From Candidatus Latescibacterota bacterium (GTDB lineage: Bacteria > Latescibacterota > UBA2968): DNA of 64,000 bases. Position numbers and translations under genes: made by a program. Within the stretch, counting starts at the first letter, position 1; each line of letters begins with the position of its first letter. The notes below the pieces were generated by a model, which made no database searches, was not told the origin of the DNA, and saw nothing but the letters and a program-made list of their open reading frames with translations. The DNA is taken from assembly GCA_965198115.1 (NCBI GenBank), contig OZ240241.1:576001-640000 (forward strand), written 5' to 3'. Positions 1 through 64,000 of the stretch are shown here, piece after piece.

Positions 1-998
1 CCGTTGCGGACGGCGAAAACTTCGTCGTGCAGGTTGGTCGTCATGCCCTGGTGAAGGGGAATGACGGATAGACGATCACCGACCGTGAAGACGTGATCGC
101 ATTCGGAGACGTCGATGTGGCCGTGTTCAACCGACATGCCGGTGATCTTTGCGTCTGGGTGTTCGACGATGTAGCCGTAGGGGGTTGGCGCGTAGCTTGT
201 GAACGTCTTCTGGCCGCCGTCGACGATGACCCGGTCCTCCGTAGGCGTGCTGACGACGGTGACGATCATCCGCTCAGCGCACGTCGTGGGATTGGGTGGA
301 TTGCGGTCACGGTTGATGCGACGCAGCCCTTCGAACACGTAAGAGCCAATCCGTGTTTCAGTGCATCCGATGGCCTTCGACACTTCGGCCGTTCCCGTGC
401 CCCCACCGCTGATCGTGTTGAGGGGGAGACCGGCTTCCGAAGCGAGTTGCTTGACACGGTCGAGGAAGGTTTTTGCCCGTTCGTTGCTGGGATAAGTCAT
501 GATGCCTTCGAAGTCGAGACCGCGTGAAGCGGCTATCAACCTGGCGAGTTCGATCGCCGCCTCCGGTGACTGAACGCCGCAGCGGTTGCCCCCCGTATCG
601 CACTCGACGATCACGCGAACGGTCACACCGTGGCGGTCGACGGCTTCCGCGAGCCCCTGGACGGTGACGTCGGAATCGGCAGCGACCGTCATTTTTGCAC
701 GGCCCGCGATGGCGCACAACCGGTCGAGCTTGGTCTTTCCGACGATGTTGTAAGGGATCAGGATGTCGTCCAGACCGGATTCGACCATGGCTTCGGCTTC
801 ACCCACCTTCTGGCAGACGATGCCGATCGCGCCGGCGGCGACCTGCATCTTCGCGATTTCTGGAATCTTGTGCGTCTTCGTGTGAACACGCAACAGGATG
901 TCGTGGGTGTGACACGCTTCCTGGGTATCGCGGATGTTCTTTTCGAGGATGTCGAGATCGATTGTGAGCGCGGGTGTATCGAGGTTGTCAATGGTCAT
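1..998 (-). CDS. D-threonine aldolase / DSD1 family PLP-dependent enzyme (runs off left edge)
   Basis: Manual translation from ATG at 998: MTIDNLDTPALTIDLDILEKNI...LRVHTKTHKIPEIAKMQVAAGAIGIVCQKVGEAEAM. DTP and HxKTHK motifs of fold-type III PLP enzymes. Not in the ORF track because it is open at the edge. Confidence 0.85.
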   Translation of the reverse strand, partial: MTIDNLDTPALTIDLDILEKNIRDTQEACHTHDILLRVHTKTHKIPEIAKMQVAAGAIGIVCQKVGEAEAMVESGLDDILIPYNIVGKTKLDRLCAIAGRAKMTVAADSDVTVQGLAEAVDRHGVTVRVIVECDTGGNRCGVQSPEAAIELARLIAASRGLDFEGIMTYPSNERAKTFLDRVKQLASEAGLPLNTISGGGTGTAEVSKAIGCTETRIGSYVFEGLRRINRDRNPPNPTTCAERMIVTVVSTPTEDRVIVDGGQKTFTSYAPTPYGYIVEHPDAKITGMSVEHGHIDVSECDHVFTVGDRLSVIPLHQGMTTNLHDEVFAVRN

Positions 999-1314
999 CG
1001 TATTTCTATCTGTCTTGCACTTCGCGCCGTTGTGGGCGGTCGGCTGTCGGCGGAAGAGACGGCTTCGCCCTAACGGTGGAAGTGAAAGGTGAGTTGGAGA
1101 AGGACGCGATGGCGACAATCTGCTGTCGGAACTGTTGCAATATAAATCGATGATCGTTTTCGCAAAGTATTCTGCGAAGCAACTAAGAATGCCAACATCG
1201 GCCGACTGCCGACTTACCCACCGCCCACAGTGTTTCCATCGGCTTTCTTGACACCCTGTGTGAGGACGTCTATGTTTCGGCTCGATCGAAGCACACTGTA
1301 ACGGGGAGACATCG

Positions 1315-2289
1315 ATGGCAATCAAGGTGGGGTTTGTCGGGGCCGGAGGGCGAGCGCGGGGACATATGAAGGCGCTGGCGGCGATCGAGGATGTGGAACT
1401 GGCCGCGATCTGTGACGTCAACGAGGGGACAGCGTCGGAAGCGACGGCCGATCACGGTGGAAAGGTCTACACGGACCACAAAGTGATGCTGGATACGGAA
1501 TCGCTCGACGCGATGTATGTCGTCGTGCCGACGTTCGCGCACTTCGACGCGGAGACGATGGCGGCGGAGCGGGGAATCCATCTTTTTTTGGAAAAGCCGG
1601 TTGCGCCGTCGATGGAGAAAGCAATCGAGATCAACGACACGATCAAGCAAGCGGGTGTTCTGTCGTCGGTCGGGTATCAGCTACGCTACTTCGGGGCCGT
1701 TCAGCAGGCGAAGCAGTTTCTGGCGGACAAGACGATCGGTATGGTCGTTTCCCATCGATGGGGCGGATTGCCCGGCACGCCGTGGTGGCGGATCATGGCC
1801 CAGTCGGGCGGGCAGCTGGTGGAACAAACGACGCATCAGGTCGACATGATCCGATACATCGCTGGCGAGATCGAGGAAGTTTCCGCCTATTACGCGCTGC
1901 GAACGCTGGGTGAGGTCGAGCATCTTGACATTCCCGATGTCTACGCCCTGTCGTTCAAGTTCGACAGCGGTGCCGTCGGTGTGCTCAGCTCGACGTGTGT
2001 GATGCGTGAGGGCGGAGGGTCGAGCGGCATCGAGTTTATTCTCGGGGACTCCCGTCTCGCACTGACGGGGGCCACGGCCGAGCTAATGCCCGAGGGCGCC
2101 GGATCCTTGCCCGCTGCTCCGGAGAACGAGGATATCGACGAGGTGTTCATCGGTGCGATCCGAAAAGGGGATGGATCGGGGATCCGCTCCGACTTCGAGG
2201 ATGGCGTGAGGTCGTTGGAGGTGACCCTCGCGGCTAACCGATCGGCCGAGACGGGCCAGCCTTCGCGTATGTCCTTCGGACGGGGATGA
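1315..2289 (+). CDS. Gfo/Idh/MocA family oxidoreductase
   Basis: GFVGAGG Rossmann motif, EKP motif, GGQLVEQTTHQVD; RBS ggggag. Confidence 0.92.
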   Translation: MAIKVGFVGAGGRARGHMKALAAIEDVELAAICDVNEGTASEATADHGGKVYTDHKVMLDTESLDAMYVVVPTFAHFDAETMAAERGIHLFLEKPVAPSMEKAIEINDTIKQAGVLSSVGYQLRYFGAVQQAKQFLADKTIGMVVSHRWGGLPGTPWWRIMAQSGGQLVEQTTHQVDMIRYIAGEIEEVSAYYALRTLGEVEHLDIPDVYALSFKFDSGAVGVLSSTCVMREGGGSSGIEFILGDSRLALTGATAELMPEGAGSLPAAPENEDIDEVFIGAIRKGDGSGIRSDFEDGVRSLEVTLAANRSAETGQPSRMSFGRG

Positions 2290-2299
2290 GTCGAGCGCT

Positions 2300-2971
2300 A
2301 TGACCCGTCGGCGAAAGGAACAGAAGAAACCCACGACGCTTTACGAGTTCGCGAAAACGATCTTGTCGGTCGTTCTGCTGGTCATCCTGATTCGATCGAC
2401 CCTCGTCCAGGCGTATCACATTCCCTCCGGGTCGATGGAGGACACGCTGCTCGAAGGTGACTACGTCTTGGGCGACAAGCTGACGTTCGGAACACAGATC
2501 CCGGATCGATTGCCGATCCTGAACCTGAAGCTGCCGTCGTTTCGTATGCCGGGATTCTGGGATCCCGAACCCGGCGACCTGGTGATTTTCGAGTTTCCGG
2601 AAGATTCGTCGAAGGATTTCATCAAACGCTGTGTTGCGGTGGGTGGGCAGACGATCGAGGTCCGGAATCAGCAGGTTTTCGTGAATGGCGAACCGTTCGA
2701 CGATCCTCCGGGGGTCAAATACCTGCAGCGGTCGAATCTTCCGCGTCGCTTTCGACGTGCCGCATTCGGGCCAAAGCGTGTTCCGGAAAGGCACATCTTC
2801 GTGATGGGGGATAACCGCGACAACAGCTACGATTCGCGTATCTGGGGTCCGGTTTCGCTCGAGAAGATCAAGGCGCATCCGCTCGTTATCTACTATTCGT
2901 GGGATCGGGACATTCCGATTTGGCAGATCTGGCGCAAGGTTCGGTGGTGGCGGTTGGGGCCTATATGGTGA
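2300..2971 (+). CDS. lepB: signal peptidase I
   Basis: N-terminal TM, IPSGSMEDTL (catalytic Ser), FIKRC (catalytic Lys), GDNRDNSYDSR box. Confidence 0.95.
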   Translation: MTRRRKEQKKPTTLYEFAKTILSVVLLVILIRSTLVQAYHIPSGSMEDTLLEGDYVLGDKLTFGTQIPDRLPILNLKLPSFRMPGFWDPEPGDLVIFEFPEDSSKDFIKRCVAVGGQTIEVRNQQVFVNGEPFDDPPGVKYLQRSNLPRRFRRAAFGPKRVPERHIFVMGDNRDNSYDSRIWGPVSLEKIKAHPLVIYYSWDRDIPIWQIWRKVRWWRLGPIW

Positions 2972-4045
2972 AAGACGCTGAACCGTCAATGACCCTCGAC
3001 AAGCTTTACCGGCGCCGAGTGGCGACGGGAGGGCGAGCTGTTCAGTCTGTGTTCACAGGGACACCGTCACACTGTGCGGAAGCCTGCCCCGAACGAACGT
3101 GAGGGGCAGTGTCGGTCGTCGCGGCATCGATAAGTGGCTTTTATACCATAGGGTTGGGTTGGGGACTAAGTAGTGCCTAGGAGGCGTCTGGGTTCAAGAT
3201 TGGTCCGTCGGATGCCGATAGGTGTGACGCCTTGCGATAATTCTCCGCCCGGCTTAAGCTATTCGCAGAATAGGCAGAATCGTTTCAATACGGTTAACAG
3301 TGGAGACCGTTCCCTAATGAGTTGAGGGTCACCTAAGATCTGGCGGCCATGCGACATAGTGCCATAGGAGTACTTACAAGGCGCAACTGCCAAAAGCGGT
3401 TGTCGGACCTACGCCTGATGTCCCTTTCTTTACGCGAACGCGTTTGGCACATTCCGGGGGATCGGGACGCGAAACGCTCTCGACCTCCGACGGGTCCACG
3501 ACCGGCAGCACCGCCAGGGAGACGGCCGATTTTCTACCCCGCTTCGCCATTTTCGGGAAGCACCTTCAAAGCCGCCTTGTAGACAGACGCAAGCTCTTGT
3601 TTTTGCACTGGTTTAAGTGTTTCCGACACCTGAAACCCCTCTTTCGTCGACAACGGCCGCGATGCGCCCTCCGGAACTAAAATTAGGACGGATTGCAAAA
3701 GAAACGGGACATGACCGGTGTCCAAAAGAGAGCTGACCGTTTCCACCCCCCCTACCCCCCTAGTGCGGGCCTCGGGCCAGCGATGCGCCCAGGGCCAACA
3801 CCGCGCACCCCCTATGCCCGCTGGGACCTGGCCTGGCCACGTCTTGAGCCTAATCGGTCGAAACGCGCTATTTTCGCGGTTCGAGAGCCTACTTCTCGCG
3901 CGTGTGGGAAAATGAAAAGGGCGCGGTCTACATCGGGACGCCCAGAGAGTTCATCCTCCCTTATCTCCGGTCGTCAGTTCTTGGTGCGTGAGAATGCGAA
4001 TAGCGTAATCTGGACGGGAATCTATCGTAAGCCATAACACGATAG

Positions 4046-5419
4046 GAGCTATAATCAAAAGGTGTGGAAAAAGAGAAAGGGCGACCCTACCCTTCCCGTG
4101 AGATAGTTGATTCACACAAAACCGGGTGAGAGGCCCGGTTGGGAAGGAGGATCGCCGTGAAGGAACATACGCATAGAGCCCCATTGAAGTCCATGCCGAC
4201 GTGGGAGACGGTTGACGATTGGATCCGTGAAGAGATCCAGGGCCGGTTCCAGTCCATTCTGGAGGAGGAGGCGACCGCGTTCTTGGGCCGGTCGTGGTAT
4301 GAGCGCCGAGCCGAGGTCGATAGCTCCACGGGCTACAGGAACGGCTACGGCAAGCCCCGGCGTCTCTCGACGAGCTGCGGAACGATCAAGGTCCGGCGTC
4401 CCCGGGTTCGTGGTCTGGAAGAGCGGTTTGAAAGCCGCATCCTCCTCCTGTTCGCCCGGAGAACCAGGGCCATTGGAGATCTGCTTCCCGACCTTTATCT
4501 CCACGGTCTCTCCCAGGGCGACTTCGAGTTGTCTTTGCGTGCGCTGCTCGGTGATGGCGCGCCGCTTTCGCCGACCTCGATCGCTCGTCTTCGAGGGAAG
4601 TGGGAGGTCGACTTCCAGGACTGGAAAGAAAGGCGTCTGGATAATCGCGAACTGGTCTACGCCTGGGCTGATGGCATCTACGTCAAAGCCGGGCTCGAGC
4701 GCGAGAAGGCGTGTCTGCTGGTCGTGATCGGCGCGATGAGCGACGGCAGCAAGGAGATCCTGGCGATAGAACCCGGTTATCGAGAGTCTACAGAATCCTG
4801 GCTCACGGTGCTCCGGGATCTCCGGGATCGCGGGCTCGAACATCCTGTCCTGATCGCCGCGGACGGGAATATGGGCATCTGGGCGGCCGTTGATCAGGTC
4901 TGGCCAGAGAGCCGGCAACAACGGTGCTGGAACCACAAGATCCTCAACGTGCTCGACAAGGTCGCCAAGCGTGCACAGGCTGAAGCCCGCGCACTGCTCG
5001 TCCAGATCCCCTATGCCGGCACGAAAAAGGAGGCCGAGAAGCTCCGGAAACGCTTTGCCGCACGGTATCGCTCACAGTTCCCTGCCGCCGTGGAGACGCT
5101 CGAAAGAGACTGGGATCGGATGGTCACGTTCTACGACTTCCCGAAGGAACACTGGAAACACCTGAGAACCACGAACGTCGTCGAGAGCCCCTTTGCTTCC
5201 GTTCGGCTTCGCACAAACGCCGCCAGGCGATTCAAGAAAGTCAGGAACGCCACGGCTCTCATCTGGCGTACGCTCAAGGTCGCAGAGAGCCGATTCAGGA
5301 AACTCACCGCGCCACACTTGCTACAACAAGTCTACGATCAGAAACACTCAACCGGACCGCAGGTCGAAACCGGGAAGATGGCCGCCTGATTTCTTTTACA
5401 CACCTATTGACCTGAGCTC
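4046..5419 (+). mobile_element. IS256 family element (type A), complete
   Basis: Imperfect IRs GAGCTATAATCAAAAGGTGTG / GAGCTCAGGTCAATAGGTGTG; 8-bp TSD CACGATAG at 4038-4045 and 5420-5427. Confidence 0.93.
4139..5389 (+). CDS. IS256 family transposase
   Basis: GYRNG, WADGIY, ADG, QRCWNHK, LRTTNVVES mutator-type motifs; true start may be GTG 4157 or ATG 4193. Confidence 0.93.
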   Translation: MGRRIAVKEHTHRAPLKSMPTWETVDDWIREEIQGRFQSILEEEATAFLGRSWYERRAEVDSSTGYRNGYGKPRRLSTSCGTIKVRRPRVRGLEERFESRILLLFARRTRAIGDLLPDLYLHGLSQGDFELSLRALLGDGAPLSPTSIARLRGKWEVDFQDWKERRLDNRELVYAWADGIYVKAGLEREKACLLVVIGAMSDGSKEILAIEPGYRESTESWLTVLRDLRDRGLEHPVLIAADGNMGIWAAVDQVWPESRQQRCWNHKILNVLDKVAKRAQAEARALLVQIPYAGTKKEAEKLRKRFAARYRSQFPAAVETLERDWDRMVTFYDFPKEHWKHLRTTNVVESPFASVRLRTNAARRFKKVRNATALIWRTLKVAESRFRKLTAPHLLQQVYDQKHSTGPQVETGKMAA

Positions 5420-5750
5420 CACGATAGGTAACATTGACCAAGCGGTATCACTTGCTTCGACGAGGCTCTCTCGGGCTCCGCGGCCCGGAGAGCCTTTTAT
5501 ACCAACCGCGGAAAGTGATGATAGCCCCACGGCATCGGCCGGATGGGGCTTTTTCTGTGGGGAAAACCAAGGAAACCACTGAGGACACGGAGGGGGGAGG
5601 CTGGAGGGTACGCTATGGCCCTATTCGGGGAGAGGATCGAGGTTCGGATAATTGAGGACCCGAGACAAGCCACGAAATACACAAGAAGCGCGGAAGGATT
5701 CACGATCGGTGCGATGCAGCCATGCCCCATTCAAAGGGACCACACCGCGT

Positions 5751-5794
5751 CCCCTCGTTACAACCCTGCCGGAAGGCAGGGTTGTAACGAGGGG
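5751..5794. repeat. perfect 20-bp inverted repeat (REP-like hairpin)
   Basis: CCCCTCGTTACAACCCTGCC-GGAA-GGCAGGGTTGTAACGAGGGG. Confidence 0.75.
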
Positions 5795-5858
5795 CGCCCT
5801 GGTTGTGTACGCACGGCGCACGGGCCTGGCGGGGAGGAGATGGAATAGGGCGACCTGA

Positions 5859-5964
5859 GGGTGTGTCCAGAGATTTGTGTAACTGGTGACACGATTACTT
5901 TAACGGGACACGATCTTCGAACATGATGGCGAACCGGTTGATGGCCCCATTCCAATCGTTCAGT
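5859..5964 (-). mobile_element. IS256 family (type C) right-end fragment, cut off by IS3
   Basis: Identical to 60464-60569. Confidence 0.85.
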
Positions 5965-7057
5965 TGACCTGCCCCCCTGGATTGTTCCCATTCCTAAAGT
6001 TAGGATATCGGAACATAGAAAGGGGGCCGAATGGCCAGGAAGCGATACACAGCGGAGCAGATCATCGGACATCTCCGTCAGGCAGAGATTCGTATATCGT
6101 AAGGCAAGACGGTCGGCGAGGTCTCGCGTGAGCTTGGCGTCAGCGAACAGACCTATTACCGGTGGCGCAAGGAATACGGCGGTATGGAGGTCGACCAGGT
6201 CCGCCGGCTGAAGGAGCTGGAGCAAGAGAACGGGCGTCTGAAACGTCTTGTGGCCGACCAGGCCCTGGATATCTCGATTCTCAAGGAGGTGTCCCGGGGA
6301 AACTTCTGAGCCCGACGCGGCGAAGGAAGGCGGTCGGGCACGTGCGTGAGGCCCTGGCTGTCTCGGAGCGTCGGGCGTGCCGTGTGCTGGGTCAGGTGCG
6401 CCGTACCCAGCGATACACGCTCAAGGTGGCGGACGGCGAGACCGTCCTGACCGCGAACATCGTCTCTCTGGCCAGCGAATATGGACGTTATGGCTACCGT
6501 CGAATCACGGCTCTTCTTAGGACCGATGGCTGGCGGGTGAACCACAAGCGGGTGGAGCGGATCTGGCGTCAGGAGGGGCTGAAGGTGCCCGCTAGGCAGC
6601 CGAAGCGGGGTCGACTTTGGCTCAACGACGGCTCCTGCATCAGACTCAGACCCGAGCATCGTAACCACGTCTGGGCCTACGACTTCGTGTTCGATCGCAC
6701 ACGTGAAGGGAGGCCGTTGAAGTTCCTGACAGTCGTGGATGAATACACGCGTGAGTGCCTGACCATCGAGGTCGCTCGCAAGCAAACATCACGGGACGTT
6801 CTGCGGACGTTGGCGAAGCTGATGCTGAGGTATGGTGTCCCGAAACACATCAGATCGGATAACGGGCCGGAGTTTGTAGCCAAAGCGGTTCGGGACTGGC
6901 TCTCGAGGTTGGAGGTCGGAACTTTGTTCATCGAGCCGGGCAGCCCGTGGGAGAACGGATACATCGAGAGCTTCAACGGGAAGCTCAGAGACGAGCTACT
7001 CAACGGTGAGATCTTCACGACCTTGGAGGAGGCTAGGGTGTTGACCAAGTGGTGGCG
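5965..7057 (+). mobile_element. IS3 family element, 3'-truncated
   Basis: Left IR TGACCTGCCCCCC; identity to the copy at 44471-45539 stops at 7057. Confidence 0.88.
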
Positions 7058-7118
7058 AAACAATGTCACCCCGGTACGCTTCTTGGCCGGGGTCCATTCT
7101 ACTTTGCCACAACTATAG
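6031..7118 (+). pseudogene. IS3 family transposase orfA/orfB, inactivated
   Basis: orfA MARKRYTAEQII has an in-frame TAA at 6100-6102; overlapping orfB carries rve motifs (WAYDF, SDNGPEF, ENGYIESFN) and is truncated after WWR. Confidence 0.85.
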
Positions 7119-7227
7119 AAACGATCCCTAGCTACCGAGACGACCACACCAACAATGAGTTTCGTGTGTCTTTGACCTGGTGTATCAATTGGGCCCATTG
7201 AGTTCCATCCTTTCTGATCCCGAGTTC

Positions 7228-8337
7228 ATGATCACTTCCCACACAGACGTCGTTGGAAGCTTGCTCCGCCCCGACAGATTGCTGGCGGCGCGTGAGGCGT
7301 TGGCAGCGGGGGAGATGGACGAGGCTTCCTTCAGGGAGGTGGAGGACTGGGCGGTGGATGTGGCGATTCGATTGCAGGAGGAGGCGGGGCTCGAGGTGGT
7401 GACGGATGGGGAGATGCGCCGGCTGTCGTTCCAGAGTCAGATGACGGAGGCAGTCGATGGGTTCGGGGAATACGATCTGGATGCGTTCCTGTGGGGAGAA
7501 TGGAAGGGTGACGAGGCGGTAGGGGATCGAGCGATCGACCGGCCCCCCTCGTTGGGTGTCGTGAGCAAGCTCAGACGCCGCCGGCACCTGTCTACGGATG
7601 AATTCGTTTATCTCAGAGACCGCACGGATCGTGTTGCGAAGGTGACGCTGCCGAGCGCGAGTCTATGGGCGAATTTCTGGTCGCCCGAGATCAGCACCGA
7701 CGTCTATCCGACGCTCGATTCATTCCTGGCGGACGTGACAGACATCCTGCGTGAAGAGGTCGATGCGCTCGTCGGATTGGGTGCGACCTACATTCAGATC
7801 GACGCGCCCCATTACACGATGATGATCGACCCGGAGACGCGGACCTTTTACGAATCGCAGGGATGGGATCTGGAGAGGTGGTTGTCAGCCGGGATCGAGA
7901 TGGACAACGCGGTGATGGCGGGACATCCTGATGTCACCTTCGGGTTTCATCTATGACGGGGGAATCAGGGCAGCCGGTGGCTGCTCGAAGGAGACTACGC
8001 GCCGATCGCACGGGAGATCTTTACGAAGATCCACGCCCAGCGTTTATTGCTCGAGTACGACGACGATCGGTCCGGATCGTTCGAGGTATTGTCCGCCGTT
8101 CCGGATGACAAGATGGTGGTGCTGGGCCTTGTATCGACCAAGCGACCTGCGCTCGAGTCGGCGGATGCGCTCGTAGAACGTGTTCGTGAAGCTTATAATT
8201 TTTTCCCTATCGATCACATGGCCATCAGCCCACAGTGTGGTTTTGCAACGTCCGTGGTCGGGAACGCCCTCTCCCACGAAGAACAGTGGAGGAAGCTTGC
8301 ACGCGTCGTCGAAGTGGCGGGTGAGCTCTGGGGATAA
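7228..8337 (+). CDS. cobalamin-independent methionine synthase II (MetE C-terminal-like) family protein with in-frame TGA, probable selenocysteine
   Basis: VVGSLLRP, TDGEMRR, YIQIDAP, HL[TGA 7954-7956]RGN, LLEYD, LGLVSTK, ISPQCGFA. ORFs 7180-7956 and 8047-8337 share one frame, with TGA the only stop between them. Confidence 0.85.
7968..7986 (+). promoter_or_regulatory. putative bacterial SECIS hairpin
   Basis: GGGCAGCC-GGT-GGCTGCTC: 8-bp stem with one G-U pair, starting 11 nt after the TGA, with a G-initiated apical loop. Confidence 0.7.
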
Positions 8338-8690
8338 TGAAAAACCTAAACAAGCCACTGAGAACACGGAGGGTGTGAGGACGGCCGAACTATGGTAGCC
8401 CTATTCGGGGCGACGCTCTGAGGTCGCGCGAACCACCTTCCGGCGGGGCAGGATCGAACGAAAAGGCACGACGGGCGGATCATGCGGAACACTATGTGTT
8501 GGGGAGCCCCGTAGGGGCGAACGATAATAGCCGGGGGCGTAAGCCCCCGGATCATGCGCAACGACTCATTACCCGGCGCCGCGATCAGGATCGACAGCCA
8601 GGATGGATATCCACCCGGCGCCACGTGGCCGATCGTAATGACGTAATCCATTTGCCTGCCGCTCATTTCGGCGCCTAGTGGCGAATCTCA

Positions 8691-9521
8691 ATGAGTGAGT
8701 ATTCGGAGAAGACGATGACTCAGGAACAGACTACGCATTTTGAGACGTTGGGGTTTCTTCAGTGCAAAGGGCTGTTCGCGGCGGATGAAATGCGGATCCT
8801 TGCGGATGCGTTCGACGCGGCCATGGTGCGTGCGCGGGATGGGGCACCGCCTCCTGCGGCGGGCGAGAAGCGGCAGCAGGTGGTTCCGTTCTTCGATTAC
8901 GATTCGGATGCTTTCTATCCGTTGCTCGATGACGATCGGATTATGGATGTGTTCGAGACGCTGATGGGCGATGATTTCATCTTCACCTTGAGCGAGGGCA
9001 TCATCCACACGGGCGGATCCCGATGGCATCACGATGCGCTCGCGCCTGAGGGGTTCTTCAGCATGCGGGCGGCACTCTACCTGGATTCGCTCGGACCGGA
9101 CGACGGATGCCTGAGCGTGATCCCGGGCAGCCATCACTCGGCGTTCGGGATGGCCATCAAGGAGACGATCGGGGAGCTCGGCATCAGCCCGGAAGAGATG
9201 CCGGGCAGGTATTCGCTCGTCAACGAGCCGGGTGACGTGATCTTCATGAATCACAAGGTCTACCACTCGGCGCTGAGCGAACACTACGGGCGTCGTGCCA
9301 TCCACATTAATTGCCTGCCCAATACGACGCCCGAACAGAATGAAGAGCACTTTGCGTGGTTGATGAAGTTTCTGACGGGTGAGACGAAGGGTTGGGGGCG
9401 TTTCTACAGCGATCGGTTGATCGAGACAGCGGGTCCGCGTCGTAAGAAGATGCTCTCAAGGGCGATCGAACTCGGGTTTGGGAGTACGGGACCGATTTCG
9501 CATCTGCAGGATCTGAAATAG
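8691..9521 (+). CDS. phytanoyl-CoA dioxygenase (PhyH) family protein
   Basis: FETLGFL, WHHD (HxD), GCLSVIPGSH, EPGDVIFMNHKVYHSA. Confidence 0.9.
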   Translation: MSEYSEKTMTQEQTTHFETLGFLQCKGLFAADEMRILADAFDAAMVRARDGAPPPAAGEKRQQVVPFFDYDSDAFYPLLDDDRIMDVFETLMGDDFIFTLSEGIIHTGGSRWHHDALAPEGFFSMRAALYLDSLGPDDGCLSVIPGSHHSAFGMAIKETIGELGISPEEMPGRYSLVNEPGDVIFMNHKVYHSALSEHYGRRAIHINCLPNTTPEQNEEHFAWLMKFLTGETKGWGRFYSDRLIETAGPRRKKMLSRAIELGFGSTGPISHLQDLK

Positions 9522-9545
9522 ACCTCTGTCACATAGGAATGTTGA

Positions 9546-9572
9546 AGCCCCGACTGACTGTCAGTCGGGGCT
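9546..9572. terminator. hairpin, probable terminator
   Basis: AGCCCCGACTGAC-T-GTCAGTCGGGGCT downstream of the PhyH gene. Confidence 0.6.
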
Positions 9573-9622
9573 ATTTGCTGTGATTCATCTCGGGCGTTCT
9601 TGCAGATCGGATCAGGAGAGGG

Positions 9623-9689
9623 CTATCTTTGTTGCGCGTGAGCAAGATCACTCTTTGCCTGTTCTATCCAGTCGGCGCTACGTTCCATC
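9623..9689 (-). pseudogene. HEPN-domain protein N-terminal remnant
   Basis: MERSADWIEQAKSDLAHA resembles HEPN N-termini; RBS ggag; stops after about 21 codons. Confidence 0.5.
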
Positions 9690-12600
9690 GGGTCTCCAGG
9701 TGGTTGATCGAATTTAGCCCGATCTGAACAACTGGACAACGTTGAATAGGATTCCGTTTCGTTCGTGTGCCGGGCAAGGTTGCCAATACGGTAATTTCCT
9801 GATTCCCTAATTATCAATGTCCTTCCGCCTTCTCCATTTCGCCCTCTGCTTTCTGCTCTCCACGCCGGTTCTCGGTGTTGACACAATCAAGGTGGTCCAT
9901 CCCGACCCGGTGACCGAAGCCTGGCGGTGGACGCATTTCGATCGTGCGAGCGGGTTAGCCGGCGTTCCGACGGAAATCTTCGAAGATCGGGACGGGTATA
10001 TCTGGATTGCCACCAACGAGGGGGTCCAGCGCTACGACGGGTGGACGTTCGAGACGTTCACGAAAGAGGACGGTCTGGGAAGTAACCTAACGGGATCGAT
10101 CGCTCAGACGCGCGACGGAGCGATGTGGTTCGGGACGGGCGCCGGGATCAGCCGCTTCGACCCTTCGACTCAGCTCCCTTCGACTACGCTCAGGGCAGGT
10201 GGGCCTGCTTGGAAGACCTACACGACCGAAGACAGCCTGGCGAGCAACGATGCCCTAACGCGAGGCAACAACCTGTTCGAAGCGAGAGACGGAACGCTCT
10301 GGGCCGGGTTCAGCGGCACTGGAGACGTCAGCCGAAAGCGGTCCAGTGAAGAAGTCTGGGAGACGATCACCACACCGCTCAGTGACTCTACGACGGCGAT
10401 TACCAGAATAACCCAGACAAGAGACGGCGACTTGTGGTTCGCTGCGTGGCGCCACGGCGTGCTTCGACTCGAACCGTCCAGCGGGTCGTGGCGGCACTAT
10501 TCATCCCGAGACGGACTGCATCAAAGCTGGCTAACCGAGGTTTTCCAGAGACCAGATGGGATCGTCTTCGCTGCGGGTAGAGGGGGCATCAGTCGATTTG
10601 ACCCGTCGGCAAGCTCAGAGGGTGGGGGGGCGCTGGTCGCCCGTCGAGATGGAGGATGACGGGCTCCCTCACGCTGTGAGCAGGCTCTGGCAGGATGAGG
10701 ACGGGACGATGTGGGGATTCGGCAATGGGCTCTATCGCGAGGAAGGCGGTCGTTGGCGCGTGTACCGGGTGAGGGGGGGAAGTACCAGTGCGGCCGCCTT
10801 TCAGGCTTCGGACGGGAGTATCTGGTCCTTCTCGACAGGTGTGGGCCTCTTCCGCTTCGCCCCCCACGATTCGACCTGGACTGTCTTTTCCGGCGTCCCG
10901 GTCGTGTGGACACGGGAGACCACCGCCTCGGATAATCTGTTTTTGCTGGACGACGATCTGGGTCGGTGGCGGAGACGGGGCCGCCCGTCTGGCGGGAGAC
11001 ACTTGGCTCAAATACTCGTCCACGGACGGCCTCTACGATGGAACGGTCAATACGATCGTGAAAGCGACCGATGGAGCGACCTGGTTCGCAGGAGCAGCCC
11101 ATGGCAAAAGTGTCGCTGCTCGTTTCGACTCCCGACTCGAGGGTGAAAAAGCCTGGCGCCACTTCAGTGAAGCAGACGGACTGGTCGGGGTCAGCATCGG
11201 ATCAGGCCTGGCTGCTTCCAACGGGGATATCTGGCTCGGCTCGAAAGACACGCGCCTGACTTTTCAAGGACACAAGGGTGTTTTCCGATACGACGGCGGA
11301 CGCTGGATCGCGTATACCAGCGGAGATGGCCTGCTTCATGATCGGATCTACCGTCTTGCCGAAGACTCGAACGGCCACATCTGGGTCGGCACGGCATTCG
11401 GGCTCAACCGTTTCGATGGTCACGTGTGGTCGAGTCATTCGCCTTTCCCCGACCAGGAGGCCCGCTCGTTCCAGAAGATCCGCGCATTGTCTACCACGCT
11501 CGACGTCTGGACAGGATATGGGGGTCCCGATGGCGGAGCGGCCAGATTCGATCCTTCGCTGAGTGCACCGGCTGCCTGGACGCGGTTTACGACGGCCGAC
11601 GGGCTCCTGCACGACGGCGTCTGGGCTATCCATCAAAGCCCTAGCGGCACCGTTTGGGCTGGCACACAGGTAGGCCTGGCCCGGTATGATGAGACGGGGT
11701 GGTCTTCGTACGAAGGGGAAATCGGTCCTGACTCGATCCGCGCCCGCAGCATCGTGGAGACGTCAGACGGGGCGATCTGGATTCGTGGAGGAAGGTTGAG
11801 CGGGCGACTACCCGGCCCCTTGATTCGCCACATCCCCGATCGGAACCCGCCCGATACCTACATTCTCCCGGCGATCGACCAGGTCTCTTCGGCAGGAAAC
11901 GTCCTTTTGCAATGGTCGGGCGGTGATTACTACAACGACACACCGATCGATCGGCTGCGCTATCAGTACCGCGTCGACGACGGCGACTGGTCGCGATCGA
12001 CGCGCCGTCGTGGGTTCCCGTTCACGTCGTTCGCGGACGGCGATCACCGGATCGAGGTCCGCGCGATCGACTGGGGCGGCAACGTCGATCCGACGCCGGC
12101 AATGCACGCGTTCATCGTCGAGGGACCGTGGTGGAAGAATCCCTATGTGGCCGTCAGCGGGCTTGTGATGCTGGGTCTGATCGCGCTGCAAACAGGACGC
12201 GTCGTGCGCCGCGATCGGCGCTTGCGGGCGTCGAACGAGGCGTTGTCGAGCGCAAACAACGAGCTGTTCCAGGTGAACGTAGACCTGCAGCGCGAGCAGG
12301 TGTTGGAACGGCTGCGCGGTCAGGCGCTCGGGATGCAATCGAGCGACGAGATCGGGGCGATGTGCGAGAGCGTGTTCCGAGAGCTGAGAGGACTCGGACT
12401 TCCTCTGATCAGCTCTGGGATTGGAATCGTCAACGATACGGGCGAAGCGGAAGTCTGGGGTTGTTCGTCGGATGGTAGCGTTCTCGAAGCAGCATCGTGG
12501 AAACTCAGTGCCGACAGCCCTGCCACGAGAGCACAGGCAAGGGGAGAGACATATTACCACGTGGAGTACGATCGCGAACAGTTGAAGAAGCAGATCAGGT

Positions 12601-13715
12601 CGCAGGCCGAACTGGGCAATCCGATCGGCTTCTTGGACCTTCCAGAGGACCAGTTGCCGGAACGCACTCACTCATATGGCATCTTTTTCGATCGGGGTCG
12701 TGTGCAGTTTACCACCAGGGATACGATCTCGGAAGACCATATCGATCTCATTCGGCGGTTCGGTGAGGCGTTCGGATTCGCTCACGCGCGTTGGGAAGAG
12801 CTGAAGGTGAAGGAAGCACAGAACCGTCGCCTTGCGGTCGAAGCGTCGGTACAACGGCTGCGTGCGGAAGTACAATCGATGGACGAGGCGAGCGATTTCG
12901 AGCGGATCCTGTCACTGCTGGCGGAGAGCCTGGAGTCGGTCGAGTTGAGCTTCGGAGGCTGCGAGATCGACGTGGTGAACGAACCCGTCGAGCATCCGAC
13001 GATGGATCACTTCGTGGCGAACGGGTACCGTTACACGACGTTCAGCCTGGACCCGTCAGGGTCTGTGTCGTCGAACTCGTACAACCTCCCCGCCCCGTTC
13101 CCGACGGTGATCGAGCGTACGCTCGAACGGTTCATCGAGGGCGAGCCGTGGCAGGGGATGAGCGAGGAGCAGCGGATCGTCGAGGTGCCGGCGGGCAGCT
13201 ACGGCCGCTTGCGGCTCACGGCGACAGACCGGGAGACGTTCGAAGAAGACGAAATCGCAACGCTGCGCGAGTTCGCAGACGCCGTTGCCCTGGGTTACGC
13301 CCGCTACCTCGACATCCGCGAGATCCAGGACCAGACCGAGCGCAAGTCGGCGTTCCTCGCGTCGATGTCGCACGAGCTGCGCACACCGATGAATGCGATC
13401 AAGGGGTTCACGAACCTGGTATTGGGACGACGCTCAGAGAACCTGAACGACCGGCAGCGAGAGAACCTCAGCAAAGTCTCACAGGCCAGCGACCACCTGC
13501 TCGCGATGATCAACGATCTGCTCGATCTGTCGAAGATCGAGCGGGGGATGATGGAGGCCAACGTTGAATCGTTCGACGTGACAGAGCTGATCGCGTCCTG
13601 TTGTGGTACTGTCAGCCCGCTGATCCAGGACGGCGTGGTATTGAGACAGGATGTGGCGGAGGATGTGGGCGAAGCGAACATAGATCGGGCGAGAGTGCAG
13701 CAGATGGTCATTAAC

Positions 13716-14352
13716 TAAACCTTGGTAAGCCCCCGGCTCTGCCGGGGAGACTCCCAGAGTTTGACAGTTCCAGAAATATGTAAGAGCCTCCCTTGCCGTG
13801 GACCGCTCAAAGCACACGGAAGGAAGGCTCTCTAATGAACAACGTAAGGAGTCTACGTCACACGGTATGGGAGTGCAAGTATGACGTTGTTTGGGTTCGG
13901 AAGTATCGTAGAAAAGTGTTGTATGGTGAAATTCGTCGCTATCTGGGCGAGGTGATTCGGGATCTGGCCGCACAGAAGGAATGCCGTGTGGAAGAGGGTC
14001 ACCTGCGATCCGACCATGTGCACACGTTGATTTCGATCCCGCCGAAGCACTCAGTAGCTCAGACGGTAGGGTTCATCAAAGGAAAGAGTGCGATTCACAT
14101 TGCTCGGAACTATCTGGGACGCAGGTCGAACTTCACCGGGCAGCATTTCTGGGCAAGAGGCTACTGGGTCTCCACCGTTGGCAAGGATGAACAGACGGTT
14201 CGGGAGTATATCCAGAACCAGGAGCGGGAGGACCTGAGTCTCGACCAGCTCAACATTTTCAGGTAATCGCCACCTTTAGGTGGCGCTTGGTTTCCAACCG
14301 CTTTGAGCGGTTCACAAGTTTTCAAGCCTCCGGCTTTGCCGGAGGTCATGAC
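13716..14352 (+). mobile_element. IS200/IS605 family element (tnpA only)
   Basis: Subterminal hairpins CCCCGGCTCTGCCGGGG and CCTCCGGCTTTGCCGGAGG; no TSD; removal restores INLLSNAIKF. Confidence 0.88.
13835..14266 (+). CDS. tnpA: IS200/IS605 family Y1 transposase
   Basis: KYRRK, DHVH (HUH), GFIKGKS, FWARGY, YIQNQ. Confidence 0.93.
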   Translation: MNNVRSLRHTVWECKYDVVWVRKYRRKVLYGEIRRYLGEVIRDLAAQKECRVEEGHLRSDHVHTLISIPPKHSVAQTVGFIKGKSAIHIARNYLGRRSNFTGQHFWARGYWVSTVGKDEQTVREYIQNQEREDLSLDQLNIFR

Positions 14353-14907
14353 TTGCTGAGCAACGCGATTAAATTCACGGACAGTGGGGAGGTCGCGGTT
14401 GGAGTCACAAGAGGTGAGCGGGGGAGAAAGCCTGGTTATCGCTGTGAGTGATACTGGAAAAGGCATCCCCGTAGACGAACTCCCGACATTGTTCGACGAA
14501 TACCGCCAGGTGGAAGGGCAATCGGACAGCGATGTTCAAAAGGGCACCGGTCTCGGTCTGTCGATTACGAAGAAATTCGCCGAGTTGTTGGGCGGAACGA
14601 TCGACGTCCAAAGCGAGGTAGGTAAGGGGACAACGTTTACGATTAAGATACCGGCGGAATACGAAAACGAATGATAATGCCACGCCACACTCGGGTGTGT
14701 TACGGTGGCGTGTTCCCGGATGAAATCCGGTCACACGGTGACGGGTACGTAGTGGGTGAAGGGAAGGATCCGCGGCGACGGCGTGATCGATGGACGCACG
14801 ACATCGCCGCCGTGCCTACGCGTAAGACCCGATTGTATCGGGGAACGGTCCATCGCGAAACGATCGCACCGGACACAAAGGCACGGACATCACCCGCGCC
14901 CATCGAC

Positions 14908-14932
14908 GTAGGGGCGAATTGCATATTCGCCC
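14908..14932 (+). repeat. GTAG-family REP-like palindrome
   Basis: GTAG-GGGCGAAT-TGCAT-ATTCGCCC; a related GTAGGGGCGAA element lies at 8505-8550. Confidence 0.5.
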
Positions 14933-15228
14933 ACTGGCCGCAAGGCCGGGACCCATCACGCGAAGCCATCACGTCGATCATACGGGCGTCAACATCGCCC
15001 GCGCGCCATCGATGTGGGACCTGATCCTGCCCTGAGCATTGCCGACCCAATCATCGTAATTCCCAAATAGGCCCACAGCTTCACCAGCCCCCGTTGGATC
15101 CCTCCAGCGGGGGCTTCCTCGTGATATTTCGCGAACTGCGTGCCAGGATCGCGCAAAATCGCGCAACCTAATTCTCTGGCCATCGCTCGAGTTCGTCGGC
15201 CACCGTATACTTCATTAATAATTGTTTT

Positions 15229-15251
15229 TTTATGTATTTATAATACATAAA
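15229..15251 (+). promoter_or_regulatory. palindromic operator overlapping a -10 box
   Basis: TTTATGTATT-TAT-AATACATAAA with TATAAT at 15239-15244 in an AT-rich patch. Confidence 0.6.
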
Positions 15252-15295
15252 GGAATTTTTGGAGTCGACTGGCCTGCCCGTTGCATAGGGAAAGG

Positions 15296-18200
15296 ATGAA
15301 GCAAAACGATGCGACATCCATCCTCTTCCGGAGTGGACCTATGGATCGTCTCTCACAGGCACGATTCGAAGAGGCCTTCGGCGACGAGCAGATGATGCTG
15401 GTTGCCCTCGAGAGTCCCGATCTCCTGGGTGATGATGCCCTGGAAAAAATCGGGGCTATCACTGCGAACCTTCGCGAGGTGGCTGGAGTCCGAGAAGCGG
15501 GCGTCGCAAGTCTTTCGACGATCCCTGTCCGCCCTCTCGATCCAACCGCTCCGACTGTACTCGAGACGCTCTCTCGGTCCGAGTACGATCAACGTAACGC
15601 GATGCTCGATTCGCTTCCACAGGTTGGCAGATTCCTCTCAGCCGATCGACGAACGACGTTGATTACGGCTCAGGTGTCTCGAGCCGCCCCGCAGTAGCTG
15701 CCCGCGTCGACGAGATCGTCGCGCGATACGAAGGACCCGAGCGCGTTCACGTCATTGGTGACCATACGGTTGCGCAGGCGATCGATGAAGGGATCGAATC
15801 CGATCTGGGGCTTCTGCTCCCGCTCGCGTTCGTCCTCATTCTTGTCGTTCTGCGTATCTGCTTTGGCCGTGTGCGAAGTGCGTTGCTGCCTGCGTGCGTG
15901 ATGGTGGGGAGCATCGTCTGGACGCTCGGTCTGATGGGGCATCTCGGCGTTCCCTTGAATGTCGTGACGTCGACACTTCCGATCCTGATGGTGTCCGTGG
16001 CCAGTTCCTACGGGATCCACGTGGTTCGACAGGCGGCTGCATTGACACCAGAGGGCGATCGTGCGCGCAAGCTGCTGAAAGATCTGGGTCGCCCGATTCT
16101 GCTGACCGGACTGACATCGGCGGCAGGTGCTCTGTCCCTGCTCGTGTTCGACGTGAAATCGATCCGTGAGTTCGGTCTTTTCGCCGGGTTCGGAATCCTG
16201 TCAGCCACTGCGGCCGCACTTCTGTTCATGCCCGCCGCATTGACCTTCGCCAGGGATGGGAAGGCGCGTCTCACGACATCCAAGTGGTTCGATGGCTGGC
16301 TGAGTGCTCTTGGACGGGGCACGCTCGCGCATCGACACATCGTGCTCGGTGTCCTGGGGATCGTCCTTGTAGCGAGCGCCTTCGGTGTTTCGCGGATCAG
16401 AATCGGGATGGACCCCGTGTCGATGTTCCCGAAAGACCATCCTGTGAGAGAAGCGACCGCCGTCCTTACCGAGCAGTTCGACGGATGCCGGTATTTCGAC
16501 GTGATGGTGGATGCGGGTGTGTCGGGATCAGGACTCGAGCCGAATACGCTCGCAGCGATGGCACGGTTCGCGGACGAGGCGAGGCGTTTTCCCGAGGTGA
16601 CGGCTGTCTATTCGGTGACCGATCTCGTTCCGCCCGATTTCTCGGCGGACACTCTGATGCCGGGACTCAAAGCGGCGGGATTCCTCACGACGAGGCCCGG
16701 CGCGGTCGGGTGACGGTGATGATCGCGGCGACGGATCAGGCCGATCAGACACGTGTTTACGACCAGTTGCGTTCGGCGGCCGATACGTATCTGAACGAAG
16801 GATATGTTGTGTCGTTCGGCGGACCCGTGCTGAGGTGGATCGCGCAGAACCGCTACGTCTCGATCGGCAAAGTGATCAGCGTGGTTGCCGCACTGGTGTT
16901 CGTGTTCGTGGCGTGTGTGACGGCCTTCAAGTCGGTCCGGATCGGGGTGCTGGCGTCGACACCGCTGATCGTTTCGACCGTGACGACGTTCGGTGTGATG
17001 GGGTGGCTGGGGATTCGTCTGAATATGGCGACGGCGATCACGACCGCGATCGGTCTGGGGATCGGCGTCGACTTCGGGATTCACTTCCTGAGCCGGCTTC
17101 GGCAGGAGCTCGAGTCTTCGTCGCTGGAGGATGCGGCCGTGCGGACGATCCTGACGACGGGTCGCGCCGTGATTTATGACGTCGCTTCGAACGTCGTGGG
17201 GTTCGGCGTCCTCGTGTTCAGCGTGTTCGGCCCCGTTCAGGATTTCGGCTGGCTGATCTCGCTGACGATGATCACGTCTGCTGCAGGCACGCTGGTGTTC
17301 GTACCAGCCGCCGCCGCATCGCTGTTGCCCGCTGAGACGACCCCTTGGACGGTCCGGGCCTTCCGTCATCTGATTCACGGCTGTGTGGCAAAGACGCGGG
17401 CTTTGCTGATTCTCAACCGGGAGGCAGCGAGCGGGCGAACGGACGCGGAGATTGCGGAAGTCGTGGCTTCATTCGAGCGGCACTTCTCGTTCGTAGACCG
17501 AAACGTGGCCGTGGTCGGGACGCACGAAGCTGCGGCTGCAATAGTGAAGACGTTCCGATCGACGTGCGAGGGACCCGGCGTGATCGTTTCCGGCGGTGGG
17601 GCCGGTACGCTGCGCGCCGTGGCGGAGGGATTGTGCGGGGAGGACGGGCGACTTCCCGATCCAGAACATCTCTGCGTGGCGCCGCTGAGGCTGGGATCCG
17701 GAAACGTGCTCGCGAAGACGTTTGGGGTTTCTCAGGATGCCGATCAGGCGCTCTCGGAGGCCGCGATCAACTACCAGCGGGGCGTCATCGGCGAGTGCGC
17801 GGTGATTCGTTGCGTCGTCGATGGCCGTGTCAGATACGCGATGACCCTCGTGGGATTGGGTCAGTTCGGACGGATTCCGAGCGATCTGGCTGCCTTCCAC
17901 TACGCGTATCCTCGCACGCGAGGGAATCTGGCTGGCGCGCTGGGGGCCGAGCGACTGACCCAGCTGGAATACCGGGCGGCGATGCTCATCCGAGGCGTTC
18001 GCTGTTGGGCTCATCCGGATCGGATGGAGACAGTAGAGGTTCGGACGAAAGAGGAAACCGAGCGGGTCTGCCTGCTCGCTGGAGCCGTGGCCAACTTCCC
18101 GATCAAAGGGCTCCCGTTCAAGCCGAACCACGATCCTGGCGCTCCCAGGCTTACCGGATACCTCCTCAGGAGCTCGGCCGTTTCTCCGGTCCGTCTCCTT

Positions 18201-18464
18201 CGCGGGGGTGCTGACTCTACCGTCTGTCGCTTCGAGGTGACGGAGGATAATCCTGTGGTTCTGAGGCTCGAGTCTCCCGGGCCGGCCGAATTCTTTCTGG
18301 ACGAAGACGCGCTGACGTTTCAGCACGAGCTCCGCATCGATGTCGCGGGGACACTGGGTATCGTGCCCGGTGTCGAGGAACGTCAGTCCACTCACCTTCT
18401 GGTGGGTGAAACGAAAACGAGTGAGGTGGGCTATGACCACGCACGTGTGCATTCTGGGCATTGA
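15296..18464 (+). pseudogene. MMPL/RND family transporter fused to a diacylglycerol-kinase-like domain; two apparent frameshifts
   Basis: Two MMPL repeats (SYGIHVV; GIGVDFGIHFL) spread over three frames (shifts near 15690 and 16700), then in frame LLILNREAASG, GGGAGT, LRLGSGNVLA. Confidence 0.78.
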
Positions 18465-20211
18465 CGGTAGTGGAAAGTCGACGGTCGCAAACGCGCTTCC
18501 GGGTCTGCTCTCGGGGTTGAACAGGATTCGGACGGCGGGGGCTGGAGAGTCGTTCTGTGTGGAGGATCCGGACAAGACGATTCTGGCGCCCGGGTTCTCC
18601 CCGTCGGGACGTCCGATCTTGACCCGTCTGGCCAGCTGGTGGAAGCGGGCGGCAAAACGCTGCACGGATCACAGGGTGTTGCATCCCGTTCTCAAGATCT
18701 TGCAGCTCGCCTTTCAAGACGCGGCTGCTCGTCGTCTCGAGCGGCGCTATCAGCCGGGCGTGCTGGTGAGCGACGGAAACCTGATTCTGTCGGTCGCAGG
18801 TTGCACCGTGAACACCTTCAGGCCGGCTCGAACGGGTGAAGGTTCGTGGGATGTCGGTTCCGATCGGCTTCGTGACCTGCTGGCACCGTTCGACGGCCAT
18901 TCTGGTAGTGAGAGGTGGATCCGCGCCGTCGTGAAGGTCGGCCGAGCTTTAAAGTGGCTGGGGTTCCAAACCCTGTGGCTTCCCGACGTCGTCATTCTGC
19001 TCGACCTGACACCCGAACGCGCCCTGGACCGCGTACGGCGCCGGGGTGGGAAGGTCGACGCCCACGAGAACAGAGTCGACCTCGCTCGGGCACGTGGGAT
19101 GTATTTGGCGACTGCGGACGCCTTCGAGGGTATTCGAGGAGCATCCGCCGTCGTGCGGATTCCGGTGGGTGATCGGACGCCAGGAGCCGTCATACAGCGG
19201 GTCGTCGATTCGCTGAAGGGTCGGTTGGAGACGATCCATTCCGATGCCGCGCACGAGACGCTCGGGACGACGGAGGATGGGGGAGGCGCGTGGACGTCCT
19301 ACCTGAGTGTGGGCTATCTATTCCGGTGCCTGGTCGCCCAATTTTTCCAGGGGACGTGGCGTGAGCCCTTGTTTCCTCTGTCGCGGATGGGTCGGCACTT
19401 CATGCGGGAGGGTTATTCCGCGTCCGTGATGCAGGACATCTACGATCAGGACCTGGTTCCGCCGTCGCTCATCGACAGACCGTTTGTGGGATACCCTCTC
19501 CATCGAGCCGTCTATGACCGATTGCACCTCCTGGTGCCGCGGATCGCGCAGGAACTTCTGGGCCGGGACGGCCGCATCCGGATCTTCACGGCGCCGTCTG
19601 GTCTGGCGGAGGATGTGTTCCGGGCGGTCGAAGACGTTGCCAGGGTGAGACGGGGTGGCGTTGGAGGGATCGAGATCACGGCTCTGGATCTGGACCCGGA
19701 TGGACGAATCGCGAAGAGCCTCGCGGAACGAAGCGAGCGGTTGAGTGTCCAGACGACGTTCGTGAAGGGGGATCTGACGGATCCGGTCTGGTCGGACGAC
19801 CGCGAGCAACCGTTCGACATCGCGATCTTCGTGGGGCTATCGAGCTGGCTGCCTAAACCGCAACTGATCGAGCATCTGCGTCAGCTGAGGAAGAACCTGA
19901 GCGACGACGGCGTGCTGATCACGGATGTGTTCACACCGGGAGCCTATGCCGTTTCAGGATGGTATGCCGGCTACGATGCCAACTACCACCAGCCGGACAC
20001 TTTTGCCACGTTGCTCGAGGTGTGTGGCTTCGACGGACGTTCCGTGGCGGTTGCGAGTGGACGCGATGGGTTGAACCACGTGATGGTCTGTAGACCACGT
20101 ATGGTTCGGCAAGTTCCGGTGGGCGAGCGGGGGGCCGAGCTTGAAGAGACAGCGGTTGAATACGCGATGGTCGATGAGAGAGCGGGCGCGCCTACTTTAC
20201 GCAATGTCTGA
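18433..20211 (+). CDS. thymidylate-kinase-like P-loop domain fused to class I SAM-dependent methyltransferase
   Basis: ATG 18433 with RBS gaggtgg; GIDGSGKS, PDVVILLDLTPERALDRV; C-terminal TAPSG, ALDLD, KGDL, FDIAIFVGL, DGVLITD. Confidence 0.75.
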   Translation: MTTHVCILGIDGSGKSTVANALPGLLSGLNRIRTAGAGESFCVEDPDKTILAPGFSPSGRPILTRLASWWKRAAKRCTDHRVLHPVLKILQLAFQDAAARRLERRYQPGVLVSDGNLILSVAGCTVNTFRPARTGEGSWDVGSDRLRDLLAPFDGHSGSERWIRAVVKVGRALKWLGFQTLWLPDVVILLDLTPERALDRVRRRGGKVDAHENRVDLARARGMYLATADAFEGIRGASAVVRIPVGDRTPGAVIQRVVDSLKGRLETIHSDAAHETLGTTEDGGGAWTSYLSVGYLFRCLVAQFFQGTWREPLFPLSRMGRHFMREGYSASVMQDIYDQDLVPPSLIDRPFVGYPLHRAVYDRLHLLVPRIAQELLGRDGRIRIFTAPSGLAEDVFRAVEDVARVRRGGVGGIEITALDLDPDGRIAKSLAERSERLSVQTTFVKGDLTDPVWSDDREQPFDIAIFVGLSSWLPKPQLIEHLRQLRKNLSDDGVLITDVFTPGAYAVSGWYAGYDANYHQPDTFATLLEVCGFDGRSVAVASGRDGLNHVMVCRPRMVRQVPVGERGAELEETAVEYAMVDERAGAPTLRNV

Positions 20212-20256
20212 CGGGCAGGAGCAGGCGGGAATCGGTCTTTGCGCGTGAGTTGGAGT

Positions 20257-20688
20257 TCACAAGTCGCCGATCCAGAGAAGATGGTTACCGAATCCAGGTG
20301 AGGCGAGATCGTAGAAACGTCGGTCTGCGGTGACCATCTGTCCGTCGATTCCGAGGGCAAGCGCGAGGTAAATGCAGTCGTATATGCTGTGTCGCAGAAG
20401 TGTCGAGATGTTGAACGCGCTGTCTTCGACAGTGGCGTAGGGATGGACTCGAACAGGTGCAGACCGAATCTGCCTTCGATGCTCATCTGCCTCTGAATCC
20501 TCGAGTTTCCCAGACCTGACCTGTCGTGTGAGGTAGTTGTCAGTCTCGACGTGGAGGAGCTCTGGGGCATGAATCGCGTCTGATGGCGTCAGGACTCTCA
20601 ATGCGTTTTCCGTGAATGGTTCCTCCACAACCCATTTCACAGCCACACTCGCATCCACGACGCGATTAGCCACGGGTGTCCCGTTCAT
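20257..20688 (-). CDS. vapC: type II toxin, VapC/FitB PIN domain
   Basis: VVDASVAVKW, APELLHVE, SIYDCIYLALA, VTAD. Confidence 0.9.
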   Translation of the reverse strand: MNGTPVANRVVDASVAVKWVVEEPFTENALRVLTPSDAIHAPELLHVETDNYLTRQVRSGKLEDSEADEHRRQIRSAPVRVHPYATVEDSAFNISTLLRHSIYDCIYLALALGIDGQMVTADRRFYDLASPGFGNHLLWIGDL

Positions 20689-20908
20689 CGCGGATTACCG
20701 AGGTACTGTCTTCGAGGCCTCGGCCTCGGTATCGTGTCCTAAGCCGACTGAAGCGGCGTTTGGCCGTGGCCATCGACCTGTCAAGGCGAGCCTCGGTTTC
20801 CAAGATCAACTTGACTTCGACCTGAAGCGAACGATTGTTGGCGGCTGCCCGTTTCTTGAGCGTGTCGACCGCCAATTCGTCGAGGTTGCGAACCAGGATC
20901 TGTGCCAC
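20666..20908 (-). CDS. FitA-like ribbon-helix-helix antitoxin
   Basis: MAQILVRNLDE...LKKRAAANNRSLQVEVKLIL; overlaps the toxin gene. Confidence 0.88.
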   Translation of the reverse strand: MAQILVRNLDELAVDTLKKRAAANNRSLQVEVKLILETEARLDRSMATAKRRFSRLRTRYRGRGLEDSTSVIRDERDTRG

Positions 20909-20923
20909 GGTTCCCTCCTAGGG

Positions 20924-20950
20924 TGATAGCATAATGATAGCAACTATCGC
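20924..20950 (-). promoter_or_regulatory. putative RHH antitoxin operator
   Basis: TGATAGCA-TAA-TGATAGCA plus a degenerate inverted half-site ACTATC just upstream of the antitoxin. Confidence 0.55.
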
Positions 20951-21467
20951 GCTGATGACAAGGTGCTTGTTGGATAGGAAAGACGAATAGGAGGGTAAAG
21001 CTGGGATTAGCCGGGGCTGGCGGTGATGGCCTCGGTGGACTTCCCGACAAAAGTCGACTGGCGTCGACCTTCACGCGGTCTTGCAGTTGCAGGGACCTGC
21101 GATCGATTTTAGTGTCGTCTAGTCGGAAGAGTCCGGCCGGGAGAGGCCGTAGGTCACGCAGAGAATGAGTCCGACGATGAAGACAATGAGCCCTGTTTCG
21201 CCGCCCATAAGGTCACCAATCACTTTCGGGGGAGACTTTCATACTATAGGACATTCCGGATTGCGAATGGGTTCCCACTGTTCTAGTCATCGACCGTATC
21301 GCCTTGTTCTTGACAGGAATGACGCGGGCCCGGACCCTCTGTAGGCGAGAGGTCAGAGTTCGGAGGTCAATAGAGACAGTGACCGACCGAAACGCGTAGA
21401 CGGCGTCGAAGAACTCGTCTCACAGTGCCTGAATGGGTGCTGCACGAGATCAAAGCAGGAGGTGCCC

Positions 21468-22745
21468 GTGGCAGAGAGCAGCTTGGCCGTTCAAGGTGGC
21501 CCGCCGGCAATTACCATTGCTGAACCCGAGGACTGGCAGATGTTCGACACGGCCTAGGCGACAGCCGTCGCTGCGATGGCGGGCGATGCGGAACTTTCGG
21601 GCAGCGGGACGGGTGTGACGAAGGCGTTCGAGCAGGCATTCGCGGCGTATGTGGGACGAACGTATGCCCTGTCGCAGATGAACGGGACGTCGACGCTTTG
21701 GGGGGCTTACTTCGCGACGGGTGTGGGGCCGGGTGACGAAGTGATCCACCCGACGTACAGCTGGATCGGGGCGGTGATGCCGGCCGTGTTCCTGGGAGCG
21801 CGCCCTGTGTTCTGCGACATCGATCCGGCGACGTTGACGGCCGATCCCGTCGATATCGAGCGGCGAATCACGAATCGAACCCGGGCCATCAGCGTCGTCC
21901 ACCTATGGGGCAATCCCGTGGATATGGACGCGATGCTCGAGATTTCGGAGAAGTACGGGATTCCGGTGATCGAGGATTGTTCCCACGCGCACGGGGCCGA
22001 ATGGGAGGGCAAGAAGGTCGGTGCCGTCGGCGACATCGGGTGTTTTTCGCTCGGGGGGGAAGGGGAGGCCGCGATAGGCGTGGGTGAGGGCGGGATGATC
22101 GTCACGGATAACCGTGAGTATTACGAACGCGCGCTGATCTGCGGTCATCTCAATCGGCGAGAGGTGGTCGAAGAGCTCACGCGACCCGAGTATCGCGCGC
22201 TGGACAAGACGTGTCTGGGAATCAAGTTCCGGTCGCACGCTCTGGCAATGGGACTTGGACAGGAGCAGCTACACAAAGTGGACGAGGTGAATACGAAACG
22301 TCGTCAGGTTCTGGCCGAGCTGTACCAGATCGTGGAGGAAATCCCAGGCCTCGCACCTCTATCCGTGCACGACAAGGCGACCCCGGGTGGGTTCTTCGGG
22401 TATCGGGTGCTCTACGATTCGGATGAGTTGGGCGGGCTTCCGGTGGAGGCGTATGTGGCAGCATTACAGGCAGAAGGGATGCCGATCGCGCCCTGCGGTT
22501 TTCCCTTGTTGCATCGGTTGCCCCTCTTCAGCGATGGGTTTGACATCTACGGAGGCGATCGGGGTCCCCTGGCGTCGGACTATGCAGGATACGCCGAGGG
22601 TGATCTTCCTCAGGCCGAGGAGGTACATCCTCGCGTGCTTGCCTTGCCGGCGCTCACGGATCCGAAGACTGGGGTGTTGGACGAATACAGGGAAGCGTTG
22701 AGGAAAGTGGCTGCGAATGCTGCTTCGCTCTTGGAGAAGGTTTGA
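21468..22745 (+). CDS. DegT/DnrJ/EryC1/StrS family PLP-dependent aminotransferase (in-frame TAG at 21555-21557 before ATG 21576)
   Basis: RBS aggagg plus GTG 21468 gives MAESSLAVQGGPPAI; NGTS, GPGDEVI, VHLWG, IEDCSHAHGA, GEGGMIVT. Confidence 0.82.
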
Positions 22746-22773
22746 ACCACCAAGACGCTAGTTAGAAGTTTAA

Positions 22774-24193
22774 GGCTATATCCGGATCTCTCAACGAGAT
22801 GAAGTGGGTGAAGGTGCCGTGGTTCCTGGCATGGGGGCGCGGTTAGCGTGTGCGGAACCTCTTCGGAATCTGCTCAGGGATGTTTAGGTCTCCGACGGTA
22901 AGGAAGATCATATCGTTGAATGCGTCGAGTGTGCGGAATCCGCTGGCTCGGTTCTTGACGATTTGGACGATTCGGTTGAGGCCTTCGGCGATGGCGTTGG
23001 TAAGACGCGTGTTCACGAATGCGAGGACGCCGAAGAAGTGCTGTCGCAGGGTCCTGACGAACTTTCGCAGGGGTTCAAGTCGACTTCTGAGTGCGGACGT
23101 CGTCCAGCATTTCAGGAAGCGTTCGGCAGCCCAGGGCGCTTTGTATTCCCAGAACTGCTCGAACTCGTCCTTGAGTCTCCAGGCTCTATAGATTCGGTAG
23201 TTCGCCTTCTCCAGTGCTTTGAGTGTCCGAGTATCCCCTCTGGAGCGTGTCGCTGAGTGCCGGTAGAGGAGCCATCGGAGGCCCTTCATGGCTTTGCGCT
23301 CATCCGGGGCAGCTTTACGCCACTGGTCCTTACGGACCTCGTCAACGGCGGCATTGAGAGCCTTGACGATGTGAAAGCGATCGAGGACCAGCTTGGCATT
23401 CGGACAGTGTTCCTGGATGGCTCCGATGTAAGCTTCGCTCATGTCGCAGCAGGCCCACTCGATCTTGGATCTCTGGTAGGGACTGAGAGCCTCTGTGAAG
23501 AACCGATCGATCGTTTTACGCGCCCTGCCGCGGCCAACCCACACCACGCAGGAGCGGTCCAGATCGTAAACGAGCGTGGCGTACCTGTGACGCTTGGCGT
23601 AGGAGATCTCGTCGATCCCGATGGTTTTGAGCCCTCGGATACGATGACCTTCACGAAGCCGCGTGATGGATCGGTGAAGGAGATCCGACAGCGTCGAGGC
23701 AGAGATGCGCAGCAACTCGGACGCCGCCTTCTGCGTCATGGTCTGGCAGTAGCGCAGCATGGCATACTCGAAGCGATACGTCACCCGAGAGAACCGCTCC
23801 GCCCACGGAATCTCCTCGACCACACGACCGTGGGTAGGACACCGAATCTCCCGAGGATGGTAGAGAAGCCAGACCCTCCACCCGCACACCGGAATGTCAC
23901 GCCACCGACGCGGATGGGGCATTGTGCGGACGATTTTACCTCGACGGCCGCACTCCGGACAACAACAACCATTCTTATGGGGCTTTACGGCGATGACGAA
24001 ACAGCTTCTCCCCTCAAACCACCAGCTGACAACACGGAACCCCTTGAATCTCAGCAGTTTCGATAGTAATCTGCTCCCGGTCATAGGTCGCACCCCCTTC
24101 GCTTTGATTGTCCTACACACACAACCAAGCGTAGGGAACGATCTATGACCTTGTCATTCTATAGTTTCACCGTTGAGAAACCCGGATAGAGCC
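22774..24193 (-). mobile_element. ISL3 family element, complete
   Basis: IRs GGCTCTATCCGGGTTTCTCAACG / GGCTATATCCGGATCTCTCAACG; 8-bp TSD AAGTTTAA. Confidence 0.93.
22843..24120 (-). CDS. ISL3 family transposase
   Basis: CPECG zinc finger, GIDE, CCDMS, DRFHIV, TNAIAEGLN. Confidence 0.93.
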   Translation of the reverse strand: MCRTIKAKGVRPMTGSRLLSKLLRFKGFRVVSWWFEGRSCFVIAVKPHKNGCCCPECGRRGKIVRTMPHPRRWRDIPVCGWRVWLLYHPREIRCPTHGRVVEEIPWAERFSRVTYRFEYAMLRYCQTMTQKAASELLRISASTLSDLLHRSITRLREGHRIRGLKTIGIDEISYAKRHRYATLVYDLDRSCVVWVGRGRARKTIDRFFTEALSPYQRSKIEWACCDMSEAYIGAIQEHCPNAKLVLDRFHIVKALNAAVDEVRKDQWRKAAPDERKAMKGLRWLLYRHSATRSRGDTRTLKALEKANYRIYRAWRLKDEFEQFWEYKAPWAAERFLKCWTTSALRSRLEPLRKFVRTLRQHFFGVLAFVNTRLTNAIAEGLNRIVQIVKNRASGFRTLDAFNDMIFLTVGDLNIPEQIPKRFRTR

Positions 24194-24216
24194 AAGTTTA
24201 AAGGGGGTTGAAGCGG

Positions 24217-24252
24217 AGGTTATTGTTCGGGTAGACACCCGAACAATAACCT
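24217..24252. repeat. perfect 16-bp inverted repeat
   Basis: AGGTTATTGTTCGGGT-AGAC-ACCCGAACAATAACCT. Confidence 0.65.
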
Positions 24253-24356
24253 GAGGTTCTCACTAGAGCCCTCGTCGACCAGCATCTTCTTGATCACCTT
24301 CGCCTGTTGCGAATCGGTATCCTCCAGCACCAGACATTCGCCTTCGTAGAGATTGA

Positions 24357-24647
24357 TCAGGAGCGGGGGCTCGACGCCGGAAAACCAGTAAGAATGTTCC
24401 GAAGCGCGGGCTCGACGATCAGATGGTCCGTGGCGAGCTCGGGCAGCTGTTCGGCCACGCCCTGAGCGAGCGATGCCCCCGTCGAGACATAGACATCCAG
24501 CGCATCCGCAATGGACCCGATGCGATCGACTGCCGTCTGGAGCATCGATCGATCGCCCACGAGCGCGTGAAACTGCTTGGGCTTCTGCCTTCGACTGAAA
24601 GGCCAGAGCCGCGTTCCGACGCCACCGGCGCGAATCACGAATTTCAT
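24357..24647 (-). pseudogene. manC: mannose-1-phosphate guanylyltransferase N-terminal fragment
   Basis: AGGVGTRLWPFSR..KPKQF, EPALRN, then similarity is lost. Confidence 0.8.
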
Positions 24648-24814
24648 CCTTGCTCCTTCTCTGTCGACCCTATCGATCGCGGTTATCCCCGCGAGAGGAG
24701 AAGATCCGAAAGGACACGTCCCATGTCAAAAAGTGATGGTTCTCGGAGCCCAAAACAGAAGAGCCGCTCCTCGAAAAGAGCGGCTCACGAACACGATCCG
24801 GCGGCTTCCTGCGG

Positions 24815-25309
24815 TCAGTCGCCGAGCTTGGGATAGTCAAAGAACTCGAACTGCCCTGCTCCTGGTCCTACGTCGGGCCAGGAATCGAATCGGGCGCTGA
24901 AGATGGCACACGTCGGCAAATTGTCCACTGAGAAGTCCGTCAACGTGTTCGCGAGATCGGTCATGTCCGGATTATGCCCGACCAACATCAATGACGCAAC
25001 TGCTGCGTCGACGGACTGCGCAACCTGAATGATCGCAGAGGCGCCGCCGCCGTAGATCGATTCCACGATCCTCACGTCTCCCTCATACCCCATCGCTTTT
25101 CCGATCTCGCCCGTCGTGCGTCTCGCGCGTTTGGCCGGACTCGTGATGATCAGATCAGGCCGGACGCCGCGTTCCTTGAGTCGACGTCCCATCACAGGGG
25201 CATCCCGCTTTCCCCGCTTGTTGAGCGGGCGATCGATGCCCGCCATGCCGGGGTCCGCCCAACTCGACTTAGCGTGTCTGACAAGATAGAGGTCAACCAA
25301 AACTTCCAT
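24815..25309 (-). CDS. SixA-like histidine phosphatase family protein
   Basis: LVRHAKSSW, DRPLNKRG, TSPAKRA, LVGHNP. Confidence 0.9.
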   Translation of the reverse strand: MEVLVDLYLVRHAKSSWADPGMAGIDRPLNKRGKRDAPVMGRRLKERGVRPDLIITSPAKRARRTTGEIGKAMGYEGDVRIVESIYGGGASAIIQVAQSVDAAVASLMLVGHNPDMTDLANTLTDFSVDNLPTCAIFSARFDSWPDVGPGAGQFEFFDYPKLGD

Positions 25310-25315
25310 CCTCGG

Positions 25316-26226
25316 CTAAATCATGTATCTGAAGTGCTTAACACACGCTGCCTTTTCATCCGGATCGGGGATGCGCTCGATCAGATTGTGGAAACTGTAG
25401 TTGTATTTGAGCGTGTGCCCGTAATCCCAATCACTCTGCTCGAAGTCCTGGCGCCAGTACCCTTCGTCCAAAGGACTGTCGGGGTTCGCGAGACACACAC
25501 GCCACTTCTTAGGCGGTATGAAGTCCTGACTCTTTCGTAGAATCTTGACCTTGATCTTGAAAGGTGTGACCCCCGCTTCGTAGAGGTCGGAGTAACCCAG
25601 CTCCTCGAGCTCGATGAGCGAGTGGGCGTGGGTGATCAGGTGACCGACCTGCGCTTTGTGGACATCGAGGTCGTAGATTTGCTTGAACTTGAGAAACTCC
25701 GCAAGGGTCAGCGAAACGACGTCATCGACCTCATCGCCCACCGGGAAGTCGTCATCGGGCGTCAGCGTCGTTTCGTGGACGGTCTTCCCTTTGCCACCGA
25801 TATACATTCCGAACCGGACGGCATCGAACGCACGGATGAGTTCGCCCAGTCCCTCCGTCATTGATGAAACCCTCTCCTCAGGCACATCTCGCAAGGCTTT
25901 GATCGCAAGCGCACTGTAGATCGCGTTGTGACCGATGTCGCAAAGCTTGTGGATGTTTCCCCGCAGGGCCTCCACAATGACGTGCTCCGTATCGGCCCGT
26001 GACGGCTCCCCCGTGTGCGGCACGAAATACGCTTCGTGCTTCTGGATCATGCGATCTGCCTGCCCCGAATCGCATTCACCGTTTCCTCGCTGAGGTCGTT
26101 CTCCTTCACAAAGTAGTAGGCCGCAATGAGGGCAGCCCCATAGTGCGCGGGCCACACGCTCTTCATCATAGACCTGCTCATGCAGGTCAGCCCTCTCTCG
26201 AGATAAGCGCGATCGAGCCCCATCAT
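25316..26226 (-). pseudogene. conserved hypothetical His-rich helical protein, frameshift near 26065
   Basis: ORFs 26047-26247 and 25316-26155 join into one plausible protein (AHYGAALIAAY, GHNAIY, GHLITH, GHTLKY). Confidence 0.6.
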
Positions 26227-26262
26227 CTGGTCACTGTCACCGGTCACTGGTCATTGGTCACT

Positions 26263-27621
26263 TTAGTGGGCTCGCCGCCCCTCCGGCGCACGCAGCGTAT
26301 TCTCGTGCCGCCGATCGACCGAGGGCGGAACCATCGTCTCGATCACCTCATTCGGGCCGCTCAGCCTCTTCACGAGCTTGAAGGCGTCATACAGATCGCC
26401 CGTTGCCGTGCGGGCGACGTAATCAAGCGTGTCCCTCCCCACCGTGATGATCTGGAACAGCTGCGTGTTTTCCGCCGCCCTTTCGTACCACTCCTCCTTC
26501 GTCAGCCTGTACATCTTCGGCCCGCTGACGGATACCACATACATCGTCCCTTTCCCCTCCTCCCAGACTGTCTTGCCCCTGGGCAGGTTCGTTCCGCGCC
26601 CATACGTGTGGTCGTGACCCTGGAGAACCAAGTCTACGCCATATGCATCGAAGATCGGCTTCCACAGCGCTCGTAGCTCCTCGTTGTCGCGCGTTCCGGC
26701 TATCGAGAAAATCGGGTGGTGAAAGGTCAGGATGGTCCATCGGTGAGGATTCTCCTGAAGCACGTCTCGCAACCAGTCCACCTGCCTCTCCCTCTGTTCA
26801 CTGGAGTTGAGTGAAATAATCCGGCTACCTTGATAGTCGATGTAGTAGACTGTTTCCTCGAGCCCGGAAGGTCCGTTCTCGGGCAGGGTGAATGTCGGCC
26901 GCCACTGGTTCGACAGCCGCCGTGTCACGCTGTCCACCCTGGCGTACTCGTGATTACCCGGTGTCGGCACGACGGGCGTCGATGCGTGAATGAAGTCTCC
27001 AGCTTCGAACCACTCCGACCAATCGCTGTCCCGGTTCGCACGGTTGATCAGATCGCCAGCGTGAAGGAAGAAATCAGCGTGCGGCGCTTCCTGATAGGCT
27101 GCGCGAATCGTCCTCGACCAGAGCGCCAGCAGGTTGTTCTGAGCGTCCCCGAAGTAAGCGAACGTGAAAGGCGCTGGCCCTATCTTCGCGGTACGGAACT
27201 GAAACCACTCGCTCCAGACGTTGCCGTGACCGACCCGATACGCGTGTAGCGTGTTGGGCGCGAGTTGGTTGAAAGTGACTGAGTGGCTGCTCCATCCATA
27301 GCCGTCCTGCCAGAATCGCTCCGTCGTTGCCAGATGTTTATCGTGCTCGAACACAAAATTCGGCGAGGCATCCGCCACCGCCACCTCGGCTGCGCCGGAA
27401 TCCACAGCCGAAGCAGTCCGCCAGGTGACGGACGCTGATGTCGCTGGGTCGCCCGACCACGTCAGGACGATGCGATCGGGAATCTCCGTCGCGACCGAGT
27501 CGATCGCACCTCGTTTATATGTGTGGTGAGCTCCCGGCGCCTGCTCCAAACCAGGTCCATCGCAGGCCAGTAATCCCGTTCCAATCACTGCATACCAAAT
27601 CATCCTGTGGCGATTCATCAC
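26263..27621 (-). CDS. purple acid phosphatase family metallophosphoesterase (FN3-like N domain, lipoprotein signal)
   Basis: LLAC lipobox; FGDAQ, AGDL, GNHE, HHP, GHDH. Confidence 0.9.
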   Translation of the reverse strand: MMNRHRMIWYAVIGTGLLACDGPGLEQAPGAHHTYKRGAIDSVATEIPDRIVLTWSGDPATSASVTWRTASAVDSGAAEVAVADASPNFVFEHDKHLATTERFWQDGYGWSSHSVTFNQLAPNTLHAYRVGHGNVWSEWFQFRTAKIGPAPFTFAYFGDAQNNLLALWSRTIRAAYQEAPHADFFLHAGDLINRANRDSDWSEWFEAGDFIHASTPVVPTPGNHEYARVDSVTRRLSNQWRPTFTLPENGPSGLEETVYYIDYQGSRIISLNSSEQRERQVDWLRDVLQENPHRWTILTFHHPIFSIAGTRDNEELRALWKPIFDAYGVDLVLQGHDHTYGRGTNLPRGKTVWEEGKGTMYVVSVSGPKMYRLTKEEWYERAAENTQLFQIITVGRDTLDYVARTATGDLYDAFKLVKRLSGPNEVIETMVPPSVDRRHENTLRAPEGRRAH

Positions 27622-27630
27622 ATCCTCCCG

Positions 27631-28002
27631 TTACGCCCATACGCGGCCGGCAGAGCATCGAGGACCTCGAAGCACGCTTGGGTTTTCTTGGTGCCAACCT
27701 AACGAGTCGAAGATCCCGAGTTCCTTGAGGATCTCGAATGTCGCAAGCTCCCTCTTCTCGATCTCGACCCGTATCCTGAGCCGTAGCAAAGCTTCTGCCT
27801 CCTCCGCATCGATCAGATCCTCGAAAGCAGCCCTCTGCAAGTACTCCAAGCGGATCAGGATCTTGGCGATCACATCCTTCGCCGGCTCGCGACCAGGCAT
27901 AAGGAGTCCGTGCTCGTTGAGGGCCCTGATGTCGTTGTACACGACCGATCTGTCTACGTCCAGAGACGCCGCGATGTGTGCAGGTCCAACTCCCCCGGCC
28001 AA
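27631..28002 (-). CDS. hypothetical protein, possible N-terminal HTH
   Basis: IAASLDVDRSVVYNDI resembles a helix-turn-helix. Confidence 0.4.
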   Translation of the reverse strand: MAGGVGPAHIAASLDVDRSVVYNDIRALNEHGLLMPGREPAKDVIAKILIRLEYLQRAAFEDLIDAEEAEALLRLRIRVEIEKRELATFEILKELGIFDSLGWHQENPSVLRGPRCSAGRVWA

Positions 28003-28448
28003 CTGTGCGGCGACCGAAATCCCTGACTCTCACAGTGTCGTCCGAATGATCTGCTGTGCGAGGCTTGCCGTTCTGCCTTACTACTCGCAGTCACCGTCCT
28101 CCGGAGCACTTATCTCTGAAGGTTGTTACTGAATTCGGGGAGCCCCTTTGCTACGGCGCCGTCTCTAGTCGGCGTCCTTGTATTGTCGGCCCTTCAACAT
28201 AATAAATATACTGATATTCCGATCACCTCAAAGCAGCTATCTCCTCTCACGAGTTCTTCCCTCAGCAGGAGACAAAATAACTTTGCCATCTGCTCCACCT
28301 TGCTTATCCAGTCCTGATGCCAGCTGCATGAATCGCATAATTCACTGCACGACAATTAGTTATGAAGAAATAGGACGACTGGTAACGGCAATCGGAGTGT
28401 GGTCAATAACCCCCCAAGACAAGATGTGTTACGCGTTTTCCAAAAATT

Positions 28449-29327
28449 CTAAACTCGATGTGTTGGGCAGTCATATGCGCACAGCACTCGCCCATCCCGC
28501 AGCCGCAACAAGTGCGCCGGATATCCCCAGAACTCACACTGCACCGGGTAGGTCCACGTGATCCCCCCATCATCCGACCACCGCTGCACCAGAAATCCCG
28601 GATCGGGCTCGGTCCTAGAGAGCGCGGTCAGGCGACCCGGGGACACCTCCAAGAACGTGGTTTCGCCGGTGTTGATCCCATCGGCGTGGCTGCCCATTGG
28701 GTGCAGCCTGAACGTCTGGGCGCCATCCGTCGACCTCCACACGTAGGTGGCCGTGCGGCTGTGGTGAATGTCCGGTCCGTAGACCGAGAACAGGAAAGTG
28801 CCGTCGGCCAGTAAGGCCTCTTGGTGGACCTGGTGCACCTGGAAGGAGCGGAAGCCGGGGATGGCCCACTCGCGGCGGGTCCAGGTCTGGCCCCGGTCGG
28901 TGGACCGCTGCACGAACAACCGGTGGCCTCCCACGATGATCAGGTCGTCGTGTAGCTGGTGAGGCCTTACTGTCATTCCCCGAGCTTCGGCTTCGCCCGT
29001 GCGCTCGACTGGCCAGATCTCCCACCCGACGGAGCCCGCACACAAATAGGTGCCATCGGGCATGACGGCAGCGAAGCGGTCGTAGCGCTCGCGCGGATGG
29101 GTGCCCGACCAGTTGTAGGGGATGGTGGGATCGTCGGTCTCGGTCCAGGTGGCACCGTCGTCGCGGGACTCGACGACAACGAACTCGACACGAGGGTCGA
29201 TTGCGTAGTGATCCGAGAAGGGGGAAGCGGGGACGCCAACAGCGAGGCGGCCATCGGGGAAATGGTGGAGTTGAGGGAAGGCCGTGTAGTAGCCATCGCG
29301 CTTGGAGATGATCGAGTGCTGCATCAT
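28449..29327 (-). CDS. BNR/Asp-box repeat sialidase-like protein, probably 3'-truncated
   Basis: AFP motif, SRDDGATW, STDRGQTW, STDGAQTF, SDDGGITW; ends abruptly after GRVLCAY. Confidence 0.78.
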   Translation of the reverse strand: MMQHSIISKRDGYYTAFPQLHHFPDGRLAVGVPASPFSDHYAIDPRVEFVVVESRDDGATWTETDDPTIPYNWSGTHPRERYDRFAAVMPDGTYLCAGSVGWEIWPVERTGEAEARGMTVRPHQLHDDLIIVGGHRLFVQRSTDRGQTWTRREWAIPGFRSFQVHQVHQEALLADGTFLFSVYGPDIHHSRTATYVWRSTDGAQTFRLHPMGSHADGINTGETTFLEVSPGRLTALSRTEPDPGFLVQRWSDDGGITWTYPVQCEFWGYPAHLLRLRDGRVLCAYDCPTHRV

Positions 29328-29363
29328 GGCTCTCTCCTGCTACGCAGGCGGCAGCGACTGTTG

Positions 29364-29522
29364 CTTCCTACACGTAGAGAAACTCGATTTTAAATCGCCG
29401 ATCTTTTTTGATCGGACTTGAAGTCGGGTTTTCTGCGATCGTCCGCCTACGGGCTTTACAATCCGTTTTCCCATACTTGATCAGTTATTGGCCATCGTGA
29501 GGAGCTGGACAGGATTCTGAGT
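29364..29522. repeat. 159-bp repeat, reverse complement of 37679-37837
   Basis: Direct by-eye comparison shows identity. Confidence 0.85.
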
Positions 29523-29770
29523 ACCCGACGTCAACTTAAGAACTGTCTCGTGGTTGAGCCGTTCTTCAGGATGAACGTAAGAGTTCAATAGAAGATGCCT
29601 ATCGACTTCTTGCATTCGGAGACAGAAGCACCCTCAGCAGATTCGGTCGCGGGAGTGGCCAGCAGCTGGAGGCAGATTTTCTGGCGGGTATCGGCTTCAC
29701 AACCCTATCCTCTCAAGAAATAGAGTCTCCGGCACGTCCGGGGTGATTCAGAGACATTCGAAGCGCTCGA

Positions 29771-31158
29771 GGTGAGGTCCCTATCCTAGTTGAAACTTAA
29801 AGGGCTCCAAACTTACGTTGTGGGTAGACGTGTGAGAGCGTGTACCCGTAAGAAAGGAGCCCACGATGGAGAAGCTATTTGCAGGGGATGGCGAAGTCAA
29901 GGTTGGGTCAGACGTTATGGATTTGGAGACGCGTTTATCGGTGATCCGGGCGCTGATTCCGCTGGGTCTGGAGGCCGTTGCCGACGTGCTCCAGCAGGAG
30001 GTGGAGCAGCTCGCAGGCGTTCGGTATGCGCGTAAGGGTTCAGAGCAGTCGCATCGTCGATGGGGAAGCCAGAAAGGGTCCGTGTATCTGATGGACCAGA
30101 AGCTGCCGGTGGCCGTTCCCCGTGTGCGCGACGTCGAGTCCGATACGGAGGTTTCTCTGGCCGCATACCGGGGGATGCAGAGGCCCAGAGCGATGGATGA
30201 GAAGCTGCTGCTTCGTGTGCTCAAGGGAATCTCCTGTCGCAACTACAGAGCCTGTGCAGAGTCGGTACCCGAAGCGTTCGGAATCTCGGCATCCTCCGTC
30301 TCGCGACGGTTCATCAAAGCCACCGCAAAGAAGCTGAAGCAGTTCCAGGAACGACCGCTCGACGACTACGACTTGGTCGCCCTGTTCATCGACGGAAAGA
30401 GCTTTGCCGACGAAGAGATCGTGATCGCTCCGGGCGTCACGACGGACGGCCAGAAGATCCCCCTGGGCTTCGTCGAATCGGCGACGGAGAACGAACGGAT
30501 CTGCCGTCAGCTGATCCAGGATCTCATCCGGAGAGGCCTGTGCTACGACCAGGGCCTTCTCGTTGTGCTGGACGGCTCAAAGGGACTCCGCAGTGCCGTC
30601 ACCAAAGCCCTCAAAGGGGATGTGTGCGTGCATCGCTGTCAGTGGCACAAGCGCGAGAACGTCGTCAGCTACCTCCCGGAGGCAGAACGTCCAAGAGTTC
30701 GACGGAAACTTCAGAAAGCCTATGACTGCGACACCTACGAGGAGGCAAAGGCCGCACTCGAATCACTCAAACCCGAACTCAAGCTGATGAATCAGTCTGC
30801 CGTGGCAAGCCTCGAGGAAGGACTGGAGGAAACCCTGACCCTCCACCGGCTGGGGATGCTCCCGTTCTTGAAGCGAAGCTTCCGAACCACCAATTGCATC
30901 GAGGCGCTCAACAGCATGACCGGCAACCTGATACGGAAGGTCAACCGCTGGAACAACTCTCCTCAGCGACACAGATGGGTCGCGGCCGCACTCCTCGACA
31001 TCGAACCACGCCTGCGACGCGTGAGCGGATACAAACACCTCCCGCTGCTCAGGCAAGCACTGAAAAACAACCTGAATCTCGGCGACAATCAAGATGCTCG
31101 GCAGAGAGCATGAATACCACGGAGCCCGATGAGTTTCAACTGACTATGGGACTTGACC
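29771..31158 (+). mobile_element. IS256 family element (type B)
   Basis: IRs GGTGAGGTCCCTATCCTAGTTGAAACT / GGTCAAGTCCCATAGTCAGTTGAAACT; no TSD found. Confidence 0.85.
29866..31113 (+). CDS. IS256 family transposase
   Basis: FIDGK, LDGSKGL, RCQWHKREN, TTNCIE. Confidence 0.9.
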   Translation: MEKLFAGDGEVKVGSDVMDLETRLSVIRALIPLGLEAVADVLQQEVEQLAGVRYARKGSEQSHRRWGSQKGSVYLMDQKLPVAVPRVRDVESDTEVSLAAYRGMQRPRAMDEKLLLRVLKGISCRNYRACAESVPEAFGISASSVSRRFIKATAKKLKQFQERPLDDYDLVALFIDGKSFADEEIVIAPGVTTDGQKIPLGFVESATENERICRQLIQDLIRRGLCYDQGLLVVLDGSKGLRSAVTKALKGDVCVHRCQWHKRENVVSYLPEAERPRVRRKLQKAYDCDTYEEAKAALESLKPELKLMNQSAVASLEEGLEETLTLHRLGMLPFLKRSFRTTNCIEALNSMTGNLIRKVNRWNNSPQRHRWVAAALLDIEPRLRRVSGYKHLPLLRQALKNNLNLGDNQDARQRA

Positions 31159-31245
31159 GAAGGTAGCTCCATTGGCGAGACTACAGAGAACAGATGACAG
31201 AGGGCAGAGACGACGGCTTCGCCTTCATGAGGATTAACAATGGCT

Positions 31246-33698
31246 TTACTCATCACGCAGAGCAAGGACAGGGTCGGTTTGCGTGGCGCGATAAGCATGG
31301 TAGATCACTGTAAGTTGGGCGATGATGAGGGCGATGGTCGTACTGACAGCAAACACCAGAGGTCCCAGGTCAGTGCGGTAGGCGAAGTTATCGAGCCACC
31401 CGCGCACAACGACCCACGCGACGGGTGTGGCGACAGCTGCAGCGATCAAGACCATCACGAGAAATTCGCGTGAGACGAGGGTCACAACAGTCCTATTGGT
31501 TGCGCCAAGCGTTTTGCGCACACCGATTTCCTGCCGGCGCTCTTCGGTCGCATAAGAGGCCAACCCGAACAGGCCCATGCACGCTAGCAGGATGGCCACA
31601 CCGGCGGCCAGGAGCGTCAGCGTCTGTATCCGACGTTCATCCCGATACATATTTTCGAACTGCTGATCCCAGAAGACATACCGGAAGCCTCGATTGGCCG
31701 GTGCGAAGCGTTCCCACGTTTCCTCAAGGAAGGATAAGGTTTCGACCATGTTCTCCGCCCGGACGCGAAGGGCAAGGTCGTAGAACTGAGTGTTTCGGAT
31801 GATCATGGCAATGGGGCCGATCCTGTTGTGAAGGGAGCCAGCGTGGAAGTCCCGAACGACACCGACGACCGGACCGACGCGCAGGCGAGATTTGTCCTCC
31901 CACTTGAAGGCCTTGCCCAGCGCAGCCTTCTTGCCTGTTCCGTTTGCATCCCAACCGAGTAGTTCGACGGCTGTTTCGTTCAGAATGAAAGCGTGTGAGG
32001 TATCCGCTGGAAACCGCGAGAGATCGAACTTTCGACCCGAAACGAGCTCGATCTTGAAAAAATCAAGGAAATCTTCGTCCACTTCCTGTACGGGCATGCG
32101 CCAGTCCGTGCCTTCGTGACCTTCCGGTTCGACACTCCGGACCATCCCACCACCCCATCCCATCCTCCATCGGTAGGCACTCGCCTCGATGACGTTGGGA
32201 TGGTTGAGGAAAGCTTCCTTCACCACCTTGTACCGGTCGGCGAGCTTGGGGGCGTCTTCTGCCAGTTGACTCTGGTCCGCACTGAAGATGGGGAGGGTGA
32301 CGAGCTGGCTGGGATCGTAGCCGAGGTCTTTAGACATCACATATTGCATCTGCTGATAAACGACACCCGTCCCGATGAGCAGGACGATCGATATGGCGAA
32401 CTGCGCAACAACGAGCGCCTTCCGTATCGTATGCCCCGCCGATCCCCCATGGAACGACCCCTTTAGTGTTTCGGAGGGCTGGAAGGACGACAGGAAGATG
32501 GCTGGATAGGCCCCCGCTACGACGCCCACGACGCCGGCAATGCCAAGCAGTGCCACAGCCAGACCGGGATCCTCGATGAGATCCAACGTGAGCTGTTCTT
32601 GGAAGAACGTGTTGAAGTCCGCGATTATAAGCTTCACGATGATGACGACAGAATGGATGCAAGAATGGTTGTGACGACGGACTCGCCCAGGAATTGTCCA
32701 ATCAACTGGCTGCGATGGGCACCCGTGACTTTCCGCAGCCCGACCTCTCCCGCTCTTTGAGCGGAACGAGCGGTTGCGAGGTTCGTGAAGTTGATACAGG
32801 CGATTGCCAGGACGATGGCCGCGATCGCTGCGAACTGGTAGACGCGGTTGATGTCGCTCCACCAGCCCACGTTGTAATCTCTACGAGAATAGAGGTAGAT
32901 GTCGCGGAACCCCTGAAGGTGGTAGTCGTTGTTCCTGGCAATCTCAGGACCCATGTAGCGTTCGATGAGGGTGGATATCTGGGCTCTGAGACGATCGAGA
33001 GCCGCCCCCTCTCGGATCAACAGGTAGATACGTACGGGTCGCCAGGAATTATTCCCTGACCATCCGTTCCATACCTCAATGGATCCTTTAATGTTGGGGC
33101 TGGTAATGACCGCATCGAAGCGAAGCGTCGTGTTCTGCGGGATGTCCTTCAGAACGCCCGTGATCATGAATTCGCCAGTTGTGTAGCGGTGCTTTATCGT
33201 CAAGGTTTTTCCGATAGGATCGTTGCCGCCGAAGAGTCGTTTCGCGATCGATTGGGTAATGGCGATCGAACTTGGATTTGGAAAAGCCGTTTGGACCGAT
33301 CCTGAAACGAACGGGTAATCGAATACTTTGAAAATCGTCGTATCGGCGATACACACGTCGAACCTGCTGGCCTTCCCTGCGTAGAGCACATCTGTCCAGA
33401 AGTCGAAGATCCGCACGGCCTCCTCGACTTCCGGGAAACTCTGCTCGATGGCGTTTGCCAGAGCACCTGAAGTACCCACGTGGAAAACGGATTCACCCCC
33501 GCTTCGCGTTTCCCTCAGCACGCGGTAGATACGATCGCTCCTCGAGTGCCACCGATCGACGCTGAACTCGCTCTGGATGTAGCGGACGATCAGAGTCGTC
33601 GTCGCCAGACCGATGGCGAAGCCGAAGACGTTGATGAGGGTGTAGCCCTTCTGGCGCATCATGTTGCGCCAGGCTATGGTGAGGTAGTTTCGGAGCAT
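31246..33698 (-). pseudogene. MacB/FtsX-type ABC transporter permease, frameshift near 32650
   Basis: MLRNYLTIAWRN, IACINFTNL...EVGLRK, LACMGLFGL...EIGVRKTLGA, DPVLALRDE over two frames. Confidence 0.88.
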
Positions 33699-33926
33699 CA
33701 GGCAGCAGGCAGATGAATCGATTGTTGGCTGTGGGTGGTCGGCTGAGGCAGTGGCTTCGCCCGTTGCCTTCTGACCTGGGTTAGCTTAATCTGACAATTT
33801 CGCGGAGGCGAGGGTTTCATTCGGGAATAGCTCACGATCCTCCGATCTGCCGGTTAGCGGGCCTACCTGAAGACTTTAGCCGAAAGAGCCATCCTTGCGG
33901 TGGTGCAACATGATGGTGTTACCGTC

Positions 33927-34621
33927 TGTCCGGCGTCAATCATTCTTTCCGGTCGTGTTGCCTCACGTAGTGTCGTGTTGCCTCACGTAGTAATGTTACC
34001 AGGTACAGAAGCTGCTGCATCAGACTCCGATTTGCTGGTGTCGGAGAGAGTGTACTGGGGCGCCCCGGGTTCCAGATTGGCCCCACCGAAGATAAGTTTC
34101 CGGGCCATCGTACGGCGCCAGTCCCGTACCCGACGCTGTAGAGTGCGGAGTTGGCCGGGGGTGTACGTAGAGGGGTACTCCTGCTGAAGCCGCTCGAGGA
34201 GGGATTTGGCCGTTGCGTCGGGCTCCTCGACTAACCACCCTTCCACCACGGGCCATACCGAGACGAAGGGATCCAGACGCGTACGCCAGTGACGGCCTGA
34301 GGCCGGGGGCAGTCGGTGTGTTGGCCGGGCTTCTCCCCCGCGCCACAGGGTGGGCAATTGTGATAGAAAGAGGGCAAGGTCGTCGTCGGTTGAGGACCCT
34401 TCAGTCGCTTCGTCCGGCGCAGAGAGCCGGGTTAGCGCGGACTGTGCTAAGCGGATCTCGTTAAGGAGCTGTAGGGGGTCCAACGAGGCCGAGAGTTCCT
34501 GAAGTCCTCGGATCTGGTCGTCCGCGATGTATTCGGATGCCAACAATCGCTGGCAAGGGGTGGCCGGCGGATAGTAGTGCTTGATCACCTTGGCGCCCTG
34601 TCGGCTCTTCTCCTTGAGCTT
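33927..34621 (-). mobile_element. ISNCY/IS21-like transposase 3' half with terminal repeats
   Basis: TPCQRLL, WRTRLDPF, LRTLQRRVRDWR; TGT end and tandem 20-bp repeats GTCGTGTTGCCTCACGTAGT at 33952 and 33972. Confidence 0.7.
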
Positions 34622-35037
34622 GAAGGCTGCACTCGAATCACTCAAGCCAGAACTGAAGCTGATGAATCAGTCTGCTGTGGCGAGCCTCGAGGAGGGCCTT
34701 GAAGAAACGCTGACCCTTCATCGACTGGGAATGCTCCCATTCCTGAAACGAAGCTTCCGAACCACCAACTGCATCGAGGCGCTCAACAGCATGACCGGCG
34801 ACCTCACCCGGAAGGTCAAGCGATGGAACAACTCTCCCCAGAGACACAGATGGGTCGCCGCTGCACTCCTCGATATCGAACCACGCCTGCAACGCGTGAA
34901 GGGATACAAACACCTCCCGCTACTTAGGCAAGCACTGATAAACGACCTGAATCTCGGCAACGAGCAGAATGATCGACAGAGAGCATGAACAATCAACGGA
35001 GCCCGATGAGTTTCAACTGACAATGGGACTTTGACCA
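34622..35037 (+). mobile_element. IS256 (type B) 3' fragment
   Basis: Highly similar to 30746-31158 including the right IR. Confidence 0.85.
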
Positions 35038-35398
35038 GTAGAGGTGGAATAATCAGTATCTCCTTAATCTTTGGATTCTGGCTCCCGCAAATGCTCATCG
35101 TCCCCCAGGGCCGCCAGCTGGTCATCGGGATCGGGGGCCGGGGAGTATCCCGCCATCCGACGGGCGAGCTCGTCTTCCCAGGACGCATAGACCGCGCCGG
35201 ACGGCCGACCGCTCGGCAACGTCAGCCGGGGGCCGCTCTTCTTCAGCCCATGCCCGAACACCGGACGCGAGCGCCGCGGCAAGTTGCAGCAGGAAATTAC
35301 GACCTTTTACTTTTTGAAACCTGGAGCGATCTTCAAGTATCGAGCCGCCGTGTAGAACCGGCAACGACCGACCATAGAAAAGCGGGACAAGGTAACCG

Positions 35399-35794
35399 AT
35401 GTCTGAAAACTTCGAAAAGGTGAAAGCCTATCTACAGAACCTCGAACTTCCGACGGAATCGGAAGACGAGACCGAGGAACTCGTCATCGTCAACGACGAC
35501 GAACGAGGTATTCACAACCTCATTATCGACTGCGAGGACCCGATTCTCATCCTCGAACAGGGTGTTTTGCCGCTCCCGTCTGATACGGGTAAGCTCTACG
35601 AGCGGCTTCTCGAAATCAACCGAACGCTCATTCACGGTGCGTTCGCCATCGACCTCGAAACCCGGATGGTTCTGTTCCGCGACACCCTCCGGCTCGAAAC
35701 ACTCGACCGGTCCGAGCTTGAGGGCTCGATCAACGCCCTGAGCCTCGCTATGGCCGAGAATGCCGAAGAACTCATCTCTTTCAGCCACAGCTAA
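35399..35794 (+). CDS. YbjN / type III chaperone-fold protein
   Basis: LIIDCEDPILILEQ, LLEINRTLIHGAF, LFRDTL; adjacent to pspA. Confidence 0.75.
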   Translation: MSENFEKVKAYLQNLELPTESEDETEELVIVNDDERGIHNLIIDCEDPILILEQGVLPLPSDTGKLYERLLEINRTLIHGAFAIDLETRMVLFRDTLRLETLDRSELEGSINALSLAMAENAEELISFSHS

Positions 35795-35820
35795 TTTCGC
35801 CCCCCAACAGGAGTATTCAA

Positions 35821-36522
35821 ATGAGCATTTTTCAGCGCGTCTTCAGACTCGGCAAGGCCGAGGTCCACTCGGCTATCGACAAGATCGAGGATCCGATCAG
35901 GATGACCGAGCAGGGTATTCGGGACCTCAAAAAAGATCTCAACACCGCCATGACGAGCCTGGCCGAGGTCAAGGGTCAGGCCATCCGTCTCAAGAAGCAG
36001 GCGGAAGACAACGCCAACGCAGCGGCAAACTACGAGAAAAAGGCCATGCTCCTGTTGCAGCGTGCCCAATCGGGCGACGTCGAACCGGCTGAAGCCGAGC
36101 GACTGGCCACGGAAGCCCTCACCCGCAAAGATGATACGGCTACCCGGGCGGCCCAGCTCGCCAAGGATGCGCAGCAGCAAGAAACGATGGCGAACAACCT
36201 GCAGACGCAGGTCGATCGTCTTAAATCGACAATCGCCAGCCACGAAAACGATCTCATCACGCTCCGTGCACGTGCCTGCACCGCCGCCGCTACCAAAAAG
36301 ATCAACAAACAGCTGGCCAAGGTCGACTCGTCAGGCACCCTAGCCATGCTCGAGCGAATGAAAGAGCGCGTCGACCAGGATGAGTCCCTCGCCGAAGCCT
36401 ACGGCGACATCGCTGGCCAAGCGACATCGACCGACGACGAAATCGACCGCGCCATCGCGAGCGGCGGCGGGTCCAGCGACGAGCGTCTGGCCGCCCTCAA
36501 GGCCAAAATGGGGGTCTCGTAG
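35821..36522 (+). CDS. pspA: PspA/IM30 family protein
   Basis: MSIFQRVF, IEDP, coiled coil, LAALKAKMG; RBS aggag. Confidence 0.9.
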   Translation: MSIFQRVFRLGKAEVHSAIDKIEDPIRMTEQGIRDLKKDLNTAMTSLAEVKGQAIRLKKQAEDNANAAANYEKKAMLLLQRAQSGDVEPAEAERLATEALTRKDDTATRAAQLAKDAQQQETMANNLQTQVDRLKSTIASHENDLITLRARACTAAATKKINKQLAKVDSSGTLAMLERMKERVDQDESLAEAYGDIAGQATSTDDEIDRAIASGGGSSDERLAALKAKMGVS

Positions 36523-36558
36523 GATCGAAGGAAAGTTATCAGAGCGCGGTACTAAAGC

Positions 36559-37450
36559 GACCTGTGGAACGGTTCGCAGTCGCAGCTGTCCCTGTTCCGT
36601 TCAGTGACGGGGGTCGACTTCCCGCTGCTGCAGAGAGCGGGAACGGGCGGAATCCCCTGGGGTCTGGGCGTTGAGAACATCGTCGTGGTCAACCAGGAAG
36701 GAACCATCCACGACATCTTCGACATCTCGGATCGTCGCCGGCTCAACGAGGCGGTCGACTTCCTGCTCACACCCGTGCCTGCGCCGGTATCCCGGCTTAA
36801 CCGATCCTCGCTCGACTTCGGCTCAACCGGAATCGTCGGAACCGACATCAGCATCATCCTCACGGTCGAAAACACCGGAGACGCGCTCCTCGAAGTCTCG
36901 AGCATCACGTCGGACCACTCCGACATACGGTTCGATCAGAGCACGTTTACGGTCAACCCCGGGAGCCGCGAAGACGTCACCGTCACCCTCTCCCCGGCGG
37001 ATGCAGGCTCGATCTCCGGTCGCGTCACGGTCACCACAAACGACCGCACCTGGACGCTACTCGTCGACCGGATCACCATCGAACGGCCGCATGCCGATGA
37101 TCGCCCTACCGGCATCTATGCTCGACTTCGGTACGATCGAGGTTGGACGCGCCGATTCCCGGGGGCTGGAGATTCGGAACGATGGACCGGGTCCGCTGAA
37201 CGTGACGGATGTGCGGACGGACATTCCGGGCATCACATTCTCCGCCCGTGTCTTCACCGTAGCTGCAGGTGAGGTTTCCACGATCACCATCCTCGTGGAC
37301 GCCCAAACCGAAGGCCTGATCAGCGGCATCGTCGAGATCATCAGCAACGACCCCGATATGATGAGCTCGACCGTCACGGTCTCCGCTACGGCAGAGATCG
37401 ACGTCGCAGATGCACGCGCAGACTTCGATGGCAGCGGCACGATCGATTTC
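36559..37450 (+). pseudogene. fragment of secreted protein: redoxin-like C-terminal part, two ASH/choice-of-anchor D Ig domains, EF-hand/dockerin start
   Basis: DLWNGS...TGVDFPLL; LDFG..ENTGDALLEV; LDFGTI..IRNDGPGPLNV; ADFDGSGTIDF; no start codon, frameshift near 37090. Confidence 0.65.
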
Positions 37451-37483
37451 CGGAACCCTCTGGTTGACCCCTCCGAGTAGCTC

Positions 37484-37840
37484 TCCCTTCCTTGGGGATG
37501 AGAAACTCAATTAAATTTGGACGATCTTTTTCTGCCGGGGCTCTGGGGCGGATTTGATGAAATCGTTCCGAATTAGGGGCCTATGGGATCTGAGTGGGTA
37601 GAGGATCAGCAAATCCAGTATCACTTCTCTGATCGGTAACTTGTTAGTTACCACATGACAAGATATTCTATCGAACCAACTCAGAATCCTGTCCAGCTCC
37701 TCACGATGGCCAATAACTGATCAAGTATGGGAAAACGGATTGTAAAGCCCGTAGGCGGACGATCGCAGAAAACCCGACTTCAAGTCCGATCAAAAAAGAT
37801 CGGCGATTTAAAATCGAGTTTCTCTACGTGTAGGAAGGGA
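37484..37840. mobile_element. putative MITE / non-autonomous element
   Basis: Imperfect terminal IRs TCCCTTCCT-N7-GAGAAACTCnATT; non-coding; partial copies at 29364-29522 and 55240-55262. Confidence 0.5.
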
Positions 37841-38299
37841 AGGCTATTCGGGAGGCTTCAAAGAAGGCCTCTCCCATCGAACTGGGAGGCGGTCGCCTAA
37901 CGCTCAGGAGACCACGTTCACGGCGTGGCTTTTTGCAGGACTCTCAGGACTTGACCGAGCGAGGAATCGTGTCGGCATTTCCATCACACCCGAGGAAATC
38001 GCTGGCACGCTCGAACTGTGGGGCGACTCGACAAAGCGGACGGCCATCTATCTCCGCTTTGGTAACAAGGGTTTGCTGCGCGTCAAGCTGTGGGGTCCGA
38101 CGGGAGGCACCCCGACAAGTCGCCCGGTACTGTCTCTCCGAAATTCTCCGAGCAGGAGCTGTTGTTCCTCGCTGATTGGGGTTCTCCTGTATAACTATAG
38201 TTTTCGGACATACCGTTATGGCATGCCCAAACCCCTGAAAACACAGCGAGTTTCACCCCCGATCCCAAGGGGGTTTTTGGACAGGGGGCAAAAGCGCTT

Positions 38300-38872
38300 C
38301 GGGTCGGGCTCTACCTCGCGTCTCCACCCACGACCAGAAGACACTGCCCCTGCAGCTCTCTGCGATGCGGGATGCAAAGAAGAGGAGTTGGGGCCGTCAA
38401 GGTTCAAGACGTGGGGTCTGGGGCCACGACACGCCCGCAGCGGGAGAAGCTCATCGAGGCGGCCCGACGGCGGGAGATCGATTGCGTCCTGGTCTGGCGA
38501 CTGGATCGCTGGGGGCGGTCGCTGGTGGACCTGGTGGTCGAACTCCGCAAACACGGCCAGCATCCCGGCGAGCGCTCTGCCGCTGGGGGTCGTCAGGTCG
38601 AGCGCTTCGCAAAGTGACACGAATCCCACGTCGAGTGCGTTCAGTTCCTGGAGCATGTTCCGCGAGATATTTTGCGGGACCGCGTGAAAGCGGGAATCGA
38701 CCAAGCAAGAAAGGATGGGAAACCGCATGGGCGGCCCATGACAGCAGGTAAGCTCGTGCCGGAAATGAAGCAGCTTCGCAAGGATGGGCTGAGTAAGCGG
38801 GAAATCGCCAAGCGCCTCGGCATCAGTCGCACCTCTGTTATCCGCTGGCTAGGCTCTCCGAAGTGCTCTTAG
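38300..38872 (+). pseudogene. serine resolvase/invertase, frameshifted and internally inverted
   Basis: RVST, VWRLDRWGRS and the C-terminal HTH are on +; the central segment LQEL..GFVSL.EALDLTTPSGR..MLAVFAEF is on - at about 38538-38661. Confidence 0.82.
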
Positions 38873-38925
38873 CGCCTTAACGTGCAATTTTTGACCAATG
38901 GAGGAGTGACCCCTATAATGTCTCC

Positions 38926-39300
38926 ATGACCAGCTTCCAGATGTCAGTGACGGTGCTCGCGGTGATGCACGCGGTCTTCGCCGGCTTCACGGCCCTGGTG
39001 GGTGCATTCGCGAACGGTGGAGACGTCTGGCAACGGCTGCTAGTGGTTCTCCTGCATCCGCTTGGCGCCGCGGGCGTGCTAGTGCTCGTGTTGCGGCCCC
39101 GCCTCGCCACGACGACGATCCTTGCCCTAGCGGCACTCCTGACAGTGAACGTGATCGCCGACCTAGGTCTTGCGCAGCTGATGGCTGCGGGCCGCGTGCG
39201 GGGTGATTGGGAACTGGCGCTGGCCTTCTCGGTGGTTCCGGTCATCGGAGTGGTCTACGCGCTGGCGCTGCTGCGCACGGCCCGCGGAACGGTCGGGTAA
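38926..39300 (+). CDS. hypothetical membrane protein (about 4 TM)
   Basis: Hydrophobic 124-aa ORF with GC-rich third positions. Confidence 0.6.
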   Translation: MTSFQMSVTVLAVMHAVFAGFTALVGAFANGGDVWQRLLVVLLHPLGAAGVLVLVLRPRLATTTILALAALLTVNVIADLGLAQLMAAGRVRGDWELALAFSVVPVIGVVYALALLRTARGTVG

Positions 39301-39484
39301 GGCGCAGTCCGGAAGTGGCAGTCTCAACCGGTTGATGTCGGCGGCGCCGGGACAATGACGGTGCGCAACCGTTCCTTTGTGCAACTCTGCCAGCGTTCGC
39401 TTGATGATGTAGGGTTCCCATCGATCGGCTAGTCACGACGCGTCCACGTTTCGAATCCCTGCAGGCCGGTGACGCACTTTTCCA

Positions 39485-39745
39485 GTGGTGCACGTCCAGA
39501 GCGGCCGGAGCATACCGCCACCTGCCTCCCGGCGTTTCCTCCACCCTACGGAACCAACCGAAGAACAGAAAGAGGTCACCGCAACGGATGCCCTGGTTCT
39601 GAAGCTCGGTCTGCGCGCCGTCGACCTGCCCGAATGTCGGTCGCCAGTCGGGCAGCCGCTGAAGTGCGTCGGCGCGGATGTCCGGATCGAGATGACACTT
39701 GTCGTCTCCTCGAATGTCCTTGTTGGTCAGGCACTCCACAATCGG
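39485..39745 (-). pseudogene. Nmad3-like (nucleotide modification associated domain 3) fragment
   Basis: HLDPD, WRPTFGQ, GDLFLFFGWFR. Confidence 0.6.
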
Positions 39746-39752
39746 TGCAAGT

Positions 39753-39962
39753 GAGCTGTCCCGCCAACGACACGAGGATGCAGCAGCGAAGGTACGAGGA
39801 AAATTCTTGGGCGAGCTTTGCGGTGCCGATAAGGACACGCACTTCTTCGTGGGAACGATTCTCGCGCACCCCACTAGCTGGGTCGTGATCGGGGTCTTCT
39901 ACCCGAAGAAGGAGCCACCGAGCCTTTTCGACGCCGGCCAAGTCCTCGAACAGGACATCTGA
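39753..39962 (+). pseudogene. C-terminal fragment of a conserved hypothetical protein
   Basis: LCGADKDTHFFVGT...WVVIGVFYP without a credible start. Confidence 0.4.
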
Positions 39963-40033
39963 TGGGGTTCAACCGCGTTCTTGAGATACGCAAACTCGCA
40001 GCGCCTCGACAGACACGCGGAGAGATTTCGTCC

Positions 40034-40345
40034 ATGACGCCTGATCAAATCACAGCGCTGGTCGCGACAGGCGAGTCCGAGAGGCTGGAGTTCAAAAGCA
40101 CGACAGGGACCCGTCGTGAGGCGGCCAGCACCATGTGCGCCATGCTCAACCAGCGCGGTGGGCATGTATTGTTCGGCGTAACGCCGGAAGGCGACTTGGT
40201 CGGGCAGCAGGTGAGCGAGCGGACAATTGAGGAGGTCAGCGCCGAGATCCAAAGGATCGACCCACCGGCCTTTCCGGAGATCGAGCGGGTCCAAGTAGCG
40301 GGAGACCGGGAGGTGATTGCGGTTCGGGTGAACCAGGGCTCCGGT
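40034..40345 (+). pseudogene. Schlafen/AlbA_2 domain protein, truncated
   Basis: GESERLEFKS, CAMLN..GGHVLFGV; similarity ends after VIAVRV. Confidence 0.75.
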
Positions 40346-40353
40346 GCGTATAA

Positions 40354-42717
<2,364 letters not shown>

Positions 42718-42867
42718 GCTCGGCGAGGTGCTCGTAACGGTCGTCTCCTGTTGCGTCCACCAAGCCGAGGTAACTGCAGACCGCAAAGGCATCAGTCCAC
42801 AGATACCGCTACGGATAGGAAGAATACACGGGGTCTTCTCCTTCTGAGGCAAGGGTATCTGGGTAAG

Positions 42868-43023
42868 ATGCTTCGTTGCGAAGAAACCTGGGAAGACGAC
42901 GAGGCCATCGACGACGAGCTGACCGCCTCCAACCCGCTCATCATCCAGCGGAACCAGGTCTCCACCACGATCATGTTCGAATACCCTACGAAGGAAGAGC
43001 GCGAGTCGGAGCTGCCGAAGCTC
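42868..43023 (+). pseudogene. DUF3501-like fragment
   Basis: MLR.E...EAIDDEL...NPLI...TIMFEYP..ER..EL.KL. Confidence 0.45.
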
Positions 43024-43024
43024 T

Positions 43025-43236
43025 TCCTGCCGACGAGCTGTCTACCATCTTCGATGAATACCGTCAGGCTGAAGGGTCGGAGAGCAGCGTGCAGAAGGGG
43101 ACCGGACTGGGGCTGTCCATTGCCAAGAAGTTCGCAGAGCTGCTGGGCGGGACCATCGGCGCGGAGAGCGAAGGTTGGCAAGGGCAGCACGTTTACCGTG
43201 CGGGTGCCTACCACTTACCAGCCATCCAAAGCCTGA
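43025..43236 (+). pseudogene. histidine kinase HATPase C-terminal fragment
   Basis: IFDEYRQ..QKGTGLGLSIAKKFAELLGG..GKGSTFTVRVP. Confidence 0.75.
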
Positions 43237-43262
43237 ATTCGAAATTACTGTCGTGAAAGACC

Positions 43263-43291
43263 AGCCCCAATTCTCTCACAGAGTTGGGGCT
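43263..43291. terminator. hairpin, probable terminator
   Basis: AGCCCCAATTCT-CTCAC-AGAGTTGGGGCT. Confidence 0.5.
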
Positions 43292-43400
43292 ATTCAGTCT
43301 CCGCCTAATCCCCTCCATCAGCCACGCTTGCCCGCCGTTCATTGCCCTTTCTGAATACTATGGCAGCGATTTGACCGCCTCTATAATCAGCGGTCGTGTC

Positions 43401-44470
43401 GGTGTTGTGCCTATCGTAGTTGAAACTTAGAGGGCTCCAAACTTACGTTGGGTAGACGTGTAGGAGCGTATACCCGTAAGAAAGGAGCCCAGATGGAGAA
43501 GCTATTTGTAGGCGATGGTGAAGTCAAGGTTGAGGGCGATGTCATCGATTTGGAGACGCGTTTGTCGGTGATCCAGGCGTTGATCCCGTTGGGTCTGGAG
43601 GCAGTGGCAGACCTCCTCCAGCAGGAGGTCGAGCAGCTCGCAGGCGTTCGGTATGCGCGCAAAGGTTCGGAGCAGGCGCATCGTCGGTGGGGAAGCCAGA
43701 AGGGATCCGTGTATCTGATGGACCAGAAGCTCCCGTTAGACGTTCCCCGGGTGCGCGACGTCGAGGCCGACGCAGAGGTTTCCCTGGCTGCATACCGGGC
43801 TCTACAGACGCCCAAGAAGACGGACGAGGGGCTGTTGCTTCGTGTTCTCAAGGGGATCTCGTGCCGCAACTACAAGGCCTGTGCCGAATCGGTTCCAGAA
43901 GCGTTTGGTATCTCAGCGTCCTCCGTCTCGCGGCGGTTCATCAAAGCCACCGCGAAGAAGCGGAAGCAGTTCCAGGAGCGTCCCCTCGACGACTACGGCT
44001 TCGTGACCCTGTTCATTGACGGAAAGAGCTTTGCCGACGAAGAGATCGTGATCGCTCTGGGGGTCACGATGGACGGCCAGAAGATCCCCCTGGGCTTCGT
44101 CGAATCGGCGACGGAGAACGAACGGATCTGCCGCCAGCTGATCCAAGACCTCATCCGGAGAGGCCTGTGCTACGACCAGGGCCTTCTCGTTGTGCTTGAC
44201 GGCTCAAAGGGACTCCGCAGTGCTGTCACCAAAGCCCTCAAAGGGTATGTGCGCGTGCATCGCTGTCAGTGGCACAAGCGCGAGAATGTCGTCAGCTATC
44301 TCCCGGAGAGGGAACGTCCAAGAGTTCGACGGAAGCTCCAGAAAGCCTATGACTGCGACACCTACGAGGAGGCAAAGGCCGCACTCGAATCACTTAAACC
44401 CGAACTGAAGCTGATGAATCAGTCTGCCGTAACGAGCCTCGAGGAAGGCCTGGAGGAAACCCTGACCCTC
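43401..44470 (+). mobile_element. IS256 (type B variant), 3'-truncated by IS3
   Basis: Left IR plus transposase from ATG 43493, similar to 29866-31113, ending at EETLTL where the IS3 IR starts. Confidence 0.88.
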
Positions 44471-45539
44471 TGACCTGCCCCCATCTATGTGTCCACATCC
44501 AGAGTTAGGATATGGCTGCGGTGAGCGGTTTGGTGACCGCTTCAGGTGCAGGTGGGCGATAGCCCAATGAGCTGTGTGGTCTGATGTGATTGTACTGCCA
44601 GCGCCACCACTTGGTCAACACCCTGGTCTCCTCCAAGGTCGTGAAGATCTCACCGTTGAGTAGCTCGTCTCTGAGCTTCCCGTTGAAGCTCTCGATGTAT
44701 CCGTTCTCCCACGGGCTGCCCGGCTCGATGAACAAAGTTCCGACCTCCAACCTCGAGAGCCAGTCCCGAACCGCTTTGGCTACAAACTCCGGCCCGTTAT
44801 CCGATCTGATGTGTTTCGGGACACCATACCTCAGCATCAGCTTCGCCAACGTCCGCAGAACGTCCCGTGATGTTTGCTTGCGAGCGACCTCGATGGTCAG
44901 GCACTCACGCGTGTATTCATCCACGACTGTCAGGAACTTCAACGGCCTCCCTTCACGTGTGCGATCGAACACGAAGTCGTAGGCCCAGACGTGGTTACGA
45001 TGCTCGGGTCTGAGTCTGATGCAGGAGCCGTCGTTGAGCCAAAGTCGACCCCGCTTCGGCTGCCTGGCGGGCACCTTCAGCCCCTCCTGACGCCAGATCC
45101 GCTCCACCCGCTTGTGGTTCACCCGCCAGCCATCGGTCCTAAGAAGAGCCGTGATTCGACGGTAGCCATAACGTCCATATTCGCTGGCCAGAGAGACGAT
45201 GTTCGCGGTCAGGACGGTCTCGCCGTCCGCCACCTTGAGCGTGTATCGCTGGGTACGGCGCACCTGACCCAGCACACGGCACGCCCGACGCTCCGAGACA
45301 GCCAGGGCCTCACGCACGTGCCCGACCGCCTTCCTTCGCCGCGTCGGGCTCAGAAGTTTCCCCGGGACACCTCCTTGAGAATCGAGATATCCAGGGCCTG
45401 GTCGGCCACAAGACGTTTCAGACGCCCGTTCTCTTGCTCCAGCTCCTTCAGCCGGCGGACCTGGTCGACCTCCATACCGCCGTATTCCTTGCGCCACCGG
45501 TAATAGGTCTGTTCGCTGACGCCAAGCTCACGCGAGACC
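44471..45539 (-). mobile_element. IS3 family element, 5'-truncated (orfB intact, 44505 onward)
   Basis: Right IR TGACCTGCCCCC; near-identical to 6120-7057; YNHIRPHSSLGY. Confidence 0.9.
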
Positions 45540-46253
45540 GTTCGTCGGATGCCCGGGTCTCAAGATCGTCGTAATGAGCTTGCCGCTTTGGCCTTCATAG
45601 ATATGTAGCGGCATATAGCAGTGTTCATTGTAATACGCGTTGAAGAGTGAAAATTGTTGCGCACCGTGCGTTGGGTCATCCGTGTCGTCGATATCGAGAA
45701 TGATGCTTGGGGGTGCCTGGTCATACGATGCGATGAACCCGTCTACAAAAGCCCGTGCGAGCCGATACAAATCCGAGCGTCGCACATCATTCTCAAGTCG
45801 TGTCATCGTTGATTGGCTCCCGAGATCAGGACCGGAAAGAGGAAGCCGATCGCAGGCAGCCTTGACGCCCGGATCGTGGCGCAAATCATCACAATCGACG
45901 GCATCTTCATAGCCGCAAGCGATCTGAAAAACACGCTGCTTCACAAGATCCAAAAGCGTGTGATCGATATAGCTTGGGTGACGACGATCTCGCAAAGCAT
46001 CTACCATTCTGGCGATCAATCCCATCTGAGACTCAAGGGCGCGAAGCAACAGAACTCCACCGTCACTCCTGACGGCGCCACCGGCAAAATCAGCCTCAAC
46101 TACCTTGCCCGAAATGCTTGCGAATGGTAACCGGATCTGACTAGGTTCTATCACGGTAGTTCCTTCCAAGTGTTGTTTTGATGTGTCAGCCCTAATGTAG
46201 GGAAAAACAAACACTTGTACAAGGAGACTACCTTTTTTAGGGCATAATTCAGG
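45540..46253 (-). mobile_element. IS1380 family element, 3'-truncated
   Basis: CCTGAATT end; SDGGVLLL, GYEDAVD..LRHDP, LDIDDTDD.HG.Q, LRPG. Confidence 0.88.
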
Positions 46254-46474
46254 CTAAGCGTCGCCATTCACGTCTAGTTTACCCCTCAGTCATCCAGGCC
46301 GGGGGGCTTCTTCGTTGCAGATATCCATGTAGCTGACTCCCGGTTTCGCCAGCCAGCCGCCACTGAGCCCTTGCTCGTTCTGTAGAATCTGGCTACAGTT
46401 GTACTGATTTGCTCCCTCTCCCTGAAAGATCGGAAGAGGGAGCTCTGCGTTTTGGCCATTCTCGGGAAGCAGGT

Positions 46475-46750
46475 ATGGGGATGGGAGAAGGTGAGAACAT
46501 AGGTGGCTATCATCGGCTGGCGGCCGCCGTCATCGTGGGTGCTGTGCAAGATTACACGGAGGCGAAGGTGACGATGGACGGTCGTCCCGGTTCGTCACGG
46601 ATCGTGGCAGAAGTAGACCGGCGGAGTGCGGAGCGTTTCCTGAAAGGTCGCGGGCTCGACTTCTGGGCTGTCGCGGCCGGCGTGGAGGCACAGGCGCTAC
46701 GGGAAAGAGTACTTTGTCCTGAAGCCGTCTCTGAGACTGGGCATGCTTGA
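46475..46750 (+). CDS. hypothetical protein, phage-like
   Basis: LAAAVIVGAVQDY...SAERFL resembles small prophage proteins. Confidence 0.4.
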   Translation: MGMGEGENIGGYHRLAAAVIVGAVQDYTEAKVTMDGRPGSSRIVAEVDRRSAERFLKGRGLDFWAVAAGVEAQALRERVLCPEAVSETGHA

Positions 46751-46854
46751 TTAGCGATCCCAGAGGAGTTTCTCTTTGCAGCGAAACATCTTCACTTTCG
46801 AGATCGGCGATCGTCATTGTGAGATATACATCTGCAGCCACTGCCTGACGCATT

Positions 46855-46949
46855 TGCTGGGCGGGACGATCGGCGTGGAGAGCGAAGTCGGGAAGGGCAG
46901 CACGTTTACGGTGCGGGTGCCGGGGAGCTACCACCAGCCTAAAGCCTGA
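46855..46949 (+). repeat. orphan HATPase C-terminal tail
   Basis: LLGGTIGVESEVGKGSTFTVRVP-stop; similar to 43140-43236 and 48220-48318. Confidence 0.7.
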
Positions 46950-46963
46950 AGTCCCTGCTGTCT

Positions 46964-47959
46964 TCAGCGCACGTGGACCTCGATCACATCGCCGTCCTGG
47001 ACGACGTGATCGCGCTTGACCTGCTGGCCGTCATACTTTTCGGACCCCCAAATGCGGGCGAAGCGGAAGGTGAGAGCCAGGTCCTTGTGGACGGCTTCGG
47101 CCACGTCCAGGACCGTGCTTCCCCGGGGCAGGACGTAGGGACGGGAGTCGTCGACCGGTTTGCCGGGAGGCTTGGTGTAGACGCGCAGGACGTTCAGGGC
47201 GCCGAACAGGTGAAGAGGCAATTCGTCCACATAGCGGCCGGGCCTCACCGAGACCGGTAAGACGGTGAACTCGCTTCCACACGCGTCCATCAGGGAGGCG
47301 AGGCCGGCGTCCGCTCCCGGTGTCTCACACTTGGTGGCCAGGATCAGCGCGTGTTTGACGGCCACGGAAAGGTTGGGGCTTGTGGTCTCCCGGTTGCCGG
47401 CAAGGGTCAGGTGGTGGTCTTCGAGGATGGCGGCGACGTCGAAGACCTGCTCTTCGGGATCGGGACGGGAGAGGTCCACGACAAGGAGCACGAGGTCGAC
47501 ATTCCGGACGATGTTGAACACCCAGGGCTCTGTGTGCGCCGCCGAGATTGGGGGCAGATCCACGAGCTGGATCTGGGCATCCTCGTAGGCCATCATGCCG
47601 ACGGTGGGTCGGTAGGTGGTGAAGGGATAGTCTGCTACCTGCGCGTCGGCTGCGGTGGTGGCGGCCACGATGCTGGACTTGCCAGCGTTGGGTTCGCCTA
47701 CCAGAGCGACTTGGCCCGCGCCCTCCCGCTCGATGTGGTCCAGCGTCGCTGTCCGGCCCCCCTTCTTCTTCCCCTCCACGGCATCCTTGCGGTGCCCCGA
47801 CAGGCGACGGCGAAGGTCAGCTCGAAGATGGTCAGTGCCCTTGTGCTTGGGGATGATCGCAAGCATCTCTTCAAGGGCCTCGATCTTTGCATCGGGCGTG
47901 GTCGCCTCGCGGTAGCGGTCCTCGGCTCGATGGTAGTCCGGTGGAAGGTTGGCAGGCAC
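46964..47959 (-). CDS. DRG/OBG family GTP-binding protein with TGS domain
   Basis: MPANLPP, PKHKGTD, GEPNAGKS, YPFTT, DLPP, C-terminal TGS (VYTKPPG..VHKD..DGDVIE). Confidence 0.9.
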   Translation of the reverse strand: MPANLPPDYHRAEDRYREATTPDAKIEALEEMLAIIPKHKGTDHLRADLRRRLSGHRKDAVEGKKKGGRTATLDHIEREGAGQVALVGEPNAGKSSIVAATTAADAQVADYPFTTYRPTVGMMAYEDAQIQLVDLPPISAAHTEPWVFNIVRNVDLVLLVVDLSRPDPEEQVFDVAAILEDHHLTLAGNRETTSPNLSVAVKHALILATKCETPGADAGLASLMDACGSEFTVLPVSVRPGRYVDELPLHLFGALNVLRVYTKPPGKPVDDSRPYVLPRGSTVLDVAEAVHKDLALTFRFARIWGSEKYDGQQVKRDHVVQDGDVIEVHVR

Positions 47960-48219
47960 GACGCGTTAGTTCCAGGTTGGGCGTAGATGATGGCGTGAGA
48001 TGGGGTAGGCGGAGACTTCACCCGAGACGGGGAATGCTTGGGGCCTGGGCACCGTGAGAGGCCCGGCATAAATAGTCTCATAGGTCGGGAGGTGCGTCAA
48101 GGTCGGATGAGGCGTGGAACATACGAGGAGGCGAGAAGCGCCACGAGCCTGGGGCTGGAGGCCCGAGGCAGAGGCAGCTTCGGTGGCCGAAGCCGACACG
48201 GGCAAAGACATCCTCCTCC

Positions 48220-48318
48220 GCGGAGCTGCTGGGCGGGACGATAGGCGTGGTGAACGAAGTCGAGAGGGGCAGCACGTTTACGGTGCGGGTGCCGGTGGAG
48301 TACACGGACACCACCTGA
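48220..48318 (+). repeat. orphan HATPase C-terminal tail
   Basis: AELLGGTIGVVNEVERGSTFTVRVPVEY-stop. Confidence 0.7.
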
Positions 48319-48538
48319 TTCCCCCGCGTTTGGACGCTGACACACCCAGACCCCACGTAGCCATAGGCAGACGACGCGAAGATTCCCTGACCAACTCTGG
48401 ACCCGCCAAGACGAACACTTCCGAAACCCCCACGTATCGACCCGAGAGCGACTGCCCCGGTATCACTTCAGCCTTCGCCTAATCCTCTCCATCAGCCACG
48501 CTTGCCCGCCGTTCCTCGCCATCGCATCTTGGGTTGCG

Positions 48539-50914
48539 ATGCGCGCCTATGCCACCATCCTCGCCCTGCTGCTGACGTTAGGCCCGTCCTAGGCCGTCGA
48601 GCCGACGCTCGCACGGCTGTCATTCTGGGTACCCGAACGGATGACCGAATTCGAAGCAGCGTACCAGAAGCGCGTGGTGCCCATTCTGCGACGACACAAT
48701 CTGGTGGAATTCTCAGGATCCGGACCGGCGGCTCTCGAATCCAGTTTAGCACGTTCATCTTTCATTCGTCTATTGGCGGTTGAATCGCCTGCCGAGTTCT
48801 TGGGTATTCGACGGGCACTTCTGTCCGATCCGGCGTTTCAGAAGGCCCGACGGGTCTTGGGGGCCATCTTTAACCCGTCGAGTTCTGATGGTCTGATCGA
48901 CGTGTACTTGGCAATCCACAGGTCGCCAGCAGGATCGGGCAAACAGGTTGTTGCTGGATCGGGACAGGGGCATTGGCGCACGTACGGTATACCCGACGGC
49001 CTGCCTCACAATAGGGTGAGTTCGATTGTTCAGGATCGCGAAGGGGCGCTCTGGTTCGGCACCGAGGGGGCCGGTGTATGTCGGTACGATGGGGACACTT
49101 ATACCACCTTCACTGAACAAGATGGATTGGCCAACAATAGGGTACGTGCGGTTTTCCAGGATCGAGAGGGTGCGCTCTGGTTCGGTACCTCGAACGGTGT
49201 GAACCGGTATGATGGAGAGCGGTTTACCATTTTCAACCGCCGAGATGGACTGGCACAGTTTGATATACAGTCGATTTACCAAGATCGAAAGGGGACACTC
49301 TGGTTTGGTCACTTCGGCCATGGAGTAACCCGCTATGATGGTGAGACTTTTGCCATCTTGAACCATATCGACGGACTGGCTTCGGGGGATGTATGGTCGA
49401 TTTTCCAGGATCGAGAGGGAGCGCTCTGGTTCGGCACCAAGGGTGGTGTGAGTCGGTACGATGGGGAGAGTATTGTCTCCTTCACGACTGAAGATGGCCT
49501 GGCGCACAATGATGTTGGGTCGATCTGTCAGGATCGAGAGGGTGCCTTGTGGTTTGGAACCCGGGGTGGTGGGATCAGCCGGTACAATGGAAAGACCTTT
49601 ACCACGATCACGAGCCGAGATGGCCTGGCTCACAATGACGTATTGGCGATTCAACCGGATCAAGAGGGGTTGGTGTGGTGCGGCACGAATGGCGGGGGCG
49701 TGACCCGCTATCGTCCGCCTACACCGGTACCGCCGCCCGTGTCTATTGATGCCGTCCTTGCAGATCGCCGGCATGAACGCGTGTCCGAGATTGCCATACC
49801 ATCCACCGTGGCACTCACCACGTTCGAGTTCCACGGAACGAGCTTCAAGACCCGTCCGGAGGCGATGGTCTACCGCTATCGGTTGAAGGGGTATCAAGAG
49901 GACTGGAAAACCACACGTGAGCGCCGTATGGAATATCATTCTCTGCCGAGAGGAACCTACACCTTCCAGGTACAGGCGGTGGATAGGGACTTGGTGTATT
50001 CAGAGGCGCCTGCGACCGCGACGCTGACTGTGCACCTGCCCTATGAGCGGATCGGCTGGATGTCGGCGCTCGGGATTTCGATTCTGCTGATCGGATGGCA
50101 GTCGGTGCGCGTGATCCTGAGGGACAGGAGGCTGCAGGTGGCAAACGCGGAGCTATCTGCGGCGAACGAAGAAATCCGCCTTCAGACGGAAAGGAAGTCG
50201 GCGTTCTTCGCTTCGATGGCGCACGAGTTGCGAACCCCGATGAACGCCATTAAGGGATTCACGGGTCTGATCATGAGGAGAGCAGGGGATCATCTTCCCG
50301 AGCGTCAGCAGCAGAATCTTCAGAAGGTGGACCTGGCATCGGATCACCTACTCAACATCATCAACGATCTCATGGATCTCTCAAAGATCGAGGCCGGACA
50401 GATGGACGTCAACTTAGAGGACTTTGATGTGGCGTCCCTGGTTTCGCTCTGTCGCGATACGGTCAGCCCGCTCGCCGAGCAGAAGAATGGCCTTGAGTTA
50501 GTTCAAGATGTGAAACATGTCGGGCAGGTTCACACCGACCGCCAGCGGCTACAACAGGTGCTTATCAATCTGCTTTCAAACGCGATCAAGTTCACAGATT
50601 CCGGGAGGGTAACCGTCCGAGCGTTCAGAGAGGGCGTGGACCTTGTACTGGCGGTCGAGGACACCGGTCAAGGAATCCCATCAGACGAATTGCAGACGAT
50701 CTTTGAAGAATACCGCCAGGTGAAGGGACGGTCAGACAGCAGCGTCCAAAAGGGAACCGGTCTGGGCCTGTCGATTACGAAGAAGTTCGCGGAGCTGCTC
50801 GGCGGATCGATCAGCGTGGAGAGCGAGGTGGGTAAGGGCAGCACGTTTGCGGTAGGGTGCCGATGGAGTTTTCGATCCAGTCGGAGTAATACGCAGTCGG
50901 GTTCGCCTTACTAA
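48539..50914 (+). CDS. sensor histidine kinase with propeller repeats and Y_Y_Y domain (in-frame TAG at 48590-48592 in the signal peptide; open from ATG 48641)
   Basis: Repeats of QDREGALWFGT, YRYRLKG, TM, AHELRTPMNAI, NLLSNAIKF, GTGLGL. Confidence 0.85.
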
Positions 50915-52179
50915 GTGCATGGTTTCATAAACATTATTACGTATGTCTTGAACATTATTTGTAGCTTATGTTCTCCTTCAAAAGGAGGAGAACAATGCCA
51001 AGACGTTCGCCTTATGTGGTGCTACTGTCTGAGAAGGAACGGGTCGACCTCGAGCGAATGGCTGGACAATATACGTTACCGTATTATCAAGTGATCCGAT
51101 CGAAAATCGTGCTTCTCGCCGCCGAGGGATTATCCAACAAGATTATCGCCCAACGGTTGGATGTCCCGCGTCCGATCGTAAGCAAATGGCGTAAGCGCTT
51201 TTTCGAAGAGCGTCTTTCGGGACTCGAAGATAGATCTCGTCCCGGGCGCCCGCCCGGTTTTCCCCCCCTCAGGTGGTCGTTCAGATCAAGGCGCTGGCGT
51301 GTGAACTACCGAGCGAGAGCGGGATACCGCTCTCGCGGTTCAGCTGTTCCGAGATTGCCGCCGAGGCAGTGCAAAGGGGCTTCGTTGCCAAGATCAGCGG
51401 CGCCACTGTCTGGCGCTGGTTGAACGAGGACGCGATTCGTCCTTGGTATCATCGCTCCTGGATTTTCCCACGGGACCCGGACTTCCAAACCAAAGCAGGT
51501 AGAGTCCTTGATCTGTATCACCGCCAATGGCAAGGAAAGCCTTTAGGGCCGAGGGAATATGTACTTTCTGCCGACGAAAAGACCAGTATTCAAGCACGAG
51601 CTCGCAAGCACGTTACCCTACCGCCAGCCTCGAACAGAGCGGCACGCGTTGAAACACGAATACGAGCGGAAAGGAGCCCTGGCCTATCTGGCTGCTCTCG
51701 ACGTGCACAATGGTCGAATCTTCGGTCTCTGTGAGTCTTCTTCGGGTATCGAGCCCTTCAACCGGCTCCTGAGCCTGATCATGAGCCGGAAACCCTATTG
51801 CTCGGCAAAGAAAGTCTACCTCATCGTGGATAATGGCTCCTCGCACCGAGGGCAAACATGCATCGACCGTATCCAGGGGAAGTGGCCAAACATCCACCCC
51901 GTTCACCTTCCGATCCACGCAAGCTGGCTCAATCAGATCGAGATCTACTTCTCGATCCTCAAACGCAAGGCTCTGACACCTATCGAATTTGCATCGCTCG
52001 AAGAGCTTGAGGCAAGAATCCTCGGTTTTCAGGAACGCTACGGACGTATCGCCACACCCTTCAAATGGAAGTTCACACGAACAGATCTCGCGGAGATGAT
52101 CGACAAACTCAGGTTCTACGATACGCCCTTGGCAAAGTCTGCTTAGAATACGTAACCGTATTTGAGAACAGGAGTACTA
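50912..52179 (+). mobile_element. IS630 family element, transposase frameshifted
   Basis: TA-flanked imperfect IRs; HTH orf from 50995, ADEKT, IVDNGSSH, SWLNQIE; shifts near 51265 and 51655. Confidence 0.85.
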
Positions 52180-52196
52180 AGTGGAAATGGGAGGGT

Positions 52197-52370
52197 GAAT
52201 CGCCCCGGGTATTCCGGAGGCTCGGTTAGTTGAGTACAGCCACCATTGGATGGTCATTCCGTTGCTTGTAGTGCCGCTGTTCGAACTCGATGGGTGGGAT
52301 GTCGCCGATGGGCTCCAGGAGTCTTCTGTTGTTGTCCCGGTCCACCCATTCGAGCGTGGCGAACTCGGTG
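52197..52370 (-). mobile_element. IS3 family right-end fragment (second IS3 type)
   Basis: EFATLEWV..NNRRLLEPIGDIPP.EFE followed by an IR ending CCGGGGCGATTCA. Confidence 0.7.
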
Positions 52371-52499
52371 TTGTCTTGGCGTCAACCACGCCCAGCATCC
52401 GACAAACAAGCTGCCACATCTCCGACTCGCCCGAAACTTGCGCCCCTACCCGGACCCAGATGCCCTTGCCACTGGAGGAAAGAACCCCGTTTATTCTTC

Positions 52500-55201
52500 C
52501 TATTCGCATCCGTTTTTCACGAAGCGAATTCCTTTCGCTCTTTCGGTGCTCAGCGTGAAACCGGTGACCTCGCCCTGTCCATTCCTGCCGAATACGAATT
52601 CCCTGTCTCCCACTCTGAATGTGTCTCTTTCTACGAATCTTAATGGATTCTCCGGTGCGTTCTGCTGCCTGAGAAAAATCCCGCGACCCTCGATCACCAG
52701 GCTGCAGGCTGAACGCAGTTCATCACTGTAGTACTCTCCTTCGAATTCCGTCGGTTCAAAATCGTGGAGAAGATACATATGCGCGATCCGGGTCGTGGAC
52801 ATGGGGGGATTCATTCCGCTGTGATTGCACAGGCAGATAACCGTAAAATGCTGCTTGGGGAAGTGGATCATCTGCGCCTGAAAGCCCAGCATGCTTCCCG
52901 CGTGATGGACCGTTTTCAGCCCCCTGTATTCCCCCACGAGGAGGCCGCACGCACATTTGAGCTGTTCGCCACTGTTCAACTTGCCGCACGTGAGTATCTG
53001 GGAGATAAACTCGCTGTCGAACAGCTTGCCGCCGTGAAAGCCCTGATCCCAGCGGTAGAGGTCTTCGACAGTGGTCAACAGACCACCGTCCCCTACCACC
53101 CTGAGATTCTTGGCATAACTTTGAAAGCCACCATCCTCCCCCGGCCTGTAGCTGATCACCCGATCCTTGCAGGGCGTGAGATCGTCGTCGAAAAAAGTGT
53201 CGTGCATCCGCAAGGGTTTGAAAATGGCTCTATCCGGGTTTCTCAACGGTGAAACTATAGAATGACAAGGTCATAGATCGTTCCCTACGCTTGGTTGTGT
53301 GTGTAGGACAATCAAAGCGAAGGGGGTGCGACCTATGACCGGGAGCAGATTACTATCGAAACTGCTGAGATTCAAGGGGTTCCGTGTTGTCAGCTGGTGG
53401 TTTGAGGGGAGAAGCTGTTTCGTCATCGCCGTAAAGCCACATAAGAATGGTTGTTGTTGTCCGGAGTGCGGCCGTCGAGGTAAAATCGTCCGCACAATGC
53501 CCATCCGCGTCGGTGGCGTGACATTCCGGTGTGCGGGTGGAGGGTCTGGCTTCTCTACCATCCTCGGGAGATTCGGTGTCCTACCCACGGTCGTGTGGTC
53601 GAGGAGATTCCGTGGGCGGAGCGGTTCTCTCGGGTGACGTATCGCTTCGAGTATGCCATGCTGCGCTACTGCCAGACCATGACGCAGAAGGCGGCGTCCG
53701 AGTTACTGCGCATCTCTGCCTCGACGCTGTCGGATCTCCTTCACCGATCCATCACGCGGCTTCGTGAAGGTCATCGTATCCGAGGGCTCAAAACCATCGG
53801 GATCGACGAGATCTCCTACGCCAAGCGTCACAGGTACGCCACGCTCGTTTACGATCTGGACCGCTCCTGCGTGGTGTGGGTTGGCCGCGGCAGGGCGCGT
53901 AAAACGATCGATCGGTTCTTCACAGAGGCTCTCAGTCCCTACCGGAGATCCAAGATCGAGTGGGGCCTGCTGCGACATGAGCGAAGCTTGAAGCTTACAT
54001 CGGAGCCATCCAGGAACACTGTCCGAATGCCAAGCTGGTCCTCGATCGCTTTCACATCGTCAAGGCTCTCAATGCCGCCGTTGACGAGGTCCGTAAGGAC
54101 CAGTGGCGTAAAGCTGCCCCGGATGAGCGCAAAGCCATGAAGGGCCTCCGATGGCTCCTCTACCGGCACTCAGCGACACGCTCCAGAGGGGATACTCGGA
54201 CACTCAAAGCACTGGAGAAGGCGAACTACCGAATCTATAGAGCCTGGAGACTCAAGGACGAGTTCGAGCAGTTCTGGGAATACAAAGCGCCCTGGGCTGC
54301 CGAACGCTTCCTGAAATGCTGGACGACGTCCGCACTCAGAAGTCGACTTGAACCCCTGCGAAAGTTCGTCAGGACCCTGCGACAGCACTTCTTCGGCGTC
54401 CTCGCATTCGTGAACACGCGTCTTACCAACGCCATCGCCGAAGGCCTCAACCGAATCGTCCAAATCGTCAAGAACCGAGCCAGCGGATTCCGCACACTCG
54501 ACGCATTACGATATGATCTTCCTTACCGTCGGAGACATAAACATCCCTGAGCAGATTCCGAAGAGGTTCCGCACACTCTAACCGCGCCCCCATGCCAGGA
54601 ACCACGGCACCTTCACCCACTTCATCTCGTTGAGAGATCCGGATATAGCCTTGAAAATGGCCTCTTCAGCGAATTCGCGAAGCGATTTCCCGCTCACGCG
54701 GCCGACAATCTCTGCCAACAGGATGTATCCCGAGTTGCTGTATAGATGCCTCTCTCCAGGCGAGAAATTCAGGGCTTTCTGGCGAGACAGGATCTCGATG
54801 GCGTCTTCATTCCCAAAACTCTCCTCCTGGCTCCGACCTGCCAGGCTGAACAGATCGAGATAGTCTCGGATTCCGCTGGTGTGATGAATCAGATGCCGGA
54901 TCGTGATCGGGCGCTCATACAGGGGAACTTCCGGTACATATTCACGTAGGTCGTCATCGAGCGAGAGGTCTCCTCGTTGAGCAAGGAGCACGATGCTTGC
55001 CGCCGTGAACTGTTTTGATGTCGACGCGATGTAAAAGACTGACTTCGACGTGAGTGGAATACCGTTTTCCAGATCGGACATCCCATACCCACGTGTGTAA
55101 ATGAGCTTCCCATCCTGGATGATGCCGATGGCGCATCCGGGCGAGTCAGGCTTGTCCCATTCGGCAAAGAGTTCATCTACCTTGTCGGTCAGCGATTTCA
55201 T
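52500..55201 (-). pseudogene. serine hydrolase (class C beta-lactamase-like) interrupted by ISL3
   Basis: ASTSKQF (SxxK), HTSG, YSNSGY; AIFK|PLRM rejoined after removing the IS. Confidence 0.9.
53226..54650 (+). mobile_element. ISL3 family element, transposase with several indels
   Basis: Same IRs as the 22774 copy; TSD TTGAAAAT; indels near 53500, 53963, 53990 and 54505. Confidence 0.92.
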
Positions 55202-55264
55202 TCAGTCTCCATCAAAGGTGTGCATGATGATGAGCCTAGACAGGATTCTGAGTTGGTTCGATGC

Positions 55265-56178
55265 TCAGTAATCTCTGAGGCCGCCGTCCGGGGCAATCAG
55301 CGGCGGGCGTTCGTAGGGCACCGGGGGATGGTGTTCGAACGCCTCTTCATTCAGTTCAATCCCAATGCCCGGTGCGTCGGGAACCATTAGATACCCGCCT
55401 TCGCGTTTGAGCGGCTCCTTCACGAGATCCCGCTTGGGATTTCGATCTTCATCCCAGGGATATTCCTGGATAGAGATGTTATGCACCGCCGCATCAATCT
55501 GCACGCACGCCGCTGTCAGCACGCAGCTCAGTGGGTTGTGGGGCGCCACCCCGACATAATGGGCCTCTGCCAGGGCGGCGATCTTTTTCACATTGGTTAT
55601 GCCACCGGCAAGGGACAGGTCGGGTCGCACATATGCAGCGCCCTGGTGATTCAGTAGATCCTGAAACTGGTAGATCGTATACAACCGTTCGCCCATCGCG
55701 AGCGGCACGGGCATATTGGCCGCCACATACGCCCACGCGTCCATATTCTCGGGTTCGATCGGGTCTTCAAAAAAATACAATCGGTAGGGTTCCAATGCCC
55801 GTCCCACGGCAATCGCCTCTGCGGGGCTGAGCCGGTTCACCACGTCAATCATAACATCCACATCCGGTCCCACCGCCTCCCGAACCGCCGCCACCCGTTC
55901 CTCGGCGTTGCGGATCATCGTCCCGTAACGCATGCCTTCCAGCCCGCGCCCTTCCTCAAAATCGGACGCGCCGAAATCCCCAAACGGATATAAACGAACA
56001 GCCGTGAATCCCTCTTCCACACACGCAACCGTCCGTTCTGCTAGCGCCTCGGGCGTGTCGCCTCCCAGATGGGTGTAGAGCCGTACTTTCTCACGTGTTG
56101 GCCCCCCGATGAGTTCGTAGACTGGCTTGCCCAGGGCTTTGCCTTTGACATCCCACAGTGCAATATCCAACGCTCCGA
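55265..56178 (-). pseudogene. mandelate racemase / galactonate dehydratase family enzyme, 5'-truncated by IS256
   Basis: DIALWDVKGK..PVYELIGG, FFEDP, MGERL, RPD, APHNP; the N-terminal part is missing. Confidence 0.85.
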
Positions 56179-57552
56179 GAGTTCAGGTCAATAGGTGTGT
56201 AAAAGAAATCAGGCGGCCATCTTCCCGGTTTCGACCTGCGGTCCGGTTGAGTGTTTCTGATCGTAGACTTGTTGTAGCAAGTGTGGCGCGGTGAGTTTCC
56301 TGAATCGGCTCTCTGCGACCTTGAGCGTACGCCAGATGAGAGTCGTGGCGTTCCTGACTTTCTTGAATCGCCTGGCGGCGTTTGTGCGAAGCCGAACGGA
56401 AGCAAAGGGGCTCTCGACGACGTTCGTGGTTCTCAGGTGTTTCCAGTGTTCCTTCGGGAAGTCGTAGAACGTGACCATCCGATCCCAGTTTCTTTCGAGC
56501 GTCTCCACGGCGGCAGGGAACTGTGAGCGATACCGTGCGGCAAAGCGTTTCCGGAGCTTCTCGGCCTCCTTTTTCGTGCCGGCATAGGGGATCTGGACGA
56601 GCAGTGCGCGGGCTTCAGCCTGTGCACGCTTGGCGACCTTGTCGAGCACGTTGAGGATCTTGTGGTTCCAGCACCGTTGTTGCCGGCTCTCTGGCCAGAC
56701 CTGATCAACGGCCGCCCAGATGCCCATATTCCCGTCCGCGGCGATCAGGACAGGATGTTCGAGCCCGCGATCCCGGAGATCCCGGAGCACCGTGAGCCAG
56801 GATTCTGTAGACTCTCGATAACCGGGTTCTATCGCCAGGATCTCCTTGCTGCCGTCGCTCATCGCGCCGATCACGACCAGCAGACACGCCTTCTCGCGCT
56901 CGAGCCCGGCTTTGACGTAGATGCCATCAGCCCAGGCGTAGACCAGTTCGCGATTATCCAGACGCCTTTCTTTCCAGTCCTGGAAGTCGACCTCCCACTT
57001 CCCTCGAAGACGAGCGATCGAGGTCGGCGAAAGCGGCGCGCCATCACCGAGCAGCGCACGCAAAGACAACTCGAAGTCGCCCTGGGAGAGACCGTGGAGA
57101 TAAAGGTCGGGAAGCAGATCTCCAATGGCCCTGGTTCTCCGGGCGAACAGGGGGAGGATGCGGCTTTCAAACCGCTCTTCCAGACCACGAACCCGGGGAC
57201 GCCGGACCTTGATCGTTCCGCAGCTCGTCGAGAGACGCCGGGGCTTGCCGTAGCCGTTCCTGTAGCCCGTGGAGCTATCGACCTCGGCTCGGCGCTCATA
57301 CCACGACCGGCCCAAGAACGCGGTCGCCTCCTCCTCCAGAATGGACTGGAACCGGCCCTGGATCTCTTCACGGATCCAATCGTCAACCGTCTCCCACGTC
57401 GGCATGGACTTCAATGGGGCTCTATGCGTATGTTCCTTCACGGCGATCCTCCTTCCCAACCGGGCCTCTCACCCGGTTTTGTGTGAATCAACTATCTCAC
57501 GGGAAGGGTAGGGTCGCCCTTTCTCTTTTTCCACACCTTTTGATTATAGCTC
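56179..57552 (-). mobile_element. IS256 family element (type A), second copy
   Basis: Near-identical to 4046-5419; no TSD. Confidence 0.92.
56209..57459 (-). CDS. IS256 family transposase
   Basis: 416 aa, few substitutions relative to 4139-5389. Confidence 0.92.
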   Translation of the reverse strand: MGRRIAVKEHTHRAPLKSMPTWETVDDWIREEIQGRFQSILEEEATAFLGRSWYERRAEVDSSTGYRNGYGKPRRLSTSCGTIKVRRPRVRGLEERFESRILPLFARRTRAIGDLLPDLYLHGLSQGDFELSLRALLGDGAPLSPTSIARLRGKWEVDFQDWKERRLDNRELVYAWADGIYVKAGLEREKACLLVVIGAMSDGSKEILAIEPGYRESTESWLTVLRDLRDRGLEHPVLIAADGNMGIWAAVDQVWPESRQQRCWNHKILNVLDKVAKRAQAEARALLVQIPYAGTKKEAEKLRKRFAARYRSQFPAAVETLERNWDRMVTFYDFPKEHWKHLRTTNVVESPFASVRLRTNAARRFKKVRNATTLIWRTLKVAESRFRKLTAPHLLQQVYDQKHSTGPQVETGKMAA

Positions 57553-57716
57553 GTCTTCCCCGACCCCTCTTCTTCGGCTGCACGGTCATTTTGCCTCGCT
57601 TTCTCGATCTTTTTGATTGATCAGGTGCTCGATCACGCGGTCCGCGAGGACCTTGAGTCAGAGCGTTCCGAAACCAAAAATGCTTACCGATGACGCCCTG
57701 GAGTCCCTTTGAAAAA

Positions 57717-59136
57717 GGCTCTATCCGGGTTTCTCAACGGTGAAACTATAGAATGACAAGGTCATAGATCGTTCCCTACGCTTGGTTGTGTGTGTAGGAC
57801 AATCAAAGCGAAGGGGGTGCGACCTATGACCGGGAGCAGATTACTATCGAAACTGCTGAGATTCAAGGGGTTCCGTGTTGTCAGCTGGTGGTTTGAGGGG
57901 AGAAGCTGCTTCGTCATCGCCGTAAAGCCACATAAGAATGGTTGTTGTTGTCCGGAGTGCGGCCGTCGAGGTAAAATCGTCCGCACAATGCCCCATCCGC
58001 GTCGGTGGCGTGACATTCCGGTGTGCGGGTGGAGGGTCTGGCTTCTCTACCATCCTCGGGAGATTCGGTGTCCTACCCACGGTCGTGTGGTCGAGGAGAT
58101 TCCGTGGGCGGAGCGGTTCTCTCGGGTGACGTATCGCTTCGAGTATGCCATGCTGCGCTACTGCCAGACCATGACGCAGAAGGCGGCGTCCGAGTTACTG
58201 CGCATCTCTGCCTCGACGCTGTCGGATCTCCTTCACCGATCCATCACGCGGCTTCGTGAAGGTCATCGTATCCGAGGGCTCAAAACCATCGGGATCGACG
58301 AGATCTCCTACGCCAAGCGTCACAGGTACGCCACGCTCGTTTACGATCTGGACCGCTCCTGCGTGGTGTGGGTTGGCCGCGGCAGGGCGCGTAAAACGAT
58401 CGATCGGTTCTTCACAGAGGCTCTCAGTCCCTACCGGAGATCCAAGATCGAGTGGGCCTGCTGCGACATGAGCGAAGCTTACATCGGAGCCATCCAGGAA
58501 CACTGTCCGAATGCCAAGCTGGTCCTCGATCGCTTTCACATCGTCAAGGCTCTCAATGCCGCCGTTGACGAGGTCCGTAAGGACCAGTGGCGTAAAGCTG
58601 CCCCGGATGAGCGCAAAGCCATGAAGGGCCTCCGATGGCTCCTCTACCGGCACTCAGCGACACGCTCCAGAGGGGATACTCGGACACTCAAAGCACTGGA
58701 GAAGGCGAACTACCGAATCTATAGAGCCTGGAGACTCAAGGACGAGTTCGAGCAGTTCTGGGAATACAAAGCGCCCTGGGCTGCCGAACGCTTCCTGAAA
58801 TGCTGGACGACGTCCGCACTCAGAAGTCGACGTGAACCCCTGCGAAAGTTCGTCAGGACCCTGCGACAGCACTTCTTCGGCGTCCTCGCATTCGTGAACA
58901 CGCGTCTTACCAACGCCATCGCCGAAGGCCTCAACCGAATCGTCCAAATCGTCAAGAACCGAGCCAGCGGATTCCGCACACTCGACGCATTCAACGATAT
59001 GATCTTCCTTACCGTCGGAGACATAAACATCCCTGAGCAGATTCCGAAGAGGTTCCGCACACGCTAACCGCGCCCCCATGCCAGGAACCACGGCACCTTC
59101 ACCCACTTCAGCTCGTTGAGAGATCCGGATATAGCC
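57717..59136 (+). mobile_element. ISL3 family element, complete
   Basis: IRs as above; TSD TTGAAAAA. Confidence 0.93.
57790..59067 (+). CDS. ISL3 family transposase
   Basis: Near-identical to 22843-24120. Confidence 0.93.
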   Translation: MCRTIKAKGVRPMTGSRLLSKLLRFKGFRVVSWWFEGRSCFVIAVKPHKNGCCCPECGRRGKIVRTMPHPRRWRDIPVCGWRVWLLYHPREIRCPTHGRVVEEIPWAERFSRVTYRFEYAMLRYCQTMTQKAASELLRISASTLSDLLHRSITRLREGHRIRGLKTIGIDEISYAKRHRYATLVYDLDRSCVVWVGRGRARKTIDRFFTEALSPYRRSKIEWACCDMSEAYIGAIQEHCPNAKLVLDRFHIVKALNAAVDEVRKDQWRKAAPDERKAMKGLRWLLYRHSATRSRGDTRTLKALEKANYRIYRAWRLKDEFEQFWEYKAPWAAERFLKCWTTSALRSRREPLRKFVRTLRQHFFGVLAFVNTRLTNAIAEGLNRIVQIVKNRASGFRTLDAFNDMIFLTVGDINIPEQIPKRFRTR

Positions 59137-59244
59137 TTGAAAAAGCGGGTCCAGGCCATGGCCCGGCCCTTGAAGAACCTCCCCGCAAGAACGTCAAGCA
59201 GGAGAAAACCACTGAGCCGACAAAACGGCTGAGTCCGGGAGAGC

Positions 59245-59745
59245 CGCAGCGGAGCGCAGGTCCGGTACACCAGCCACAGGTAGAGATCGAGGCCCCAGGG
59301 CGCAGCGTTTGAGCGCCGGCCGTGGTGTAGTTCAGTCGAGCAGAAGCAAGATCGCTCGAACCCGATCTTCGGTGCCGATCACCGTCATGTTCTAATACGC
59401 TGAACCTCAGTGATGTCCATCGACAAATCACTCCAGGAGATCTTACCGCGCGGCCAACGAAAATCGTTAAGACGCAGAGCCGCCGCCAGGCGTGTCACTT
59501 CACGCAGCTCGTCGGGGCGAGCGACGTGAACTTCGAGATGAGTGAAAAGTGGACCCATCCCCGGTGGCCGATATAATGAGCTTGTACGGGCCGTTGCGTC
59601 GGACATACCGAAACCGGTTGCCTGGGTTGGTGCGGGGCAGGGCACAGCGCCATCATCCGCGCCATGAAGCCCCTGTCGGGGTCCGCTTCGCTGGCGTTGA
59701 CAAGCTGGTTCACCTGATCGGCGCGGGTGAAGTGGCGTTTGTGTC
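59245..59745 (-). pseudogene. plasmid replication protein RepA (IncW-like) remnants
   Basis: RHFTRADQVNQLVNASEADPDRGFMARMMALC and LDLYLWLVYRT..PLRLS fragments. Confidence 0.6.
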
Positions 59746-59929
59746 GGAGGCGAGGGTATAAGCGCTCCTGGCCGGAGTTGAACTACTCGACGGCTCCGGG
59801 CGTCTTGACCCTCGTTGAATCGACATCTACAGACTTGGGTTAGGTGCTTTGACGCGGGCCTGGGTGTCCCACTTCCATGTGTCCCACTTTTCCTCGCAGA
59901 AAAACACGCACGGCTGTCCAGTCTTCCAC

Positions 59930-60175
59930 TACCCCCGCGGGAAGGCATACCGCTCGAAGGTCAACATCCAGTCGCGGCCCTGCGCCCGACTTCGCCACCC
60001 GGCCCGCTTCTGCTCGACCACACGTCGAGCGGCTTCGGCGAACGTGGGTATACCAACGGAGCGCCGCTTCTCTGCCAGCGGGTCGCCGCCCGAGCGGGCG
60101 AGCTTGCGGTTGGCCAGCGCCTGCTCGCGGGCCTCGGCCAGCGAGACCAGGGCGACGCTCCCGAGCCCGAGCGCG
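59930..60175 (-). pseudogene. P4-like tyrosine integrase arm-binding domain fragment
   Basis: LGLGSVALVSLAEARE..R..ARSGGDPL..PTFAEAA. Confidence 0.75.
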
Positions 60176-60463
60176 TGATCGATTCGGAAGAAGCCATCCA
60201 ACTCCTTGCGGCCGCTCGCCATGACGTGCGGCTTGGCCAGTGCCCTGTGGGATCGCGACATCGGCCAAATTTTTGATAAAAAGGGATGAGATTGTGACCG
60301 AAGGACAGATGACGGACGAGATCACGGCGGTGTTGAGCGAGGGCGGGCGCGAAGCGATCAAGACCGGCTGGACGCGGCGCGTCCCCAATGCTACCGTGGA
60401 CTTTTTGGGAGCTTTTGGGGTTGGCCATGATGGAGGCCTTCGCGAGCGATGAAGATCATCTTG

Positions 60464-61518
60464 GGGTGTGTCCAGAGATTTGTGTAACTGGTGACACGAT
60501 TACTTTAACGGGACACGATCTTCGAACATGATGGCGAACCGGTTGATGGCCCCATTCCAATCGTTCAGTGGCCGGGTCCATCGTTTGGAGATGTTTCGGA
60601 TCGCCAGATACAGGAGTTTGATGGCGGCCTGATCATTCGGGAACGCGCCTCTGTTCTTCGTGACTTTCCGGAGCGATGCGTTCATTGACTCGATGGCGTT
60701 CGTCGTGTAGATCACCTTCCGGATCTCTGGTGGGTAGGCGAAGAACGGGGTGATGTGCTCCCAGTGTTCACGCCAGGACCGACCGATCATCGAGTAGGTG
60801 TTGTCCCACTTCACAGAGAACTTCTCCAGTTGGTTCTCGGCCTTACGAAGTGTGGCGGACTGGTAGATCGCTTTGAGGTCTCGGGCGACTTCTTTGCGGT
60901 TCTTCCAGGAGACGTAGTTCAAGCTGTTCCGCACCATATGGACGATGCACAGTTGAACATCTGTCCTCGGGAAGACGGCTTCAATCGCTTCAGGGAAGCC
61001 GTTGAGCCCATCTACACAGGCCAGGAAGATATCGTTGACGCCACGGTTCTGGAGCTCGGTCAGGACCGACATCCAGAACTTCGCGCCTTCGTTCTGAGCC
61101 GTCCAAAGGCCTAAGAGCTCTTTGTTTCCTGATAGATTAACGCCCAACGCAAGGTAGACGGCCTTGTTCGTGACGCTTCCATCGTCTCGAATCTTGACGC
61201 GGATCGCGTCCAGATAGACGATCGGATAGATGGTGTCCAGAGGTCTGGACTGCCAGGCCTTGACCTCCTCGATGACATCATCAGTCACACTGGAGAGCAG
61301 CGAGGGAGAGACATCGACCCCGTAGAGCTCCTTCAGGTGCTCCTGAATCGCTCGAGTCGTCATCCCACGGGAATACAGCGAGATGATCGTGTCATCAAAC
61401 CTGTCGAACCGTCTCTGGCGCTTTCTGACGATCTGGGGCTCGAACTCACCATTGCGGTCCCGAGGCACTTCGATCGGGATCGCACCACGGTCGGTCTTCA
61501 GTGTCTTCGGAGTCTTGC
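60464..61518 (-). mobile_element. IS256 family element (type C), 5'-truncated
   Basis: PRDRNGEFEP, VYLDAI, VDGL.GF, QLCIVH, YTTNAIES; right IR present, left end absent. Confidence 0.9.
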
Positions 61519-62513
61519 TCGCGGAGCGCCTGTCCGAGGTTCATCGCGGCGACTTCGTGGAGCCGACGAATATCACGTTCGAGGAGTTCAAGGACCGCTG
61601 GGTGTCTCAATACGCCGAAACCCAGGTTGTACCTAACACCCTTCAACGCTACCGCTCTCAGTTCAAGATTCACCTGCTTCCGGCGTTCGGGGACAAGAAT
61701 CTATCTCAGATTGGCGTGGAGGACATTCAGAGGTACAGGTCCGACAAGGAGAAGACTCTGGCGCCCGGCACTGTCAAACAACACCTCTCGCTCCTACGGC
61801 AGATGTTCGACCATGCCATCGACTGGGATTATCTCAGGAAGAATCCCGCCAAGAAGGTTCCCAATCCGAAGGTTCCGAAACGCGAGAAGGACTTTCTTGC
61901 TCCTGATGAGGTCCGTGCCCTTCTCGAGCACACGCCGGAGAGGTGGTATGCCTTCATTCTCGTGGCGGTGACGACAGGGCTTCGTGTCGGCGAGCTGCTG
62001 GCAATGAAGTGGTCCAACGTGGATTGGGATCAGAGCAAGTACTTCGTGCGCGAGAATCTACAGCGGAAGACAGAGACGCACCCCAAGGGTTTCTCGGCGC
62101 CGAAGTCAGACGACTCGGTTGCTCCTGTGGACCTCTCTCCTCGAGCCTGTGAGGCTCTCAGGGCCCACCGTGCAGCGCAGGCCGAGGAAAAGCTGGGAGC
62201 CGGCGCGGGTTACCGGGACCTGAATCTTATCTTCGCGACTGAGAAGGGCCAGCCCCTTGACCACTGGAAAGTCAAGAGAAGGGTATTCGAGCCAGCATTG
62301 AAAAACGCGGGGATTCGGAGAATCCGATTTCACGACTTGAGGCACACCTGTGCGTCCTTGCTGATAGCCCAGGGCGAGAGCCCCAAGTATATCCAGAAAC
62401 AGCTTCGACACGCCTCCATAGAAATGACCTTCGATACATACGGGCACCTTTTTCCCGAGGCGGCACAGGAAGCCGTTCAGAGATTGGATGGGGTGATTTT
62501 CGGCGGGAAGTGA
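61515..62513 (+). pseudogene. tyrosine-type site-specific integrase, N-terminus deleted
   Basis: TGLRVGE, PKS, FHDLRHT, LRHA, TFDTYGH catalytic set. Confidence 0.85.
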
Positions 62514-62525
62514 ATAGGGAGTCCG

Positions 62526-62556
62526 TCTAACGAAATCTAATGAAAATCTAATGAGC
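62526..62556 (+). repeat. putative integrase arm-type sites
   Basis: TCTAA(C/T)GA direct repeats at 62526, 62536, 62547. Confidence 0.55.
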
Positions 62557-62670
62557 GGGGCAGAATTAGACGAAAACAGCCCTAAATAGACTGAAAGATC
62601 ATTGGCTGTAAATCCCTGCGAGACAGAGCTTTTTAGAACTAAACCGAAGCAGACCAAAAGGCCGGTTGTC

Positions 62671-62717
<47 letters not shown>

Positions 62718-62725
62718 GCTTGTTC

Positions 62726-62763
62726 GGCGGGGTCAGATCGCAGATCTGGCCCCGTTTCTTTTT
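62726..62763 (+). terminator. rho-independent terminator after the tRNA 3' end
   Basis: GGCGGGGTCAGATC-GCA-GATCTGGCCCCGTT then TCTTTTT. Confidence 0.75.
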
Positions 62764-62902
62764 GCCAGAGCGCTATGTTCGGGGAGCCTTACAAAGAGCT
62801 TTACTTCAGAGGTTGCGTGATCCATACAAGCTTGACAATTCGGATTGCAGGGGACACATTTCTGCCCTTCGGCAACCCCAATCCCTCACTGTGGAGGTTA
62901 CA

Positions 62903-63340
62903 ATGGCTGGTATCGTTCCCCTCATCAGTTCCGGTGTGCAAGGGCCCCTGGGCGTGTTTCATCTGCCCCGATTCTGGCAGAAGGTCGTCCTGAAGGCGAC
63001 CGGGAACCTGCACGACGAATATCCTGAATGTGGCGCCGGATTCGATGCGATGGTGCTTGGCGCCCTCGGCCTCGATCAGGACGCGACACTGGCGTACTTG
63101 CACGAGAATGTGCCTTCCTACCCCGAGTTCGAAAAGTGGATCCTCGAGCAGAAGGGCGGGAGTGTGGACCAGGCTGCGATCGATGAGTTCAACGCCGCAG
63201 CTCAGGGCTACAACCACGACGACGACACCCGTAAAGCGATCCTCGAGGGAGCTGGTATCGAGGACGACGGGACGATCTTAGACGCCGTCCATCTGAATCA
63301 GCTGGAAGACTGGACCGAATTCCACGCGTCGCTGAAGTAG
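62903..63340 (+). CDS. DUF5069-like protein
   Basis: RBS ggagg; GPLGVFHLPRFWQK..EYP..G.GFD. Confidence 0.7.
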   Translation: MAGIVPLISSGVQGPLGVFHLPRFWQKVVLKATGNLHDEYPECGAGFDAMVLGALGLDQDATLAYLHENVPSYPEFEKWILEQKGGSVDQAAIDEFNAAAQGYNHDDDTRKAILEGAGIEDDGTILDAVHLNQLEDWTEFHASLK

Positions 63341-63353
63341 CCGGAGAGTTCCA

Positions 63354-64000
63354 ATGGCGAATGACTTCACAATCGGTGTCGTCGGCGTCGGTAGAATGGG
63401 CAGCAACATCGCACGTCATCTGAAGGACGACGGATTCACTGTATCCGCCGTTTACGACACGGCGACCGATCTGGCCAAGGATCTGGCGGGCGAGCTGGGT
63501 TGTGCCCACGCCGAGACCCTGGCTGCGGTCACGTCCCAGGCCAACACGGTCATCACGGTCGTGACCAATGACGACTCGATGCGCGACATTTTTTCGTTGT
63601 CGGGCGACAGTTTACTCACCGATGCATCGGGCACGACCTTCATCAACTGCGCGACGGTCTCCCCGGCCATCCACGTCGAGGTGGAAGCCCTGTGCGAGAA
63701 GGCCGGGGGAAGCAGCCTCGAAGGGTGTATGGCCAGCAGCATCACTCAGGCGAGAGAAGGCACGCTCTACCTGATGTGCGGTGGTAAGCGGGACGTGTTC
63801 GACCGTGTCAAGCCGATCCTCGATTCGATGAGCACCGACCTTCGTTACATCGGGGAATCGGGCCGTGCTGCCCAGGTCAAGGCCCTCGTGAACATGGTCA
63901 TGAACATCAACACGGCGGGTCTGGCCGAAGGGCTCGGCCTCGGCCAGGCGCTCGGTCTTGATCTGAACACGCTGATGGAGGTCTTTTCACAGACGGGTGC
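63354..64000 (+). CDS. NAD(P)-dependent oxidoreductase, 3-hydroxyisobutyrate dehydrogenase family (runs off right edge)
   Basis: GVVGVGRMG, INCATVSP, GTLYLMCGG, QVKALVN. Confidence 0.88.
   Translation, partial: MANDFTIGVVGVGRMGSNIARHLKDDGFTVSAVYDTATDLAKDLAGELGCAHAETLAAVTSQANTVITVVTNDDSMRDIFSLSGDSLLTDASGTTFINCATVSPAIHVEVEALCEKAGGSSLEGCMASSITQAREGTLYLMCGGKRDVFDRVKPILDSMSTDLRYIGESGRAAQVKALVNMVMNINTAGLAEGLGLGQALGLDLNTLMEVFSQTG

Follow-up and report, generated by a model that had tools for sequence, protein, structure and literature searches.

A predicted selenocysteine-containing, single-domain MetE-like enzyme in a Latescibacterota genome and its possible link to selenoneine metabolism

We analyzed a 64,000-nucleotide stretch of a Candidatus Latescibacterota bacterium genome (contig OZ240241.1, positions 576,001 to 640,000; hereafter "the window", from genome G000), focusing on a MetE-like gene at 7228-8337 of the forward strand. 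Translation of these positions reproduces one 369-codon frame, as the initial annotation had proposed from two open reading frame pieces: its sole internal stop is a TGA at codon 243 (7954-7956, +) in the context F-H-L-TGA-R-G-N, and the frame is closed by a TAA at 8335-8337. The expectation that standard annotation would call this gene a pseudogene was borne out, in that genetic-code table 11 breaks the frame in two (7180-7956 and 8047-8337) and the protein collection entry for the product ends at 242 amino acids. One contig in each of two runs (X1 and X2) spans 7100-8500 with no other letters and no gaps; because these runs come from one sample, which may be the assembly's source, their agreement is not independent support and argues only against a late assembly slip. 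A further run (X3) covered pieces of the window only. Upstream, an IS3-type element with an integrase core (5965-7110, +), which the genome carries in further near-identical copies, stops about 120 bp short of the gene, and a PhyH dioxygenase gene follows downstream. These surroundings are little informative, and a promoter search returned no sigma-70-like promoter for the gene. Overall, this annotation-broken gene is very likely an intact gene for a full-length selenoprotein with selenocysteine (Sec) at a predicted zinc-ligand site.

With TGA read as Sec, the 369-residue product matches PF01717 over residues 6-349 (60.7 bits, cut-off 21) as a single-domain MetE-like protein without the folate-binding N-terminal half. 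Its best PDB sequence match is the Listeria protein 1YPX (E = 1.9e-53 over residues 5-369), whose HICRGN sequence aligns on the motif around the TGA. MetE binds Zn through His641, Cys643, Glu665 and Cys726 and contacts homocysteine through Ser433, Glu484 and Asp599 (available text of PMC7857596). In structure-sequence alignments, these ligands correspond to His241 (7948-7950), residue 243, Glu276 of LLEYD (8053-8055) and Cys337 of SPQCG (8236-8238), and the homocysteine contacts to Ser11 (7258-7260, carboxyl-binding), Glu62 (7411-7413, amino-binding) and Asp192 (7801-7803, amino-binding), all on the forward strand. The TGA stands at the first Zn-ligand Cys position, equivalent to Cys643 of E. 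coli MetE. His241, Glu276 and Cys337, the other metal ligands that had been expected, are present in the translation, and all six named residues are invariant where aligned among 50 TGA-form and 133 Cys-form sequences. Seven aromatic residues (F68, W89, W92, W151, F207, Y208 and W251) are likewise invariant in the subfamily. In all likelihood, the Sec would serve as a Zn ligand of a thiol-activating enzyme; the Sec-ligated Zn thiol transferase first suggested for this locus is supported as a prediction from recurrence of the TGA, the ligand set and the Sec genes.

A structure model built with Cys at position 243 (pLDDT 91.8, pTM 0.92) gave 1YPX, the MetE catalytic barrel and MesD as best fold matches; by sequence, the match to the solved MesD structure 3RPD is weak (E = 2.8e-7). 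The protein is not a full MetE (TIGR01371), with 369 residues versus the approximately 750 of the two-barrel enzyme and 36 bits versus a cut-off of 930. It falls under the cut-offs of all seven NCBIfam models that it matched, including PRK06520 (249 versus 313) and PRK06233 (218 versus 576). These two models represent the short YxjG/YxjH-type "cobalamin-independent methionine synthase II family" to which 1YPX belongs, and with which the window protein shares its length and its HxCRGN, LEYD and SPQCGF motifs. Unlike that type, it belongs to a subfamily of its own with 60-70% identity, in which Sec replaces the HxC Cys in many members and which is linked to selenoneine genes. A database homologue (P0182) carries an N-terminal ACT domain.

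The window protein resembles the MetE C-terminal domain and MesA-MesD in fold (TM 0.65-0.75) and in keeping the four Zn-ligand and three homocysteine positions, while it lacks the folate-binding half and shows 15-20% identity in the fold alignments. Unlike MesA, which is restricted to methanogens (available text of PMC7857596), its host is bacterial. It is set apart from MesB and MesC by co-occurrence rather than by sequence comparison: their partner CoFeSP (PF03599) exceeded its cut-off in 0/5 genomes, with a control genome positive. As for MesD, MesX (PF08908) was found in none of the same number of genomes, in a search whose control genomes also gave no match and which therefore lacked a positive control. 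None of MesA-MesD is described as a selenoprotein in the available text of PMC7857596. Judged by its residues, the protein would work like a core methionine synthase, and on the features tested it appears to lie outside MesA-D.

The Sec machinery that one would look for is present in the window's genome. Profile searches identified selA (565 bits), selB (347) and selD (363), all over cut-off, with selD carrying an in-frame TGA of its own, and the genome encodes a tRNA-Sec whose UCA anticodon is the only one among 74 tRNAs. TGA is otherwise an ordinary stop and indeed the main one, ending 706 of the 1244 frames that span 500 codons or more. Nine of the ten TGA-form genomes tested carry selA, and the tenth has tRNA-Sec. 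The same gene is found in 12 of 17 Cys-form genomes, so that selA co-occurrence discriminates weakly, Cys being evidently enough in many lineages. We conclude that the TGA at codon 243 almost certainly specifies Sec.

Downstream of the TGA, we identified a predicted bacterial SECIS element (bSECIS) at 7968-7986 (+) with an 8-bp stem, a 3-nt GGU loop (7976-7978) that begins 19 nt past the UGA, and a folding energy of -12.5 kcal/mol. The hairpin agrees on all four counts with a published bSECIS model, which specifies a loop of 3-9 nt with G first, a stem of 4-16 bp, a spacing of 16-37 nt and at most -7.5 kcal/mol (available text of PMC13188914). A G[G/U]U loop occurs in 56/56 distinct TGA contexts (9/9 from genomes and 47/47 from metagenomes) versus 4/19 Cys contexts, a contrast for which a Fisher p of 1e-4 is overstated because related sequences are not independent. 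Two loci were left out of this count, one whose Trp251 is a Tyr and was missed by the pattern (L045) and one that is too distant (L082). The loop constraint is set by the synonymous third base of Arg250, whereas across these TGA genes 51% of the codons for Arg have C or A in third position. Cys forms keep a mean of 5.95 of the 8 stem pairs, indicating that the protein sequence already dictates some of the pairing, while TGA forms keep 6.70-7.56. As the whole 77-nt region is no more stable than shuffled sequence (z = 0.14), the case rests on the hairpin model together with the codon constraint. Across the genome, a SECIS-like hairpin filter, defined after the window's hairpin was known, was passed by 32 of 3733 TGAs flanked on each side by 100 or more open codons, the TGA at codon 243 included. 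An Rfam search gave no match inside the gene. A terminator-like stem before the TGA (7927-7944) was set aside as chance-level, with 2 such stems found versus 1.1 expected.

This assembly is not alone in having the TGA, nor do close homologues all have TGY: besides the window, 10 genomes and 57 metagenome loci share the identical codon, and TGA and TGY are mixed at the site. Twelve of 168 genomes of the window's phylum hold a close subfamily member (3 TGA, 9 Cys), and a scan of genome contigs yielded 19 loci (9 TGA, 10 Cys), assigned to Latescibacterota, Methylomirabilis, Binatia and Tectomicrobia, among other labels. From the phylum of G171, a set of 401 sampled genomes contained two members only, both TGA, and supplied a further same-site TGA genome (G585). 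By comparison, 113 genomes of an actinobacterial class gave eight members, none with a stop; three of these eight are marked unpublished and are counted in that tally only. Including the window's, the TGA-form genomes total 11, with nine distinct 45-nt contexts, and neither TAA nor TAG appears at the site among members from the phylum, genome-contig and 401-genome sets. Every one of the 57 metagenome pattern matches is a homologue whose aligned region contains this stop and no other; the pattern requires TGA by design and is uninformative on the ratio of Sec to Cys. When we compared residues 1-242 with databases, 78 of the best 120 matches, the window's own entry among them, ended exactly at the H-x before the site, as judged from the proteins rather than their DNA. 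The other 42 continue past it, all with Cys.

Purifying selection is equal on the two sides of the TGA, a comparison that had been called for at the outset: in 12 disjoint pairs of TGA-form genes, codons 1-242 have a dN/dS of 0.185 and codons 244-369 one of 0.176. A quick IQ-TREE search with 50 TGA and 53 Cys sequences did not sort the two forms into separate groups: they intermingle, with 13 changes between them, of which at least two are forced by well-supported branches; many forks of this tree are open, so the number and direction of the Sec/Cys switches are not settled. Residue 243 alone separates Sec from Cys forms across the 50 TGA and 133 Cys sequences.

These features place the protein beside known bacterial selenoproteins, which likewise have a UGA at a conserved Cys, a 3' hairpin fitting the bSECIS model and Sec machinery in the genome. 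Most of the 119 prokaryotic selenoprotein families in a 2026 table are redox enzymes, and that table lists neither a MetE/PF01717 family nor SenB (PMC13188914, Table 1); the Haft and Tolstoy 2025 families were compared only as rows of it. The metal-ligating Sec residues described alongside it bind Mo/W or Ni (available text of PMC13188914), unlike the Zn predicted here. Term look-ups likewise gave no sign of a MetE-type selenoprotein in the main texts of PMC13326102, PMC12013277, PMC9312934, PMC13745706 and PMC11227280 or in the four supplements of deep-Sep. Literature searches returned no paper on the family, their scope leaving aside the BSepDB family list, bioRxiv supplements, subscription journals and NCBI selenocysteine annotations. 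We conclude that a known enzyme scaffold here carries a selenoprotein family that is real and has probably not been described before. It would add to the prokaryotic selenoproteome a family hidden by annotation, to judge from the 78 truncated entries, and would provide a natural Sec/Cys pair at the Zn ligand of a non-redox, group-transfer enzyme, with Cys orthologues of 65-70% identity as controls for what selenium does beyond sulfur at a catalytic metal.

Gene neighborhoods point to selenoneine metabolism. The neighbors most often found when 1101 flanking open reading frames from 84 loci were clustered are EgtD on the upstream side and SenA on the downstream side, both exceeding their NCBIfam cut-offs, followed by a betaine-type ABC importer. 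The subfamily gene lies within about 7 kb of egtD, senA or senB in 7/12 phylum genomes (G041, G066, G097, G098, G100, G105 and G147, with Sec and Cys forms both represented), 2/15 other genomes and 4/57 metagenome loci. In G100 and G147, senA, selD, a putative selenate ABC transporter, the MetE-like gene and egtD stand together, and G100 also has senB. Orthologues thus lie inside or beside clusters resembling the known senA-senB-senC plus egtD cluster, transporter included (available text of 10.1101/2022.04.13.486033). The cassette described there comprises three genes plus the transporter and no MetE-like gene. Within the window's phylum, a full senA occurs in 10/12 genomes that bear the subfamily, with pieces in the remaining two, versus 20/156 genomes without it; outside the phylum, senA exceeds its cut-off in 5/7 TGA genomes versus 1/8 Cys genomes. 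Most linked loci belong to one clade of the tree, and the linkage counts are therefore not independent. The window's gene is itself unlinked, standing alone with the senAB-selD and egtD genes of its genome megabases away, while its sister on the tree (L069, support 87) also adjoins senA. We saw no egt or sen link in 53/57 metagenome loci, many of them short, or in the 5/5 actinobacterial loci examined. The association suggests an accessory step that has been missing from selenoneine metabolism and may offer a function for a large, uncharacterized MetE-like subfamily. Two near-identical egtD-gene-senA loci are labeled Methylomirabilis (L066) and Gammaproteobacteria (L067), reflecting either misbinning or recent transfer.

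Inspection of the sen genes in the window's genome turned up another in-frame TGA. Its senB (selenosugar synthase; G000:C1:4006508-4007434, -; L191) carries a single one in the interdomain linker, a column occupied by TGA in 8/31 phylum genomes, by Cys in G065 and by Pro, Ala or Val in others; in G106, senB has a TGA at another position. A G-rich hairpin follows the senB TGA, the one in G000 failing the strict hairpin filter. By these sequence features, senB is a candidate for another selenoprotein missing from the lists, or it may act as a selenium gate. The selenoneine locus of this genome also contains a different, distant MetE-like gene (G000:C1:4002208-4003377, +; L170:4209-5378), about 3 kb away from senB, that is PRK04326-like but below cut-off.

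Taken together, we favor, at a probability of about 0.5, a reading of the protein as a single-domain MetE-type enzyme with a Sec-ligated Zn that converts homocysteine to methionine and may resupply a methyl cycle drained by selenoneine synthesis. SelB would bind the hairpin and insert Sec at codon 243, and a Zn(His)(Sec)(Glu)(Cys) center would deprotonate and activate homocysteine, as in MetE. Since the protein has no folate domain, the methyl donor would be something other than folate, most likely a methylated corrinoid protein. The methionine formed could then supply S-adenosylmethionine (SAM) for EgtD, which consumes three SAM per hercynine. Sec may serve to protect the Zn site or to tune it, given that the Zn-ligand Cys of MetE is known to be prone to oxidation; both this Cys and YxjG become S-thiolated under oxidative stress (available text of PMC4360819). 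The related yxjH is controlled by a Met T-box and co-transcribed with luxS (available text of PMC6004538). The window's genome also encodes a stand-alone B12-binding-domain match, a MetH match with a frameshift and seven other MetE-like matches; with the MetH match and these seven already present, an extra dedicated methionine synthase is not obviously needed. The metH gene (G000:C1:2498967-2502486, -) exceeds its cut-off, and its frame shifts near residue 900 and near the end, from either an assembly indel or decay of the gene.

Other chemistries on the same scaffold have to be weighed against this reading. The initial annotation had left methyl and alkyl transfer side by side; homocysteine methylation is favored over epoxyalkane:coenzyme M (CoM) transfer by the kept homocysteine residues and the egtD/senA neighborhoods. 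Epoxyalkane:CoM transferase uses the same Zn-thiolate scaffold, and a real selenoprotein that alkylates another thiol in this manner, its selenoneine neighborhood incidental, would accord with the presence of ComA in 3/5 TGA genomes tested and of sulfopyruvate-decarboxylase-like genes, below cut-off, downstream at two loci (L098 and L117). We regard this as unlikely: the Ser, Glu and Asp for amino-acid binding never vary, neither alkene monooxygenase nor CoM genes adjoin the gene in the loci scanned, and ComA was not found in the other 2/5 genomes. In the main rival reading, which we hold to be doubtful, the enzyme is a real selenoprotein that acts directly on selenoneine, ergothioneine or hercynine in methylated form. 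Its Zn-bound homocysteine would receive, for salvage or repair, a methyl group donated by Se-methyl-selenoneine, S-methyl-ergothioneine, hercynine or a similar onium; alternatively, the enzyme would methylate a selenol. Such a role would suit a gene placed between egtD and senA, with a betaine-type importer following, and found inside full senAB-selD-selenate ABC-egtD clusters. The invariant aromatics could bind a trimethylammonium group, and the protein has no folate domain, nor was a Wood-Ljungdahl donor found in five genomes; at one locus (L101:4840-5463), a gene for an MttB-like trimethylamine methyltransferase lies directly upstream of a TGA copy. Weighing against it, many members lack an egt or sen neighbor, and histidine-lyase and ergothioneine-breakdown genes were absent among the 90 + 89 + 18 neighbor proteins scanned.

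The remaining alternatives concern the UGA itself. Sec and Cys might be interchangeable and the UGA mainly a selenium gauge, allowing the enzyme, and downstream senA by polarity, to be made only when selenium is plentiful. The interspersed forms on the tree with no other residue separating them, the senB TGA at a non-conserved linker position in 8/31 phylum genomes and the place of the gene directly upstream of senA in several loci would all agree with such a gauge, which we nevertheless find improbable: the TGA sits exactly at the invariant Cys, as in catalytic selenoproteins, and no sen gene follows in the window or in most TGA loci. A nonsense pseudogene or an assembly error might be suspected in a genome rich in insertion sequences, with an IS256-type element at 147 near-full copies and a frameshifted metH, all the more as TGC or TGT becomes TGA by a single change. 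This explanation is largely refuted by the recurrence of TGA at this codon in 10 further genomes and in 57 metagenome loci, with TAA and TAG never seen there in the genome sets, by a downstream dN/dS of 0.176, by the synonymous loop constraint and by contigs that match the window. It is equally hard to credit that UGA is read as Cys, Trp or another residue through an altered code or a near-cognate tRNA. Cys would be tolerable at the site, being what all database homologues that continue past it have, but TGA ends 706/1244 long frames, the only UCA tRNA is tRNA-Sec, and only TGA forms show the SECIS-type loop constraint.

Beyond the favored homocysteine methylation, we tentatively raise a broader and rather speculative possibility, namely that the protein is a widespread, unlisted Sec-Zn selenoenzyme and an unrecognized member of the selenoneine pathway, either recycling Se-methylated selenoneine or supplying the methyl groups of selenoneine. 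In the window's phylum, selD, senB and the MetE-like gene can all carry UGA. If this broader possibility holds, the pathway to a selenium antioxidant would itself consist of selenoproteins, with selenium supply acting as its gate.

Mobile and intergenic elements surround the gene in the window. An IS256/Mutator-family element at 4139-5389 has 147 near-full-length copies in the genome, the best more than 99.8% identical, indicating a large and recent expansion. Two similar short intergenic stretches (5563-5638 and 8342-8418, 81-86% alike and 2.78 kb apart) bracket the IS3-type element and the gene, with one further copy elsewhere in the genome. After the gene, an intergenic Acido-Lenti-1 RNA at 8505-8550 (-) scores 54.3 bits in Rfam, above the gathering score.
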